Below, piece by piece: positions 1 through 64,000 of a stretch of 64,000 nucleotides of DNA (position 1 is the first letter of the stretch; each line of letters begins with the position of its first letter). Position numbers and translations under genes: made by a program. Below the pieces are notes generated by a model, which worked only from the letters and a program-made list of their open reading frames with translations, was not told the DNA's origin and ran no database searches. The DNA is taken from contig JARGFM010000014.1 of the NCBI GenBank assembly GCA_029210725.1, positions 42,519-106,518 on the forward strand. Direction: 5' to 3'. The stretch comes from Bacteroidales bacterium. Lineage in GTDB: Bacteria > Bacteroidota > Bacteroidia > Bacteroidales > GCA-2748055.

Positions 1-561
1 GATCCAGATAATATTGGGATGGTCCCTGTATCGTTCTCCCAGAAAGGCCCCGTACAGAAAAGCATTCTCCTGGTTAAAGATGACCGGACCCTGTCCCCAC
101 TGTTTGTCGACCTTATCTCCCCAGGTGGGAAGCAGGCCCATGTACAGACCTTTTGCTGCGGCCATTTCCACAATGGAATCCACAAAGCGGAAATAGTCCT
201 CATTGGGCCGGGACGGATCCATATCGAGCAAGGGGACCTCGCCGTTCACGGAGGGTGCTATCAGGCCGTTTTCTTCAGCCAGGATGACGGCCTGGATCAC
301 GGTAAAACCCTTCTCCCTGCGATTTTCCAGGAAGATTTCTGCCTCCTGACAGGAGAGCCGGTGAAACAGTTCCCAGGCAGTTTCCCCGAGGTAGAAGAAA
401 GCCTTGCCATTGGCATGCTCCAGAAAGCGCCCGTTTTTACTGACTTGTAGTCTGCCATTTTCCATCCTGGCAGCGGGTCCGTCATACACATTTTCCTGGG
501 CTATAAGTGTATTATCAACAATTATTAACAGAAGCAGGGTAATCCAGAGAGTTTTCATCAT
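1..561 (-). CDS. Glycoside hydrolase, DUF4038/GH140-like, N-terminal 187 codons (3' end lies outside the window)
   Basis: Absent from the ORF track because it runs off the window edge. The minus-strand frame is open from ATGATG at 561-556 down to base 1; I checked every in-frame triplet. It translates to [22 protein letters not shown] (signal peptide), then [41 protein letters not shown] and LLPTWGDKV. These match conserved N-terminal blocks of DUF4038/GH140 (BT1012-type) enzymes as I remember them. Confidence 0.6.
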
Positions 562-575
562 CGTGTTGGAGTTTT

Positions 576-881
576 TTAATTATGAAGGATTTGATTGTTT
601 CTTGACAGAAAATTTGCCCACAGAATGCTGTTTTTCAGTACCAGGGCCAGGTTCAATGCCTCCATGGCTTTTTCGGAATCTCCGGACAGCCGGTGACCCA
701 GGGCGATGAGGCAGAACGCAGCCGCTTTCCGGGGAGTTTCAACTGTATCGGACAGTTCTGCCTCATAAGTGGGTATGGAAAGCATCTCTTCCCGGATTCT
801 AAGCTGTCCGGCCAATCCAAATGCGTTCATTAACAACAGGGTAAGAGCCCGGATTCGCAGGATGCTTCTCTCAGATTTCAT
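576..881 (-). CDS. Hypothetical small protein (101 aa)
   Basis: ORF lying directly upstream of the GH140-like gene on the same strand, with its stop 15 nt before that gene's ATG. The N-terminus is hydrophobic. I recognise no motif, so it may not be coding. Confidence 0.3.
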
Positions 882-1132
882 GTATGAAACTCTTTTCTTG
901 TTTGAAAACGGATATCACATCCTATAAACTTACATAAAATCCTTTATTCAGAAGCAGCACAGAAAGACTGTTTTTTGCTTATCAACCTTAAGTTATTTCA
1001 TCTTCAGATAAGATCATTTGAGGAATATTATCTATCTTGTTAAGGGCTTTAGGTGCCCGAATGATGAGCTCCGGTGAAGGAGTGACTGCAGCCCTGTATC
1101 AGATGTATCATTTACTATAAAACCATATCAGC

Positions 1133-2470
1133 ATGCAATATTTATCAACCCGACTGTTTTTACTGACTCTGATTTCAGGTGTTCTTAGCTGCTCCGTGTG
1201 GGCCCAGGAGGGCTATGTGCCCAGCCAGGAGAATCTGGATAACCGGGAGTGGTTTCAGGATGCCAAATACGGCCTCTTTGTGCATTGGGGGGTTTACTCC
1301 ATAATGGGTGGCGGTGGCGACCCGGGTATCGCGGAATGGATCATGGAACGAAAGAATATTCCCATTGTGCAATATGAAAAACTGCCCGGTTTTTTTAATC
1401 CCACTCAGTTTGATCCGGCCCAGTGGGTTTCCATGGTCAAAAAAGCCGGCATGAAGTACATTACCATTACCAGCAAGCACCATGACGGCTTTGCCATGTA
1501 CGATTCCAGGGTGAGCGATTATAATATCGTGGATGCCACCCCCTATGGCAGGGATGTGATCGGGATGCTGAAGGAAGAGTGTGATAAGCAGGGAATCAAA
1601 CTCTTTTTCTACCACTCGCAGCTGGACTGGCACCATCCGGATTACTTTCCGCACGGGCGGACAGGCACGGGGATCGCAGACCGGTCCCAATCGGGCGATT
1701 TTAATGCCTACATCAATTACATGAATACCCAGCTTACTGAGTTGCTGACCCAGTACGGGGAGATCGGCGGGATCTGGTTCGATGGTATGTGGGACAAGCC
1801 TGAAGCCGACTGGCGACTGGTTGAAACTTATGCACTTATACATAAGCTTCAGCCCGGGGCACTGATTGGCAGCAACCACCATAAGATGCCCTTCCCGGGT
1901 GAGGATTTCATGATGTTTGAGCGTGACCTGCCGGGGGAGAACTCCATGGGATTCAACAATACAGGGATCTCTGAGGAGGTGCCCCTGGAGATGTGCGAGA
2001 CCATGAATGGCTCCTGGGGATTCAATATCATCGATCAGAACTATAAATCGGTCGAAGAGCTGATCCATACCATGGTTCGTGCCGCCGGATACGGGGCCAA
2101 TTTCCTGCTGAATACGGGACCCATGCCCAATGGAAAGATCCAGCCCGAAAACGTGGATACCCTGATGGCTGTCGGGAAATGGCTGGAGAGCTATGGCGAA
2201 ACCATATACGGGACCAGGAAAGGCCCGGTGAAGCCTCAGGAGTGGGGCGCCATCACTACAAAGGACAATGTACTCTACCTCCATATTCTGGATTACAGAG
2301 GGCGGGCCATTGAGCTAAGTGGGATTGACCCAGGTCGTATCAGGTCTGCCGTATACTTCGACGATGGTTCCAGAGCTGATGTAAAGAGAACCGAAGACGG
2401 AATCACTCTTACTCTTCCCAAAGGGAGGGTAAAACCTGTAGATACAATTATAGTACTGACCCTGAGGTAA
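1133..2470 (+). CDS. Alpha-L-fucosidase, GH29 family, secreted
   Basis: 445-aa ORF with signal peptide MQYLSTRLFLLTLISGVLSCSVWAQ. GH29 blocks are present: YGLFVHWGVYS, TSKHHDGFAMYDS, WFDGMWD. Confidence 0.9.
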   Translation: MQYLSTRLFLLTLISGVLSCSVWAQEGYVPSQENLDNREWFQDAKYGLFVHWGVYSIMGGGGDPGIAEWIMERKNIPIVQYEKLPGFFNPTQFDPAQWVSMVKKAGMKYITITSKHHDGFAMYDSRVSDYNIVDATPYGRDVIGMLKEECDKQGIKLFFYHSQLDWHHPDYFPHGRTGTGIADRSQSGDFNAYINYMNTQLTELLTQYGEIGGIWFDGMWDKPEADWRLVETYALIHKLQPGALIGSNHHKMPFPGEDFMMFERDLPGENSMGFNNTGISEEVPLEMCETMNGSWGFNIIDQNYKSVEELIHTMVRAAGYGANFLLNTGPMPNGKIQPENVDTLMAVGKWLESYGETIYGTRKGPVKPQEWGAITTKDNVLYLHILDYRGRAIELSGIDPGRIRSAVYFDDGSRADVKRTEDGITLTLPKGRVKPVDTIIVLTLR

Positions 2471-2480
2471 GCGTCAACAA

Positions 2481-5400
2481 CTAAAGCTCCTTAATCCGGA
2501 TGTTCCGGAACCAGAGCTGGGAGCCATGTCCCAGGAAACCGATATGGCCGCTGCTTCGCTTGAGCCCCGGATGTTCCTTACGATCTGGCGTTCCGTTTTT
2601 ACTGGCCTCTTTCAGGTCTCCCTCCAGGATCAATGTTCCATTGAGGGTAATCCTGATCTGATCTCCTTTGAGGTAGACTTCCTGGCTGTTCCATTCGCCG
2701 ACAGGTTTCAGATAGCCCCTTTTGGCCGGGATGATCCCGTAGACCGAACCATGGTACTGGTAGGGCTGCAGCCGGGAATATACTTCGGCAGTGTTATCCA
2801 GAATTTGCAGCTCATATCCCACATAGGCGGCATCGCCCTCCATGGGGGTCCGGATTCCCAGTCCGTTATTAGCGCCAGGAGTCAATTTAAACTCGAAACG
2901 GAATATAAAGTCCGAATATTCCTTTTCCGTATAGAGGTTTCCTCCGCTTTGAGCCGGACGGATCACGATGGTTCCATCCTCCACCGAGTAAGAGTGCTTA
3001 TTGCCGGCCCAGTTGGAAAGATCCCTGCCGTTAAACAGGCTCACGAATCCATCTGCCTTTTCTTCTTCAGTCAGGCTGTTCTGGTTTTTCCCCAGTTCTC
3101 TGATATAGAGGTCCCTGAAGGCCAGGTCGGTGCCATGGGCCTGCAGCTCGATGGGCCCGGTGGGATAGATGGGGATGCTTCTGTCCCAGTAGTTCTCCAT
3201 GACCACATGATCCACTACCAGCTGTCCGTTCAGGTAAACCGTCACACGCTCATCGATCATAATGATCCGGAAGGTATTCCAGTCGCCGATGGGATTATCC
3301 GCCACCAGAAGTGGTTTGCTTTCATGTTCCTGGTTGTTGTAGAGGCCTCCCGATCCCACCTGGGCACCTGCCTCCACCCTGGAGGTATCCCAGATCTGCA
3401 CCTGGGGGCTGCCGCGCAGGTAGATCCCTGAATCCCCTTTCCTGGTGATTCTCCAGTCCACGATCATTTCGAAGGATTCATAGTCCTTTATACTGCACAA
3501 ATTCGATCCCTCGCCGTTAAAGACAATACAATGGTCTTTGACGCTCCAATTCTTCTTCAGGTTCTCATTGGCCTCTTCCTGGAGTTTCTTAAGCTCCTCT
3601 GCGGAGAGTCCGGCCTTTTTAAGCGGATCGGCAGCCAGTCCCTGCCAGCCGGAAAGATCGGTCCCGTTAAATAAGGAGACAAAGCCTGTTTCGTCCGGCA
3701 TCTTATCCAGGTAGTTCTGAATGTCGATCTTCAGGTATTCGCTGTCAGGGCCGGAAATTATATCCCTGGCAAGCAGAAGTTTCTCCCGGACAATCTTCCC
3801 TGTAAGTTCCTTGTCCAGTCCGTTGCCCGGCAGCACCACATTTACCAGGGCATTGGCGGCCTGACTCTTCAGTGAATCCTGTTCCAGGTAGCCGCTGAGG
3901 GTCACAAAACTCAGAAAGGTCTTTACTCCGCCCAGGGCCCTGATCAACAGGCCGTGTTCGGCAGGACTGCCTGCAAGGGCCTGGATCTTTCTCAGCAGGA
4001 GCAGTTTCTGGTCATCGGGAAGAGTAGACCCAGATACAATCCTCACATAACTTTTAAAGGCCGCTTCCTTCTCCTGAGTATCGGTGGAGCTGGAACAAAT
4101 CTCGAACAGGGGAGTGGCGGCATAGATATCGTTGGACCGGATCAGGCCTGAGAAGGCCCTCTTTCTGGTCTCTTCCTTATTGCTGCCATAGGATTCGTAT
4201 ACCGCATCCAGAGCCTCCCTGCCGCCAATTGTTGCCAGCACTCCGATATATTTCTCCATGGAATAGGTCCTGGCTGCATGCAATAAGAGTGCCTGGGTGG
4301 TCACCTCTTTATGGTTGCCCCTGTTGATGGCAGCTACTAGAGCAGTCTCCACGGCTGCAATTTCATCCTTATCTTCCAGCTGGTCGAATAATTTTATTAA
4401 ATCGCCCAGGTCTCCCTGGTCAGCGACCAAATGGAGATTCTCCAGGGAGGCAGACCTGATTGCTTCCGCCTGGGAGATCTGGCTGTACAGCAGGTCGAAG
4501 GAGCCGGGATCGCCCCTGGCAGCAATTAACTCTATGAATAATACCTTTGTCTCTTCAGGAGCACCGTCCAGCTGCTTGCTCAGCAGGGGGAGCTGACTCA
4601 TATTCAGAGTCTGCAGCAGGGCCTCTTTGACCGTTTTGCTATCCGGATCTCCAGGGTGTGAAAGTGCGTAGGCTATGAGTTCGGGGACGGCTTTGTCTTT
4701 TTTGATCAGGGCCAGCGATTTTGCCGCCTGCTGACGGATTGCCGGATCCGGATCGTCCAGGTATCCTGAAACCAGATCTGCGGTTTCAGGACTCTGAAGC
4801 ATTCCGAAGAGGCTGAGGATCTCCGCTTTCACCTCCATGTTTCCGGTGCTGCTCAGGGCAGCTTCCCAGGGGCCGACCGGTGTGTGATTGGCTGTTGCAT
4901 AACGGATGGCGCTCATCCGGTAGGATTTGTTCTTCACTTTCATGGCATCCACCAGCAGGGCGACATTTTTTTCTATGGCTCCGGTTCCGGCTGCTGCAAT
5001 CAGGGCGGCGCTTTTAAAATGGATCTGCTCCGGAGTTGTACATTTTTTTATGACGGTTTTGCAGATTTTCAGGCTTAGTCCCTGCCTGTTTTGCTCTGAC
5101 AGGGTCCGGGCAAATGCGATCAGGCTGCCGGTGGCATTCGTGGGTTCCGGCAGATATCCCGCCTTTTTGGCGGCATCGCTTAAGAGATCATAGGAATCAG
5201 GATTTCCCAGTTCGGCCAGGCAGGCCAGTACACTTCGCTGAAGCTCCGGAGAGTTTGAACCTGCCAGCGGGGCAACCGCACTGGCATGTCTGCTGTCCCC
5301 GGTGTTTTTAAGGGCGTTTACCAGGGCTATCTGTGTCCGGCCCCCGCTTTGGTCCAGCCGGGCTGCGAACAGGTCTGCAGCTGCCTCCGGATGGATATCC

Positions 5401-5894
5401 CGTATGGCCCTGATCACTGGATCCTGAAGCTTTGGATCAGTCAGATAGCTGGCCAGATGGGTCAGGGAAGCTTCGCTTCCGGAATAGTTGAGTTGTCTGA
5501 TAAAAAAGCTTTTTACCAGGGGATCCTCCCTTTTCTCTATTTGCTCCAGGATCAAGGCCTCCCACCGTTCCCGGTCTTTTTCAATCCCGGTCTGACTGAG
5601 ATAGCGGGAGAGGCTTTCAATGGCCACCCGCGCCCTGGTGTCGTCACCCGATCCCGGGGGAATGACCAGGTCCAGAATCATCTGCAGGGCTGCTTCCTCC
5701 AGGCTGAGCATGGATTGCATCTGATCGTTGAGCTTCTGCTGATCGTTGGCAGGCACCTGTGCCAGCAGGTCGGCCACCTGGGTATCCAGGGTGCGCCTGT
5801 CCTGTGCCATAAGTGGATTGGAAACCAGCAGCAGGGCCAAAAGTGCAGGGAGAAAAAATCTTATATCTTTCATATTTGATATCTTAAAAGTCAT
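2481..5894 (-). CDS. Secreted HEAT-repeat protein with two C-terminal DUF1080 (3-keto-disaccharide hydrolase-like) domains
   Basis: 1137-aa ORF. The signal peptide is ...MKDIRFFLPALLALLLVSNPLMAQ, so an alternative ATG at 5873 is possible. About 700 aa of HEAT-like helical repeats follow (e.g. DDPDPAIRQQAAKSLA). Two DUF1080 signatures come next: GFVSLFNGTDLSGWQG...LAFRDLYIREL and GFVSLFNGRDLSNWAG...LWFRNIRIKEL. Confidence 0.8.
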   Translation of the reverse strand: MTFKISNMKDIRFFLPALLALLLVSNPLMAQDRRTLDTQVADLLAQVPANDQQKLNDQMQSMLSLEEAALQMILDLVIPPGSGDDTRARVAIESLSRYLSQTGIEKDRERWEALILEQIEKREDPLVKSFFIRQLNYSGSEASLTHLASYLTDPKLQDPVIRAIRDIHPEAAADLFAARLDQSGGRTQIALVNALKNTGDSRHASAVAPLAGSNSPELQRSVLACLAELGNPDSYDLLSDAAKKAGYLPEPTNATGSLIAFARTLSEQNRQGLSLKICKTVIKKCTTPEQIHFKSAALIAAAGTGAIEKNVALLVDAMKVKNKSYRMSAIRYATANHTPVGPWEAALSSTGNMEVKAEILSLFGMLQSPETADLVSGYLDDPDPAIRQQAAKSLALIKKDKAVPELIAYALSHPGDPDSKTVKEALLQTLNMSQLPLLSKQLDGAPEETKVLFIELIAARGDPGSFDLLYSQISQAEAIRSASLENLHLVADQGDLGDLIKLFDQLEDKDEIAAVETALVAAINRGNHKEVTTQALLLHAARTYSMEKYIGVLATIGGREALDAVYESYGSNKEETRKRAFSGLIRSNDIYAATPLFEICSSSTDTQEKEAAFKSYVRIVSGSTLPDDQKLLLLRKIQALAGSPAEHGLLIRALGGVKTFLSFVTLSGYLEQDSLKSQAANALVNVVLPGNGLDKELTGKIVREKLLLARDIISGPDSEYLKIDIQNYLDKMPDETGFVSLFNGTDLSGWQGLAADPLKKAGLSAEELKKLQEEANENLKKNWSVKDHCIVFNGEGSNLCSIKDYESFEMIVDWRITRKGDSGIYLRGSPQVQIWDTSRVEAGAQVGSGGLYNNQEHESKPLLVADNPIGDWNTFRIIMIDERVTVYLNGQLVVDHVVMENYWDRSIPIYPTGPIELQAHGTDLAFRDLYIRELGKNQNSLTEEEKADGFVSLFNGRDLSNWAGNKHSYSVEDGTIVIRPAQSGGNLYTEKEYSDFIFRFEFKLTPGANNGLGIRTPMEGDAAYVGYELQILDNTAEVYSRLQPYQYHGSVYGIIPAKRGYLKPVGEWNSQEVYLKGDQIRITLNGTLILEGDLKEASKNGTPDRKEHPGLKRSSGHIGFLGHGSQLWFRNIRIKEL

Positions 5895-5903
5895 AGCTGT
5901 TTC

Positions 5904-7157
5904 TTAAATATTCCAGGGGGAACGCATTTCGGGATAGATCAGGCGGTTGGCTCCTTCATCATTTATAAACTCCTGTTTCACAGGATCGAAGTGGAGGGTG
6001 CGTCCAAGGCGGAGCGCTGCCACTCCCATGTTGACCATGGTACAGGAGCGGTGACCGTTCATTTCGTTAAGCGCAAATTTCTGACGGGTCCGGACCGATT
6101 CATGGAAGGAGGTAATCTGAGGTTCCGGATCGGGCAGGGTGGCTGCAAGCTGCTGGATATTTGGAATGGTAGAACGGAAACCGCGGTATATCTTCCCATT
6201 GGGACCCTCTATATAGGCCGCATCCTTGTCCCTGTTCTCCCCGTCCAGGATGATCTGGCAGCCATCTTCATAGGTATAGGTGATCCTGCGCCAGGAACCC
6301 ACCGCATCGTTGTGCTGCTGCGGAGCATCCACTTCCACTTTGATGGGGCTGGTATGGTCCTTGTTGAGCATATACTGAACCGGATCAAGGTAGTGCTGAC
6401 CCATATCTCCCAGTCCGCCTCCGTCATAATCCCAGAATCCTCGGAACTTGGAGTGCACCCTCAGGGGGTTGTAGGGTTTAACGGGGGCAGGCCCCAGCCA
6501 CATATTGTAATCCAGGTGTCCGGGCACCGGCATGGGACTTAGGTTCTTGTCGCCGCTCCAGTAAAATTTCCAGTCGTAGCCTGTGATCCCGGAGACCGTT
6601 ACCTTCAGGGGCCAACCCAGAATACCGCTATCTACAATCTTCTTCAATGGTTTCACCGTGGTTCCCAGTCCATAGAAACCGCCTCTGAACCGGAACCAGG
6701 TGTTCAACCTGAACATGCGGCCATTGTTCTGCACCGCCTCAATCACTCGTTTCCCTTCCCCGATTGTTCTGGTCATTGGCTTTTCACACCAGATATCTTT
6801 TCCTGCTTCTGCAGCCATCACCGACATGGTTCCGTGCCAGTGTGGAGGGGTGGCAATGTGTACGATATCGATGTCTTTCTGAAGCAGGAGCTCACGGAAA
6901 TCAGAATAGCTTTTTACCCCGGAGCCGGCCCTTTGACTGGCGCGCTCCAGGTGCAGCCGGTCGACATCACAAATGGCAACCAGGCGTCCTTCGCGTGTAA
7001 AATGGTGATTGTAACCAATTCCACCTACACCCACAATAGCTTTGGTTAGCTGGTCGCTGGGGGCCGTGTAGCCGGGTCCCCCGAGAACATGTCTGGGAAC
7101 AACGGTAATCGCTGCTGTTCCCAGCACGCTCTTTCGGATAAAATCTCGTCTTTCCAT
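5904..7157 (-). CDS. Gfo/Idh/MocA family oxidoreductase with twin-arginine (TAT) signal
   Basis: 417-aa ORF. The N-terminus MERRDFIRKSVLGTAAITVVP carries an RRxFI TAT motif. It is followed by a GVGGIG Rossmann start and an EKPM-type block (WCEKPMTRT) typical of the family. Confidence 0.85.
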   Translation of the reverse strand: MERRDFIRKSVLGTAAITVVPRHVLGGPGYTAPSDQLTKAIVGVGGIGYNHHFTREGRLVAICDVDRLHLERASQRAGSGVKSYSDFRELLLQKDIDIVHIATPPHWHGTMSVMAAEAGKDIWCEKPMTRTIGEGKRVIEAVQNNGRMFRLNTWFRFRGGFYGLGTTVKPLKKIVDSGILGWPLKVTVSGITGYDWKFYWSGDKNLSPMPVPGHLDYNMWLGPAPVKPYNPLRVHSKFRGFWDYDGGGLGDMGQHYLDPVQYMLNKDHTSPIKVEVDAPQQHNDAVGSWRRITYTYEDGCQIILDGENRDKDAAYIEGPNGKIYRGFRSTIPNIQQLAATLPDPEPQITSFHESVRTRQKFALNEMNGHRSCTMVNMGVAALRLGRTLHFDPVKQEFINDEGANRLIYPEMRSPWNI

Positions 7158-7301
7158 GATTTGAGTTTGGCAAGTAATAAATATGAATTCAAATGTATGA
7201 ATTCGCCTCCGCTAGCCCAAACAGAAAGAAGGTTTAGTATTTTTCAGGATAATCGCTAAATTGTCTTGTGGTTTTCGGATCTTTCAAAATATTTCTTATA
7301 C

Positions 7302-8555
7302 ATGACAAATTCACGAGCAAAGCTGCAAAAAACGCTGAATCATCAGGAGCCCGGAGGTTTGGTGGTTGATTTCGGGGCCAGCCCGGTTACCGGAATCCAT
7401 GTTCGCCTGGTGGAGCAGCTCAGGGAGCATTTCGGCCTGGGAAAGGGACCTGTAAAGGTTATCGAGCCTTTTCAGATGCTGGGTGCAGTGGAAGACGATT
7501 TGCAGGAGGCCATGGGAGTGGATGTAATTGGTGTTTCACCCCCTTCGGATATGTTTGGAAATGCCCTGACCGATTGGAAAGAGTACCTAACGCCCTGGGG
7601 TCAGGTGGTACTGGTGCCTGGTTCTTTTACCGTTTCAGTGGATCATAAGGGAGATACCCTGCTATATCCACAGGGGGATAAAACGGTAGCTCCCAGTGCC
7701 AAGATGCCCTGGGCAGCCTATTTCTTTGATGCAGTCAACCGTCAGGAACCACTGGAAGAAAGCAAACTGGATCCGGAGGACAATGTCGAGGAGTTTGCTC
7801 TGATGGGTGCATCCGATCTGGACTACTGGAGACGAATGATTCCGGAGGCGGCCCAAAAAGGTAAAGGCCTGCTGGCCAATTTCGGGGGTACGGGAATCGG
7901 CGACATTGCTTTGGTTCCCGGGCTGAACCTGAAGGCTCCCAAAGGGATCCGGGATGTGGCCGACTGGTACATGTCGACCCTGATGCGGCCCGAATACCTT
8001 CATTATGTATTTGAGAAACAAACTGATATTGCCCTGAAAAACCTGGCCATGCTTAAAGATCTGGCAGGCGATCAGGTGGATGTGGCCTATATCTGCGGGA
8101 CCGATTTCGGCACCCAGGACTCCTCCTTCTGTTCCGTCGAAACCTATGAGGAGCTTTACGCTCCTTACTACAGAAAGATGAATGACTGGATCCATAAAAA
8201 TACCCCCTGGAAAACCTTTAAGCATAGTTGCGGGGCTGTGGAACCTTTTATGGAGAGTTTTATTGCATCAGGCTTTGATATTATCAACCCGGTACAGATC
8301 AATGCGGCCGGAATGGATCCGGCATTGCTGAAGGAGAAGTATGGAGACCGGCTGGTATTCTGGGGAGGCGGCGTGGATACCCAGAAAGTCCTTCCCTTCG
8401 GAACTCCGGATGAAGTAAAGGCTCATGTACACAGGCAGTGTGAAATCCTGGCTCCCGGCGGCGGTTTTGTTTTTAATACGGTGCACAACATGCAGGCCAA
8501 TGTTCCCTTACAAAATGTGGTGGCCATGTTAGAGGCTGTCAGGCAGTTCGCCTGA
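7302..8555 (+). CDS. Uroporphyrinogen decarboxylase (URO-D) family protein of unknown specificity
   Basis: The track ORF begins at TTG 7266; ATG 7302 (MTNSRAKLQ...) is the more plausible start. The length (about 417 aa) and the C-terminal block GGGFVFNTVHNMQANVP resemble URO-D/MtaA-like TIM-barrel proteins. Confidence 0.7.
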   Translation: MTNSRAKLQKTLNHQEPGGLVVDFGASPVTGIHVRLVEQLREHFGLGKGPVKVIEPFQMLGAVEDDLQEAMGVDVIGVSPPSDMFGNALTDWKEYLTPWGQVVLVPGSFTVSVDHKGDTLLYPQGDKTVAPSAKMPWAAYFFDAVNRQEPLEESKLDPEDNVEEFALMGASDLDYWRRMIPEAAQKGKGLLANFGGTGIGDIALVPGLNLKAPKGIRDVADWYMSTLMRPEYLHYVFEKQTDIALKNLAMLKDLAGDQVDVAYICGTDFGTQDSSFCSVETYEELYAPYYRKMNDWIHKNTPWKTFKHSCGAVEPFMESFIASGFDIINPVQINAAGMDPALLKEKYGDRLVFWGGGVDTQKVLPFGTPDEVKAHVHRQCEILAPGGGFVFNTVHNMQANVPLQNVVAMLEAVRQFA

Positions 8556-8609
8556 GCAGCCGCTACTTCGAATTAACATTATTTAGAACAGTTTTATCTT
8601 TTTTTTAGG

Positions 8610-8617
8610 TACCTTTG
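8610..8617 (+). promoter_or_regulatory. Candidate Bacteroidota -7 promoter box (TACCTTTG) for ppdK
   Basis: Exact match to the TAnnTTTG consensus, 66 nt upstream of the ppdK ATG in an AT-rich intergenic region. No clear -33 TTTG was seen. Confidence 0.3.
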
Positions 8618-8683
8618 TGTCTTTGAAAATTAAAGATATTTCATATAAATAGCTCATTATTAATAACTAAAAGAAAATTTCCA

Positions 8684-11392
8684 ATGTCAGATGTAAAACG
8701 CGTATATACTTTCGGTGACAGAAAAGCTGAAGGCAAGGCCGACATGAAAAACCTCCTGGGTGGCAAAGGTGCCAACCTTGCAGAAATGAACCTGATTGGT
8801 GTACCGGTTCCTCCAGGATTTACGATTACTACCGAGGTTTGTACTGAATATAATGAGCTTGGTCAGGACAAAGTGGTTGAACTGATTAAGCTGGAAGTAG
8901 AGGCCGCTGTTAAAAACATTGAAGATATCATGGGAACCAGGTTCGGAAGCAATGAGAATCCCTGCCTGGTTTCAGTGCGTTCCGGAGCAAGAGTTTCCAT
9001 GCCGGGAATGATGGACACGGTCCTGAATCTTGGGATGAATGAGAATGCTGTAAAAGGTCTCATTAAAAAAACGGGCAATGAAAAATTTGCCTGGGACAGC
9101 TACCGCCGTTTCGTACAGATGTACGGAGATGTGGTTCTGGGAATGAAGCCCGAATCCAAAGAGGACATTGATCCTTTCGAGGCGATCATGGAAGAGGTGA
9201 AAGAAGCACGTGGCGTGGAGAACGACAACGAACTAACGGTGGAAGACCTGAAGGAACTGGTTGAGAAGTTTAAGGTTGCTGTCAAGAAGCAGACCGGACA
9301 TGATTTCCCGGTGGATCCATGGGAGCAGCTCTGGGGCGCTGTTATGGCTGTATTTGACAGCTGGGAGACACCGAGGGCTAAGTATTACCGTACCATGAAC
9401 CAGATTCCCGGAGACTGGGGTACTGCTGTAAATGTCCAGGCCATGGTCTACGGAAATATGGGAGAAACATCCGGAACAGGGGTTGCCTTTACCCGCGATG
9501 CCGGAACCGGAGAGGATATCTTTAACGGGGAATACCTGATCGATGCCCAGGGTGAAGATGTGGTAGCTGGAGTTCGTACACCCCGTCAGATCACCAAAGA
9601 GGGTTCGCTGAGGTGGGCCAGGCTTGCCGGAGTTTCTGAAGAGGAACGTGCTTCCACCTATCCGTCACTGGAAGAGGTAATGCCCCAGGTATACGCTGAA
9701 CTGCATGAGACCGAGCAGAAACTGGAAGATTATTTCAAAGATATGCAGGATCTGGAGTTTACCATCCAGGAAGGAAAATTGTGGCTGCTTCAAACCCGTA
9801 ACGGAAAACGTACCGGCGCTGCCATGGTAAAGGTTGCCATGGACATGCTGCGTGAAGGTAAAATCGACGAGAAAACGGCCCTGCTTCGCCAGGAACCTGC
9901 CAAACTGGACGAGCTGCTTCACCCTGTATTTGAGAAGGGTGCCCTAGCTTCTGCTACAGTTCTGGCACAGGGACTGCCGGCTTCCCCCGGTGCTGCAACC
10001 GGACAAATCGTATTCTTTGCCGACGAAGCAAATAAATATCCTGTTTCCATCCTCGTAAGGATAGAGACTTCTCCTGAGGATCTGGAAGGCATGAACATTG
10101 CCAAAGGCATTCTGACCGCACGGGGCGGAATGACCTCCCACGCTGCTGTGGTTGCCCGTGGAATGGGTAAATGCTGTGTTTCCGGTGCCGGTGGTGTAAA
10201 AATTGATTACAAAGCCCGTACCATGACCGCTGCCGGTAAGGTATTCAAGGAGGGAGACTGGATCTCGCTGAACGGATCGACGGGTAATGTGCTGGAAGGA
10301 AAAGTGGCAACCATAGATCCTGAACTGAGTGGTGATTTCGGAGCAATTCTGGAGCTGGCCGAAAAGCACACCCGGATGGATGTACGTACCAACGCTGATA
10401 CTCCTCATGATGCAAAGGTTGCTCGTGATTTCGGAGCCAAGGGGATTGGGCTGACCCGTACCGAGCATATGTTCTTTGATGGTGAGCGCATTAAGGCCAT
10501 GAGGGAGATGATCCTGGCCACAACAGAAGTGGAACGCCGCAAAGCACTGGATAAGTTGCTGCCCTATCAGCGTGAAGACTTCGAGGGAATCCTGGAAGCC
10601 ATGGCCGGATACGGAGTGACCATCCGCTTGCTGGATCCGCCGCTGCATGAATTTGTTCCCCACGATGAGGCCAACCAGAAGGTTATGGCTGATGAGATGG
10701 GAATAAGCGTGGCGGACATTCAGGCACTGGTGGAGGACCTCCATGAATTCAACCCCATGCTGGGGCACCGTGGATGCCGTCTGGGGAATACCTATCCGGA
10801 GATTACCGAGATGCAGGCCAGGGCCATTATTGAAGCGGCTGTAAATCTGACCCGGAAGGGTCTGGATGCACGTCCCGAGATCATGGTTCCGCTTATCGGT
10901 ACCTGGAAAGAGTTTAAGATGCAGGAAGAGATTATCCGTGCCACTGCCGAGAAAGTATTCGAAGAGAAAGGAGCCAGATGCGACTTCCAGGTGGGTACCA
11001 TGATTGAGATCCCCAGGGCTGCGATGACTGCTGACCTGGTTGCTGAGCATGCCGAGTTTTTCTCCTTTGGAACCAACGACCTGACCCAGATGGCCTTTGG
11101 CTATTCCAGGGACGATGCCGGTAAATTCCTGCCCATCTATATTGAAAAAGGACTGTTAAAGAACGATCCTTTCCAGACCCTCGATCAGGAAGGTGTCGGG
11201 CAGCTGGTCGAAATGGGCGTTTCTAAAGGACGTTCCACCAATCCCAAGCTGAAAGTGGGTATCTGCGGAGAGCATGGAGGAGATCCGGATTCCGTGGAAT
11301 TCTGCCACCGTGTTGGAATGGATTATGTTAGTTGTTCTCCGTTCCGCGTTCCTATAGCCAGGCTGGCTGCAGCACAGGCCAATCTGCGCTAG
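8684..11392 (+). CDS. ppdK: Pyruvate, phosphate dikinase
   Basis: 902-aa ORF. It has an ATP-grasp N-terminus (GGKGANLAEM), the phosphohistidine swivel motif GGMTSHAAVVARG and a PEP-utilising C-terminal TIM barrel (FFSFGTNDLTQ, GICGEHGGDP). Confidence 0.95.
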   Translation: MSDVKRVYTFGDRKAEGKADMKNLLGGKGANLAEMNLIGVPVPPGFTITTEVCTEYNELGQDKVVELIKLEVEAAVKNIEDIMGTRFGSNENPCLVSVRSGARVSMPGMMDTVLNLGMNENAVKGLIKKTGNEKFAWDSYRRFVQMYGDVVLGMKPESKEDIDPFEAIMEEVKEARGVENDNELTVEDLKELVEKFKVAVKKQTGHDFPVDPWEQLWGAVMAVFDSWETPRAKYYRTMNQIPGDWGTAVNVQAMVYGNMGETSGTGVAFTRDAGTGEDIFNGEYLIDAQGEDVVAGVRTPRQITKEGSLRWARLAGVSEEERASTYPSLEEVMPQVYAELHETEQKLEDYFKDMQDLEFTIQEGKLWLLQTRNGKRTGAAMVKVAMDMLREGKIDEKTALLRQEPAKLDELLHPVFEKGALASATVLAQGLPASPGAATGQIVFFADEANKYPVSILVRIETSPEDLEGMNIAKGILTARGGMTSHAAVVARGMGKCCVSGAGGVKIDYKARTMTAAGKVFKEGDWISLNGSTGNVLEGKVATIDPELSGDFGAILELAEKHTRMDVRTNADTPHDAKVARDFGAKGIGLTRTEHMFFDGERIKAMREMILATTEVERRKALDKLLPYQREDFEGILEAMAGYGVTIRLLDPPLHEFVPHDEANQKVMADEMGISVADIQALVEDLHEFNPMLGHRGCRLGNTYPEITEMQARAIIEAAVNLTRKGLDARPEIMVPLIGTWKEFKMQEEIIRATAEKVFEEKGARCDFQVGTMIEIPRAAMTADLVAEHAEFFSFGTNDLTQMAFGYSRDDAGKFLPIYIEKGLLKNDPFQTLDQEGVGQLVEMGVSKGRSTNPKLKVGICGEHGGDPDSVEFCHRVGMDYVSCSPFRVPIARLAAAQANLR

Positions 11393-11423
11393 GATGACAA
11401 AACGGGATTTTTAATATACCAAT

Positions 11424-11457
11424 AAAGCGGCAAAGTTTGATTTTGCCGCTTTTTTTT
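11424..11457 (+). terminator. Rho-independent terminator after ppdK
   Basis: The stem AAAGCGGCAAA (11424-11434) pairs over 11 bp with TTTGCCGCTTT (11442-11452). The loop is 7 nt and a T-run extends to 11457. Confidence 0.8.
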
Positions 11458-11548
11458 AGGATATTCGTATAGATGTATATCAGGACAAGCTCTGAAAATC
11501 TTACATATTTGAACAAAATCAATTCAAAAAATTATAATTTGAAACACG

Positions 11549-13165
11549 ATGGTAGATATTTTGAACAAGTTGAAACTTACACAGTATGACATCACTGGGA
11601 CGGCCGACGTGGTCTACAACCCTTCTTATGAGCAGCTGTATGAAGAGGAAATGAATCCCGCCCTGGAAGGATTTGAAGTGGGAGTGGAGAGTGAGTTTGG
11701 TGCTGTAAAAGTGGATACAGGGATATTTACCGGTCGTTCGCCCAAAGATAAGTACGTGGTTATGGATGATACCACCCGGGACACGGTCTGGTGGAAATCT
11801 GAACAGGCCAGATCCTCCGACAATAAACCGATCAGCAAGCAGGTCTGGGATCATGGATATAAACTGGCTTCTTCCCAGCTCTCGGGTAAAAGGCTTTTTG
11901 TAATGGATTGTTTTTGTGGTGCCAACGAAGACAGCAGGCTTAAGGTCAGATTTATTATGGAAGTAGCCTGGCAGGCTCATTTTGTCAAGAATATGTTTAT
12001 ACGCCCCAGCGAAGCGGAACTGGAAACATTTGAACCTGATTTTGTGGTTCTTAATGCCGCAAAAACCGTAAATCCGGAATGGAAGGAGCAGGGGCTTAAT
12101 TCTGAAGTATTCGTATTCTTTAACCTCACCGAGCGTATGGGGGTTATCGGTGGGTCCTGGTACGGGGGTGAGATGAAAAAAGGAATTTTCTCCATCATGA
12201 AATACTACCTTCCCCTGAAAGGGATTGCTGCCATGCACTGCTCCGCCAATGTGGGCAGTGACGGGAATACTGCCATTTTTTTCGGACTCTCGGGGACCGG
12301 AAAAACCACCCTGTCCACCGATCCGAAAAGAGTCCTGATCGGGGATGATGAGCATGGCTGGGATGACGATGGTATCTTCAATTTTGAAGGGGGCTGCTAT
12401 GCCAAGACCATTCATCTGAGCGAGGAGAGTGAACCGGATATCTATCATGCCATAAGGCGCGATGCGCTTCTGGAAAATGTCATCGTGGCCCCGGATGGTA
12501 AAGTTGATTTTGATGACGCTTCCAAGACACAGAATACCAGGGTGTCTTATCCGATCTACCATATTGACAACATTGTGAAGCCTGTCTCCAGAGGAGGACA
12601 CGCCAGCAGGGTGATCTTCCTGACGGCAGATGCCTTCGGGGTTATGCCTCCGGTATCAAAACTGACACCGGAGCAGACCAAATACCATTTTCTGTCGGGT
12701 TTTACCGCTAAACTGGCCGGTACGGAACGCGGAATCACCGATCCGGTGCCCTCTTTCTCAGCCTGTTTCGGGGCTGCCTTCCTGACCCTTCACCCCACCA
12801 AATACGGAGAGGAACTGATAAAAAGGATGGAAGCTGCAGGTTCCAAAGCCTACCTGGTTAACACCGGGTGGAATGGTACCGGGAAGCGGATCTCCATAAA
12901 AGATACCCGGTGCATCATTGATATGATCCTCGACGGGACCGTGGACAAGGCTGAAACGCATATGATTCCGATTTTTAATCTGGAAGTGCCTCTGGAATTA
13001 CCCGGTATTTCGGGCGATGTACTGGATCCAAGAGATACTTATGAAGATCCGGCTGAATGGGAGGAAAAAGCAAAACACCTGGCTGAATTGTTTTTCAATA
13101 ACTTCAAACAATTCACCGACAACGAGGAGGGCAGGGCTCTGGTTGCAGCCGGGCCGCAACTTTAA
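11549..13165 (+). CDS. pckA: Phosphoenolpyruvate carboxykinase (ATP)
   Basis: 538-aa ORF with kinase-1a loop [11 protein letters not shown], the blocks IGDDEHGW and NTGWNG, and an overall PckA layout. Confidence 0.95.
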
Positions 13166-13220
13166 TCCATGCATCACATCAGACAAGAGAGCTCATTGAA
13201 CTTATCATCTGTGCTATAAT

Positions 13221-13841
13221 ATGTTTCTGTTGATTTTTATGATTGGACTGGCTTACCTGCTGGGATCCATACCAAGCTCGGTCTGGTTGGGCAGAGCCAT
13301 GAAGGGAATAGACCTGCGGGAACATGGAAGCGGAAATGCCGGAGCCACCAATGCCTTTCGCGTACTTGGAAAAGCTCCGGGAATCCTGGTGCTGCTCCTG
13401 GATATGGCCAAAGGATACCTGGCCGTCGCCCTGGCTCTTTTACAACACGAGGTTTTCCCCGGTACGGAGCTATGGATGATCCTGAGAATAGGTCTGGGCC
13501 TGGCAGCGGTGATTGGTCATATCTTTCCCGTTTTTGCCGGATTCAGGGGGGGAAAGGGGGTAGCCACCATTACCGGAGTCGCTCTGGCCTTGCATCCCTA
13601 TGCCGCTCTGGCAGCCATGGGGATCTATTTGCTGGTCTTCCTCATTAGCAGGATATCGGCACTGGGCTCACTGATTGCCGTGCTTACCTATCCGGTCTGG
13701 GTCATCTGGGTTTTCAGATCGGAGTACCTGAGCATGCAGATTTTCTCTCTGGTGGTGCTGGTACTGGTTATGATCACACACCGGACAAATATTATGCGCC
13801 TGCTCCGGCGTGAGGAGAAGTCACTTATCGGCAGAAACTAG
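13221..13841 (+). CDS. plsY: Glycerol-3-phosphate acyltransferase PlsY
   Basis: 206-aa polytopic membrane ORF with the GSIPSS and GSGNAGATNAFR motifs characteristic of PlsY. Confidence 0.9.
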   Translation: MFLLIFMIGLAYLLGSIPSSVWLGRAMKGIDLREHGSGNAGATNAFRVLGKAPGILVLLLDMAKGYLAVALALLQHEVFPGTELWMILRIGLGLAAVIGHIFPVFAGFRGGKGVATITGVALALHPYAALAAMGIYLLVFLISRISALGSLIAVLTYPVWVIWVFRSEYLSMQIFSLVVLVLVMITHRTNIMRLLRREEKSLIGRN

Positions 13842-13844
13842 GCT

Positions 13845-14627
13845 TTATGCAAAATCCTTTTCCAGTTTCTGTCTCAGAACCCTGGAAGGGATATTTTTCT
13901 GAAGGATTCCGTTTTCTGCCATGGAAATCTGTCCGGTTTCCTCCGATACGATAATTACCAGACAGTCGCTTACCTCGGAAATACCCAGTCCGGCCCGGTG
14001 CCGTAAGCCATACTCGGGTGGGAGATCCATTTTATCAGTGACCGGGAGAATCACCCTGGCGGCCTTCACTTTATCGTTTTCCACAATGACAGCGCCATCA
14101 TGCAAGGGACTGTTCTTGTTGAAAATGCTTACGAAAAGTCTGCTGGATGTCTCGGCGTTGAGTACATCTCCGGTTTCGGCATACATATCCAGATTAGATT
14201 TTTTCTTAATCACGATCAATGCTCCTGTCTTCTCCAGCGAAAATTGCATCACTGCTTTCATAATGGACCGTATCTTGACCTGGGCCTTGGTTTCGAAACG
14301 GAGGTTCAGAATCTTTTCCACACTGATGCGATTCCCATCCACATAACGGGATCCGATAAAAATCAGGAACCTTCGGATTTCCTGCTGAAAAACAATGATC
14401 AGTGCAATGACACCGACTCCCAGGACTGAACCCAGGATGGTGCTGAGCAGCTCCATCTGCATGGCACGCACGGCCCACCAGAAAATATAGATGGCTGCAA
14501 TGGCCAGGGTGATGCTGTAGGCCACTGTTCCCCTGATCATCAGATAAAGCTGGTAGAAGAGGACAGCGACCAGGAAGATATCAAAGATATCCAGAAGGCG
14601 GATATGTATAAAAGCGGTGAGCATCAT
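13845..14627 (-). CDS. cdaA: Diadenylate cyclase CdaA (c-di-AMP synthase)
   Basis: N-terminal TM helices are followed by a DAC domain with DGA (LHDGAVIV) and RHR (GLRHRAGLGISE) motifs. The track ORF starts at TTG 14642; ATG 14627 (MMLTAF...) is preferred. Confidence 0.85.
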   Translation of the reverse strand: MMLTAFIHIRLLDIFDIFLVAVLFYQLYLMIRGTVAYSITLAIAAIYIFWWAVRAMQMELLSTILGSVLGVGVIALIIVFQQEIRRFLIFIGSRYVDGNRISVEKILNLRFETKAQVKIRSIMKAVMQFSLEKTGALIVIKKKSNLDMYAETGDVLNAETSSRLFVSIFNKNSPLHDGAVIVENDKVKAARVILPVTDKMDLPPEYGLRHRAGLGISEVSDCLVIIVSEETGQISMAENGILQKNIPSRVLRQKLEKDFA

Positions 14628-14644
14628 AGGTTCTGAGCCCAAAT

Positions 14645-15511
14645 TTAGTAAATCTGCCGGAAGATCTTTACTGTTTCTTTTGCTGCCGACACATCGTGGA
14701 CCCTGAGAAAATGGGCTCCCTTCATCAGGAGTGCCATATGAGCGGCCGTAGTACCGTTGAGGGCATGATCCGGATCGGATTCCAACATTTTGTAAATCAT
14801 TGATTTGCGAGATACACCGGCCATTAATGGCAGTTCGAGCATTTGAAATGAGTCAAACTGTTTCAATAGCTCAAAGTTCTGTTCCAGGGTTTTTCCAAAT
14901 CCAAAACCCGGGTCAATAAGGATATCATTTAATCCGAGTTTTCTCAGTTTATAAACCCTTTCAGCAAAGAATTGCAGGAGTTCATCCACCATATTTTCAT
15001 AGGCAGGCTCTTCCTGCATGGTCAGAGGTGTTCCCTGCATATGCATCATGACATAAGGAATTCCCAGCTGAGCCATGGTAGGAAACATATCCGGATCCAT
15101 ATTTCCGGCCGAGATGTCATTGATCATCTGTACGCCGAATCTCTCTTGAACCAGACGGGCGACCCCGGATCTCCAGGTATCTATCGACAGGGGAAAATCC
15201 GGAAAGTGCTGCCTTAAAGCTTCCAGGACGGGCGACAATCTTGCCACTTCCTCATATTCCTGTATTTCTTCTGCGCCAGGCCTGGATGAGACGGCACCCA
15301 CATCCAGGATATCGGCTCCCTGGCCGATCATTTCTCTGGCTCTCTCAACTGCCAGTTCCGGGTTGGCTACCCTGCTGTCCTGGTAAAAGGAGTCCGGAGT
15401 AACATTGATGATTCCCATCACACGCGGAGTGGAAAGGTCCATGATGCTTCCCCCCAGATTCAGCGAAAGGTTCTTTGAGAATAGTGGAGTGGGTGTGGAG
15501 AAGTTCTTCAT
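14645..15511 (-). CDS. folP: Dihydropteroate synthase
   Basis: 288-aa ORF with the blocks MGIINVTPDSF, DILDVGAVSSRPG, LSIDT, DPGFGFGK and GVSRKS. Confidence 0.9.
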   Translation of the reverse strand: MKNFSTPTPLFSKNLSLNLGGSIMDLSTPRVMGIINVTPDSFYQDSRVANPELAVERAREMIGQGADILDVGAVSSRPGAEEIQEYEEVARLSPVLEALRQHFPDFPLSIDTWRSGVARLVQERFGVQMINDISAGNMDPDMFPTMAQLGIPYVMMHMQGTPLTMQEEPAYENMVDELLQFFAERVYKLRKLGLNDILIDPGFGFGKTLEQNFELLKQFDSFQMLELPLMAGVSRKSMIYKMLESDPDHALNGTTAAHMALLMKGAHFLRVHDVSAAKETVKIFRQIY

Positions 15512-15534
15512 CGATTCTCTGTAGGTTGCTCCTA

Positions 15535-15542
15535 TATTTTTG
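15535..15542 (+). promoter_or_regulatory. Candidate -7 promoter box (TATTTTTG) for tmk
   Basis: Exact TAnnTTTG match in the divergent folP/tmk intergenic region, 50 nt upstream of the tmk ATG. Confidence 0.3.
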
Positions 15543-15592
15543 TATGTTTGGAAACTGGTTTAAAATTACACTAAAAAATCCACAATTGATTC

Positions 15593-16270
15593 ATGCGTTT
15601 CCTGGTGATTGAAGGCTTGGATGGTTCGGGTAAATCCACACAGCTAAAACTGTTGAGGGAATACCTGGAAAAGAAAACAGTTCCATACCGTTATCTTCAT
15701 TTTCCAAGACTGGAAGAGGGTGTATACGGGGATCTGGTGGCCAGGTTCCTGCGTGGTGAGATGGGGGCCAATGACCAGGTTGACCCCTACCTTGTGGCGC
15801 TGATATTCGCCGGTGACAGGGCGGATGCTTCTGAAAAGATCAGGCAGTGGATGGATGAAGGGAACCTGGTGATCGTGGACCGTTATGTCTATTCCAATAT
15901 TGCATTTCAGTGTGCCAAACTGGCCAGCAGGAAAGAGCAGAACAGGTTAAGGGATTGGATCCTGGACTTCGAATTTGGATATAATCAACTGCCGAAACCC
16001 GATCTGAACCTCTATCTGAATGTTCCTTTCGAGTTTACCAGGAAACAACTGAATTTAGCAAGAAACGGAGAGGACCGGGCCTATTTGAAGGGAGAGCGGG
16101 ATATTCATGAAGAGAATCTCGGTTTTCAGGAGCAGGTCAGGCAGATATATCTCTCACTCCGTGAACATGTGGATGATCTGATGATCCTGGACTGTATGGA
16201 TCCTGATGGAAACATGCTCCCGCCGGGTGATATTTCAAGTCTATTAATTCAACAAATAGAATTACTGTGA
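15593..16270 (+). CDS. tmk: dTMP (thymidylate) kinase
   Basis: 225-aa ORF with P-loop FLVIEGLDGSGKSTQ and the DRY motif (IVDRYVYS). Confidence 0.9.
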   Translation: MRFLVIEGLDGSGKSTQLKLLREYLEKKTVPYRYLHFPRLEEGVYGDLVARFLRGEMGANDQVDPYLVALIFAGDRADASEKIRQWMDEGNLVIVDRYVYSNIAFQCAKLASRKEQNRLRDWILDFEFGYNQLPKPDLNLYLNVPFEFTRKQLNLARNGEDRAYLKGERDIHEENLGFQEQVRQIYLSLREHVDDLMILDCMDPDGNMLPPGDISSLLIQQIELL

Positions 16271-17622
16271 TGAAATACCTTCGTTTGCTGAGCCGCGTCG
16301 TGGTCGGGGTGGTGTTCATTTTCAGTGGCTTTGTTAAAGCGCTGGATCCACTGGGCTCGGCCTATAAGTTTGCCGATTACTTTATGGCTTTTAAACTGGG
16401 ATTTCTGGATTTTCTGACACTTCCCCTGGGAATCTTTCTCTCCGCTTTTGAACTGGTGCTTGGGATCACCTTGCTTCTGGGATATCGCAGGAAGACCATG
16501 TACCAGGTATTGATGTGGTTTATGTCCTTTTTTACCCTGCTTACCCTGATTCTTGCCATCTTTAATCCGGTCTCGGACTGCGGTTGCTTCGGCGATGCCC
16601 TGATCCTGACCAACTGGCAGACATTTTTTAAGAATGTGGTGCTTATGGTATTTGTGCTGTTCCTCTATGTTTCCAGGAAGGCAGATGCTGGCGGAGGTCC
16701 TGCAGTCGGAGAATGGATCGTTGTGGGAAGCTTCTTTGTCATGGCGTCCGCCTTCTCTGTCTGGAACTACCGGCATTTGCCCCTGATCGATTTCAGACCC
16801 TACGATGCTGGCACCGTCATCGGTGAAGAGATGAAGATTCCCGAGGGTGTGGCTGTGGATGAATATTCAACCACTTTAATCTACAGGAACAGGGCGACCG
16901 GGAAAGAGGATTCGTTCACCATGGAGAATTATCCGAAAGATACGGCTCAATGGGAATTCGTGACCAGCGAATCGAAGCTGGTGAAAAGGGGATATGAACC
17001 CCCGATCCATGATTTTGCGATTTTGGATGATTACGGGAACGATCTGGTGGATGCGATTCTCGCCGACCGGGAATACAGCATGATCATGCTAAGTTATGAT
17101 CTGAGTGCTGCGGATGAGCAGGCCCTGTTCCGGGCAGGGGAATGGTTCCAGCTTCAGTCCTTTGCCGGCGACTTCTCTTTTTACGCCGTCACTGCATCCA
17201 CCACCTCAGAGGTGGAGAGGATCTCTGCAGAGCTGGGACTGGGCTATCCCTTTCTGGCAGGGGATGATATTATGCTGAAGACCATTGTACGTTCCAATCC
17301 AGGTTTTATGCTGGTGAAAAATGGCACCATCCTGGCAAAATGGGGCTACAGGGATCTCCCTCTCCTGGAGCAGCTTTATCCGCAGTGGACCGAGTTGCTT
17401 GGAAACGCTTCGGCTCCTCAGGATGAAGAGACTCAGATGATGATGGAATCAGGGCTGCTGGACGGCTTCTCTTTTGATCTGGTCGAATTCGAACAGTTCA
17501 CTCCGGAGTTGCTCTGGAAAGACGGGGCTGACAGGCGTGAAAGGGGAGTAAGTCTGGCCTTTGTCCTGGCCCTGCTCCTGCTGATGTTTATCTCGGGCCA
17601 ATTCTACCCGGTGAAGTTATAA
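16270..17622 (+). CDS. DoxX/MauE-like membrane protein with C-terminal thioredoxin-fold-like domain (BT_3928-like family)
   Basis: The N-terminal 4-TM region contains a DCGCFGD motif as in MauE/DoxX proteins. A soluble domain and a C-terminal TM helix follow. ATG 16270 overlaps the tmk stop; the track used GTG 16267. Confidence 0.6.
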   Translation: MKYLRLLSRVVVGVVFIFSGFVKALDPLGSAYKFADYFMAFKLGFLDFLTLPLGIFLSAFELVLGITLLLGYRRKTMYQVLMWFMSFFTLLTLILAIFNPVSDCGCFGDALILTNWQTFFKNVVLMVFVLFLYVSRKADAGGGPAVGEWIVVGSFFVMASAFSVWNYRHLPLIDFRPYDAGTVIGEEMKIPEGVAVDEYSTTLIYRNRATGKEDSFTMENYPKDTAQWEFVTSESKLVKRGYEPPIHDFAILDDYGNDLVDAILADREYSMIMLSYDLSAADEQALFRAGEWFQLQSFAGDFSFYAVTASTTSEVERISAELGLGYPFLAGDDIMLKTIVRSNPGFMLVKNGTILAKWGYRDLPLLEQLYPQWTELLGNASAPQDEETQMMMESGLLDGFSFDLVEFEQFTPELLWKDGADRRERGVSLAFVLALLLLMFISGQFYPVKL

Positions 17623-17692
17623 ACAAGCGGAGCTCCTGAGCTTATTGAATATTTACTATTTTTAAATAAGAATCATTAACGACAAAATTGAA

Positions 17693-18442
17693 ATGAGAAA
17701 GAAAATTGTTGCAGGAAACTGGAAAATGAATACCCTTCTGAAAGAGGGGATGGAACTGGCAAAAGCTGTTGAAAGACTGGAAAAAGAGAAGAGCAGTGAT
17801 GCACTGCTGATAATAGCTCCTCCATATACCCATCTGAGCCGGGTGAATGATTTGATCGCTAATGTAAAGCTGTGTGCCCAGAACTGTGCGTCCGAGGAGT
17901 CCGGCGCCTATACCGGGGAGGTTTCTCCCGATATGCTTATTTCATCTGGGGTCGAATATGTCATTCTGGGACATTCTGAGAGACGGAGTTATTTCGGGGA
18001 GAAAAATGATCTTCTTAATAAGAAGATAAAACTGGCCATTTCAAAGGGTCTGAAAGCTATTTATTGTTGTGGAGAGGTCCTGGAGGAGCGTGAAAGCGGT
18101 ACGCTTTTTGATGTGATCAGGGAGCAGGTCACGGTAGGGCTGTCTGGTTTGAACAAAGAAGAAATGAAGCAGGTGGTTTTGGCCTATGAGCCTGTCTGGG
18201 CCATTGGTACGGGGGTTGTAGCCACTCCCAAGCAGGCGCAGGAGATGCATAAATACATCAGGGATCTTCTGGTGGAGTTGTTCGACAGAGAGGTAGCTGA
18301 GAATATGACCATCCTGTACGGGGGAAGCTGTAATCCCACCAATGCAGCAGAACTTTTTGCCAATCCCGATGTGGATGGAGGCTTAATCGGGGGAGCTTCA
18401 CTGAAGGCGGAAGACTTCCTGGCTATTGTTAACTCTTATTAA
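17693..18442 (+). CDS. tpiA: Triosephosphate isomerase
   Basis: 249-aa ORF with the blocks AGNWKMN, ILGHSERR, AYEPVWAIGTG and GGASLK. Confidence 0.95.
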   Translation: MRKKIVAGNWKMNTLLKEGMELAKAVERLEKEKSSDALLIIAPPYTHLSRVNDLIANVKLCAQNCASEESGAYTGEVSPDMLISSGVEYVILGHSERRSYFGEKNDLLNKKIKLAISKGLKAIYCCGEVLEERESGTLFDVIREQVTVGLSGLNKEEMKQVVLAYEPVWAIGTGVVATPKQAQEMHKYIRDLLVELFDREVAENMTILYGGSCNPTNAAELFANPDVDGGLIGGASLKAEDFLAIVNSY

Positions 18443-18456
18443 GTTTAAAAGCCTCT

Positions 18457-19311
18457 ATGGCATTCCTTGAATTTGTTATACCGGCCAGATCGTGGAGCAA
18501 GGGTGATAAGGAGATTCTGTTCGCCAAGATGGGGCAGATCGGGTTCGAGGGATTCATAGAGGGTGATGACGATATCCAGGCTTACATTGAGGAGAAGCAA
18601 TACAGGGAAGATCGCTTCAATCGGTTGTTGGATGAGCTGGCAGCCTTAAAGATAAAGGTCCAGTACCGTTTTCACCTTACGGAGGATCAGAACTGGAACC
18701 AGGAATGGGAGAAGAAATTCGACCCGGTGCTCATTGGTGAAAGGATACTGATCCGGGCCCCGTTTCATGATTCATCCAAGGACCGGTCCTGTACCATCAT
18801 TATCGAACCAAAGATGTCCTTTGGGACCGGTCATCACTATACCACCAGGTTGATGATCAGGGAGATGGGAAACCATCAGCTGGAGGGAAAGCGGATTCTG
18901 GACATGGGGTGCGGAACTGGAGTGCTTGGGATCTATGCCTGCAAGATGGGCGCCGGGCGGGTACTGGGAGTGGACAATGATCAGTGGGCTTATGAAAATG
19001 CTCTGGAAAATGTAAGCAGGAACGGAACTTCAGCCATGGAAGTACGCCTGGGAGATGCCGGGACTCTTAAGGAGGAGATATTTGATCTGATTCTTGCAAA
19101 TATCACGCGGAATACCCTGGTGCGTGACCTGAGGATCTATACCCGGCACCTGATCGCCGGGGGAGTGATGCTTCTGAGCGGTATTCTGGCGGAGGATGTG
19201 CAATATGTTCTCAATGAGGCATACAGGTGCAGGCTGGAACACCGTAATACCAGTGAGGAATCCAACTGGATATCCCTCACATTTACCAAGCCATGGAACA
19301 CGGAAGGCTAA
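18457..19311 (+). CDS. prmA: Ribosomal protein L11 methyltransferase
   Basis: 284-aa ORF with the blocks FGTGHHYTT, the SAM motif DMGCGTGVLGI, and ANI. Confidence 0.9.
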   Translation: MAFLEFVIPARSWSKGDKEILFAKMGQIGFEGFIEGDDDIQAYIEEKQYREDRFNRLLDELAALKIKVQYRFHLTEDQNWNQEWEKKFDPVLIGERILIRAPFHDSSKDRSCTIIIEPKMSFGTGHHYTTRLMIREMGNHQLEGKRILDMGCGTGVLGIYACKMGAGRVLGVDNDQWAYENALENVSRNGTSAMEVRLGDAGTLKEEIFDLILANITRNTLVRDLRIYTRHLIAGGVMLLSGILAEDVQYVLNEAYRCRLEHRNTSEESNWISLTFTKPWNTEG

Positions 19312-19313
19312 CT

Positions 19314-22300
19314 ATGAAAAAAACGGCCACCATCATCATTGTACTTCTTCTTCTTGGAAAACTGATTAATGCACAGTCCATCCGGGAGTTTTCCAGAGAT
19401 ACGGGGCTCTTTGTTTCAGAGTTGCTTACTTTCACCGGGGCTCACCTGGAGTCGGAGGAAATTATTGATTTTAAGAGATTTCTGAATGTTTTTGATTCTC
19501 TTTCCTATGAGCAGCAACTGGAGATTATCGATGTGTCCAACCTGCTGCTTAAGCGCAAGTGCAGACCGCGACCTCACTTCATCAACTACCAGAGGATCAT
19601 GATGGAGTTTTTTACGGAAGGCAAGACTTCCCACGGATATGATTTGTGGCTGGAAGGAACTTCCCGGCTGCTGCGGAGCCCCGATGTATCGATCAGGGAG
19701 ATTGATCAGTGGCTCTCCCTCTCTTTCTCCCTGCTGGACGAGAATATTGTGTTTGACTCGAATACCATTACCTGGAGGGTGGCCACACCATCATTTCAGT
19801 TTTATCTGGATGAGAAGATAAGGGTCCGTTTTGAGGACGTAACCCTGGCCTGTTATTCCGGCAGGGATTTTATTCAAATACGGGACGCCACCGGTTATAT
19901 AGATCCCTTTGAACTTCACTGGTATGGGACGCATGGCATGGTAAGCTGGGAAAGGGTGGGTATGCCAGATAATGAAATGAATGCTGTTTTGGGTGACTTT
20001 CAGATAAATCTGAGAACGCCCGGCTATACGGCCGATTCTGCAAAACTGTATTACCCGGCACTGTTTGAAGGAATTGCTCTGGGAAAACTGGAAGACAAGG
20101 TGACACTTATCAAGGATCTTACATCCATTGTTTACCCGAAGTTCACTTCCTATAAAAGTTCCTACAGGATCGATGATTTTGTCCCGGGGATTAACTACCG
20201 GGGAGGCTTGAGTATTGAGGGCTCCAACCTGGTCGGATCATCGGTGGGAAAAGAGCCGGCAATGCTTGAAATATATGCCAGCGATACCCTGCGTCTGAGG
20301 TTCACCTCAGACAGGGTCTCCATGAATGGCAGGTTTATCAGGGCGCCACACTCTTCAGTCTCTATTTTTTTTGGAGAAGACTCGATCTTTCATCCTGACC
20401 TGGAACTCACTTTTGATGTTGCCAGGGACCAGTTGCGGCTGAATAAGTCGGAAGACTTCAAGTCACTGGGCCCCTATTCCAACTCGTATCATAAGCTGGA
20501 TATGAATTTTGATGAGCTCAGCTGGAACAGGGGAGAATCCTTGATAAAGTTTCAGGCCCTGCAGGGAACTTCCGTTGGACGTGCCACCTTCGAGTCAAAT
20601 ACCTTCTTCGACTACGGATTCTATACAGGTTTGCAGGCCATGGATCTTGAACATCCGCTGGCTCAGCTTTATACCTATTCCAGGATGCTTGGAGGGGAGA
20701 CTTTTGCACTGCCGAATTATGCGGGTTATATCGGATATCCTGAATACCAGGTTCGTCACCTGCTCATGAGTCTCACGAAAGACGGATTTGTCTACTACGA
20801 TGACCAATCGAACCTTATTACCGTCCGCCAGAAGACCTTCGACTATATCTCGGCCTCCATGAAGCAAAGAGATTATGATGTGATCCGCTTCCTTTCAAGA
20901 ACCGAAGGGACTTCCAATGCTCAGCTGGATCTCTTTACAAGGGATCTGACCATCTCGGGTGTCCCGGTCATTTTCCTGAGTGATTCACAGAATGTGAGAT
21001 TGATTCCAACAGAGAACCGGATTGTTATGAAGCGAAACAGGTCTTTCCAGTTCGATGGCCTTGTGGATGCCGGACTGTTTCAGATTTCCGGAAAGAACTT
21101 TTTTTTCGACTACGAGAATTTCAAGATAGACATGCAGCGGATCGACTCACTCAAGATCTCGATCTACACGGATGAAGTGAACCAGTATGGCGAACCTATC
21201 CTGGCACGGATCGAGAACGCCATGGAGGAAATGACCGGGCAATTGCTGATCGATGATCCCAGGAATAAATCAGGTCTGGCGAATTATCCGCAATATCCCA
21301 CCTTTACAAGTCTGGAGGGCTCCTATATCTATTTCGATGATATGAGTATTCAGAACGGGGTTTACCACAGGGAGGATTTCTATTTCCGGATGGAACCCTT
21401 CACCATCGATAGCCTGGATAATTTCAGTCCCGAAGCCATTGCTCCCAAGGGGACCTTTATCTCTGCCGGCATACTTCCTCCTATCGATCTGGAAATGACA
21501 CTCAGGGACGATAACTCCCTGGGCTTTTATATGCAGACTCCGGAAGAGGGCATTGAGATTTACGGTGGGGTAGCGAAGCTCTACAGCGACCTTGAGATGA
21601 GCAGCGGGGGATTGCGCGGATATGGGACCATGGATTATTTAAGCTCTACCACCGAGTCGGATTTGTTTATGATGCACCCCGACTCCATGATGGCACGTTC
21701 CAGGCATTTTCTGCTTCGGGAACATCAAGAGGCCACAGAATATCCCTATGTGGAGAACCGTGAAGCTGATCTGAAATTGTTTCCGGAGGAGAACCTGCTT
21801 GAAATATCCAGAGTGGAAGAGGTGTTTAAAGTATTCAAAGACAGCGTTTTTCATGGTGGGGATCTGGCACTCAGCCCATCCGGTCTGACCGGAAACGGGG
21901 TGATCGGGTTTCCGGATGCGCGTTTAGAATCGGATTTATTCCGTTACAGTTCCAGAACAATCCGGGCCGACTCCTGTGGTGTGAAGCTGACGGCCGGTTC
22001 CTTTGATGAGTTTCCGTTCCTGACGAATGATGTACAGGTATTTGTGGACCTGGATCAGCGGAAGGGAGAGTTCATGGCCAATGGAGATGCCACCTTAATA
22101 GAATTGCCATACAACCTGTATCAAACCCGCCTGGATAAGATGACCTGGTATATGGATGAGGATCAGGTTGCCATGTCGCAGGAAAAACTCTTGCCTGAGA
22201 ACCACGTGGATATCGGCATTGATTCTCTGATCACCGACGGACCCACCTATACCTCCACACATCCCCTTCAGGACAGTCTGAATTTCGTCTCCCCCCAGGC

Positions 22301-23768
22301 AGTCTATAATTACCGGTCGAGGCTGTTGCATGCATCCGGAGTTCCGTTCATCGAGGTGGGGGATGCCTATGTATTTCCTCACGAAAAAGAACTGGATGTC
22401 GGATACAGGGCCACCATGAGCCAGCTTGAGAATGCCAGGATTCTGGCCAGCAAGAACATGAGGCAGTACCAGATCTATAATGCATCCGTTGCAGTGAACG
22501 GAGCGAAGGACTATAAGGCTTCAGGATACTATGATTATCTGGATGCCTTCGGGAACGCTTATCAGGTTTATTTTGATAAGATCTGGGTCGATACCTCCAT
22601 CCTTACCCTGGCGACCGGGACTGTGGCTGAGGATGCCCCATTTATGTTAAGTCCTTATTTTGACTTTCAGGGAGAGGTTCAACTTTCTGTAGATACCTTG
22701 TTTCTCTCCTTTGATGGGGGAGTCAGGCTGGTTCATGAATGTGATCTGGGCAAGTCCTGGTTGCGTTTCAACGCAGCCATTGATCCTGCAAATATCCGCA
22801 TTCCTGTACCTGCACAGATGCAGAACACCGATCTGAATAAGATATTTTCAGGCACCATGATAACCAGGGATTCCACCCATATATACTCTACTTTCCTTTC
22901 AGGGAGGAAAGATTACTTTGATGCCAGTATTAGCTCGGCTTATGGGGAGCTGATCTATGATCCGGACCGGGAGGACTATGTAATTTCCACTCCAGAGAAA
23001 CTGGCGGACCAGAGCTGGCCCGGCCAATACCTGAGACTGGAAACGGAGAGTTGCCAGGTTTACGGGGAAGGTCCTGTAAATCTGAATCTGGAATTTGGAC
23101 AGGTGAAGATGGTTTCGACGGGGAACACCACGCACAGGATCAGCGAAGGAGAATTCGGGGCGCGCCTGGTCCTGGGTATGGACTTCCCCTTCTCCACGGA
23201 GGCTCTGCGGGTGATGGGAGCAGAAATCGACAGCCTGCCCCAGCTTGATCCGGTGGATCTGACGGATCCGTTTTACCAGCTGGCCATGAAAGACCTGCTT
23301 GGCAGGGATCTGGCAAGCGAACTGGAGAAGCAGATGGGGCTCTATGGTGCCTATGAAGAGATTCCGCCCCGGTGGAAGCATACGATTTTCTTCAGCGATC
23401 TGCCTCTTACATGGAACCAGGACTCCCACTCCTTCCGCTACAAGGGAATGGTGGGAATAGGAAATATTGGAGATATCCAGGTGAATAAAAAGCTTGAGGC
23501 TTATGTGGAACTTGTGGAGAGAGGCTCAGGTGACCTCTTCGATATCTACCTGAGAGCCGACGATAATACCTGGTATTATATTGCCTATTCTCCGGGCGGT
23601 CTCCAGGTACTCTCCTCCAACCGCAGTTTTAATCAAATCGTTTTTGATCTCAAAGCCGGGGACAGAAGGGTCAAAGGAAAGGTCGGGCAGGCTCCGTATG
23701 TATACAGTCTGGCCGCGAGGAGAAGACTGGATTTGTTTATCGACCGTTTCCTGAGCTTTGAGGAATAG
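19314..23768 (+). CDS. Large secreted protein of unknown function (1484 aa)
   Basis: Uninterrupted ORF. ATG 19314 lies 2 nt after the prmA stop and gives the signal peptide MKKTATIIIVLLLLGKLINAQ. I could recognise no catalytic, repeat or T9SS C-terminal motif. Confidence 0.7.
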   Translation: MKKTATIIIVLLLLGKLINAQSIREFSRDTGLFVSELLTFTGAHLESEEIIDFKRFLNVFDSLSYEQQLEIIDVSNLLLKRKCRPRPHFINYQRIMMEFFTEGKTSHGYDLWLEGTSRLLRSPDVSIREIDQWLSLSFSLLDENIVFDSNTITWRVATPSFQFYLDEKIRVRFEDVTLACYSGRDFIQIRDATGYIDPFELHWYGTHGMVSWERVGMPDNEMNAVLGDFQINLRTPGYTADSAKLYYPALFEGIALGKLEDKVTLIKDLTSIVYPKFTSYKSSYRIDDFVPGINYRGGLSIEGSNLVGSSVGKEPAMLEIYASDTLRLRFTSDRVSMNGRFIRAPHSSVSIFFGEDSIFHPDLELTFDVARDQLRLNKSEDFKSLGPYSNSYHKLDMNFDELSWNRGESLIKFQALQGTSVGRATFESNTFFDYGFYTGLQAMDLEHPLAQLYTYSRMLGGETFALPNYAGYIGYPEYQVRHLLMSLTKDGFVYYDDQSNLITVRQKTFDYISASMKQRDYDVIRFLSRTEGTSNAQLDLFTRDLTISGVPVIFLSDSQNVRLIPTENRIVMKRNRSFQFDGLVDAGLFQISGKNFFFDYENFKIDMQRIDSLKISIYTDEVNQYGEPILARIENAMEEMTGQLLIDDPRNKSGLANYPQYPTFTSLEGSYIYFDDMSIQNGVYHREDFYFRMEPFTIDSLDNFSPEAIAPKGTFISAGILPPIDLEMTLRDDNSLGFYMQTPEEGIEIYGGVAKLYSDLEMSSGGLRGYGTMDYLSSTTESDLFMMHPDSMMARSRHFLLREHQEATEYPYVENREADLKLFPEENLLEISRVEEVFKVFKDSVFHGGDLALSPSGLTGNGVIGFPDARLESDLFRYSSRTIRADSCGVKLTAGSFDEFPFLTNDVQVFVDLDQRKGEFMANGDATLIELPYNLYQTRLDKMTWYMDEDQVAMSQEKLLPENHVDIGIDSLITDGPTYTSTHPLQDSLNFVSPQAVYNYRSRLLHASGVPFIEVGDAYVFPHEKELDVGYRATMSQLENARILASKNMRQYQIYNASVAVNGAKDYKASGYYDYLDAFGNAYQVYFDKIWVDTSILTLATGTVAEDAPFMLSPYFDFQGEVQLSVDTLFLSFDGGVRLVHECDLGKSWLRFNAAIDPANIRIPVPAQMQNTDLNKIFSGTMITRDSTHIYSTFLSGRKDYFDASISSAYGELIYDPDREDYVISTPEKLADQSWPGQYLRLETESCQVYGEGPVNLNLEFGQVKMVSTGNTTHRISEGEFGARLVLGMDFPFSTEALRVMGAEIDSLPQLDPVDLTDPFYQLAMKDLLGRDLASELEKQMGLYGAYEEIPPRWKHTIFFSDLPLTWNQDSHSFRYKGMVGIGNIGDIQVNKKLEAYVELVERGSGDLFDIYLRADDNTWYYIAYSPGGLQVLSSNRSFNQIVFDLKAGDRRVKGKVGQAPYVYSLAARRRLDLFIDRFLSFEE

Positions 23769-23771
23769 GGC

Positions 23772-24284
23772 TCAGGCGACAGTTTCTCCCGACCGGCTGC
23801 CCAGTTCTATAACATCCAGATTCCCCACGCGTCCCTTTTCTATTTCAAAACGGACCAGGGTCCGTACCTGGTGAAGGCCGTTTCGTCCTGCCGCACCGGG
23901 ATTGATATGCAGGAAGCCGTTTTTCCTGTCGGGCATGACCTTGAGGATATGGGAATGTCCTGTGATAAAGAGTCCGGGTGGCCGGATAAATATTTCTGGT
24001 TTTACGCGGGTATCATAGTTCCCGGGATACCCTCCGATGTGTGTCATCCAGATATCCAGTCCCTCACGAATCTGACGCTGGTGACCCGGAACTCTGGAAC
24101 GGATGGCACTGCCGTCAATATTCCCGTATACGGCAAGCACAGGAGCAATACGACGGAGCCGGCTTACAACCTCAAAATCACCGATATCCCCGGCATGCCA
24201 GATTTCATCACACATAGAAAAATACTCTGCAATCTTTGGATCGTAGAAGCCATGAGTATCTGAAAGAACACCTATTCTGAACAC
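23772..24284 (-). CDS. Metallophosphoesterase, YfcE/MJ0936 family
   Basis: 170-aa ORF with the motifs SDTHG, HAGD, GNID, GHSH and NPGAAG. Confidence 0.85.
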   Translation of the reverse strand: MFRIGVLSDTHGFYDPKIAEYFSMCDEIWHAGDIGDFEVVSRLRRIAPVLAVYGNIDGSAIRSRVPGHQRQIREGLDIWMTHIGGYPGNYDTRVKPEIFIRPPGLFITGHSHILKVMPDRKNGFLHINPGAAGRNGLHQVRTLVRFEIEKGRVGNLDVIELGSRSGETVA

Positions 24285-24335
24285 GGGTGATGGGTTTGGC
24301 CGCTTAAATTACTACTTTAGTTTTAAAATTCAGGA

Positions 24336-25034
24336 ATGCACCTCTTTTATAATCCACATATCCGCGGAGACATTTTCGAACTGGAGGAACAGGAGTCAAA
24401 ACATGCCATTCGGGTACTCCGGCTAAGCCGGGGCGACGGGGTAATCCTGGTAGATGGAAAGGGAGGCTGGTATGAGGCAGTGATTGTTGAGGATCATCCC
24501 AAACATTGCAAGTTAGAGATACGTTCACATAACCCGGACTTCCGGCCGCTGCCTTATTCCCTTCATCTGGCAGTGGCACCCACCAAGAACCTGGACCGTT
24601 TTGAGTGGTTCCTTGAAAAAGCCACCGAGATTGGCATTAGTCAGATTACTCCTTTGATTTGTCAGAGAAGCGAAAGAAGAGCATTAAAACCGGAACGTCT
24701 TGAGAAAATCCTGGTTTCGGCCATGAAGCAGTCACTGAGGGCATATAAGCCTGTATTGAATGAAGCTGTAAGCCTGGAGAAGTTTCTGAAAACAGATCGC
24801 CGGGGAATCCTGGGGATTGCCCACTGCTACCCCCTTGAGCGACGAAGCATCCATGAACTGTTGCCTTCGGAAGCCTGTACTTTTTTAATCGGACCCGAGG
24901 GAGATTTCACCGAAGAGGAGGTAAGTCAGGCGCTTCAGGCCGCTTATCTGCCCTTTCACCTGGGAGAGTCCAGGTTGCGCACTGAAACGGCAGCCCTCTT
25001 GATCACCGCCGCCGTTTCCCTCCGTCACATATAA
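24336..25034 (+). CDS. rsmE: 16S rRNA (uracil1498-N3)-methyltransferase
   Basis: 232-aa ORF with an RsmE-like N-terminal PUA-like region (HAIRVLRLSRGD) and a C-terminal SPOUT block (LIGPEGDFTEEE...LGESRLRTETA). Confidence 0.85.
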   Translation: MHLFYNPHIRGDIFELEEQESKHAIRVLRLSRGDGVILVDGKGGWYEAVIVEDHPKHCKLEIRSHNPDFRPLPYSLHLAVAPTKNLDRFEWFLEKATEIGISQITPLICQRSERRALKPERLEKILVSAMKQSLRAYKPVLNEAVSLEKFLKTDRRGILGIAHCYPLERRSIHELLPSEACTFLIGPEGDFTEEEVSQALQAAYLPFHLGESRLRTETAALLITAAVSLRHI

Positions 25035-25056
25035 AAAAAGGGCCCGTAAGGGCCCT
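25031..25056 (-). terminator. Rho-independent terminator for the sigma-factor/small-ORF unit (also sits just after rsmE)
   Basis: The hairpin AGGGCCC/GTAA/GGGCCCT spans 25039-25056. On the minus strand it is followed by a 7-T run (plus-strand A-run 25033-25039). It begins 2 nt after the stop of the 61-aa ORF. Confidence 0.7.
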
Positions 25057-25058
25057 CT

Positions 25059-25244
25059 TCAGATTTTCTCTAAAATGGATTTCACCAGATCTTCCCCGGG
25101 GTCGAAATTCAGGGGTCTCAGCAGGTTCTCCAGGTACTGGTCTTCAAGACCGGGATCCAGCAAGACCGGGATTGTGGACGATGCATTCTGCTCATCAAAT
25201 CCATCCACCCGGTGAAACAGGGTAGATATTTTTACCATAGGCAT
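25059..25244 (-). CDS. Small acidic hypothetical protein (61 aa) downstream of the ECF sigma factor
   Basis: ATG-initiated ORF 68 nt downstream of the sigma gene on the same strand. Its stop abuts a strong intrinsic terminator. There is no TM helix and no recognisable motif. Confidence 0.4.
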   Translation of the reverse strand: MPMVKISTLFHRVDGFDEQNASSTIPVLLDPGLEDQYLENLLRPLNFDPGEDLVKSILEKI

Positions 25245-25312
25245 TTTTTATTGGGTTTTCTCTATAAAAACGCCTAAGATTCAGGAATATTGTAAGCAGG
25301 TCTGAAAGTTTC

Positions 25313-25903
25313 TCAATAAACGGTCAGCGAGAGCTTCTTTTCGTCGATAAGCTTGCGGAGATTGATCAGGGCATACCTCATTCTTCCCAGGGCCGTATTG
25401 ATGCTCACATCGGTCTGATCGGCAATCTCCTTGAAACTGAGTCCGCCATAGTGACGCAGAAGAACCACCTCTCTCTGGTCGTCCGGCAGTTCATTGATAA
25501 GTGCTCTGATCTCTGATTTGATCTGGCTGTGAATAATCAGCTCCTCGATGTTGTCGTCGGAGAGTTTTTTACTGTTGAAAAGGTCCACCTCTGAATCATC
25601 ATTGGAAATGGCATTCATCTGCTTCTCTTTCCTGAAATGATCAATAATCAGATTATGGGCAATACGTATGACCCAGGAGAGGAATTTTCCGTTATCCTTA
25701 TACTTGCCGGCTCTGAGCGACTGAATTACCTTGATGAAGGTTTCCTGGAAAAGATCTTCGGCCAGCGGATGATTCTTAATGGTAAGCAGGATATAGGTAT
25801 AAACCTTGCTTCGGTGCCTGTTGATTAAGATTTCAATTGCTGAATGATCACCTTTAATATAAGCCTGAACCAGTTGCTGGTCGCTTGTTATACTTTCTTT
25901 CAA
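25313..25903 (-). CDS. RNA polymerase sigma-70 family ECF sigma factor
   Basis: Region 2 (DLFQETFIKV...FLSWVIRIAHNLIIDHFR) and region 4 (LPDDQREVVLLRHYGGLSFKEIADQTDVSINTALGRMRYA) are both present. The track ORF extends to 26155 across the divergent uvrA start, which is implausible. TTG 25903 (giving MKESITSDQQLVQAY...) yields a typical 196-aa ECF protein. The start remains uncertain. Confidence 0.8.
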   Translation of the reverse strand: MKESITSDQQLVQAYIKGDHSAIEILINRHRSKVYTYILLTIKNHPLAEDLFQETFIKVIQSLRAGKYKDNGKFLSWVIRIAHNLIIDHFRKEKQMNAISNDDSEVDLFNSKKLSDDNIEELIIHSQIKSEIRALINELPDDQREVVLLRHYGGLSFKEIADQTDVSINTALGRMRYALINLRKLIDEKKLSLTVY

Positions 25904-26012
25904 AACGCTTGTTTCTATTGGTTTAGCGTAAAGGTGTATCGATAGGCAGACTGTTTTTAATGAATGATTAACGATGCAAGTAAGTAAAAATAATTCTTTC
26001 TGCAAAATATAG

Positions 26013-26020
26013 TATTTTTG
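26013..26020 (+). promoter_or_regulatory. Candidate -7 promoter box (TATTTTTG) for uvrA
   Basis: Exact TAnnTTTG match immediately after the in-frame stop TAG 26010-26012 and about 35 nt upstream of the first conserved UvrA codons. Confidence 0.3.
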
Positions 26021-26093
26021 CGCCATAATCATAGCAGCCATAGAAGAGCAGGAAATACATATACGGGGGGCCAGGGTACATAACCTGAAAAAC

Positions 26094-28820
26094 GTGGAAA
26101 TCAGGATCCCCAGGGACCAACTGGTAGTTATTACCGGTCTGTCGGGTTCTGGCAAAAGCTCCCTGGCTTTCGATACCTTATATGCGGAGGGCCAGAGAAG
26201 GTATGTGGAGAGCCTCTCCGCCTATGCCAGGCAATTCCTGGGACGCATCGATAAGCCTGATGTCGATTTTATCCACGGGATTCCTCCTGCAGTGGCGCTT
26301 GAGCAACGGGTCAATTCCCGGAATCCCCGCTCCACCGTGGGTACTTCCACAGAGATTTATGATTATATAAAATTGTTGTATGCCCGGATTGGCAAAACCT
26401 ATTCTCCCGTTTCCGGCAGGATCGTTAAGAGGCATTCGGTCAGCGATGTGGTCGATTACATCCTGAAACAGGAGGAGGGAAAGCGTCTCGTGATGCTTTC
26501 AACAGTCTGCCTGAATCAGGAAAAGGAGCTGGATTACCAGCTCGATATCTTTATTCAGCAAGGGATGACCCGGGCCAGGGTGGAAGAGAAGATTGTTGAA
26601 CTGGAATCGCTGAAGGGTAAAAAGACCAATCATGCTTTTTTCCTGCTTCACCTGGTGGTTGACAGGATCGTGGTTCAGAAAGATGAGGAGTCGGTGAGCC
26701 GTTTTGGAGATTCGGCACAGACAGCTCTTCAGCTTGGTCATGGACACTGCATTCTCTGGGACCCTGAAACAAAGCGTAGCGAAGAGTTCTCCACCAGGTT
26801 TGAGGCCGACGGAATGGAATTTGAGGAACCCTCGGAACACCTTTTCAGCTTTAACAACCCCGTTGGAGCCTGTCCGGCTTGTGAAGGCTACGGAAAGGTG
26901 ATGGGGATCGATAAAGAACTTGTAATCCCCGACAGGAAGCTGTCTGTATATGAGGATGCGGTGGTATGCTGGAGAGGTGAGAAGATGAAGAAGTGGAAGG
27001 AAAAGCTGATTTTGAAAGCTGAGCAGCTGGATTTCCCCATTCATACTCCTTATTACCAGCTCACTGAGGATCAGCGTAAAGTGCTCTGGGATGGAAATCG
27101 TTCCTTTAAAGGCATCCATCGTTTCTTTGAACACCTGGAGGAGAAGAAGTACAAGATCCAGTACCGGGTGATGCTCTCCCGCTACCGGGGCAAGACGGTC
27201 TGTCCGGAGTGCCGGGGAAGCAGACTGCGTAAAGAGGCAATGTATGTGAAGCTGGCTGGGAAAACGATCAGCGACCTGGTTCTTATGCCCATTTCGCAGC
27301 TTCAGCAGTTTTTTAATCACCCTAAACTGAGCAGGAAGGAGCTTGAAGTATCTGAAAGACTGCTGACGGAGATCAGCAGCAGGCTCACTTTTATGAACAA
27401 TGTGGGGCTGGGTTACCTGACCCTGAACCGCCTCTCATCGACCTTATCCGGGGGCGAAAGCCAGCGGATCAACCTGGCTACTTCGCTGGGAAGCAGCCTG
27501 GTGGGATCGCTCTATATTCTGGATGAACCCAGCATCGGACTTCATTCGCGCGATACCCGGCAACTGATCGGAGTCCTGCGGGAGTTGCAGCAACTGGGAA
27601 ACAGTGTGGTCATTGTGGAGCATGATGAAGAGATTATCCGTTCGGCCGACCATATTATTGATATGGGACCCCTTGCCGGCAGGAACGGGGGTAAGGTGGT
27701 GTTTCAGGGCAACCACCAGGATTTACTGAAAGAAAAGAAGAGCCTTACTGCCAGGTATTTGAACGGTTTGGATAAGATAGCCATACCCCCTCAGAGGCGG
27801 AAATGGAATAACTACCTCGAAATCAAAGGAGCCAGGGAAAATAATTTGAAAGCGATCGATGTGAAGTTCCCCCTGAATATCTTTACCGTGATCACCGGAG
27901 TAAGCGGCTCGGGGAAGTCGAGCCTGGTAAGCCGCATTCTCTATCCTGCCCTGAACAAGCATTTTAATGGCTCCGGGGAAAAAGCGGGAAAACACGACCT
28001 TCTTACCGGCGATCTGCACCTGCTGGACCGGGTGGAGTTTGTCAACCAGAATCCCATTGGAAAATCCTCCCGTTCCAATCCGGTCACCTATCTGAAGGCT
28101 TTTGACGAAATCAGAAAACTTTTTGCAGTCCAACAGGCTTCAAAAATACATGGATATAATGCTTCGCATTTCTCCTTCAATATTGACGGAGGAAGGTGTG
28201 AAGAGTGCCAGGGCGAGGGAGAGATCAAGGTGGAGATGCAGTTTATGGCAGATGTTCGTCTGGTATGCGAGAGTTGCCAGGGCAGGCGCTTCAAGGAGGA
28301 GATCCTCCAGGTGAAGTACAGGGAAAAAAGTATTTATGACCTTCTGGAGATGACCATTAATGAAGCCATCGAATTTTTCAATCAGGCTTCAGGATCCACC
28401 GAGAAGAGAATCATTAAAAAGCTTAATCCACTGCAGCAGGTTGGACTGGGCTATGTGAAGCTTGGTCAGTCGTCCAGTACCCTTAGCGGTGGCGAGAGTC
28501 AGCGCATCAAACTGGCTTACTTCCTGAGCAAGGAGTCCAGCGAAGAGAAGATCCTGTTCATTTTTGATGAGCCTACCACCGGACTTCATATGCACGATAT
28601 ATCCCTCCTGCTTCGTTCTCTGGAGTCACTGCTCAAAAAGGGGCATACGGTCCTGGTTATAGAGCATAATCTGGAAGTAATCAAATATGCCGACTGGATC
28701 ATCGACCTGGGACCCGAAGGGGGTGACCGGGGCGGATCGGTCGTATATGAAGGAGTTCCGGAGAACATCCCCGAAAAAGCTTCCCATACCGGAGCCTACC
28801 TGAAGTCTAAACTGAACTAG
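26094..28820 (+). CDS. uvrA: Excinuclease ABC subunit A
   Basis: It has two ABC modules (GLSGSGKSSLAFDT and GVSGSGKSSLV, with LSGGESQR twice) and zinc modules (CPACEGYG, CPECRGSR, CEECQGEGE, CESCQGRR). GTG 26094 is the first canonical start. The same frame is open from 26013 and encodes the conserved N-terminal strand IHIRGARVHNLKNV at 26055-26096, so the true start is probably upstream and non-canonical (see findings). Confidence 0.9.
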   Translation: MEIRIPRDQLVVITGLSGSGKSSLAFDTLYAEGQRRYVESLSAYARQFLGRIDKPDVDFIHGIPPAVALEQRVNSRNPRSTVGTSTEIYDYIKLLYARIGKTYSPVSGRIVKRHSVSDVVDYILKQEEGKRLVMLSTVCLNQEKELDYQLDIFIQQGMTRARVEEKIVELESLKGKKTNHAFFLLHLVVDRIVVQKDEESVSRFGDSAQTALQLGHGHCILWDPETKRSEEFSTRFEADGMEFEEPSEHLFSFNNPVGACPACEGYGKVMGIDKELVIPDRKLSVYEDAVVCWRGEKMKKWKEKLILKAEQLDFPIHTPYYQLTEDQRKVLWDGNRSFKGIHRFFEHLEEKKYKIQYRVMLSRYRGKTVCPECRGSRLRKEAMYVKLAGKTISDLVLMPISQLQQFFNHPKLSRKELEVSERLLTEISSRLTFMNNVGLGYLTLNRLSSTLSGGESQRINLATSLGSSLVGSLYILDEPSIGLHSRDTRQLIGVLRELQQLGNSVVIVEHDEEIIRSADHIIDMGPLAGRNGGKVVFQGNHQDLLKEKKSLTARYLNGLDKIAIPPQRRKWNNYLEIKGARENNLKAIDVKFPLNIFTVITGVSGSGKSSLVSRILYPALNKHFNGSGEKAGKHDLLTGDLHLLDRVEFVNQNPIGKSSRSNPVTYLKAFDEIRKLFAVQQASKIHGYNASHFSFNIDGGRCEECQGEGEIKVEMQFMADVRLVCESCQGRRFKEEILQVKYREKSIYDLLEMTINEAIEFFNQASGSTEKRIIKKLNPLQQVGLGYVKLGQSSSTLSGGESQRIKLAYFLSKESSEEKILFIFDEPTTGLHMHDISLLLRSLESLLKKGHTVLVIEHNLEVIKYADWIIDLGPEGGDRGGSVVYEGVPENIPEKASHTGAYLKSKLN

Positions 28821-30076
28821 AAGAAATAGTAGATGGCAGCCAGGATTCTCAGATTATCGGCACGGCTTGTTTCTGCGGGGATATAAAATTCATCATAGTT
28901 TTCTCCATAGGCTGCAGAGGTATATTCCACCTCCATGGCTAATCTGACCTTCCCGGCATTATAGATAACACGGGGAGCGATCCTGTAAAGGCTTCGGATA
29001 TTTGTGGCCCTGCCATAAACGGCCGTCGGGAACAGGATGCTCTCTTTGCTTCCGTTATTGCTGGTGAGTCCGCCGAAAATACCCACCTGAGGGTTCCCGT
29101 TACTATGTAACTCTCCCCAGAATGTCATGCTTCTAAGGGGGGAGTAGGAGCGCTCCCCGGTGGTAATATCATTAATTCCGGTGATGGCAAAACCACTGAT
29201 GGCCAGCACGTCTGAGATATTCTCCCCATAGCGGACCTGCAATTTGGCAGTAAGTGGGCCGGTCACCACTTTTGTAAAGGCCATGGCGGTAAGACCTCCG
29301 ACCTTCTCGTCGACCCGGTAGCTCACCCCGCTCAGCGATGTACTGGACAGGCGTGGCACAATGGTCTTATAGGCGGCGCCCGCACCAGCCAGGAAGCTCA
29401 CTTTTGATTCATGGCCGGCAGCGAAATGAACCTGCAGGTGCATATCTGGTACCGCACTGTTTCTGAGATACTCGGAGCTTGCCCCGTTTTCCCCCAGGGA
29501 AGTAAAGTCGCGCTGGGAAAGAGCGGCAGCTAGGAAACTTAGTCCGCCTGTCTGATAGGTGACCCTGAGCTGGGGATTCCGGGCAAAGGACTGGAGCGGG
29601 GTTCCCGTATTGAAGGAGACGGTCCCCGGGAAACAGCTGTTTACGAAGAGCGGGTTCCAGAACTGGCCCGCCAAAACTTCCAGATGCTCCCAGTTGAGTT
29701 TGATAAGAGCGTGACGAAGCCTGAGAAGGTTTATATTGTCGTTGGCCTGGGCAAAGAAATCCCCTTCAATCAGGCCGGAGGTTTTCGCCCCGAAAGCGTC
29801 GGGCCCGGTGATTTTTCCGCTCAGCCGGGACTGGATGGCCAGAAAGTTGAAATTGGCTTTCCCGTTGATATCATTTCCCGCTTCATCCCGATCCAGGGGG
29901 GAGGGCCACAGCAGGAAGTGTCCCTCCCTGGCTGCGACGGTCTGTCTGGAATCCCAGAAGAAATCGTTTTTTACAAATCCGGATAATTTGATGCCAAATG
30001 CAGCTTCTTCCTTTTCCTGGGCGTTCACGGCCAGGGTGGTGAGAAGAGCCATCGCGATAAGGGTATATCGTTTCAT
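28817..30076 (-). CDS. Outer-membrane beta-barrel, putative porin
   Basis: 419-aa ORF with signal peptide MKRYTLIAMALLTTLAVNAQ. It has an alternating amphipathic-strand character and a C-terminal aromatic end, AAIYYFF. It is the last gene of the transporter operon. Confidence 0.6.
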   Translation of the reverse strand: MKRYTLIAMALLTTLAVNAQEKEEAAFGIKLSGFVKNDFFWDSRQTVAAREGHFLLWPSPLDRDEAGNDINGKANFNFLAIQSRLSGKITGPDAFGAKTSGLIEGDFFAQANDNINLLRLRHALIKLNWEHLEVLAGQFWNPLFVNSCFPGTVSFNTGTPLQSFARNPQLRVTYQTGGLSFLAAALSQRDFTSLGENGASSEYLRNSAVPDMHLQVHFAAGHESKVSFLAGAGAAYKTIVPRLSSTSLSGVSYRVDEKVGGLTAMAFTKVVTGPLTAKLQVRYGENISDVLAISGFAITGINDITTGERSYSPLRSMTFWGELHSNGNPQVGIFGGLTSNNGSKESILFPTAVYGRATNIRSLYRIAPRVIYNAGKVRLAMEVEYTSAAYGENYDEFYIPAETSRADNLRILAAIYYFF

Positions 30077-30090
30077 GCTGTCAGGTTTAG

Positions 30091-30882
30091 TTATTTGCTT
30101 GATATCTCTTTTTTCGGAGGGAACATTTTTTGAATCAGGTTTCGTTTTTTCACAGGCCTGCCAAGCAGTTTATTCAGGTTGTTTTCGGCATCCAGGTTCC
30201 GGTCCCACAAATCGATGGCTTGTTCATATTGTGTCACAGCTTCGGTATAGTCTTTCCGGATACGGTTTACCAGACCCAGGTTGGTGTAACAAACTGAAAG
30301 TCTTCTCTGGTTCTCAAGCAGGGCATTGCTGATCTCTTTCACCCTGTTATCGAGGTATTTATCCGCCTGGCCCGTATGTCTTTGCTCCATTCCCTGCATG
30401 AATTCTTCCCCGATCATCTGCCTGATTTCTTCTTCCTCTTTTCCTTCGAAACGTTCGTTCCATCCCCGGTAGATGTCCATGGCTGTCCGGATGTTGGTTT
30501 CTGCCATGGACACCAGGGAGTCGGGCGGCAGGTCCGTGAAGGGATTTACCGCATCCGGTATACTGTCCCGGTAGAGGGCAATGGTCAGCAGGGCAGCGGC
30601 TCTGTTGTTATGCAGGACTCCCAGTTCAAATGATCCGGCATAATGCGGGGTTTCCCGGTAGATGGCGGCGATGGAGTCCAGCAGAACGAAAATACGGAAG
30701 TAGTCGCCCGACCGGGCATCGCTGTCATATTGTTCGTAAAGCTCTCTGGCATGAAGGATCCTCGGATCCACATTGCGGTTCAGGTTCCCATAGTAGGCCC
30801 GGGCCACAAGGATCCCAGCCACCACAATGACGGCCATGATCCCAACGAGCCTGCCAGTGGAGCGTTGAGCAGCAGCGTTCAT
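30091..30882 (-). CDS. Membrane-anchored TPR-like protein, unknown function
   Basis: 263-aa ORF with one N-terminal TM helix (LVGIMAVIVVAGILVA). It is helical, with a TPR-like segment near the C-terminus (CYTNLGLVNRIRKDYTEAVTQYEQAIDLWD). Confidence 0.5.
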   Translation of the reverse strand: MNAAAQRSTGRLVGIMAVIVVAGILVARAYYGNLNRNVDPRILHARELYEQYDSDARSGDYFRIFVLLDSIAAIYRETPHYAGSFELGVLHNNRAAALLTIALYRDSIPDAVNPFTDLPPDSLVSMAETNIRTAMDIYRGWNERFEGKEEEEIRQMIGEEFMQGMEQRHTGQADKYLDNRVKEISNALLENQRRLSVCYTNLGLVNRIRKDYTEAVTQYEQAIDLWDRNLDAENNLNKLLGRPVKKRNLIQKMFPPKKEISSK

Positions 30883-30888
30883 CTTTTG

Positions 30889-32559
30889 TTAACTATGAAC
30901 CTGTTCGATAAGGAACTTCCTGATCTCAATGGGTGTTTCTTTGGTCATTCGTGATACAATGATATGTACGATGATGGCCAGCGGAGCACCGAACCAGGCA
31001 AAATACCAGGCTTCGAGCCAGTAAGAAATGAATTCGTGAGCTGGAAGAGTTACTCCCGATTTTCCTGCAATAAAATAGGTAATGGCTATGATGGACACGG
31101 TCCCGCCGGTAATCAGACCGGCAATGGCACCCGACCTGTTGGATCCGCTCCACCAGATTCCCAGCAGGAAAAGAGGGAATATGGTACAGCCGGCCAGTGA
31201 GAATGCTACGGCTACGAGCTGACCGATCAGTGCAAAATTCTTCAGAGCAATCAGGGTGACGATAATGGCCATCAGTATGGTCCCAAGCCGAGCGTAAAGC
31301 AGCTGTTTCCCGGGACTTGCCTGAGGATTGATCACTTTTACATAGAGGTCGTGGGCAAAGGCTGAAGAACCCGCCACCAGCAGCCCCGATACCGTAGAGA
31401 AGGCGGCAGATACACCTCCGGCAGCCAGAAGTCCCACAATCAGCGGATGAACATTACCGAGCTGGGCCGTGTAGACCACAATGGCATCTTTGGCCAGCGT
31501 TCCCACTTCAGGGTGTGCGGAAAGGATCTTGCCAAAGGCGGCGTAAGCCGGTGCACTCCAGTAGAGAATGCAGATAAAGAAAAGTCCCCAGACCACCGAC
31601 CATCTGGCATCCTTTGCCTTGGGTACCACGTAAAACCTCTGGATTACATGGGGAAGGCCGGCTGTCCCGATCATCAGGGAAAAGGCAATGGCGATCCACT
31701 GGAAAAAGGTTTTACCGGTGGCCGGATCCCAGGGCATGGCAAATTCAGGCACAGGAACCACGGCATAATCATGGCCCAGGGAGTTAATCAGTGCCTTGGT
31801 CTCGTTGACGGGCAGGCCTGTGATGGCATCGGAGACCACCGATCCGTACCCAATCTGAGGCAGCAGCCAGAAATAGTCAAACTTGGCGGTCAGAATAAAG
31901 AGAGGGATCAGGAAAGAAATAATAATGATGACATACTGGATCTGCATATTCTTGGTGACTCCCAGCATCCCGGATATCAGGGTATAGGTCAGCACTACAG
32001 TACCACCAATGATCACAGCCAGAGGATACTGGATTCCCAGGATCCACTTGAACATCAGACCGATTCCGCCAAACTGCCCCACACAGTATGAGATGGATAT
32101 CAGGATGGCAATAATGGCACCAACGGCCCGAAGGCTTTTTGAATAGTAGCGGTCACCAATAAAATCGGCTGCGGTATATTTTCCGTATTTCCGTATCTGA
32201 CCGGCCATCATGATCAGCAATAATACATAGCCGCCGGTCCAACCCACCACATAGGAGAGGCCATGGTATCCTGAACCGTACATCAGAGCAGCCATTCCCA
32301 GAAACGAAGCGGCACTCATCCAGTTGGAGGCAATGGCCATCCCCGAACCAACTTTGGAAATGCCTCGTCCGGCCGCATAAAAATCGGTGGTGTCCTTGGC
32401 ACGGAAGATAATTCCCACCAAAACGAACAGGATCAGTATGGTTATTAAAATAATGGCAGGTCCAACCTTAAATCCGCCTTCCAGCTGTGTGGCAGCTGTA
32501 GCTGCCTGAAGCAGGGCAGGAAAGGAGAGCAAAACAAGGGGTAATATAATTTTTTTCAT
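30889..32559 (-). CDS. Sodium:solute symporter family transporter, large subunit (VC_2705/ActP-like)
   Basis: 556-aa polytopic ORF with the typical SSS N-terminal block DFYAAGRGISKVGSGMAIASNWMSAASFLG. It is preceded by a DUF4212-type small-subunit gene, as in the VC_2704/VC_2705 arrangement. Confidence 0.85.
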   Translation of the reverse strand: MKKIILPLVLLSFPALLQAATAATQLEGGFKVGPAIILITILILFVLVGIIFRAKDTTDFYAAGRGISKVGSGMAIASNWMSAASFLGMAALMYGSGYHGLSYVVGWTGGYVLLLIMMAGQIRKYGKYTAADFIGDRYYSKSLRAVGAIIAILISISYCVGQFGGIGLMFKWILGIQYPLAVIIGGTVVLTYTLISGMLGVTKNMQIQYVIIIISFLIPLFILTAKFDYFWLLPQIGYGSVVSDAITGLPVNETKALINSLGHDYAVVPVPEFAMPWDPATGKTFFQWIAIAFSLMIGTAGLPHVIQRFYVVPKAKDARWSVVWGLFFICILYWSAPAYAAFGKILSAHPEVGTLAKDAIVVYTAQLGNVHPLIVGLLAAGGVSAAFSTVSGLLVAGSSAFAHDLYVKVINPQASPGKQLLYARLGTILMAIIVTLIALKNFALIGQLVAVAFSLAGCTIFPLFLLGIWWSGSNRSGAIAGLITGGTVSIIAITYFIAGKSGVTLPAHEFISYWLEAWYFAWFGAPLAIIVHIIVSRMTKETPIEIRKFLIEQVHS

Positions 32560-32592
32560 GTTTGGAATCTTTTTTAAATGAATACCGGTTGA

Positions 32593-33339
32593 TCAGTCTT
32601 CTACACCGTACCTTTTGTTATACATATCTGTTCTTACACAGTAGAGCCAGCATAAGCCCACAAAAAGTATCAACAGAAATACTGCGGTATAGAAGTAATG
32701 GAAGGGAAAACCCAGAAATTTTGTATCTGTGAGGGCCGACCTGTTGTGTATCAGGTAGAGTCCCATGGTTTCCACCATCCGTTCCCTGCCGGTATCTTCA
32801 AAAGATTCCATCAGTGCGGATTTTACTTCGAGAGGTGCGATCCTGGAACGCACATCCAGTTCATTGAGAGCAAAGAGTTCTGCCAGAACAGGGATGAGTT
32901 CATCTTTCATGGCCACGTAGGCTTCATCCGATATATCGGTAATGGATCCGGCATAAGATTCAAAATCTGATAAAGTCATCTTCAGATCCTCTTTCTGATC
33001 TGATATCTGGAAGGCAAAATGACTCAAAGCTTGATTCAGGAGCAGTTTATCACCGGGATCCAGGGCTATTTTTCCCAGTACAGAAAGCACCGCCTGTCCG
33101 GCTTCCTGGTAATCTGACACAGTAGCTGTTCCGGCTTCAATGGCCTGCCAGCTTGATTCAAACTGGGTATAGGAAGGTTCCGGAACTGGTTTTTCCAGGA
33201 TTTTCAAAAGGATCTGGAAACCAAAGATGGCCACAGCCCATATTAAAACGAGCTGTACCACCATGTTTCTGTTATGTCTGGCACTTTCAGTGCTGGGCTT
33301 GAAGAAACTCATGTGATAATCATTCTCTGAGGGATTCAT
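32593..33339 (-). CDS. Solute:sodium symporter small subunit (DUF4212-like) carrying a large internal insertion
   Basis: N-terminal TM1 (NRNMVVQLVLIWAVAIFGFQILL) and the C-terminal block FLGFPFHYFYTAVFLLILFVGLCWLYCVRTDMYNKRYGVED match the two halves of the roughly 85-aa DUF4212 domain. About 155 aa of non-membrane sequence separates them. An alternative start lies at ATG 33312. Confidence 0.6.
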   Translation of the reverse strand: MNPSENDYHMSFFKPSTESARHNRNMVVQLVLIWAVAIFGFQILLKILEKPVPEPSYTQFESSWQAIEAGTATVSDYQEAGQAVLSVLGKIALDPGDKLLLNQALSHFAFQISDQKEDLKMTLSDFESYAGSITDISDEAYVAMKDELIPVLAELFALNELDVRSRIAPLEVKSALMESFEDTGRERMVETMGLYLIHNRSALTDTKFLGFPFHYFYTAVFLLILFVGLCWLYCVRTDMYNKRYGVED

Positions 33340-33412
33340 AGGAAAGTTGGGGTGTTAGTTAGAAAGTTGTTGGCTTGGTAAAATGGATTGCTGGTTTATG
33401 CAGTGACAATAT

Positions 33413-33445
33413 AAAAAAAAAGGTTGACCGTTTCCGCGGTCAACC
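33413..33445 (-). terminator. Rho-independent terminator after the 33487-34871 gene pair
   Basis: A 9-bp stem pairs GGTTGACCG (33422-33430) with CGGTCAACC (33437-33445) around a 6-nt loop. On the minus strand it is followed by a 9-T run (plus-strand A-run 33413-33421). Confidence 0.75.
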
Positions 33446-33486
33446 CTCATTCAGGTAATTTTTTTTAAAGCATTTGTGGCGCAATG

Positions 33487-33933
33487 TCAGTCATCTTTGG
33501 ATCCGAACATGATGGCCACACAACCCTCCTCCGGTTCATCCACATTTCCTTCAGGAACAGGCACTTTGACCATGATCTTCAGTTGCTGACTCGATTCCAG
33601 GTTAAAATCCCATTTCCAGTCATAGTCATTCAGGCTGTTGTCATAAAGAACTTTGCCGTTTCTTGTATCGAGTACCTTGAATTCAACAAGCTCCAGGTTA
33701 TTCGCACCACACACGCCGATCCTGTATTCCCTGTCCGAATAGAAGGTCTTGTAAAGCTCCGCTTCTTCACCTTCGATCAACAGGGCAGCATGGTAATTTC
33801 CGTCATGCTGATAAGGTTCGAGGCTGGCCTTGCAGGTATTTTTGGCGAACTGTTTGCACTGTGCATTCATTGCTACTGGCAAAAAGATCATGCAAGCAAG
33901 CAGGGATATAAAGAGTATGCCTTTCTTCGTCAT
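33487..33933 (-). CDS. Secreted hypothetical protein (148 aa)
   Basis: Signal peptide MTKKGILFISLLACMIFLPVAMNAQ. Four Cys residues and a beta-rich composition. No recognised motif. Confidence 0.6.
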   Translation of the reverse strand: MTKKGILFISLLACMIFLPVAMNAQCKQFAKNTCKASLEPYQHDGNYHAALLIEGEEAELYKTFYSDREYRIGVCGANNLELVEFKVLDTRNGKVLYDNSLNDYDWKWDFNLESSQQLKIMVKVPVPEGNVDEPEEGCVAIMFGSKDD

Positions 33934-33944
33934 GATATATGGTG

Positions 33945-34871
33945 TTAAGATATATAGCTACTTCTTAGTTCAATAACTTTTTCCTTCAACTCAGTAAAAA
34001 CCCGTTGAGTGACCTTATAAGATGATTCTGACTTGATCGTGGTTATGTTGGTTTCAGGATCTTCAACGGTGGTGATCTCACCCTGGTTCATGGTGATTTT
34101 ATCGAAGATGCTCTTAAGTGCTTTCACATCTTCCAGGACCTCCTGAGCATCTTTATCTTCCGGTGAAGATTCCAGCAGGTTGACCATGATATCCAGCGAT
34201 AGTTTCTGATCTACGATACGTTCAACCAGTTTATTACCATCCAAGTCATTTTCATTTACCAGGCTGGTGGCAATGTAAAGCCCTTCCACCCATCCTCCGA
34301 CCAGGATCACCGATGCAGTTCCTTCCAGATCATTCTCTTCAAGAAAGGAGCTGGAGTTCATCAGTGTCTCGGAGATGATATCGATGATGGCATCCCGGTT
34401 ATTGATTTGCTCCTCCAGCCGTGTCACTGTCTCTTCGTCGATGGCATCGAGGATATTTAGCCCGTCTGCCATCTCCTTGGCCGCCCCGATATAGTCCAGA
34501 GTTGCCTGGCTCTGGTCGAAGAGGCTGGCATAGCTTAAGTCTGTAGAGTAAATCCCCAGGTTCAGCGCTTTGCTTTTGGAGGTGATGTACCTGGAGGTAT
34601 TGGAAGTCGGATTCATTAACTCCTCATTGTACTCCGCCCCGGCATTTTTTATTAACATGGCAGTCTCCAGAGGGGAAGGAAGTGAATAGAAGATCCTCTT
34701 TGCTGTATTCAACTGTTTCTGAGTTTCTGCATCAAGCGTACCAGTGGCTTCAAATTCCCCGGAGCCATCACCTTCACTTTTTGGTCCCCGCTTACATCCG
34801 CTCAGAAAAAGTCCGAGGGCGACCAGGAAAAGAAGGAAGAATCTACCCGATGATAATAGGTTACGGTTCAT
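33945..34871 (-). CDS. Hypothetical lipoprotein (308 aa)
   Basis: Lipobox LFLSGC after a hydrophobic N-terminus. The mature part is helical and acidic. No recognised motif. Confidence 0.6.
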   Translation of the reverse strand: MNRNLLSSGRFFLLFLVALGLFLSGCKRGPKSEGDGSGEFEATGTLDAETQKQLNTAKRIFYSLPSPLETAMLIKNAGAEYNEELMNPTSNTSRYITSKSKALNLGIYSTDLSYASLFDQSQATLDYIGAAKEMADGLNILDAIDEETVTRLEEQINNRDAIIDIISETLMNSSSFLEENDLEGTASVILVGGWVEGLYIATSLVNENDLDGNKLVERIVDQKLSLDIMVNLLESSPEDKDAQEVLEDVKALKSIFDKITMNQGEITTVEDPETNITTIKSESSYKVTQRVFTELKEKVIELRSSYIS

Positions 34872-34994
34872 AGCTTAGTGGTTTTATTTGCAGGGTTGTT
34901 TTTCTTTGTTAGAAGCATGCTTATTAAGTAAAAATAATACTTTTTTGATATATAACCGGAGCTTTTGCCATAGTAAATGTACGTAAAAGTTAGG

Positions 34995-35639
34995 TCAGGG
35001 TTTCTTCTTCTTATTAACATAGCGGCAAATCTGGCGAATGCCACATGTATCACAGGCCGGATTGCGTGCGGTACAGACATAACGGCCATGAAGGATCAGC
35101 CAGTGGTGAGCCAGCGGAATCTTATCTTCGGGAATGTACCTGACAAGTTGCATCTCGGCTTCATAGGGGTTCCTGGCCCTGCGGGTGAGTCCGATTCGCG
35201 CCGCTACCCGGAAGACATGCGTATCCACAGCCATGGCCGGTTTCCGGAAAACCACAGAGAGTATCACATTGGCCGTTTTGCGTCCCACACCGGGCAATTC
35301 CTGCAGTTCTTCCAGGGTATCGGGGACCATTCCCCGGAACTTCTGATCCAGCACGCGGGCCATTCCCAGCAGGTGCCTGGCTTTGTTGTTGGGGTAGGAA
35401 CAAGTCTTTATTAACTCCAGTACCTGCTCCTGCCTGGCAGCCGCCAGGGATGCCGCATCGGGAAAGATTCTGAAGAAGGAGGGGGTAATCAGATTGACCC
35501 GCTTATCGGTACACTGGGCAGAGAGGATGACCGCCACCAGGAGTTCATAGGGATCCGAATATTCCAGTTCGGTTTCTGCCACCGGCATCTCCCTGAAAAA
35601 ATAGTCGATCACTTTTTCAAATCTCTCCGCTGTTTTCAC
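34995..35639 (-). CDS. nth: Endonuclease III
   Basis: 214-aa ORF with the HhH-GPD block LPGVGRKTANV, the catalytic block VDTHVFRV, and the 4Fe-4S cluster motif C-x6-C-x2-C-x5-C (CTARNPACDTCGIRQIC). Confidence 0.9.
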   Translation of the reverse strand: MKTAERFEKVIDYFFREMPVAETELEYSDPYELLVAVILSAQCTDKRVNLITPSFFRIFPDAASLAAARQEQVLELIKTCSYPNNKARHLLGMARVLDQKFRGMVPDTLEELQELPGVGRKTANVILSVVFRKPAMAVDTHVFRVAARIGLTRRARNPYEAEMQLVRYIPEDKIPLAHHWLILHGRYVCTARNPACDTCGIRQICRYVNKKKKP

Positions 35640-35698
35640 AAGGACAATATTAATAAAACTTTAGTTTTGCTCCTTACTCCTTACAGTTTGGAAGGTAG

Positions 35699-35730
35699 TT
35701 TGCTAATTTGCTAATAATTGTTTAAGTTTG
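35699..35730 (+). promoter_or_regulatory. Candidate Bacteroidota sigma-A promoter of the aromatic operon (-33 TTTG, 20-nt spacer, -7 TAAGTTTG)
   Basis: TTTG lies at 35699-35702 and TAAGTTTG at 35723-35730, matching the TTTG-N19-21-TAnnTTTG architecture. The -7 box ends 18 nt before the leader-peptide ATG. Further TTTG-containing repeats occur at 35662-35669 (TAGTTTTG), 35685-35690 and 35705-35710. Confidence 0.45.
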
Positions 35731-35748
35731 CATCCGATTGTAAGCTAC

Positions 35749-35799
35749 ATGGCATTCAGAAGTACCGTATATTATTTTTACTTTTTTACCTGCAGATAG
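35749..35799 (+). CDS. Phe/Tyr-rich leader peptide MAFRSTVYYFYFFTCR (16 codons) of the aromatic amino-acid operon
   Basis: The reading is ATG GCA TTC AGA AGT ACC GTA TAT TAT TTT TAC TTT TTT ACC TGC AGA TAG. Seven of 16 codons are Phe or Tyr, with six in a row at 35770-35787. The ORF sits between a promoter candidate and an intrinsic terminator directly upstream of pheA. Confidence 0.6.
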   Translation: MAFRSTVYYFYFFTCR

Positions 35800-35827
35800 C
35801 TGGTCGGGACTCTTTTATGCTTGCGAT

Positions 35828-35857
35828 ACCCGGCTGTTGAGTCGGGTTTTTTGTTTT
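35828..35857 (+). terminator. Attenuator (intrinsic terminator) preceding pheA
   Basis: ACCCGGCT (35828-35835) pairs with AGTCGGGT (35840-35847) around a GTTG loop, giving 8 bp including one G-U. TTTTTTGTTTT follows, ending at 35857, 7 nt before the pheA ATG. An upstream copy, GTCGGG at 35803-35808, can pair with CCCGGC at 35829-35834 as an antiterminator. Confidence 0.6.
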
Positions 35858-35863
35858 AGACCA

Positions 35864-36700
35864 ATGAAGAAAATAGCGATACAGGGCGGTTATGGGGCAT
35901 TCCACGAGATTGCTGCGCATCATTATTTTGAAAATGAGGAGATAGATATTCTTCCCAGAAATACTTTCAGGGATATGGTGAGCACTTTGAAAGATCAGCA
36001 ATGTGATTTTGGAATCATGGCCATAGAAAATTCACTGGCAGGCAGTATTATCCCCAACTACAACCTGATTATCAACACCAGCATGCATATTACCGGGGAG
36101 ATCTACCTGAGAATAAAACAGAACCTCGTGGCCCTTCCGGGTGTGAATATTTCGGAGATCAGGGAGGTCTATTCCCATCCCATGGCCATATTGCAGTGCC
36201 AGGACTTTTTTGATAAGCACCCCCACATCCGCCTGATCGAAAGTATGGATACGGCCCTGAGTGCGAAGGAGGTTGCCGATACGGGAGCCAGGGACCTGGG
36301 AGCTATATCCAGCAGGCTGGCAGCTGAAAAATATGGATTGGAGATCATTGCCGGGAGCATCGAGACCAATAAAATGAACTATACCCGCTTCCTGATCCTT
36401 TCAGAGAACGGAACGCGTACGCCGCCGGGGGAGGTAAATAAGGCCTCCGTTTTCTTTACCGTTGCGCATAAATTCGGATCCCTTTCAAAGATCCTATCCA
36501 TCCTGTCCTATTATGAGATCAACCTGGCCAAAATACAGTCCATGCCCATAGTTGGAAAGGATTGGGAATACATGTTCTTTGTGGATGTGGAGATAAATGA
36601 TTACGATATGTATAAAAGATCCCTGGAGGCCATCGGACCCTTTACCCCGTCCATTGGAATCCTGGGTGAATATAGAAAAGGAAAAACAGTCATTGAATAA
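35864..36700 (+). CDS. pheA: Prephenate dehydratase (PDT plus ACT domain)
   Basis: MKKIAIQGGYGAFHE..., a TRF-type block (NYTRFLIL), and a C-terminal ACT-like region with an ESRP-like IQSMP. The track start TTG 35837 lies inside the terminator, so ATG 35864 is preferred. Confidence 0.9.
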   Translation: MKKIAIQGGYGAFHEIAAHHYFENEEIDILPRNTFRDMVSTLKDQQCDFGIMAIENSLAGSIIPNYNLIINTSMHITGEIYLRIKQNLVALPGVNISEIREVYSHPMAILQCQDFFDKHPHIRLIESMDTALSAKEVADTGARDLGAISSRLAAEKYGLEIIAGSIETNKMNYTRFLILSENGTRTPPGEVNKASVFFTVAHKFGSLSKILSILSYYEINLAKIQSMPIVGKDWEYMFFVDVEINDYDMYKRSLEAIGPFTPSIGILGEYRKGKTVIE

Positions 36701-36709
36701 GCAGGAATT

Positions 36710-37795
36710 ATGGTAGTTGATGTAGCGCTTGAACCCATTTCCTTGGATGGGGAAATATTTAAAAAGCCTGTGATTATGGCAGGCCCCTGTAGTGCAGAAA
36801 CCGAGGAGCAGTTGATGAACACAGCAGTTCCCCTGGCAGAAATGGGAATTAAGATATTCAGGGCAGGAATATGGAAACCCCGTACCAGGCCCAATGCCTT
36901 TGAAGGAGTTGGTTCCATTGGATTAAAATGGTTACAGACGGTAAAGCGGGAAACCGGAATGCTGGTTGCAACCGAGGTGGCCAATGTAAAGCATGTATAT
37001 GAAGCCCTGAAGTTCGGAGTGGATATCATCTGGATCGGAGCCCGTACATCGGCAAATCCCTTTGCAGTCCAGGATATTGCCGACTCCCTTCGCGGAGTGA
37101 ATATTCCGGTAATGATCAAGAATCCTGTAAATCCGGATGTGGATCTCTGGATCGGAGCTATTGAACGGATCAACAACGCGGGTATTAAACAAATGGCTGC
37201 CATACACCGGGGGTTTTCCAGCTATGACAAAACCCTGTATCGGAATGTTCCCCAGTGGCAGGTGCCCATTGAATTGCGCAGGAGGATCCCGGAGATGCCC
37301 ATCATCACAGATCCCAGTCACATCTGCGGAAACCGGGAATTTCTGTATGATATCTCCCAGAAGGCGATGGATCTGAACTTCGACGGACTGATCATCGAAA
37401 CGCACTGCAATCCGGATAAGGCCCTGAGCGATGCGAAGCAGCAGGTAACCCCCGACGGATTGAAACAGATCCTCGACCGTCTGGTATTCCGGGATCCGGA
37501 GGTCAACGAGGAGTTAATGCTTACCCTGGCCGAACTGCGCGATCAAATCGATAAGCTGGACGACAGGATCATTAATCTGCTGGAGGAGAGAATGGGAATT
37601 TCAGAGAAGATCGGAAGCTATAAGAAGGATAATAATATTACCATTCTGCAGACCAAACGATGGGATGATATGTTGAAAACCAGGTTAAAACTTGGTGACA
37701 GAAAAGGGCTTAGTGAAGAGTTTATTATTAAATTGTACCGTTCCATTCACCAGGAGTCTATCAATCACCAGACCAGGGTGATGAACCAAGAGTAA
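36710..37795 (+). CDS. Bifunctional 3-deoxy-7-phosphoheptulonate (DAHP) synthase type I-beta / chorismate mutase type II
   Basis: The N-terminal roughly 265 aa resemble KDOPS-like DAHPS (GPCSAE, FRAGIWKPRT, DPSH). The C-terminal roughly 90 aa form a helical AroQ chorismate mutase (LRDQIDKLDDRIINLLEERM...). Confidence 0.9.
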   Translation: MVVDVALEPISLDGEIFKKPVIMAGPCSAETEEQLMNTAVPLAEMGIKIFRAGIWKPRTRPNAFEGVGSIGLKWLQTVKRETGMLVATEVANVKHVYEALKFGVDIIWIGARTSANPFAVQDIADSLRGVNIPVMIKNPVNPDVDLWIGAIERINNAGIKQMAAIHRGFSSYDKTLYRNVPQWQVPIELRRRIPEMPIITDPSHICGNREFLYDISQKAMDLNFDGLIIETHCNPDKALSDAKQQVTPDGLKQILDRLVFRDPEVNEELMLTLAELRDQIDKLDDRIINLLEERMGISEKIGSYKKDNNITILQTKRWDDMLKTRLKLGDRKGLSEEFIIKLYRSIHQESINHQTRVMNQE

Positions 37796-37799
37796 GATC

Positions 37800-38825
37800 A
37801 TGCATCAGCTAAGACTGACCACATCCGGAGGGGCCTCCGAGATCCTTGTTGGAGAGCTTCTTTCTTCCCGGCTTCAGGCGCTGGAGATGGAACCCATTTT
37901 GCTGATAGATGAGCTTGTGCTGCTTCATCACCACGATATTTTTGAGCCTTACAGGTCGCTTACCATTCCTTCCGGAGAGTCGCACAAGACCCTGCAAAGC
38001 GTGGAGGCCATCTACAGGCAGCTGGTGACTCTGGAGGCCGACCGCTCCACACTGATGATTGGGGTGGGGGGTGGATTGGCCACGGACGTGGCTGGTTTTG
38101 TGGCTTCCACTTTTCTTAGAGGAATGCCTTTTGGATTTATCTCCACCACTCTGCTGGGTCAGGTGGATGCCAGCATAGGAGGCAAGAACGGGGTGAATCT
38201 CGATGGCTATAAGAACATGATTGGAAATATCCGGCAACCTTCTTTTGTGTGGTGCGACCTTTCCCTGCTGACCAGCCTGGAAACCAGGCAGTATGTCTCC
38301 GGGATTGCCGAAGTGATCAAATACGGACTTATCCGGGATATCCGGTTTCTGGACTACCTCGGGGAGCATATGGAAGCCCTGCTGGGCCAGAAGGGAGAAG
38401 TGCTTGAACATGTGGTGAGTACTTCAGTTACTATAAAAAGTGAGGTGGTTCAGAAGGATGAACGAGAATCTGGTCTGCGGAAGATTCTTAATTTCGGGCA
38501 TACCTTCGGGCATGCCATTGAGCGTCACAAGGGCGTATTGCACGGCGAAGCGGTGGGGGTGGGGATGATCCTGGCAGCCAGGCTTTCTCACCTGCAGGGC
38601 CTGCTGTCGGCGCCGGAGGTGGACCGGGTCGAGCAGATGGTTCTTTCGGCCGGACTGCCTGCCCGCATGAAGCTGGATCCTGGTGAAATCTACGAGAATA
38701 TCAGGAAGGACAAGAAAAAGAGCGGAGAGGATGTACATCTGGTTCTGCTGAAAGGATTAGGGAATACCATCATCAGGCCCATGGCACTGTCGGAACTTAA
38801 ATCCCAGGTCAATGATCTGTGCTAG
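37800..38825 (+). CDS. aroB: 3-dehydroquinate synthase
   Basis: 341-aa ORF with the blocks GGGLATDVAGFVASTFLRG, VDASIGGKNGVN and NFGHTFGHAIE. Confidence 0.9.
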   Translation: MHQLRLTTSGGASEILVGELLSSRLQALEMEPILLIDELVLLHHHDIFEPYRSLTIPSGESHKTLQSVEAIYRQLVTLEADRSTLMIGVGGGLATDVAGFVASTFLRGMPFGFISTTLLGQVDASIGGKNGVNLDGYKNMIGNIRQPSFVWCDLSLLTSLETRQYVSGIAEVIKYGLIRDIRFLDYLGEHMEALLGQKGEVLEHVVSTSVTIKSEVVQKDERESGLRKILNFGHTFGHAIERHKGVLHGEAVGVGMILAARLSHLQGLLSAPEVDRVEQMVLSAGLPARMKLDPGEIYENIRKDKKKSGEDVHLVLLKGLGNTIIRPMALSELKSQVNDLC

Positions 38826-39447
38826 TGTTGCCCATATATCCGGTCTGGATGAGGCCATCAAATCGGGAGCCGGACTGATAGAGTTGAGACTCGACCTGAT
38901 TAAAGAGTCTCCGTCGAGGCTCTTTCCTCTGATGCCAAAAAACATGGAAACCATTGTTACCTGTCGTCCCGGAGTCTACAGTGATCCGGAGCGGACAGGA
39001 CTTTTGCAGGCGGGTATGAAGCTGGGTGCCGACTATGTGGATATTGAGCTCGAGTCGGATCGCGGAGCGATGGAGCAGTTGATTGGCACTGCCGGCACGA
39101 CGGGAACCAGGGTGATTATTTCCCATCACGATTTTATCAGGACGGCAGACCGGGAAGACCTGGAATCATTGATGAAAGCCTGTTACGAAAAGGGAGCGGA
39201 GATCGCGAAAATTGCCACCTGGGTGAACGCCCCGGAGGATATCCGTAAGCTGCTGAGTCTCTATGACTTTCCTGGCAAGAAGGTGATTCTTGGAATGGGG
39301 CCCCTGGGAAGGATTACCCGGGTAGTGGCCCCCTATCTGGGCGCTGTATTTACCTTTGCCTCCACCACTGAAGCAGATGAGACCGCTCCGGGACAGCTCA
39401 GTATAAAACAGTTAAATGAACTATATAAAGTGATTGATAACTCATGA
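38812..39447 (+). CDS. aroD: 3-dehydroquinate dehydratase, type I (short form, 211 aa)
   Basis: It has IELRLD and VDIEL blocks, a catalytic-His context (IISHHDF) and a Schiff-base Lys context (AEIAKIAT). It overlaps the aroB end by 14 nt and the aroC start by 4 nt. Confidence 0.8.
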   Translation: MICASVAHISGLDEAIKSGAGLIELRLDLIKESPSRLFPLMPKNMETIVTCRPGVYSDPERTGLLQAGMKLGADYVDIELESDRGAMEQLIGTAGTTGTRVIISHHDFIRTADREDLESLMKACYEKGAEIAKIATWVNAPEDIRKLLSLYDFPGKKVILGMGPLGRITRVVAPYLGAVFTFASTTEADETAPGQLSIKQLNELYKVIDNS

Positions 39448-40448
39448 ATACATTCGGTAGATTATTCAGAGTCAGTATTTTTGGCGAATCGCACGGAGAG
39501 TCTGTGGGTATTGTGATGGACGGGGTTCCTGCAGGAATTCCACTGAAACCATCGGATTTTGAAGAGGATTTTTCCAGGAGGAAAAGCGGTGCAAAAGGAA
39601 CCACTCCCAGGCAGGAACCTGACATTCCGGGGATCAAAAGCGGTGTCTTTAACGGCCATACTACCGGTGCTCCCTTAATGGTCCTTTTTGAAAATACAAA
39701 CACCCGGTCGAGAGACTACAGCCAGCTGAAGGATATTCCCAGGCCCGGGCATGCAGATTTTACCGCGCATCATAAATTCGGAGGGTACCAGGATTATCGG
39801 GGGGGCGGACATTTTTCGGGACGTCTGACCCTGGGACTGGTAGCTGCAGGTGTGCTGGCAAAAAAGATTCTTGCTCCCATGGAGGTAAGATCCGCGCTCC
39901 TGGAGGCAGGTGGCAGCAGCGATATTGAATCCGCCCTGAACCGGGCCATCGAGAACCAGGATTCCATCGGGGGGATTGTGGAGTGCAGGATATCCGGAGT
40001 TCCGCCCGGACTGGGAGAACCCTTCTTTGACTCGGTGGAGGCAGTGATGAGTCATATGATCTTTTCCATTCCAGCTATAAAGGGAATTGAGTTTGGTGCC
40101 GGATTCCGGGCTGCAAAGATGACCGGAAGTGAACATAATGATAATTTTATATCTACCAGCGGAACCACCGGGACCAACCGTGCAGGAGGAATCAACGGGG
40201 GAATATCCAACGGCAATGAGATTTATTTCAGGGTGGCCGTAAAACCAACCTCCAGCACACACCGGACCCAGCGTACTATGAATATGGCTACGGGCCAAAT
40301 GGAGGATCTCAGCATTGAAGGAAGACACGATACCTGCATTGCGCTGAGGGTTCCGGTGGTCGTAGAGGCGGCTGCCGCGCTGGTGATGGCCGATTTTTTG
40401 CTGCAGGCACAGGAAGCTGAACGAATTTTTAAACACAAATCTGAATAG
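39444..40448 (+). CDS. aroC: Chorismate synthase
   Basis: 334-aa ORF with the blocks FGESHG, PRPGHAD, GGGHFSGR, GINGGISNG and RHDTC. Confidence 0.9.
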   Translation: MNTFGRLFRVSIFGESHGESVGIVMDGVPAGIPLKPSDFEEDFSRRKSGAKGTTPRQEPDIPGIKSGVFNGHTTGAPLMVLFENTNTRSRDYSQLKDIPRPGHADFTAHHKFGGYQDYRGGGHFSGRLTLGLVAAGVLAKKILAPMEVRSALLEAGGSSDIESALNRAIENQDSIGGIVECRISGVPPGLGEPFFDSVEAVMSHMIFSIPAIKGIEFGAGFRAAKMTGSEHNDNFISTSGTTGTNRAGGINGGISNGNEIYFRVAVKPTSSTHRTQRTMNMATGQMEDLSIEGRHDTCIALRVPVVVEAAAALVMADFLLQAQEAERIFKHKSE

Positions 40449-40454
40449 AACGGA

Positions 40455-41237
40455 ATGCGAATAGCAATTATTGGAGCCGGAAACATGGGTTCGTGGCTGG
40501 TGGAGTCGCTCTGCCTCGATGATGAGGTGGGCATCTATGATGTGGATCGAAGTAAACTGAAATACTTCTTCAATTCCAGGAAATTTTTATACTATGAGGA
40601 GATCATGGACTTTTCACCAGACCTGCTGATCAATGCAGTGAGTCTGGATAAGACCCTCTCCGTTTTTGATGATATTGTCTCCTATCTTCCCAAAGACTGT
40701 ATTGTGGCTGATATCACTTCGGTAAAGAGCGGACTGGCTGAGTATTACAAAAAACTGAACCGGCGCTTTGTTTCCACCCACCCCATGTTTGGTCCCACTT
40801 TTGGAAATGTAAAGGACCTGAGCAATGAAAATGCCATAATTATCAAGGAATCGGATGAGGAAGGGAAGGCTTTTTTCAGGGAGTTTTACAGCAGTCTGAA
40901 AATTAGGGTTCATGAATACTCCTTTGAGGAGCATGATAAGACCATTGCCTATTCACTCTCCATTCCTTTCTCATCCACCATGGTATTTGCTGCCTGCATG
41001 AAGGAGCAGGAGGCACCGGGAACCACCTTTAAAAAACACTTCAGCATCGCTGAAGGATTGCTTTCGGAGGACGATTTCCTGCTCACCGAGATTCTGCTCA
41101 GTCCCCACAGCCTGAAACAGGTGGAACGGATCAGTGAACAGATGGATCGTTTGATAGAAATGATCAAAGCTCGTGACACGGAGCAGTTAAAGGTTTTTTT
41201 CCAGGGCCTGAGGCATAATCTAGGTCTGGAATCGTAG
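40455..41237 (+). CDS. tyrA: Prephenate dehydrogenase
   Basis: 260-aa ORF with the Rossmann start MRIAIIGAGNMG, VSTHPMFGP, and a helical C-terminal dimerisation domain. Confidence 0.8.
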   Translation: MRIAIIGAGNMGSWLVESLCLDDEVGIYDVDRSKLKYFFNSRKFLYYEEIMDFSPDLLINAVSLDKTLSVFDDIVSYLPKDCIVADITSVKSGLAEYYKKLNRRFVSTHPMFGPTFGNVKDLSNENAIIIKESDEEGKAFFREFYSSLKIRVHEYSFEEHDKTIAYSLSIPFSSTMVFAACMKEQEAPGTTFKKHFSIAEGLLSEDDFLLTEILLSPHSLKQVERISEQMDRLIEMIKARDTEQLKVFFQGLRHNLGLES

Positions 41238-42545
41238 AAGGAGCACCCGGCTGGTGGAAGGAGTGATCCGGAAGCGATGGTCGATTCGGTGCCCCATGAT
41301 CCATACGATTTTTTTTCCGGAGGCCATGATCCATATGCGTTCTTTTTCAGGGACCGGGACTTTTGTGTCCACAAAGAAATCGCTGAGCTTCTTCATCTGG
41401 TTCATGCCGAGCGGAAAGAAATAGTCTCCGTGCTGCCAGCGCCGGATGGTGAGGGGAAACTGTATCAGGTCCAGATCCAGGCAGGCTGTCCCGGGATCGT
41501 CCGGAATAAGCGGAAGCTCCGACCGGTCCAGTACCTCCATATCCATGGGAAAGGGCAGGGAGGAGTGTTTTTCCGGATCGTCCAGGTAATATCGTTCGAA
41601 GGAAGCGCTGTCCGATGGCACCAGGATCATCAGATTACGGTCCTTATAGAGCCGGTGAGTCGTGGAGATCGACAGGCGGCCCGGTCCGGAGTCCATAATT
41701 TTCCTGATCCCCTCACACTGAGAACGTGTAAATCCATAGGGAGAGAAAAGTTCATATATCCAGGTCTCCGGAGGGGTCAGGGCCCTGAGTTTTTCCGTAT
41801 CGATGCTGATCTTTCCATGCTTCCCCTTAAAGAGTTCCCGCCGGACCTTTTCAACGGAGTTTTGAAAGATCTCGTAGATCTCACCCAGCCGTTTCATATT
41901 CCCCTCCATGGTTTCCATAAAGCCCGGATTGATCTGTTCCATCACAGGAAGTACCCCGTGCCTGATCTTGTTTCTCTGGTACCTGCTCTCCTGGTTACTG
42001 GCATCTTCCCTGAATTCAATGGCATGCTGCTGCTGATAAGATTCAATCTGGGAACGCGAGGCAAAGAGAAGCGGTCTGATGATGTTTCCGCGTCTTGGTG
42101 AGATGCCTTTTAAACCTCTTAATCCCGAACCCCGGGACAGGTTCAGGAAGAAGGTTTCCACTGCATCGTTTTTGTTGTGAGCCGCAGCCAGGCGGTCCAG
42201 GCCGTGTTCGGTCAACAACTCTTCAAACCAGGCATAACGCAGATCCCTGGCGGCCATTTGCAGGGAGATGCCCTCTTGCTGCATTTCCTTCCGGACATCA
42301 AATCGTTTGACCTTAATCGGGATTTCCAGAGAACTGGCCAGTGAACGGACCAGCATTTCATCCAGATCTGAATCCTCTCCCCTGAGCTGAAAGTTGCAGT
42401 GGGCAATGCTGCATTCATATCCTGAGACTTTAAAAAGGTGGGCCATCACCACCGAATCGATACCTCCGCTTACCGCCAGGAGAATCCGGTGATCCGGTCT
42501 GCAAAGATCCAGTTCACTCAGAAAGCTGTTGAATCCCTCAAGCAT
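41220..42545 (-). CDS. tilS: tRNA(Ile)-lysidine synthetase
   Basis: 441-aa ORF with PP-loop LLAVSGGIDSVV and the blocks AHNKNDAVETFFLNL and IRPLL. Confidence 0.9.
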   Translation of the reverse strand: MLEGFNSFLSELDLCRPDHRILLAVSGGIDSVVMAHLFKVSGYECSIAHCNFQLRGEDSDLDEMLVRSLASSLEIPIKVKRFDVRKEMQQEGISLQMAARDLRYAWFEELLTEHGLDRLAAAHNKNDAVETFFLNLSRGSGLRGLKGISPRRGNIIRPLLFASRSQIESYQQQHAIEFREDASNQESRYQRNKIRHGVLPVMEQINPGFMETMEGNMKRLGEIYEIFQNSVEKVRRELFKGKHGKISIDTEKLRALTPPETWIYELFSPYGFTRSQCEGIRKIMDSGPGRLSISTTHRLYKDRNLMILVPSDSASFERYYLDDPEKHSSLPFPMDMEVLDRSELPLIPDDPGTACLDLDLIQFPLTIRRWQHGDYFFPLGMNQMKKLSDFFVDTKVPVPEKERIWIMASGKKIVWIMGHRIDHRFRITPSTSRVLLLRFQT

Positions 42546-42549
42546 GATT

Positions 42550-44475
42550 TTACTGCAGGCCGACTACACCGGGGCCCTGTTTAAAAACAATATCTACAGG
42601 AATATGAAGCAATTCAAGTCTCTCCAGGTCCGATTGCAGCTCCTCACGGATAAAGCCTTTCTCTTCCACCAGTCTTTTAGCCAGTTCATAATCGCCATCG
42701 CCCTGGGTGGTCAGAATCAGATTCGTCAGTTCGTACATAGCCTGCTGCATCGCTTCAAAATTGATGCTGTAAGTACCGTTCAGATCCCTCGCGAAGGCCC
42801 CCATCTCCTGGAAATAGTAGAAACGGATCATATTCGCTTTGCCGTGTGAACTGGCCACTCCAAAACGGATACTGCGGAAGATACTGGCCATAAAGGTCAC
42901 ATAGGTATCCATCAGGTCCCGTTCACCGAGCATACCCTCTTCGTACATTTTGGTGATCAGGAACAAAGAGAGAATATCTGCTTTTCCCTCTTCCAGGGCA
43001 CTGTACTGCTCTTTCAGGGCCGACCGAACCGTTCCTGAACCATGGATGGTCTGGTTCAGTCCCAGTCCGTGAGCCACCTCATGGAACATCACATTCTCGA
43101 AAAATGCATCAAAGGTGACGTGTTCGCGCTGCTCCTCTGCAATCAATACATTGCTGATGGGCAGGAGGATTTCCTCGAACTTGTACCGGATGGCATTTTT
43201 CAGCTGAAGTTTCCTGGAGCCTTTACCGGCCTGCACCCGTTCGTCATTGGGAAGGTTTATGGCAATGGTTTTGCTGCCTGCATTGCAATCGCCGGCATAA
43301 TAGATCACGTCGTAGGCTCCCAGATCGGATTGACTGCCCGGAACCTCCTGTTTGTAAACCTCCGGAACAGGCAGGCTCTTCTGCATTTGTGGAAGAACCG
43401 AGCTGATATAGGCCAGCTTTTCGCTCCAGCTTTTGTCTTTTATAAGGATGAAGGATTCATGAGCTGCCTTGTAATTGTAGAGTGCATCCTCATAGTTTTC
43501 TATGGGTCCCACCACAAAATCTATGTCATTCTCCTTCATATCCATCCAGGCCATATCCGAGGGGTAATAGTCGTCGGTCAGCAAGGCATCGGCCCTGAGT
43601 TTCAGGTATTTCTTAAACCCCTTATCTTCAGCTAAATCCGCGGCCTGTTTCAGTAATTCAGAGGCCTGTTTTAGCTGCCCGGCATAGGCTTCATGGTAGG
43701 GGACCACCTGTAAGGAACCATCCGGGTCCCTGGTGATCAGGGTATAGAGGCTGCTTTTTTCAGGATCATCCAGGGATTCAAATTCCTCCTTGCTCATGTC
43801 GGCCGGATAGTATCCTGAACCCCTGGGTTTTGGTCCGTAACCCGGGAGAAAGGGGAGGTTTCCGTTAAGACGCTCCCAGGGCCCGTAATTGATCTGAAAG
43901 AAACGGGCCACATGCTCATCCACCATGGAGGCCAGTGCGGCATCCCTGTCGGGAAATACCTGCGCCCAGTAAATATCATCCATGATATCGGCAACCTGGA
44001 AGAGCAATCCGATCATTTCTCTTTGATTATCTGAGAGATGAGAGAGGTCGGTTTTTAACTCCACCTCTGCAAACTCTTTCGCTTTGCGTTCCATGAGGTC
44101 GCTGAATTTTTCGAGACTGAGTTCTTTTTCAGTTTCAGTAAAACGGAGGAGCAGTTTCTTTTCCGTTTTAAGGTAAGTAAGAGCGCTCACCGTAAGTTCA
44201 CTATGAATGGGAATAGTGGTGGTGTAGCTGATTTGCTCCTCATTTTCTGAACTTTGCTGAATCGAGTAGACTTCGCCTTCCAGCTCGACCACATCGCCTT
44301 TCAAAGTAAAAAAAAGAGATTGGGGATCCGTGTACCTGCTTCCATCCTCATCTTCAATCTCAAAGCGGGGCAGGGTGCCTGAAAAAAGTTCGAACAGTCC
44401 TTTTTCCTGGTTACACCCCTGGAAAAGCAGAATAAATGTGGCAGACAGGAGCGGGACAAATGCATGTAGTTTCAT
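42550..44475 (-). CDS. Zinc metallopeptidase related to dipeptidyl-peptidase III (M49-like), lipoprotein
   Basis: Zinc motifs FHEVAHGLG (HExxH) and EEGKADILS (EExxAD). ATG 44475 gives MKLHAFVPLLSATFILLFQGC (lipobox). The track start at 44556 would overlap proS. Confidence 0.65.
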   Translation of the reverse strand: MKLHAFVPLLSATFILLFQGCNQEKGLFELFSGTLPRFEIEDEDGSRYTDPQSLFFTLKGDVVELEGEVYSIQQSSENEEQISYTTTIPIHSELTVSALTYLKTEKKLLLRFTETEKELSLEKFSDLMERKAKEFAEVELKTDLSHLSDNQREMIGLLFQVADIMDDIYWAQVFPDRDAALASMVDEHVARFFQINYGPWERLNGNLPFLPGYGPKPRGSGYYPADMSKEEFESLDDPEKSSLYTLITRDPDGSLQVVPYHEAYAGQLKQASELLKQAADLAEDKGFKKYLKLRADALLTDDYYPSDMAWMDMKENDIDFVVGPIENYEDALYNYKAAHESFILIKDKSWSEKLAYISSVLPQMQKSLPVPEVYKQEVPGSQSDLGAYDVIYYAGDCNAGSKTIAINLPNDERVQAGKGSRKLQLKNAIRYKFEEILLPISNVLIAEEQREHVTFDAFFENVMFHEVAHGLGLNQTIHGSGTVRSALKEQYSALEEGKADILSLFLITKMYEEGMLGERDLMDTYVTFMASIFRSIRFGVASSHGKANMIRFYYFQEMGAFARDLNGTYSINFEAMQQAMYELTNLILTTQGDGDYELAKRLVEEKGFIREELQSDLERLELLHIPVDIVFKQGPGVVGLQ

Positions 44476-44503
44476 GGGAGCGATTTTTATTTGGTAAAAA
44501 AAG

Positions 44504-45976
44504 TTAGTAGGCTTTCGCAATGACAACCCTCTTCCTGGAAGGCTTGCCACTAACAACGCACCGGCCCTCTTCCTCTACAGCGTTCAGCGGCAGGCAACGA
44601 ATGGTTGCCTTGGTTTCCTTGATCCGTTCTTCCGACTCGGGGCTCCCGTCCCAATGGGCCAGGGCAAAGCCACCCTTGTTTTCAAGCACGTCCACAAGCT
44701 CATCCCAGGTATCCACGCGATGTGTATGGGCATTCCTGAATTCCAGCGCTTTGTTATAGATATGCTCCTGGATATCCTCCAGCAGTGCTTTGATATAGGT
44801 GGCAAGTCCTTCCTGGGGAAGCACTTTCTTCTCCAGGGTATCCCTGCGGGCGAGCTCCACGGTTCCGTTTTCAATATCGCGAGGACCAATGGCAATTCGC
44901 ACCGGTACCCCTTTCAATTCATATTCGGCAAATTTCCAGCCCGGTTTCTGTGTATCGCGGTCATCATACTTCACTTCGATACCAAGTACCGTAAGGTCAT
45001 TTTTGATCTTATTAGCCACCTCTGTTATGGAAGGCAGCTCCTCATTGCCCCGGTAGATAGGCACAATAACCACTTGAATTGGAGCCACCCTGGGGGGAAG
45101 TACCAGACCATGGTTATCAGAATGTGCCATGATCAGCGCTCCGATCATCCGGGTAGTCATTCCCCATGAAGTAGCCCATACGTGGTCCAGTTTTCCCTCC
45201 CTGTTCGTAAACTGCACATCAAAGGCTTTGGCAAAGTTTTGTCCCAGGAAATGAGAGGTACCGGCCTGCAGGGCCTTCCCGTCCTGCATCAGTGCTTCAA
45301 TGGTCAGGGTCTCAACAGCTCCTGCAAATTTTTCTGACTCGGTTTTGCTCCCAAGCAGTACGGGAATGCCCAGGAATTTTTCCGAGAATTCGGCATAGAT
45401 ATTCACCATCCGGAGGGTCTCCTCTTCAGCCTCTTCCCGGGTGGCATGTGCCGTATGGCCTTCCTGCCACAGAAACTCGGACGTTCGGAGAAAAAGCCGG
45501 GTGCGCATCTCCCACCGGACCACGTTGGCCCACTGGTTAATCAGGATGGGCAGGTCCCGGTACGATTGAACCCAGTTCTTATAGGTGTTCCATATAATGG
45601 TCTCGGAGGTAGGCCTGACGATCAGTTCCTCTTCCAGCTTTGCTTCGGGGTCCACCATAAGTCCGCCATTTTTCTCATCGGCTTTCAGTCGATAGTGTGT
45701 GACTACGGCACATTCCTTGGCAAAACCCTCCACATGGTCGGCTTCCCTGCTGAAAAATGACTTTGGTATAAACAGAGGAAAATAGGCGTTCTCGTGCCCG
45801 GTTGCTTTAAACTTCCGGTCCAGTTCGGCCTTCATCTTCTCCCAGATGGCATATCCGTAAGGTTTGATCACCATACAACCCCTCACTGCCGAGTTCTCGG
45901 CGAGTCCTGACTTTAATACCAGATCGTTATACCACTGCGCGTAATTCTCTTCCCTGCTGGTTAATACTTTGGCCAT
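44504..45976 (-). CDS. proS: Proline--tRNA ligase (archaeal/eukaryote-like type)
   Basis: 490-aa ORF. The N-terminus [18 protein letters not shown]...[16 protein letters not shown] and class IIa motifs are present. The C-terminal zinc-binding-like domain ends in ...IAKAY. Confidence 0.95.
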
Positions 45977-46031
45977 TATCTTGCTTTTTTAGAGCTACAA
46001 AGAAAAGAAAAAAAGGCGAGCTGCTGAAGTC

Positions 46032-48149
46032 TTACAGCCGTAAACCGATCACCAGTACATCATCAATCTGACTCAGGTCTCCTTTCCACTCCTCAAAAAT
46101 CAGGCTAAGGATCCGGTGCTGCTCTTCCATGGGGCGTTCATGCACTTCCAGCAACAGGTCCTTGAAAGGTCTGTATTTGAATTTCTTTCCCTGCGGACCT
46201 CCAAACTGATCAGGGAAACCGTCGGTGAACATGTAGACCCGGTCGCCCTGTTTCATGTCGATAGTGTGCCTCGTGAAATCCGACATCTTTTCATAGTATG
46301 CCACCGGCATATTGTTTCCCTTATACTCTAACATTTCCCCATTTCTGACAATATATACGGGGTTGTTGGCCCCGGAGAACTCCAGTTTCCTGGTCTGCAT
46401 ATCATATATAACCAGAGCCATATCGATGCCGTCTTTCTGCTCCCCGATTCTTCCTTCCTGCTTCAGGGTGCGTGCTATGCTCAGACGGAGCTGGTTCAGA
46501 ATCATATCGGAGTTCATCACTCCCTTCTCATTTACAATCTCATGCAACATGGTGATTCCAAGCATACTCATTAAAGACCCGGGGACTCCATGCCCGGTGC
46601 AGTCGGCAGCTGTAAGCACTATCCGGTGTCCACTCTGGGAGATCCAGTAAAAATCACCGCTTACGATATCCCGGGGTTTGAAAAAAATAAAATGTTCGCT
46701 AAAAAGAGTTTCAAAAACTTCGTCTCCCGGCAAAACGGTATTTTGAATTTTCTTGGCATAGTCGAAGCTGTATTTGATCTCTTTATTCTGTTTTTCGATA
46801 TGCTCCTTCTGTGCCTGTATTTCAAAGGTGCGTTCCTGTACCTTATCCTCCAGTTCGCGGTTCACCTTGTCTTTCAGCGCTGCATTTTCCTTGAGCTGAT
46901 CAATGATTCTGCGCTGAGCCACCTCCCGGCTTTTTTTCAGGAGGTTGATGCGTTCACTCAAACCAATGGAAAAGGCAAGAATTTGAAGGGTGACGCCAAA
47001 TTCCAGGCTGTGTTTTCCTATGGCATAATCGGCCAGTGCATAGTTGGTGGCAATTCCCAGTATCAGGAAGAGATTGGCAAACAGAAAGTACCTGGCGGGC
47101 TGGAAATTCTCCCTGGTAAGGATCATGGCAGGTACCACTGCCAGGAAGAGGCAGCCGATGGCCGAGACGATCATAATGGCAAATCCGCCCAGTTCTATCA
47201 CAAAGGGCACATCCACACCCAGTCCCTGGAGCAGGATTATGGCAAAGTTAAGAATAAGCCCCCCCACCGTAAACCAGACCGCGATCAGAAGAATCGTATC
47301 CCAGGATTGCAGGGTATTCCGGGTATCCAGATAGGCGCGTCCGAATAAAAGATAAAAGAGGAGGAATATCTCCAGCAGGAAGATGGTAATAGGTGCGGTA
47401 ATCAACCGGGGGATTAACTCGTATATATAACCCTCCTTATTGATGAAAAAGAAAAAGAAGGCCAGGATATAGAGAATATAGTAGAGGTAGGAGTTTTCAC
47501 GCCCCCGGACAAAAAGAGGGATATGATAAAGGATCATAATCAGAAGAATCCCGGTGAAGATTCCAAAAACAAGACGTTTGGAACGGTCATGGGCAAGAAC
47601 ACTATGTTGGGTCGAAATGGTAAATATAAGATCTGAAAGCACAGATTCCGGCCCCAGGGTTACGCTCAGATACAGAGTATCGTTCTGGCCCGGTGGAAGA
47701 TAGAGGCGAAGGTCATCCGATCCGCTGATATTCACATCTTTTTTCCTGGGATGAAGCTTGTTGCCTGAGTTGCGCACCGTCACCATGCCGTTGTCGAACT
47801 TCTGGTACAGTTTATACTCATCAAATTCAGAGATATCGTTTCGCTGCAGGTGAAAGGCGAACTGACGGGTGGACCGGTTTACAAAATAGAATCGGAACCA
47901 GATGCAACTTCCGGTCGCACTGTTTACCAGAGCAGGATCCGGGTTATTGTAATCAACTGGTTTGAACTGCTGGTCCATCATCCCTGAAAACAGTTCCGCG
48001 GGAAGGACCGAGCAATGAGGATCTGCCAGAAACTGCAGCTGCATATCAGAAATACTTAGCTCCTGTACAAAATCGGACAGAATCACTGGTTTCTGTGCAG
48101 CAAGTAATTGGCAGACTATCAGAAATATTGGAGCAAGACTAAAGCGCAT
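46032..48149 (-). CDS. 7TMR-DISM sensor fused to a PP2C/SpoIIE-type serine phosphatase
   Basis: A signal peptide and an extracellular DISMED2-like domain are followed by seven TM helices and a coiled coil. The PPM domain carries AADCTGHGVPGSLMSMLG and ...FTDGFPDQFGG. Confidence 0.8.
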   Translation of the reverse strand: MRFSLAPIFLIVCQLLAAQKPVILSDFVQELSISDMQLQFLADPHCSVLPAELFSGMMDQQFKPVDYNNPDPALVNSATGSCIWFRFYFVNRSTRQFAFHLQRNDISEFDEYKLYQKFDNGMVTVRNSGNKLHPRKKDVNISGSDDLRLYLPPGQNDTLYLSVTLGPESVLSDLIFTISTQHSVLAHDRSKRLVFGIFTGILLIMILYHIPLFVRGRENSYLYYILYILAFFFFFINKEGYIYELIPRLITAPITIFLLEIFLLFYLLFGRAYLDTRNTLQSWDTILLIAVWFTVGGLILNFAIILLQGLGVDVPFVIELGGFAIMIVSAIGCLFLAVVPAMILTRENFQPARYFLFANLFLILGIATNYALADYAIGKHSLEFGVTLQILAFSIGLSERINLLKKSREVAQRRIIDQLKENAALKDKVNRELEDKVQERTFEIQAQKEHIEKQNKEIKYSFDYAKKIQNTVLPGDEVFETLFSEHFIFFKPRDIVSGDFYWISQSGHRIVLTAADCTGHGVPGSLMSMLGITMLHEIVNEKGVMNSDMILNQLRLSIARTLKQEGRIGEQKDGIDMALVIYDMQTRKLEFSGANNPVYIVRNGEMLEYKGNNMPVAYYEKMSDFTRHTIDMKQGDRVYMFTDGFPDQFGGPQGKKFKYRPFKDLLLEVHERPMEEQHRILSLIFEEWKGDLSQIDDVLVIGLRL

Positions 48150-48209
48150 TCCGGTTTTTTCCTTCCAATGTCAAATATAATGTATATTTACAAAAAGTTT
48201 ATCTAAGGA

Positions 48210-50228
48210 ATGAATAGAGACCTTATTAAAACAAGGTTTATACAAATTGCCATTCTGATATTGATTTCCTCCTGTTCCGGTAATGTGATCCAGACTACTG
48301 TTTTTACGGATGGCTTCCAGGAACTTGAGCCAGGCAACAGGCCTAACTTTGATTCATCCGATCCGGCTATATGTTATGATGAACGAAGGGGAAATATTGG
48401 TAAATGGAGTGTTGCCACAAGCCTCAGGCAGGATGGGTTTGACAGGGCGTGGGTCATCCGCAACGAAGACGGAGAGAACTATCTGGCTCAGACCTTTACC
48501 AATCTGAACAACAAGAATTCTCCATTGAGTCTGGTCACTCATCCCTTAATTGTGGCCGGAGAAGAATTATGGAGCGACTATACGATCCGGGTCGAATTCA
48601 CTCCTCTGGCCAAGTTTGATAAATGCGGCGTAGTATTTGGCTACAAACACCCGGCCGATTTCTTTTTTTTTGGTGTTGAAGGGAATACAGTCACTTTGAA
48701 ACATGTGCAGCAATCAGTAACCCCTTTGAGGCCCATTGAGCGGATTCTGGATATCAGACCGCTTGTCTGGAGTCCGGGAGAAGAGTTGAATGCCACCATC
48801 ACGGTTCGCAGGAACAAGGTCTCCACCATCCTGAACGATTCTATCAATATGCATGCCGAGGGACTGGCCCTTTCCGGCAAGATCGGTCTGATTTCGGATC
48901 TGCCTGCCAGGTTCCACAGGGTAGAGGTGAAATTGCTCAGTGGCGAGCTGCGAAAACTGTCAAGGAAAAAGAGGCAGCTCGACAGGCGGCTGGAACTGAA
49001 CCAGAGTGATTTTCCGGAGATGGTGCGCTGGAAGAGATTTGATACGGGCGATTACGGTATCAACCAGAATATCCGTTTGGGTGACCTGGATGGGGACGGA
49101 AACAAGGAGATTGTGTTTGTCAGGCCCGATGCTACCGGATCGGGAGTAGGATCAGTTTCTGTGATAAACCTGGATGGCGAATTGATGTGGCAATACGGCA
49201 GTCTTCTGAAAGATGAGGACTGTTCCGGTGTGGAGTTACCGGTTCAGATTCATGATCTGGACGGAGACGGATCGCGCGAAGTAATTTTTGTTAGCAGGGG
49301 ACGGATCTATATCCTTGAGGGTCATACCGGAAAACTGACCCGTCGTATCATGATTCCCGGATCCGGGAATGTTAACTCACTGATTTTTGCAGATCTGCTG
49401 GGTTCCGGCAGGGACAATTGCATCTTGCTTTCTGATCGCGAGCATCTTCTGAAGGCCCTGAACGAAAAGGGAGATCTGATTTGGGAGCAGCATACCAGCT
49501 CGGGATCCCAGCCGATGGTATATGATATGGACGGGGATGGCCGGCACGAGGTCCTGATGGGATATTCAGTCCTCAGCTCCGAAGGAGAGCAGATCCATGA
49601 TGTGGGGGTGCATATAGGCGACCGCTGTAACGGGGTTACTGTTTATGAAATGGTAGACGGCGACCAGCGGATACCCTGCCTGGTTTATGCGGCAGGCGAC
49701 TGGGGACTGCTCTATTATGACTTTGAAGATCATCTTTTAAAGCAGCATATACTGGGTCATGTAAGTCACCTGGGGGTGGCTGAGTTGAATCTGGAATCGC
49801 CCGGACTGGAAGTGGTCACCTCTAATGGCTGGGGCAGCCGGGGGCTGGCTCATGTATTGGATGCAAATGGAACGCTGCATACCGGGTTCCTCCCGGAATC
49901 GGGTGAATTCAGATGTCAGAGTGTTAACTGGAAAGGGGATGGGGAGGAGTTTTTCATCACTTCAGCCGACTCCGTCAGAGGAGGGATGTATGATGGGCAC
50001 GGACAGCTGTCAGTGGCCTTCCCACCGGATGGGCACCCGGTCTCCTGTTACCTGGCCACAGACCTTACAGGGGATGCCCGGGATGAGATCATTCTTTGGA
50101 ATTCCAGGGAGCTCTGGATTTATACGCAATATGATAATCCCCGCATGGGCAATACTTACGAGCCACGCCGCACCCCTCTCTATAATCACTCCATGCACCA
50201 GATGTACCGTTCTGCGCCGGAGTGGTAG
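48210..50228 (+). CDS. Lipoprotein with N-terminal ConA/LamG-like domain and FG-GAP/VCBS beta-propeller repeats
   Basis: Lipobox ILISSC. The N-terminal segment has a ConA-like fold signature (DYTIRVEFTP...GVVFGY...FFFFGVEGN). Repeated Ca-binding FG-GAP loops follow: DLDGDGNKEIVFV, DLDGDGSREVIFV, DMDGDGRHEVLMG. Confidence 0.6.
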   Translation: MNRDLIKTRFIQIAILILISSCSGNVIQTTVFTDGFQELEPGNRPNFDSSDPAICYDERRGNIGKWSVATSLRQDGFDRAWVIRNEDGENYLAQTFTNLNNKNSPLSLVTHPLIVAGEELWSDYTIRVEFTPLAKFDKCGVVFGYKHPADFFFFGVEGNTVTLKHVQQSVTPLRPIERILDIRPLVWSPGEELNATITVRRNKVSTILNDSINMHAEGLALSGKIGLISDLPARFHRVEVKLLSGELRKLSRKKRQLDRRLELNQSDFPEMVRWKRFDTGDYGINQNIRLGDLDGDGNKEIVFVRPDATGSGVGSVSVINLDGELMWQYGSLLKDEDCSGVELPVQIHDLDGDGSREVIFVSRGRIYILEGHTGKLTRRIMIPGSGNVNSLIFADLLGSGRDNCILLSDREHLLKALNEKGDLIWEQHTSSGSQPMVYDMDGDGRHEVLMGYSVLSSEGEQIHDVGVHIGDRCNGVTVYEMVDGDQRIPCLVYAAGDWGLLYYDFEDHLLKQHILGHVSHLGVAELNLESPGLEVVTSNGWGSRGLAHVLDANGTLHTGFLPESGEFRCQSVNWKGDGEEFFITSADSVRGGMYDGHGQLSVAFPPDGHPVSCYLATDLTGDARDEIILWNSRELWIYTQYDNPRMGNTYEPRRTPLYNHSMHQMYRSAPEW

Positions 50229-50353
50229 CTTTGGCGGCAGCTTCTTATTATTTTGTATATTGCAAATAATCGTTCTGTATTATTCTTTTTTGGCACGAAC
50301 TTTGTTTTGTATACGGCAAAACACCAGAGGCAAAAATACCGGGAGGAAACGTC

Positions 50354-51859
50354 ATGAAAACTATAACATTTGCCATAATCAGTTCCGCTATTATTCTGGC
50401 ATCCTGCAGTTCAGCGAAATATGCCGCTACTTCGGAATATGATGATATCTATTATAATCCCAATAGTACAGAGAGGCAGGCGAGCGCTGTGCTTGCAGAT
50501 GAGCCTGCAGTGACAGCTCAGGAGGCGATAAGTGCACAGCCCGTTTACCAGGAGCCGGACTACAGCAAATCAGCGGAAGCAGCCGGAGATAACCTGAGTG
50601 ATTACGAAAGATATAAGCTGCAACAGGAAGCCGAGATGCTTGGCGAGTCTTATACACCGGAGGGCAGCGAAGCACTCTATGCCGAGCAATACAGCGAATT
50701 CGATACCCTGGGGCAGTATGGCCAGGAGAGTGCTCCGGTAGTGGTTAATAACTACAATTATTATACCGATCCCACCGACTATTACTATTCATCCAGCCTG
50801 AGAAGGTTCTCAGATAATTACTATGGCTGGAACTACTATGATCCCTATTACACAGATATGTACTGGTATACCGGAAGTCCGTTCAGCTGGGGAATCAGCA
50901 TGGGATGGGGATACCCGGGATGGGGAATGAGATACTCCTACGGATACCCTTACTATCCCTCCTATTACGGATATTATGATCCTTTCTATTCCTATGGTTG
51001 GGGCGGCTACTATGGCGGTTATTATCCATATTATGGCGGTTCCTACTGGAGTGGGTACAACCATGGGTTTTATCATGGATATTACTATGGAAGCAGTGAC
51101 CTTTACGGTGCCAGCTACCGCTATGGCAGAATGGATAACAGGCACTACTACGGATATTCAAGACGATCTGATGTAAGCACCGGCAGTGCAAAGGTCTCTA
51201 CAACCGGCGATCCCAGGTACAGGAGCCGCACCGCGACGTCCTCAACAAGGGAAGCCACTGCCACACGAAGCAATACCAGAGTGTCCGCCACTACCCCCAG
51301 GCAGGTAAGCAGATCTTCTGCCACTGCGACTCAGAGGCAGGTGAGAACCAATACGTCCACGGCTGTACAGAGGGGGACTGCCAATACGGTCCGGACCACC
51401 AGGACGCCTCAGTCGGTCAATGCCCAGCAGCGTAACAGCAATGCTGCGACAAGGGGAACCTATACCCCAAGCTACAGCAAGCCCCGCACCAGTGCTACTT
51501 CGACCTATAACCGGAGTGCTGTACCAAACAGGAATTATTCACCGTCCACTGTTCCGAGCCGTACCCCGGCCGTAAACCGCTCAGTTACCACGCCCAGCCG
51601 GAGCAGCACGATCAGCCGTCCGAGCAGTACCAGCCGCAGCAGCAGCTCTTACAGCCGTCCGAGCAGTACCAGCCGCAGCTCCAGCTCTTACAGCCGTCCG
51701 AGCAGTACCAGCCGCAGCTCCAGCTCTTACAGCCCTAGTTCGGGTGCCAGCCGTTCCAGCGGCTCAGTCAGCCGGAGTTCAGGCGCCAGCTCTTCCAGCG
51801 GCTCAGTCAGCCGGAGTTCAGGTGGATCTTCCAGGTCTTCAGGTTCGTCCAGACGTTAA
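50354..51859 (+). CDS. Low-complexity lipoprotein: acidic linker, Tyr/Gly/Trp-rich core, Ser/Thr/Arg-rich repeat tail
   Basis: Lipobox IILASC, with GGAGG 7 nt upstream of the ATG. By my count, residues 131-270 contain 44 Tyr. Residues 271-501 are almost entirely S/T/R/N/P and contain SRPSSTSRSSSSY three times. Confidence 0.6.
   Translation: MKTITFAIISSAIILASCSSAKYAATSEYDDIYYNPNSTERQASAVLADEPAVTAQEAISAQPVYQEPDYSKSAEAAGDNLSDYERYKLQQEAEMLGESYTPEGSEALYAEQYSEFDTLGQYGQESAPVVVNNYNYYTDPTDYYYSSSLRRFSDNYYGWNYYDPYYTDMYWYTGSPFSWGISMGWGYPGWGMRYSYGYPYYPSYYGYYDPFYSYGWGGYYGGYYPYYGGSYWSGYNHGFYHGYYYGSSDLYGASYRYGRMDNRHYYGYSRRSDVSTGSAKVSTTGDPRYRSRTATSSTREATATRSNTRVSATTPRQVSRSSATATQRQVRTNTSTAVQRGTANTVRTTRTPQSVNAQQRNSNAATRGTYTPSYSKPRTSATSTYNRSAVPNRNYSPSTVPSRTPAVNRSVTTPSRSSTISRPSSTSRSSSSYSRPSSTSRSSSSYSRPSSTSRSSSSYSPSSGASRSSGSVSRSSGASSSSGSVSRSSGGSSRSSGSSRR
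51614..51730 (+). repeat. Three tandem 39-bp coding repeats (SRPSSTSRSSSSY)
   Basis: Repeat unit AGCCGTCCGAGCAGTACCAGCCGCAGC(AG/TC)CAGCTCTTAC at 51614, 51653 and 51692. Copies 2 and 3 are identical. Copy 1 differs at 2 nt, a synonymous Ser change. A second, degenerate 2 x 39-bp repeat follows at about 51751-51828. Confidence 0.9.
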
Positions 51860-51925
51860 ACTGTCAGTCAAATCCGGGATCCCCCAAAGGTTCCTGGTTT
51901 CCTATGAATTAAAACAGATATTGCT

Positions 51926-53377
51926 ATGAAAAAACTATCATATATGGCCTTGCTGTTTCTGGGTTCCATCCTTACAGTGAATGCCCAGAATGAGATGCAG
52001 GCCCTGAGATTTTCCCAGTTCAATCCTTTTGGAACAGCCAGGTATGCTGCACAGGGAGGTGCCATTGGTGCGCTGGGTGGCGATTTCACTTCGGTGCTGA
52101 CCAACCCGGCCGGGCTTGGGCTTTACCGTTCTTCTGAATTCTCTTTTTCCCCATCCTTTTACTGGGTGAATACCAGCTCAGATTTCCAGGGAGCCGTGGC
52201 CGATGAATCACGCCTGAAATTTAACCTGGGGAGCATCGGGATGGTCAATGCCATGACCCGTGACCGCAGCAGCGGAATTGTGGGGGCGGCATTTGCACTG
52301 GGCTACAATACCCTGGTTAACTTCACCAACAGCACCACCATCCGGGGGATCAGCCGGTACAGCTCTATGCTGGACGATTTTACCTGGCATGCCAATGCAG
52401 ACCCGGATAACCTGAGCCCCTTTTACGAACAGCTGGCATTTGACACTTATCTGATGCCCTATGATGAGACCTCTGAGAGCTACTGGCACGATATGCAGCT
52501 TGACGGCTATGGTCAGCAACTCTATCGTTCCTCTCTGCAATCGGGATATATTGGGGAGTATTCCATTTCCGGGGCATTTAATTTCAGCAATCTTCTCTAT
52601 TTTGGAGGAACCGTGGGATTTCATTCCGTACGCTTTTATGAAGATATCTACCATAGCGAAACTGATCAGGATAATCACGTTCTGGATTTTGACAGTTTCA
52701 GGTTCAGAGAGTATAACAGTACAAACGGATGGGGCTATACAGCACGTTTCGGTATGATTTTCAGGCCTATACAGATGCTCAGGATCGGAGCTTCTTTTCA
52801 GCTGCCCACCTATTACCGGCTTACCGATGAGAAGTACACGGATATGGACTCTTACTGGGACAGTGCTTCGGGGATTCAGGATGCCTCAGAAGGATCGCCC
52901 AACGGGATCTACGACTACAAGCTGAAAACTCCGTTCAGGACCAGCGCCCATGTTTCCCTGATCCTTTTTAAACTTGCCACGGTTTCGGCCGGCTATGAAT
53001 ATGCAGACTATTCTGCGGCTCGTCTGAGCGCCTATGACTATCCGTTTATTGATGAAAACGACGAGATTCGCCAGGCCTTCCAGGCAGTCCATAACCTGAA
53101 GGCCGGGGCTGAAATCAGGCTCGGTACCCTGTATGTGCGTGCCGGTGGGCAGTATTTGATGAGTCCCTTTACAGATAGCAGGAACAATGCAGAGAGCTGG
53201 GTCTATTCGGGAGGTCTTGGAGTCAGGACACCCAGAGTCTTTTTTGACTTGAGCTACACCCACTCTGCCACGACCGAAGTATATGGCATGTACGCCTATG
53301 AGCCGGGTGCCAATGAGATTTCTGTCAACGACATCAATGGCAATAACCTGATGTTCACTGTAGGATTCAAGTTCTGA
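51926..53377 (+). CDS. Outer-membrane beta-barrel, FadL/TodX-like
   Basis: Signal peptide MKKLSYMALLFLGSILTVNAQ. The N-terminal hatch-like block is ARYAAQGGAIGALGGDFTSVLTNPAGLG. The C-terminal strand ends in FTVGFKF. Confidence 0.55.
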   Translation: MKKLSYMALLFLGSILTVNAQNEMQALRFSQFNPFGTARYAAQGGAIGALGGDFTSVLTNPAGLGLYRSSEFSFSPSFYWVNTSSDFQGAVADESRLKFNLGSIGMVNAMTRDRSSGIVGAAFALGYNTLVNFTNSTTIRGISRYSSMLDDFTWHANADPDNLSPFYEQLAFDTYLMPYDETSESYWHDMQLDGYGQQLYRSSLQSGYIGEYSISGAFNFSNLLYFGGTVGFHSVRFYEDIYHSETDQDNHVLDFDSFRFREYNSTNGWGYTARFGMIFRPIQMLRIGASFQLPTYYRLTDEKYTDMDSYWDSASGIQDASEGSPNGIYDYKLKTPFRTSAHVSLILFKLATVSAGYEYADYSAARLSAYDYPFIDENDEIRQAFQAVHNLKAGAEIRLGTLYVRAGGQYLMSPFTDSRNNAESWVYSGGLGVRTPRVFFDLSYTHSATTEVYGMYAYEPGANEISVNDINGNNLMFTVGFKF

Positions 53378-53990
53378 GACTGCGTTGCAGGTATGATAAT
53401 GCATCCGGACCCAGGTTGAAGATCAGATCAAGGATACTCAGGTTGGGACAGAAGCCCAGGCGGTCCGAGAAGACCTGGTGATATTCCGGAGGATGGAAAG
53501 CGGGGTCTTCGGTCGCCTGGTCTTTTTTAGGATGGATAAAATCCCTGGGGTCATGCTCTGCAGAGATGGGGCTAAAGCTATCTGAACAGCTTAGCGGGAT
53601 ATCCAGCCCCAGGATGTTCAGGGATTGTTCCACAAGCTGAAGATTAAGGTCTATCAGAAACTCAGATTTCTTCTGGTAAAAGGGACGGATCTCATCGGCC
53701 AGAAACTCAAAGAAAGGCGAAGAGGCATAGGAAGCAACCAGGCTGCGCCAGTGGATCTGGTTCCAGGGGGTGTCGTAGTCGATCCGGATGTCGCGAAACA
53801 GGGTTTTGATTCCACTTTTCCGTTTTACCGGGATCGATAGAGGGATCACTCCATTGGGTCCCATGATCAAACAACGGTTCCGGTAGGTTTGCTTGCTATA
53901 GTTTTCGTGCTGTTCCAGCACAATCTCCTTCTGCCTGACAAGGCGGGCATAATAGTTAACGGGTCCGTTATAGAGAGCCGGAAAAACCAA
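53367..53990 (-). CDS. WbqC family protein
   Basis: The 207-aa ORF matches the WbqC-like family: PALYNGPVNYYARL...ENYSKQTYRNRC...GVIPLSIPV. Confidence 0.8.
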   Translation of the reverse strand: MVFPALYNGPVNYYARLVRQKEIVLEQHENYSKQTYRNRCLIMGPNGVIPLSIPVKRKSGIKTLFRDIRIDYDTPWNQIHWRSLVASYASSPFFEFLADEIRPFYQKKSEFLIDLNLQLVEQSLNILGLDIPLSCSDSFSPISAEHDPRDFIHPKKDQATEDPAFHPPEYHQVFSDRLGFCPNLSILDLIFNLGPDALSYLQRSLRT

Positions 53991-54001
53991 TGGAAGGGTA
54001 T

Positions 54002-55417
54002 TTACCTGCTGGCCCTGACGATGCGGAACATCCGGTTCCAGCGGACCCCTCCATACTCTTTATCCACACTGAGCCAGATCAGGCGCGGTTTTCCAATCAC
54101 ATGGTCTTCCGGCACAAATCCCCAGAAACGGGAATCGGCCGAATTGTGCCGGTTATCTCCCATCATGAAGTAATAGTCCATCTGGAAGGTGTAAGTGGAT
54201 GCTGGTTCCCCGTTGATGTAAATCTGTTCACCAATGATCTCCAGCTTGTTCTTCTCATAGGCCTCCATGATTCGCCGGTAGAGTGGAAGGGTTTCCGTGT
54301 TCAGATCAACAGACATTCCTTTCTGAGGAACGGTCAGGGGTCCGAAAAACTCCAGGTTCCAGGGATATCTTTGGTCGTGGGGAAAGATATCCCGGTCGTA
54401 TTGCCCGTCTGTGAACATATTGACGGCTTCCACACTGATAACACCGGGCAGGGCCCCTATTTCCGCGGCATTATTACTGCTCAGGGGGAAGGTATAATTG
54501 GGATTGTTTCTGACATCTGCGGCATCCCTTCCAACACCAAAGGGTTCCAGCGAACGCGGATTGATAGGGGTGCCATTGGTTCTTACCCTGTACCAGCGCT
54601 GGATTCCCTCATGAGATTTCTGCTTTTCCCCATTTACATAAACTTCGTTGTTGATCACCTGGAGGGTTTCCCCCGGAATGGCCACGCAGCGCTTGATGTA
54701 ATTATCGCGCCGGTCAACGGGCCTGGTTTCCACATCATATTTTTCGGCAATTTGTTTGCGTACATAATCTTCATACACCCTCATGGGCCGTGTACGGTTG
54801 TTCTGTGCCTGGTCTGCCTGCATCAGCTTGTATGCTTCATCACGAACCAGGTCGTAATAGTCAAAATTGCCCCTGGCATATAGTGTGTGATCTCCTTTCT
54901 CCAGGGCAACTGTATCGGAAGCAGGGAAATTGAACACTACGATATCGTCCCTTTTGACAGTGCTGAATCCTTTCAGTCGTTTATACGGGCGCTCGATCCA
55001 TTCCAGGTAGGATTTTCCGCCAAGTACTGTATTTGGAAGAAAGGGGATAGCCAGGGGGGTGTTAGGGGTCCGGGGTCCGTAAGCAGTTTTGCTGACATAG
55101 AGGTGGTCCCCTACCAGCAGGCTGCCCTCCATGGAAGGGGTGGGAATCTTATAGTTCTGAAACAGGAAGATATTGATCAGTGAAACTGCAACCACTGCAA
55201 AGATCAGGGCATCGAGCCATTCAACAATCACATTGTTCTTTTTCTTCCTGCTTTTCCAGAAGGACCAGTTAACCTTTTTACTTACATAGATATCGTATAC
55301 CACAGGGATGCCAAACAGGAACCAGTAGTTTTTCAGCCAGATCACAAAAAGGATGTAAATCGTGAGGGCCAGTCCGAACTTGAAATATTTGTGTTTCAGT
55401 AATTTACTAATATTCAT
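54002..55417 (-). CDS. lepB: Signal peptidase I (long Bacteroidota form)
   Basis: N-terminal TM helices. Catalytic Ser block [20 protein letters not shown] and Lys block [11 protein letters not shown]. The [17 protein letters not shown] box is also present. Confidence 0.85.
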
Positions 55418-55425
55418 TACGCTGT

Positions 55426-56745
55426 TTATTTAATGGACCTAAAGATACGTTCTTTTCTTAAACCACCAATGAGCGGGGTATCTGGTTTGATGGAGAACAG
55501 GACCGCTACTGCTTTGCCCAGGAGATGATCCTCGGGGACAAAACCCCAGTACCTGGAGTCGGCTGAATTGTGGTGATTGTCGCCCAATACAAAGTAGTAA
55601 TCCATCTGTATTCTATAGGTATCTGAGGGTTTGCCGTTGATATAAATCACTTCGTCCATAATTTTGAGATCGTTCTGTTCATATACATCAATAATCCGAC
55701 GGTAGAGGGGCAGGTTTAGCAGATTAAGCCGGATGGTGTCGCCGCGGGCCGGAATCCGGACAGGCCCAAAATTATCGCCGGTCCATCTGTAAGTTCCACT
55801 GTGTGGAAAGATCTCCTGGTTCTGGAAAGAAAGGGTGGGTTCTGTATATCTGCTGATGCTTCTCACTTCGGGGAAAGATCTCAATGATGCCACATTCTCC
55901 TTCGCCAAATACAAAACGTGCAGGGAGTTGACCGGATTGTACGTGACGGAGTTTTTAAGGATTTTTAACGAATCAAGCAGTTGATCGGGAAGGGGTTCGC
56001 CCCAGGTAGTTACATAGTATTTATACTTCTGGAGAGGTAATTCCGGTCTTATTTTACCATTCACCCTGACTCGTCCCCCGGAGATCAGCAGGGTATCTCC
56101 CGGCAGGGCGATGCATCTTTTGATGTAGTTTTCCCGTTTGTCCACCGGGTGAGAAATTATATCGAATTCCGACTGGATATAATCCCTGCCATACTGTCGG
56201 ACAAGGGAGTAGTAGTTCTGTCCCGGATACTCGACCACCATACTGTCGCCTTCCGGGAAATTGAAGACGATAATATCTTCTCTTTTTACCCTGGAGAAGC
56301 CTTTTAATCGTTTATGGGGCATTTTGAGTTTTTCGGAATAGGATTTCTTTCCCGAAGGAAGCTTATTATGGTAAAAAGGAATGGCCAGCGGGGTTTCAGG
56401 AAGCCTGGGCCCATAGGCAAGTTTACTTACAAAGATGTAATCTCCGGCCAGGAGTGTCTCCTCCATAGAGGGAGTAGGAATCTTGTAAGCCTCCAGGAAA
56501 AGGAATTTGATAATCAGGGAGCTGAACAGGGCAAGAAGGAAGACCGAAAACCACTCCAGGATCGTTATCAGTGTCCTGGGCAATCTGAGAAAACCAAGGG
56601 ACCAGTTGATCTTTCTGCTCACAAAAACATCGAAAAGAACAAAGTTAAGCGGAAGCAGGAAGAGCAGTCCAATCCATATGACCAGCATTGACCAGCACAG
56701 GCCGGAGAGGAAAAATCCCAGGTAACTCTTTGCCACCCGGTCCAT
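55426..56745 (-). CDS. lepB: Signal peptidase I, second tandem paralog
   Basis: It carries the same boxes as the neighbouring paralog: [31 protein letters not shown] and [17 protein letters not shown]. Confidence 0.85.
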
Positions 56746-56749
56746 CTCC

Positions 56750-57481
56750 TTAGAGGTTTAACAGATCATGCATTCCGAAAACTCCCTTTTTTCCTTTGAT
56801 AAAGCTGGCAGCAAGAAGCACTCCGGAAGCGAAAGCATCCCGGGTGATCGCATTATGACTGAGCGTAAGAGAGTCGACGGGTGACTCGTAATGAATGCTG
56901 TGTTTCCCCTTGACCTCTCCTTTCCTGATCGCTTCAATGCTCAGCCTGCCTTTCAGGCCATTCACATCATCCGGCGATCCCTTCAGGTACCAGCCCTGGA
57001 TATGACTGTTTGCTTTTATGATCTGCTGTGCAAGTGTCAGCGCCGTACCGCTGGGAGCATCTTTTTTATGTACATGGTGCACTTCGCTCATGGACACCGC
57101 ATATTCAGGAAACTGATCCATGATCTCTGCAAGTTTCCGGTTCAGTGCAAAAAGAATATGGACCCCGATGCTGAAATTACTGGCATAAAAGAAGGTGCCG
57201 TTCTTCTTCCGGCAAAATGCCTCTATCTCGGGGATTTTTTCGTTCCATCCGGTAGTACCGGAGACTACCGGCACACCCATGCGGATGCATTCCAAAATAT
57301 TGGCCGGTGCAGCCGACGGAGTGGAAAACTCAATGGCGGCATCGATGCCCCGCAGGTGATCAGGCTTGAGCAGAGAACGATTATCTTCGTCGATGATTAC
57401 CGGGAAGGAGTAACCCTGATCAAGCCCCAGGGCCTCCACGGTCCTGCCCATTTTTCCATATCCGATCAATGCAATATTCAT
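56750..57481 (-). CDS. dapB: 4-hydroxy-tetrahydrodipicolinate reductase
   Basis: MNIALIGYGKMG, then EVHHVHKKDAPSGTA. ATG 57481 is preferred over the track's GTG 57502. Confidence 0.9.
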   Translation of the reverse strand: MNIALIGYGKMGRTVEALGLDQGYSFPVIIDEDNRSLLKPDHLRGIDAAIEFSTPSAAPANILECIRMGVPVVSGTTGWNEKIPEIEAFCRKKNGTFFYASNFSIGVHILFALNRKLAEIMDQFPEYAVSMSEVHHVHKKDAPSGTALTLAQQIIKANSHIQGWYLKGSPDDVNGLKGRLSIEAIRKGEVKGKHSIHYESPVDSLTLSHNAITRDAFASGVLLAASFIKGKKGVFGMHDLLNL

Positions 57482-57531
57482 AGCCCCGGAGTTTTCTGAC
57501 ACACGAACATACTAACATAGTAAGACACTAA

Positions 57532-57566
57532 CAAAAAAAGCCGCTCCCATTTTAAGGAACGGCTTC
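57532..57566 (-). terminator. Rho-independent terminator of the thrS-infC-rpmI-rplT operon
   Basis: The minus-strand hairpin GAAGCCGTTCC...GGGAGCGGCTT has about 10 bp and is followed by a 7-T run. It starts 17 nt after the rplT stop. Confidence 0.7.
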
Positions 57567-57583
57567 TTTTTTAAGCAGGTATA

Positions 57584-57928
57584 TTATTTTACTTTCTTTA
57601 CAATGGCCTCAAATGCTTTAGGATCATTCATGGCCAGATCGGCAAGTACTTTCCGGTTGATCTCGATGCCGGCGCTACTTAGTTTACCCATAAATTCGGA
57701 GTAGGACATGTCATGCTCTCGCACGGCTGCATTGATCCGCTGAATCCAGAGGGCTCTGAATTCCGCTTTCTTTTTTCGACGGTCCCTGTAAGCATAGCTG
57801 AGTCCCTTCTCAAATGCATTTTTGGAAACTGTCCAGACATTTTTTCTGCGACCAAAGTAACCCTTGGTCTGCTTCATCACTTTTTTTCTCTTCTGTCTTG
57901 ACGCGACAGCATTGTTTACTCTAGGCAT
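57584..57928 (-). CDS. rplT: 50S ribosomal protein L20
   Basis: [30 protein letters not shown]... is a classic L20 N-terminus. The track ORF has an upstream extension that I consider implausible. Confidence 0.95.
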
Positions 57929-58020
57929 TTTTTTTACTTTTTGGATGCAGGCGGTCGGTACGACACTTTCTGGCTCCACATCCTGGTTAAACTAAATTAC
58001 CACTATCAACAGGTCATATC

Positions 58021-58218
58021 TTACTTCATAGCAAGCAAACGCTTGATATTATCTTCATCAGCTTTATGTACTTCACCAAAATAGGTCAGGTTCCGCTTGC
58101 GCTTCTTCGACTTCTTGGTAAGAATATGGCTCTTGTAAGCATGTTTCCTCTTGATTTTACCGGTTCCGGTGAGCGTGAATCGCTTCTTTGCTCCCGGATT
58201 CGTCTTCATTTTTGGCAT
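58021..58218 (-). CDS. rpmI: 50S ribosomal protein L35
   Basis: 65-aa basic [39 protein letters not shown]... Confidence 0.95.
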
Positions 58219-58242
58219 TGTTCCTATCTTTATCTATAATAA

Positions 58243-58815
58243 CTACTTCTTTTTCAACACTTTGGGTGCCATAAACATGGTCATCCGTTTCCCTTCGAGT
58301 TTGGGGAGCTGTTCAACTTTCCCAACCTCTTCCAGGTCCTGGGCAAGCTTTAATAACAGGATCTCACCTTTTTCCTTATATAAAATAGATCTCCCTTTAA
58401 AGAATACAAAAGCCTTCAGTTTGGCACCCTCTTCCAGAAACTTATGAGCGTGCTTCAGTTTAAAACTGTAATCATGTTCATCGGTATTCGGACCGAACCG
58501 GATCTCCTTCACCACCACCTTTGTGGTTTTGGCTTTCATTTCCTTCTGCTTCTTCTTTTGCTGGTAGAGAAACTTCTGATAGTCGATGGCCCTGCAAACA
58601 GGCGGATCGGCCTTGGGTGAAATCTCAACCAGGTCGAGATCCAGCGAATCAGCAATCTTAAGGGCTTCCGCTAAGGAGACAACCCCTGGATTTTCAATAT
58701 TATCACCAACAAGTCGAACTGAGGCGACACGTATCTGCTGATTTGTTCTAAAGGAAATCTTATCCTTATTGCGGTTATCGTTGCTGCGTCTGCGATAATG
58801 GCTTGGTCCTGCTAT
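58243..58815 (-). CDS. infC: Translation initiation factor IF-3 (apparent ATA start)
   Basis: The track gives only the C-terminal 98 aa from ATG 58539. I translated the same frame upstream and found the conserved IF-3 N-domain, [60 protein letters not shown]. That frame is closed by TAG at 58830-58828. The first near-cognate codon is ATA at 58815, preceded by AGGAGG (58829-58824) at 8-nt spacing. Confidence 0.85.
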
Positions 58816-58837
58816 GGCTTGTTCCTCCTATCTTTTG

Positions 58838-60796
58838 TTAAACATTGGTCTCCACGGACTCTAACTGATTTTTAACCTCAGCCTGCAAGAATTTTGCAAA
58901 TTCTTCCAGTTTCATCTCTCCCTGATCACCTTCTCCCTGTCTTCGAACGGAAACTGTACCATTTTCCTGTTCCTTTTCGCCTATGATAAGCAGATATGGA
59001 ATGCGCTTTAACTCGTTATCCCTGATCTTCTTACCTATCTTTTCACTCCTCTCGTCAATCAGGGTGCGAATATCGTAATTTTTAAGGAACTTTGAAACTT
59101 TTTCAGCATAATCATGAAATTTTTCACTAATGGGCAATATGACAGCCTGATCGGGTGTGAGCCAGAGAGGAAATTTTCCTGCAGTATGTTCGATGAGCAC
59201 TGCTACAAAACGCTCCATGGAACCAAAAGGCGCACGGTGGATCATCACAGGCTGATGTTTATGATTATCAGCGCCGATATACTCCAGTTCAAAACGTTCG
59301 GGGAGATTGTAGTCTACCTGTATGGTTCCCAGCTGCCATTTCCTGCCCAGGGCGTCCTTCACCATAAAGTCCAGTTTGGGTCCGTAAAAGGCAGCTTCGC
59401 CATATTCCACCACTACATTTTTCATACCCTTGGCTTCCACGGCTTCGATAATAGCCTGTTCAGCTTTCTCCCAATTTTCATCCGAGCCGATATATTTCTC
59501 TTTATCCTCCGGGTCCCTGAGTGAGACCTGGGTAACAAAGTCTTTAAAATCCAGGGTTTTAAATATGTAAAGAATGATATCGATCACCTTCAGGAACTCC
59601 TCTTTCAGCTGATCGGGACGGCAGAAAATATGTGCGTCGTCCTGTGTAAATCCGCGTACCCTGGTAAGTCCGTGCAACTCCCCGCTCTGTTCATAGCGGT
59701 AAACAGTTCCAAATTCAGCCAGGCGAAGGGGCAGATCCTTGTAAGACCGGGGTTTTGCCTTGTAGATCTCACAGTGGGCCGGGCAGTTCATGGGCTTCAG
59801 CAGAAATTCTTCTCCTTCCTGGGGAGTGCGGATGGGTTGAAAACTATCTTTCCCATACTTGGCATAGTGGCCGGAGGTAACCCATAACTCTTTCTGGCCA
59901 ATATGGGGAGTGATCACCTGTTCGTAACCTGTTTCCCGCTGAACCTTTTTCAGGAAGTTCTCCAGCCGTTCCCTCAATTGTGCCCCTTTTGGCAGCCAGA
60001 GCGGCAAACCAGGTCCCACTCGCTGGGAAAAAGTAAAGAGCTCTAGCTCCTTGCCCAGTTTCCGGTGGTCACGCAACCTGGCCTGTTCCAGAAACTCCAG
60101 GTACTCTTCCAGCATTTGGGCTTTGGGGAAGCTTATCCCGTAAATCCTGGTCAGTTGTTTCCGGGTTTCATCTCCTCTCCAGTAAGCGCCGGCCACACTT
60201 AGTAATTTAATCGCCTTGATGGGGGAGGTGTCGGCCAGGTGCGGTCCCCGGCAGAGGTCTGTGAAGCTACCCTGGTGGTAAAAGGAGATGGTCCCGTCCT
60301 CCAGCTCGCTGATTAGTTCAGTCTTATACTTATCACCTTTATCCTCAAAAAATTGCAGGGCCTCCTGCTTGCTTACCTCTTTTCTGGCATATTCCTGTTT
60401 CTGAGAGGCCAGTTCCTTCATCTTCTTTTCAATTTTTGGCAGGTCGGCATCGGTGATCACCACATCCTCCCCCGGATCCACATCATAATAGAATCCGTTT
60501 TCGATGGCAGGACCGATACCAAACATGGTGCCCGGATAAAGCGACTCGATGGCTTCAGCCATCAGGTGGGCAGAGGAGTGCCAGAAGGCATGCTTCCCGT
60601 CGGGATCGTCAAACTTGTTAAGTTTGATGGTGGAATCTTTCCGGATGGGACGGTTCAGGTCCCATAGCTCGTCGTTCACATTGATGGAGAGCACCTCCCG
60701 TGCCAGGCTGTTGCTAAGGCTTCTGGCTATATCGAGTCCCGACACACCCTGCTCATACTGCCGTACAGAGCCGTCGGGAAAAGTGATGTTGATCAT
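58838..60796 (-). CDS. thrS: Threonine--tRNA ligase
   Basis: 652-aa ORF with an N-terminal TGS domain, an editing-domain HxxxH motif ([10 protein letters not shown]), the class II core (FRPDQLKEE..., [10 protein letters not shown]) and an anticodon-binding C-terminus. Confidence 0.95.
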
Positions 60797-60822
60797 TGAA
60801 ATTTTCGTTTTAAAAAACAGCG

Positions 60823-60830
60823 CAAAGATA
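60823..60830 (-). promoter_or_regulatory. Candidate -7 promoter box (TATCTTTG on minus strand) for thrS operon
   Basis: Exact TAnnTTTG match (plus-strand CAAAGATA), 27 nt upstream of the thrS ATG. Confidence 0.3.
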
Positions 60831-60985
60831 CGAAAACAATATGGATAAAAAATTTAATTTATTGGTCCGGGATCCTTGGGTTTTAGTTATTTTGCAGCTG
60901 GAAAGGAAACACCTTTCACTTACAAATATCCAAGTTTGGCATGCTATTTGGAATTACCAAAGCAACAACCAGAAAACCAATTGCC

Positions 60986-61759
60986 ATGAAACGTTTAATA
61001 TACATACTACCATTGCTTTCACTGATGGTGATAAGCTGCAACAGAGAACCTTTAGCCGACGCGACCGTGGACCTGAACCCCGCCTATGTGGGAGAAATGG
61101 TGCGTTTTACTAGTTATTCCACCAATGCCGAAAGCGTGGAGTGGGATATGGATGATGGCTTTATTTACAATACTTCCGTAGTGGATCATTACTTCGTTGA
61201 TCCCGGCTATTACGATGTCCGGCTAAGTGCCTATGGCGTTAAGGGAGACATCAGCACAGCCGTGATTCCGATGGAAGTGATTGGTTCAGCAATTACCATC
61301 ACGGTGGAGGACATTGATAATGAGGGTACTTATATTCCTGAAACGGAGATTTACCTGTTTCGCAGTCTGGCCGACTGGGATACCGGGAATCTGGATCTGG
61401 CCTTCGGACCTTTTTATACCAATAGCTTCGGAGTGGTTACCATTGATGGCCTGAGCTACCAAAAGTACTATGTGGATGCCTATATCAGTTACGGGAATAC
61501 GGGCTATGTAAACTGGCTCCTGGGTGAAGAAGATGAATACTGGATTGAGACACAGCTCCTTTCAGCAGGTCCCAGTATCGACCATTACTTTACAGCCTAC
61601 GTGGAGTATGTCTCCTTCGATAAGAAGAAAGCGGCAGCGGTTGAAGAAGAGCGCAAGGGAAGAATCCCTGCTTCCCGGGCAGCCGGGCAGCTTAAGGCCG
61701 CGGGTCAGGACCGTCCGTTCAAGGAGAATAAATCCACTGCAGAGGGAGAAAAAAGATAA
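60986..61759 (+). CDS. PKD-domain lipoprotein
   Basis: ATG 60986 gives MKRLIYILPLLSLMVISC (lipobox). A PKD-like segment follows (VGEMVRFTSYSTNAESVEWDMDDG...YDVRLSAYG), then a second beta-sandwich-like region and a Lys/Glu-rich tail. Confidence 0.6.
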   Translation: MKRLIYILPLLSLMVISCNREPLADATVDLNPAYVGEMVRFTSYSTNAESVEWDMDDGFIYNTSVVDHYFVDPGYYDVRLSAYGVKGDISTAVIPMEVIGSAITITVEDIDNEGTYIPETEIYLFRSLADWDTGNLDLAFGPFYTNSFGVVTIDGLSYQKYYVDAYISYGNTGYVNWLLGEEDEYWIETQLLSAGPSIDHYFTAYVEYVSFDKKKAAAVEEERKGRIPASRAAGQLKAAGQDRPFKENKSTAEGEKR

Positions 61760-61803
61760 AAATGTAATAAGTTTTCCTGCAGAAATTAAAATTTAATATA
61801 TTT

Positions 61804-61850
61804 GCACCCCCGAAACGAGAATTTCCGGGGGTGCTTATTTGGTTCTTTTT
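61804..61850 (+). terminator. Rho-independent terminator after the PKD lipoprotein gene
   Basis: A 9-bp GC-rich stem pairs GCACCCCCG (61804-61812) with CGGGGGTGC (61826-61834). The T-rich tract TTATTTGGTTCTTTTT follows. Confidence 0.75.
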
Positions 61851-61868
61851 GTATTTAACAGTCATCTT

Positions 61869-61952
61869 GCCCAGATGGCGGAATTGGTAGACGCGCTAGT
61901 TTCAGGGACTAGTGTACGCAAGTACGTGCAGGTTCGAGTCCTGTTCTGGGCA
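61869..61952 (+). tRNA. tRNA-Leu (anticodon CAG)
   Basis: Hand-folded cloverleaf. Acceptor GCCCAGA/TCTGGGC, D-arm GCG-GAATTGGTAGA-CGC. Anticodon stem CTAGT/ACTAG with loop TTCAGGG. Long variable arm (GTAC-GCAA-GTAC) and T-arm GCAGG-TTCGAGT-CCTGT. Discriminator is A and CCA is not encoded. Confidence 0.9.
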
Positions 61953-61976
61953 CTTTTTCATTATTGATTTCTTTTT

Positions 61977-62062
61977 GCCCAGGTGGCGGAACTGGTAGAC
62001 GCGCTAGGTTGAGGGCCTAGTGACCGATTTTGGTCGTGCAAGTTCGATTCTTGTCCTGGGCA
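61977..62062 (+). tRNA. tRNA-Leu (anticodon GAG)
   Basis: Hand-folded cloverleaf. Acceptor GCCCAGG/CCTGGGC. Anticodon stem CTAGG/CCTAG with loop TTGAGGG. Long variable arm (GACCGATTTTGGTC) and T-arm GCAAG-TTCGATT-CTTGT. Discriminator is A and CCA is not encoded. Confidence 0.9.
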
Positions 62063-62071
62063 CAGTCCAAG

Positions 62072-62114
62072 CCAAAAGCAAGTGTTTATATAACAACAGC
62101 TTTTGGTTTTTTTT
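62072..62114 (+). terminator. Terminator-like hairpin after the tRNA-Leu pair
   Basis: CCAAAAGC (62072-62079) pairs with GCTTTTGG (62099-62106) and an 8-T run follows. The 19-nt loop is large, so confidence is moderate. Confidence 0.55.
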
Positions 62115-62117
62115 ACC

Positions 62118-64000
62118 TCAGAGCTTGATCCCGATCATCAAAACATCGTCGATCTGTTCATTGACCCCCTTCCATTCTTCATAGGCCTTTTCGACGGCCG
62201 CTTTCTGATCAAGCATGATGCTGTTTTGCAGCTGGGAAAGCAGGGTTTTAAAACGTTGTGTTCCATATTTTTTCCTGTGCTTTCCCCCGAACTGGTCGAT
62301 GAAACCATCTGAAAGCATGTAAAGGGTATCTCCCCGGTTCAGCCGGAGATTGCTAACCGAGAAAAGCGTGCTGCTTTCGGAATGGATGCCCACGGGCATG
62401 CGATCCCCTTTGAGAATGACCAGTTCTCCCTTCTGAAAGGTATACAGATTATGGTTTGCTCCCGTGAACTGGACCTCCCTGGTTTTTGTATTGATGGCCA
62501 CCAGGCTCATTTCAATGCCATCCTTGGTTTCATACCTGTCCCCGGTCTGCCCCAGGGCCGCAATTACCAGGTCGCGGAGTTCATCCATGATTTCGTTGGT
62601 GGGGCTATCGGTAAACTTGCTGGAGATTTCATTCAGAAGAGAGATGCCCAGCATACTCATAAATGCGCCCGGTACACCGTGTCCGGTACAATCGGCTACC
62701 GCAACCAGAATGGTTTCGTCCCGTTTATCCACCCAGAAGAAGTCTCCGCTTACGATGTCCCGGGGCAGGTAAAATACAAAATGTTTTGGCAGCAGGAAGC
62801 GCATCACTTCATTGGCGGGCAGCACCGCATCCTGAATTCTCCTGGCATAAATAATACTGTCGGTCATGGCACTGTTTTGCCGGTCGATCAGTTCTTTTTG
62901 TTCCGACAGGGAATCCCTCTGTCTCTCAATCTCATCGCGCTGAGCGGTTGTCTCCTCATTCAAAAGCTCCAGTTCCTGTTTCTGTAGCTCAATCTCTCTA
63001 TTCTGCTTTTCAAGGAGCTCAGCCCTGGTTTTGAGCTTACGGGTGTAAAGAATTACAAAAATGACCAGGGAAGCGATCAGGATAAAATACAGGAAAACAG
63101 CTGCAAAGGTTACATACCAGGGTTTCAGGATGCTGAATTCGTATACGGATAAAGGACTCTCATCACCAAAAACATTTCTGGCCTTAACCTTCATTTCATA
63201 TCTCCCATAGGGCAGATTGGTGTATTTTGCAGATCTTTCTCGGCTCCATTCAGACCAATCCCTGCTGAATCCTTCCAGGTAATAGCTGTATTGCATTTGT
63301 CTCTGGTTCTGGAAGTATAAGGCAGACCACAGGAATTCAATATCCCGGAAATCATGTTTCAGCCTGGGACGGCTCTCCCCGGTTTGTTCTGTCTCCGGAA
63401 GTAACTGGCCCGAAGCGCTGGTGGAGAAGTAGGTTCCGTCGAACAACAAAGAGTCCCCGTTTATTTTGACATTCCGCATCAGGACCTGGTAACTTTGCAT
63501 GCTGTCGACCACCTGGCTTTCATCAAAATGAATAAGCTCGGCCGCTTTGGAAAACCACAGTTGTTTTTCAGAATCTGTATAGAACACATCGGTAGGTACC
63601 CTGGAGGAAAGAACCCGTAAGATCCGCTCGTGAACCTGTTGAAAACCTGTATCTTTCTGCCTGGCTGCCAGTATGTTCCAGCCGCTATCTTCATTCTCGA
63701 AAGAGAACCAGAAGAGATTGTCGGCTCCTTTGTGAATCAGCTTGATATTGTTTTTCCCGTCTGGAAGAAGGCTGTTGTACAAAGAATCGTAAAGCAGGGT
63801 ATCCTGCATATAATCGAAGCGGAAAAACCCCTCTTTGCTGCCCACCAGAAGTTCCCGGCTAACCGGATCGGTGAATACTTCCAGGCTTCCTGCCGGTAAT
63901 CCATTTGCTGCACCAAAATTCCGGAGTTCCGGTTCTTTTTCCCCCTTTAGCTCCAGGCGGAGCAATCCCCGGCGGCTGGAGATCCAGATGAAACCCTGGC
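62118..64000 (-). CDS. Sensor protein: beta-propeller/Y_Y_Y periplasmic domain, one TM helix, coiled coil and PP2C/SpoIIE phosphatase (N-terminus outside the window)
   Basis: The frame stays open upstream of the track's TTG 63965 to the window edge (...QGFIWISSRRGLLRLEL, a propeller-repeat-like sequence). The Y_Y_Y block is YTNLPYGRYEMKVKARNVFGDES. TM helix FAAVFLYFILIASLVIFVILY. PPM block VADCTGHGVPGAFMSMLG ... LSDGFIDQFGG. Confidence 0.8.
   Translation of the reverse strand, partial: QGFIWISSRRGLLRLELKGEKEPELRNFGAANGLPAGSLEVFTDPVSRELLVGSKEGFFRFDYMQDTLLYDSLYNSLLPDGKNNIKLIHKGADNLFWFSFENEDSGWNILAARQKDTGFQQVHERILRVLSSRVPTDVFYTDSEKQLWFSKAAELIHFDESQVVDSMQSYQVLMRNVKINGDSLLFDGTYFSTSASGQLLPETEQTGESRPRLKHDFRDIEFLWSALYFQNQRQMQYSYYLEGFSRDWSEWSRERSAKYTNLPYGRYEMKVKARNVFGDESPLSVYEFSILKPWYVTFAAVFLYFILIASLVIFVILYTRKLKTRAELLEKQNREIELQKQELELLNEETTAQRDEIERQRDSLSEQKELIDRQNSAMTDSIIYARRIQDAVLPANEVMRFLLPKHFVFYLPRDIVSGDFFWVDKRDETILVAVADCTGHGVPGAFMSMLGISLLNEISSKFTDSPTNEIMDELRDLVIAALGQTGDRYETKDGIEMSLVAINTKTREVQFTGANHNLYTFQKGELVILKGDRMPVGIHSESSTLFSVSNLRLNRGDTLYMLSDGFIDQFGGKHRKKYGTQRFKTLLSQLQNSIMLDQKAAVEKAYEEWKGVNEQIDDVLMIGIKL

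Follow-up and report, generated by a model that had tools for sequence, protein, structure and literature searches.

A probable Phe/Tyr-sensing leader-peptide attenuator upstream of a pheA–tyrA operon in Bacteroidales

Operon content and layout of the leader

The short stretch between nth and pheA in a Bacteroidales genome (GenBank assembly GCA_029210725.1, contig JARGFM010000014.1) precedes an aromatic amino-acid operon of six genes. It was analyzed here within a window of 64,000 nucleotides (contig positions 42,519 to 106,518; all coordinates below are those of the window). A preliminary description made from the letters alone had read the region as a Phe/Tyr-sensing leader-peptide attenuator, and this reading is supported by the gene content, leader ORF, stems, codon pattern and geometry reported below. 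The region very probably holds a ribosome-mediated (leader-peptide) transcription attenuator controlling the six-gene operon pheA, DAHP synthase/chorismate mutase, aroB, aroD, aroC and tyrA.

The operon lies on the + strand and opens with pheA (35864–36700), encoding a prephenate dehydratase with an ACT domain (Pfam PDT, E = 4.8e-55), followed by DAHP synthase fused to chorismate mutase (36710–37795; Pfam DAHP_synth_1 and CM_2), aroB for 3-dehydroquinate synthase (37800–38825) and aroD for a type I 3-dehydroquinase (38812–39447), both assigned by Pfam, aroC for chorismate synthase (39444–40448; Pfam E = 3.8e-114) and, as the last gene of this tightly packed operon, a tyrA-like prephenate dehydrogenase gene (40455–41237; Pfam PDH_N, E = 1.2e-9). 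This Pfam content matches the earlier proposal of an operon combining both branch enzymes (pheA, tyrA) with the common pathway. Synteny was conserved in a comparison set of 80 species-level relatives, uncultured Bacteroidales with PheA 64–92% identical, in which the order nth (- strand) followed by pheA...tyrA (+ strand) was complete in 53/80 loci, contig ends cutting most of the others. In all species compared, the leader and an aromatic amino-acid operon occurred together, and the downstream genes, as annotated, would make Phe and Tyr, the two amino acids predicted to be sensed.

At the upstream end of the leader, the promoter candidate proposed at the outset is readily located on the + strand as a Bacteroidetes-type -33 element TTTG (35699–35702) and, after a 20-nt spacer, a -7 element TAAGTTTG of the TAnnTTTG type (35723–35730). 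Its core bases were conserved in 40 species: TTG at 35700–35702 was at least 90% conserved, and TA (35723–35724) and TTT (35727–35729) showed no variation in the 40-species alignment (A1). A generic sigma-70 scan did not call the candidate promoter at 35699–35730, as is expected for a promoter of the Bacteroidetes type. The position of these elements predicts, by inference, a transcription start near 35736–35738 and thus a very short 5′ UTR of about 12 nt in front of the mini-ORF, which has no Shine-Dalgarno sequence. In all, the leader spans no more than about 120 nt.

A conserved mini-ORF with a Phe/Tyr codon run

The leader ORF MAFRSTVYYFYFFTCR extends over 35749–35799 (+), from an ATG at 35749 to a TAG stop at 35797–35799, and was seen exactly as first described: 7 of its 16 codons specify Phe or Tyr, six of them consecutively at 35770–35787 in the candidate regulatory run YYFYFF (TAT TAT TTT TAC TTT TTT). 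All 78 related loci with enough upstream DNA (at least 150 nt) had an F/Y-rich mini-ORF with a terminator after it; counted together with the window (79 loci), all 79 contained the terminator and kept a stop-terminated reading frame, with a conserved ATG start codon that was replaced by GTG in two loci. Across these relatives F and Y accounted for 41% of the residues in the leaders (331 F, 252 Y) and the uninterrupted F/Y run had a median length of 6, in orthologous leader peptides of which 75 were distinct among the 79 loci and whose N and C termini were variable. The alignment of upstream regions suggested in the preliminary description showed the expected conservation of the mini-ORF with its F/Y run, and gave no double-sided compensatory changes in the terminator and antiterminator stems within the close clade.

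The codon composition of the run was examined in 42 leaders of the window's clade. The six run positions were occupied by TTT, TTC, TAT or TAC in 244/252 codons, and TTA, TTG, TAA and TAG were found in 0/252. At the level of the sequences, this restriction to TTT/TTC/TAT/TAC is a coding signature. The arrangement was also compared with all ATG ORFs of 8–45 codons in the window, both strands included (n = 1026), among which the leader ORF was the only one with at least 6 of 7 consecutive residues in one amino-acid class. When the threshold was lowered to at least 5 of 7 residues, the leader ORF alone had a terminator after it, and the 1026 small ORFs yielded no further combination of an amino-acid-run leader and a terminator elsewhere in the window. 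Being unique among the 1026 window ORFs and recurring in 78/78 related loci, the leader arrangement goes beyond chance.

Alternative hairpins and ribosome geometry

Between the mini-ORF and pheA lie four further + strand elements. Segment 2, GGTCGGG (35802–35808), is a copy of the terminator 3′ arm that would serve as the 5′ arm of an antiterminator, and was nearly invariant in 40 species. Segment 3, ACCCGGCT (35828–35835), is the 5′ arm of the terminator, common to the putative antiterminator, and segment 4, AGTCGGGT (35840–35847), is the terminator 3′ arm; both were defined by pattern scan and alignments. The U-tract TTTTTGTTTT follows at 35848–35857 (sequence and pattern scan), with a T run that was invariant in alignment A1. 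The terminator ACCCGGCT/GTTG/AGTCGGGT (35828–35847) is a GC-rich stem of 8 bp including one G-U pair, was also recovered by the pattern scan, and ends 16 nt before pheA (ATG at 35864–35866). The terminator earlier placed at 35828–35857 thus stands in its coordinates and hairpin, with a T-tail that is one T shorter than described if the last T of the stem is counted in the stem.

The second copy of the terminator 3′ arm noted in the preliminary description, GTCGGG at 35803–35808, is present and can pair with CCCGGC at 35829–35834, in a helix lengthened to 7 bp by G35802–U35835. In alignment A1, 95.6% of cells were paired in the terminator stem and 96.8% in the antiterminator (segments 2:3), and the sequence between the conserved leader segments was variable. 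No double-sided compensatory changes were found in either stem within the close clade (40 species), where the stems are nearly invariant and the covariation test is therefore uninformative for or against pairing. Other approaches pointed to the 2:3 pairing. In the window, the 2:3 duplex outscored shuffled versions of its spacer (z = -2.3, p = 0.027), and it beat dinucleotide shuffles of the own spacer at p < 0.05 in 52/79 loci (66%; median z = -2.1). Clades with other terminator sequences carried corresponding upstream copies, and cognate pairs of spacer and terminator arm gave -370 kcal/mol compared with -328 ± 10 kcal/mol when swapped (p about 1e-4; 33 distinct arm types), a cross-clade covariation drawn from a small number of independent stem types.

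The comparison of fold energies proposed earlier, made here with constrained folds, gave -13.2 kcal/mol for the terminator hairpin and -9.3 kcal/mol for the antiterminator. Because the terminator is the thermodynamically stronger of the two, an attenuation model needs kinetic (co-transcriptional) control. In constrained folds representing the RNA prior to synthesis of segment 4, segment 3 paired with segment 2 when there was no ribosome or a ribosome stalled at the F/Y codons, and was unpaired with a ribosome on the stop codon. These folds also contained an alternative register, AGCUGG (35798–35803) with CCGGCU, extended into the terminator loop; it was dropped as a conserved feature because the loop bases it requires differ from one species to another. 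The whole leader folded no better than shuffles (z = -0.8). A 9-bp stem in the minimum free energy fold of the window's leader, 35737–35745 with 35819–35827, was missing from the consensus fold of 40 relatives and was likewise dropped.

The spacing of the elements was assessed using the established size of the ribosome footprint. Segment 2 started at a median of 14 nt past the last F/Y codon, and in 99% of loci this distance was 9 nt or more. The end of segment 2 was at a median position of +12, counted from the first stop-codon base, and in some clades the segment lay inside the ORF. As judged from these distances, the geometry fits ribosome stalling, in that a ribosome at the stop would mask segment 2 and one on the F/Y run would not. 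From the elements and their spacing we infer a mechanism in which transcription would start at the Bacteroidetes-type promoter near 35737 and the 16-codon leader would be translated by a ribosome. With plentiful Phe-tRNA and Tyr-tRNA, this ribosome would get to the TAG at 35797 with its footprint over GGUCGGG (35802–35808); with segment 2 masked, the terminator (35828–35847) and U-tract would form and RNA polymerase would halt before pheA. If either charged tRNA were scarce, the ribosome would stall on YYFYFF (35770–35787), 14 nt or more short of segment 2, which would be free to pair with CCCGGCU (35829–35835) once this is transcribed, preventing the terminator and allowing read-through into the operon.

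A possible “1:2” or pause hairpin was tentatively identified by RNAalifold across the stop codon at 35788–35804 (+; ACCTGC/AGATA/GCTGGT). It had 84% of cells paired, compared with at most 45% in slid controls, and its closing pair showed double changes from C-G to U-A in 12/40 sequences. The energy of this hairpin was only -4.3 kcal/mol, and across all loci the stability of the 1:2 hairpin showed no gain over shuffles (z about -0.3). On these folds, a classical 1:2 protector helix of the strong type seems to be absent, so that an untranslated leader is predicted to default to read-through. It is a tentative possibility, at present the less likely one, that this clade uses a stripped-down three-segment attenuator lacking a functional 1:2 protector, with an untranslated leader defaulting to read-through (the opposite of E. 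coli trp “superattenuation”), one leader integrating Phe and Tyr, and the stop-codon hairpin acting as a pause or timing element to synchronize RNA polymerase with ribosomes that start, independently of a Shine-Dalgarno sequence, behind a 5′ UTR only some 12 nt long.

Alternative explanations and known attenuators

Alternatives to control by charged tRNA through alternative hairpins were weighed against the same data. The mini-ORF might be translated and regulatory with a different signal, either nascent-peptide arrest sensing free Phe/Tyr, as TnaC is an arrest peptide sensing tryptophan, or ribosome occupancy controlling mRNA stability or the access of Rho, in which case the hairpin would be no more than a leaky terminator. 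The coding signature, which reveals selection at the level of translation and not the mechanism, would be compatible with such a signal, as would an antiterminator weaker than the terminator and a 1:2 helix that is marginal. The poor conservation of the peptide outside the F/Y run speaks against a specific arrest peptide, and any non-hairpin signal leaves unexplained the conserved upstream copy of the terminator arm, co-varying between clades and held at a fixed distance from the stop, so that this explanation is considered unlikely. The hairpin might also act constitutively, as a partial terminator or as an insulator separating divergent promoters, with the T-rich “ORF” a by-product of AT-rich intergenic DNA. 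This would agree with the insignificant fold of the whole leader, and AT-rich spacers commonly hold T-rich runs. Such a by-product would not be expected to keep its frame from start to stop in every one of the 79 loci, to vary among TTT, TTC, TAT and TAC alone with TTA, TTG, TAA and TAG never used in the run, to be the sole ORF of its kind in the window, or to be linked to the aromatic amino-acid operon in every species, which makes this explanation highly improbable.

Equally improbable is the choice between terminator and antiterminator being set by a trans-acting factor, such as a TRAP- or PyrR-like protein, an uncharged tRNA (T-box) or a small-molecule riboswitch. The terminator/antiterminator pair taken alone is compatible with any such mechanism, but the conserved F/Y ORF would be left unexplained, and the leader, short and variable between its segments, has no room for an aptamer or T-box. 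In addition, there was no Rfam match in the region even at E <= 10: a cmscan of 35300–36200 against all 4227 Rfam families at this threshold gave no leader family (Phe_leader, Leu/phe leader RF01743 or Bacteroid-trp RF01692), and the whole window at gathering score contained two tRNAs and nothing else. Matches to MicX and rseX in the region were sub-threshold chance hits aligned mostly through the terminator.

The preferred reading, a leader-peptide attenuator, places the element next to the E. coli pheA attenuator (pheL; Rfam Phe_leader) and the classical trp, his, leu, thr and ilv attenuators. Like them, the present leader has a short ORF in which the regulated amino acid is abundant and an intrinsic terminator directly ahead of the first structural gene, can form an antiterminator that excludes the terminator and, as proposed here, is read out by the position of ribosome stalling. 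The E. coli pheL leader is Phe-only, with pheA as the one gene under its control, whereas the present leader is mixed Phe/Tyr and precedes both branch enzymes and common-pathway genes; it also differs from pheL in giving no covariance-model match, in having no Shine-Dalgarno sequence and a predicted 5′ UTR of about 12 nt, and in showing no convincing 1:2 protector helix.

In Bacteroidetes, the Bacteroid-trp leader (Rfam RF01692; Weinberg et al. 2010, PMC2864571) is a computationally defined cis-regulatory leader that is likewise found upstream of amino-acid biosynthesis genes, but for another amino acid and operon, and the element described here does not match its model. The closer parallel is the leader peptide attenuation element THC0290_N_0195 of the Flavobacterium psychrophilum pheA-aspC3 operon (Guerin et al. 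2021, ISME Commun, PMC9723704), for which a mapped transcription start site, a separate 171-nt 5′ transcript and read-through in minimal medium were reported. With this transcriptome support (PMC9723704), the earlier statement that attenuation in Bacteroidetes was known only from comparative-genomics candidates is out of date. The F. psychrophilum element comes from the same phylum and precedes the same first gene, pheA. Its short ORF has an F/Y(W) run, MNTNNTFYSNNSFYFYWNIGRDCYMVI, like the F/Y run here, and in a fold of the published sequence, which shares the three-segment architecture of the leader described here, a segment 2 (GGGATTGT) located 13 nt past the last F/Y codon pairs with the terminator 5′ arm (ACAATCCC), a GC hairpin and U-tract coming next. 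The two differ in class (Flavobacteriia versus Bacteroidia), in stem sequences, in the length of the leader (27 aa versus 16 aa), in the position of segment 2 (within the ORF in F. psychrophilum, past the stop codon here) and in the operon controlled (pheA-aspC3... versus pheA/DAHPS-CM/aroB/aroD/aroC/tyrA). For Bacteroides, the literature searched for leader-peptide attenuation experiments yielded no more than a comment on sORFs within long 5′ UTRs of B. thetaiotaomicron, and nothing was found on the pheA region of this species in the supplementary data searched.

Judged from sequence comparisons, the element is a genuine but unremarkable attenuator; its type has been described before, for Flavobacterium pheA, and no new regulatory principle emerges. 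Seen in about 80 species, with 75 different leader peptides and several stem variants, the element offers a clean and deeply conserved example of ribosome-mediated attenuation, and its leader sequences are enough to seed an Rfam family, none existing yet. Here, both Phe and Tyr appear to be sensed by a single leader, for an operon that combines Phe, Tyr and common-pathway genes. It is worth noting that translation initiation in this phylum takes place largely without Shine-Dalgarno pairing, and that leader-peptide attenuation depends on RNA polymerase being tightly coupled to the first ribosome. The leader may therefore provide a ready-made reporter for transcription–translation coupling in Bacteroidota.

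The pheA...tyrA operon and its upstream elements

Pfam annotation placed six close-set genes on the forward strand downstream of the leader, with gaps of 4–9 nt or overlaps, encoding in order prephenate dehydratase with an ACT domain (pheA), a DAHP synthase/chorismate mutase fusion, 3-dehydroquinate synthase, type I dehydroquinase, chorismate synthase and prephenate dehydrogenase (tyrA). The endonuclease III gene (nth) lies upstream of the leader on the reverse strand, in divergent orientation. The 3' end of tyrA (stopping at 41237) overlaps by 18 nt (41220–41237) that of a convergent reverse-strand TilS-like gene (41220–42545; PP-loop and TilS_C domains), with no terminator between the two, and a gene for an M49-family peptidase follows (42550–44556, reverse strand). 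The nth(−)/pheA...tyrA(+) order was complete in 53 of 80 related loci, contig ends breaking most of the others. The assignment to Bacteroidota holds, as the closest PheA homologues (81–92% identity) all came from uncultured Bacteroidota/Bacteroidales metagenome bins.

The preliminary description had proposed a Phe/Tyr leader-peptide attenuator composed of a promoter, a 16-codon F/Y ORF, a terminator and a second copy of the terminator 3' arm; all were present on the forward strand where it had placed them when 35400–36000 was read. The candidate −33 element TTTG (35699–35702) and candidate −7 element TAAGTTTG (35723–35730), 20 nt apart, match the Bacteroidetes −33/−7 promoter pattern. The last base of the −7 box, at 35730, is G as in the canonical Bacteroides consensus, but A in most relatives (TAGGTTTA). 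The mini-ORF MAFRSTVYYFYFFTCR has 16 codons (ATG at 35749, TAG at 35797–35799), with YYFYFF at codons 8–13 (35770–35787), and is followed by GGTCGGG (segment 2, 35802–35808), the terminator ACCCGGCT/GTTG/AGTCGGGT (35828–35847; arms hereafter segments 3 and 4), also called at this site by a terminator pattern scan, the U-tract TTTTTGTTTT directly 3' of the stem (35848–35857) and the pheA ATG (35864–35866). The U-tract had been drawn one T too long if the last T of the stem belongs to the stem, while the hairpin site itself was correct; the antiterminator arm described at 35803–35808 likewise stands, and its helix can lengthen to 7 bp through G35802–U35835.

Recurrence and coding signature of the leader

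Whether such an arrangement could be fortuitous was assessed within the window and across relatives. Among 1026 ATG-initiated ORFs of 8–45 codons on both strands of the window, the leader ORF was the only one with at least six of seven consecutive residues of one class, and among those with at least five of seven it alone was followed by a terminator-like site. The decisive argument against chance is comparative. A scan of species-representative genomes gave 80 loci with PheA 64–92% identical, two of which had almost no upstream DNA; in all 78 others, as in the window, an F/Y-rich mini-ORF and then a GC-rich hairpin with a U-tract preceded pheA, so that the conserved short ORF sought before pheA orthologues was found wherever upstream DNA was available. 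These 79 leaders comprise 75 distinct peptides (medians 16 aa, 7 F/Y and an uninterrupted F/Y run of 6), in which 331 F and 252 Y together account for 41% of the amino acids. A merely T-rich spacer would be expected to drift freely to TTA, TTG, TAA or TAG, yet none of these occurred among the 252 run codons (six positions in 42 leaders of the window clade); 244 were TTT, TTC, TAT or TAC, and changes were confined to T↔C at base 3 and T↔A at base 2. This substitution pattern is of the coding-region type and predicts that the mini-ORF is translated. The start codon is conserved in an alignment of 40 close-clade species; across the 79 leaders, GTG replaces ATG in two species and all three stop codons occur.

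In eight distant leaders (L053, L057, L059, L061, L065, L068, L075 and L046) a Trp codon adjoins the F/Y run (e.g. ...AFWYFFYFYFF and ...TWYYYFFFF), while the window leader has none; this hints that some distant lineages may also sense Trp. Four distant Bacteroidales loci (L046, L054, L064 and L072) carry two complete F/Y attenuators in tandem in the 430 nt upstream of pheA, each consisting of its own mini-ORF, terminator and upstream copy of the terminator arm (L046 peptides MNLAGTYYFYFLICD, then MYKLRDSYYYFYFYFWTEKDRG), which should make the response sharper. In one clade (L042, L044, L045, L047, L048, L051, L055, L058, L063 and L070) the terminator lies 59–97 nt before the pheA ATG, compared with 16 nt in the window's clade, and no obvious second leader was seen in the spacer of these ten loci.

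Alternative pairing and ribosome position

Both helices of the proposed switch were predicted by folding, the terminator hairpin (−13.2 kcal/mol) being stronger than the antiterminator (35802–35808/35829–35835, −9.3 kcal/mol). In constrained folds of the transcript before segment 4 is made, segments 2 and 3 paired without a ribosome or with a footprint on the F/Y codons, and a footprint on the stop codon left segment 3 unpaired. In full-length RNA the terminator won at equilibrium in every case, so the choice between the two helices has to be made kinetically, as it is in classical systems. Across the 79 loci, the best duplex of the terminator 5' arm with the post-run spacer was better than dinucleotide shuffles of the spacer in 52 (p < 0.05; median z = −2.1). 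Segment 2 holds a fixed position: its start lies a median of 14 nt beyond the final F/Y codon (99% of loci have 9 nt or more), its end a median of 12 nt beyond the stop codon's first base, and in several clades the segment falls within the ORF. Since a ribosome covers about 12–15 nt 3' of its A-site codon, this is exactly the geometry needed by a ribosome-stalling model.

In the 40-species alignment (mean column identity 71%), segments 2, 3 and 4 and the U-tract were nearly invariant, variation falling in the loop, spacer and leader N-terminus, and 95.6% and 96.8% of terminator and antiterminator cells, respectively, were paired. The compensatory changes looked for were absent from both stems in these 40 species, an invariance that argues for strong purifying selection, short of proving pairing. 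Different clades have different stems: there are 33 distinct 5' arms (e.g. ACCCGGCT, ATCCCGGTT, AAGGTCCCGG, AACCCGCC and AAGTCCCAA), with the upstream segment altered to match in each of these, and cognate spacer/arm pairs totalled −370 kcal/mol against −328 ± 10 when permuted (p about 1e-4). Such matching supports antiterminator pairing, and is only supportive because truly independent stem types are few.

Besides the terminator, RNAalifold applied to the 40-species alignment independently proposed a small hairpin across the stop codon (ACCTGC/AGATA/GCTGGT, 35788–35804), with 84% of cells paired against at most 45% in slid controls. Its closing pair, C–G in 20 and U–A in 12 of the 40 species, ties base 3 of the stop codon (TAG/TAA) to base 3 of a Cys/Gly codon two codons upstream. 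The hairpin reaches just −4.3 kcal/mol, and a general test of 1:2 stability over all loci gave no gain over shuffles; it may tentatively be counted as part of the element. If it does not function as a 1:2 protector, an untranslated leader would by default be read through.

Relation to known attenuators

Leader-peptide attenuation of pheA is established in E. coli. No Rfam family matched the leader region at E ≤ 10, including Phe_leader, Leu/phe leader and Bacteroid-trp, so the element lies outside every curated RNA family; at the gathering score the whole 64-kb window yielded only two neighboring tRNA-Leu genes (anticodons CAG and GAG; 61869–61953 and 61977–62063). The Bacteroid-trp leader was defined by Weinberg et al. 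2010 (PMC2864571), and comparative genomics has extended attenuation surveys beyond Proteobacteria (e.g. Lopatovskaya et al. 2010, cited in PMC4833913). For the Flavobacterium psychrophilum pheA leader, conserved in Flavobacteriaceae, Guerin et al. (PMC9723704) mapped the TSS and reported a distinct 171-nt 5' transcript with read-through in minimal medium; their published sequence, when folded here, showed the same three-segment design as the window leader. For B. thetaiotaomicron, the literature yielded nothing more specific than a general comment on leader-like sORFs.

The coding signature, conserved arms, geometry and operon content support the Phe/Tyr attenuator originally proposed, and ribosome stalling is very probably the mechanism at this leader. 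The element is a new uncultured-Bacteroidales example of a well-known kind of attenuator, unsurprising to specialists and modestly distinctive in its predicted sensing of both Phe and Tyr on behalf of a combined operon, its very short leader without a Shine-Dalgarno sequence and its lack of a convincing protector helix. The leader set would be well suited to seeding an Rfam family and would serve as a handy probe of transcription-translation coupling in Bacteroidota.
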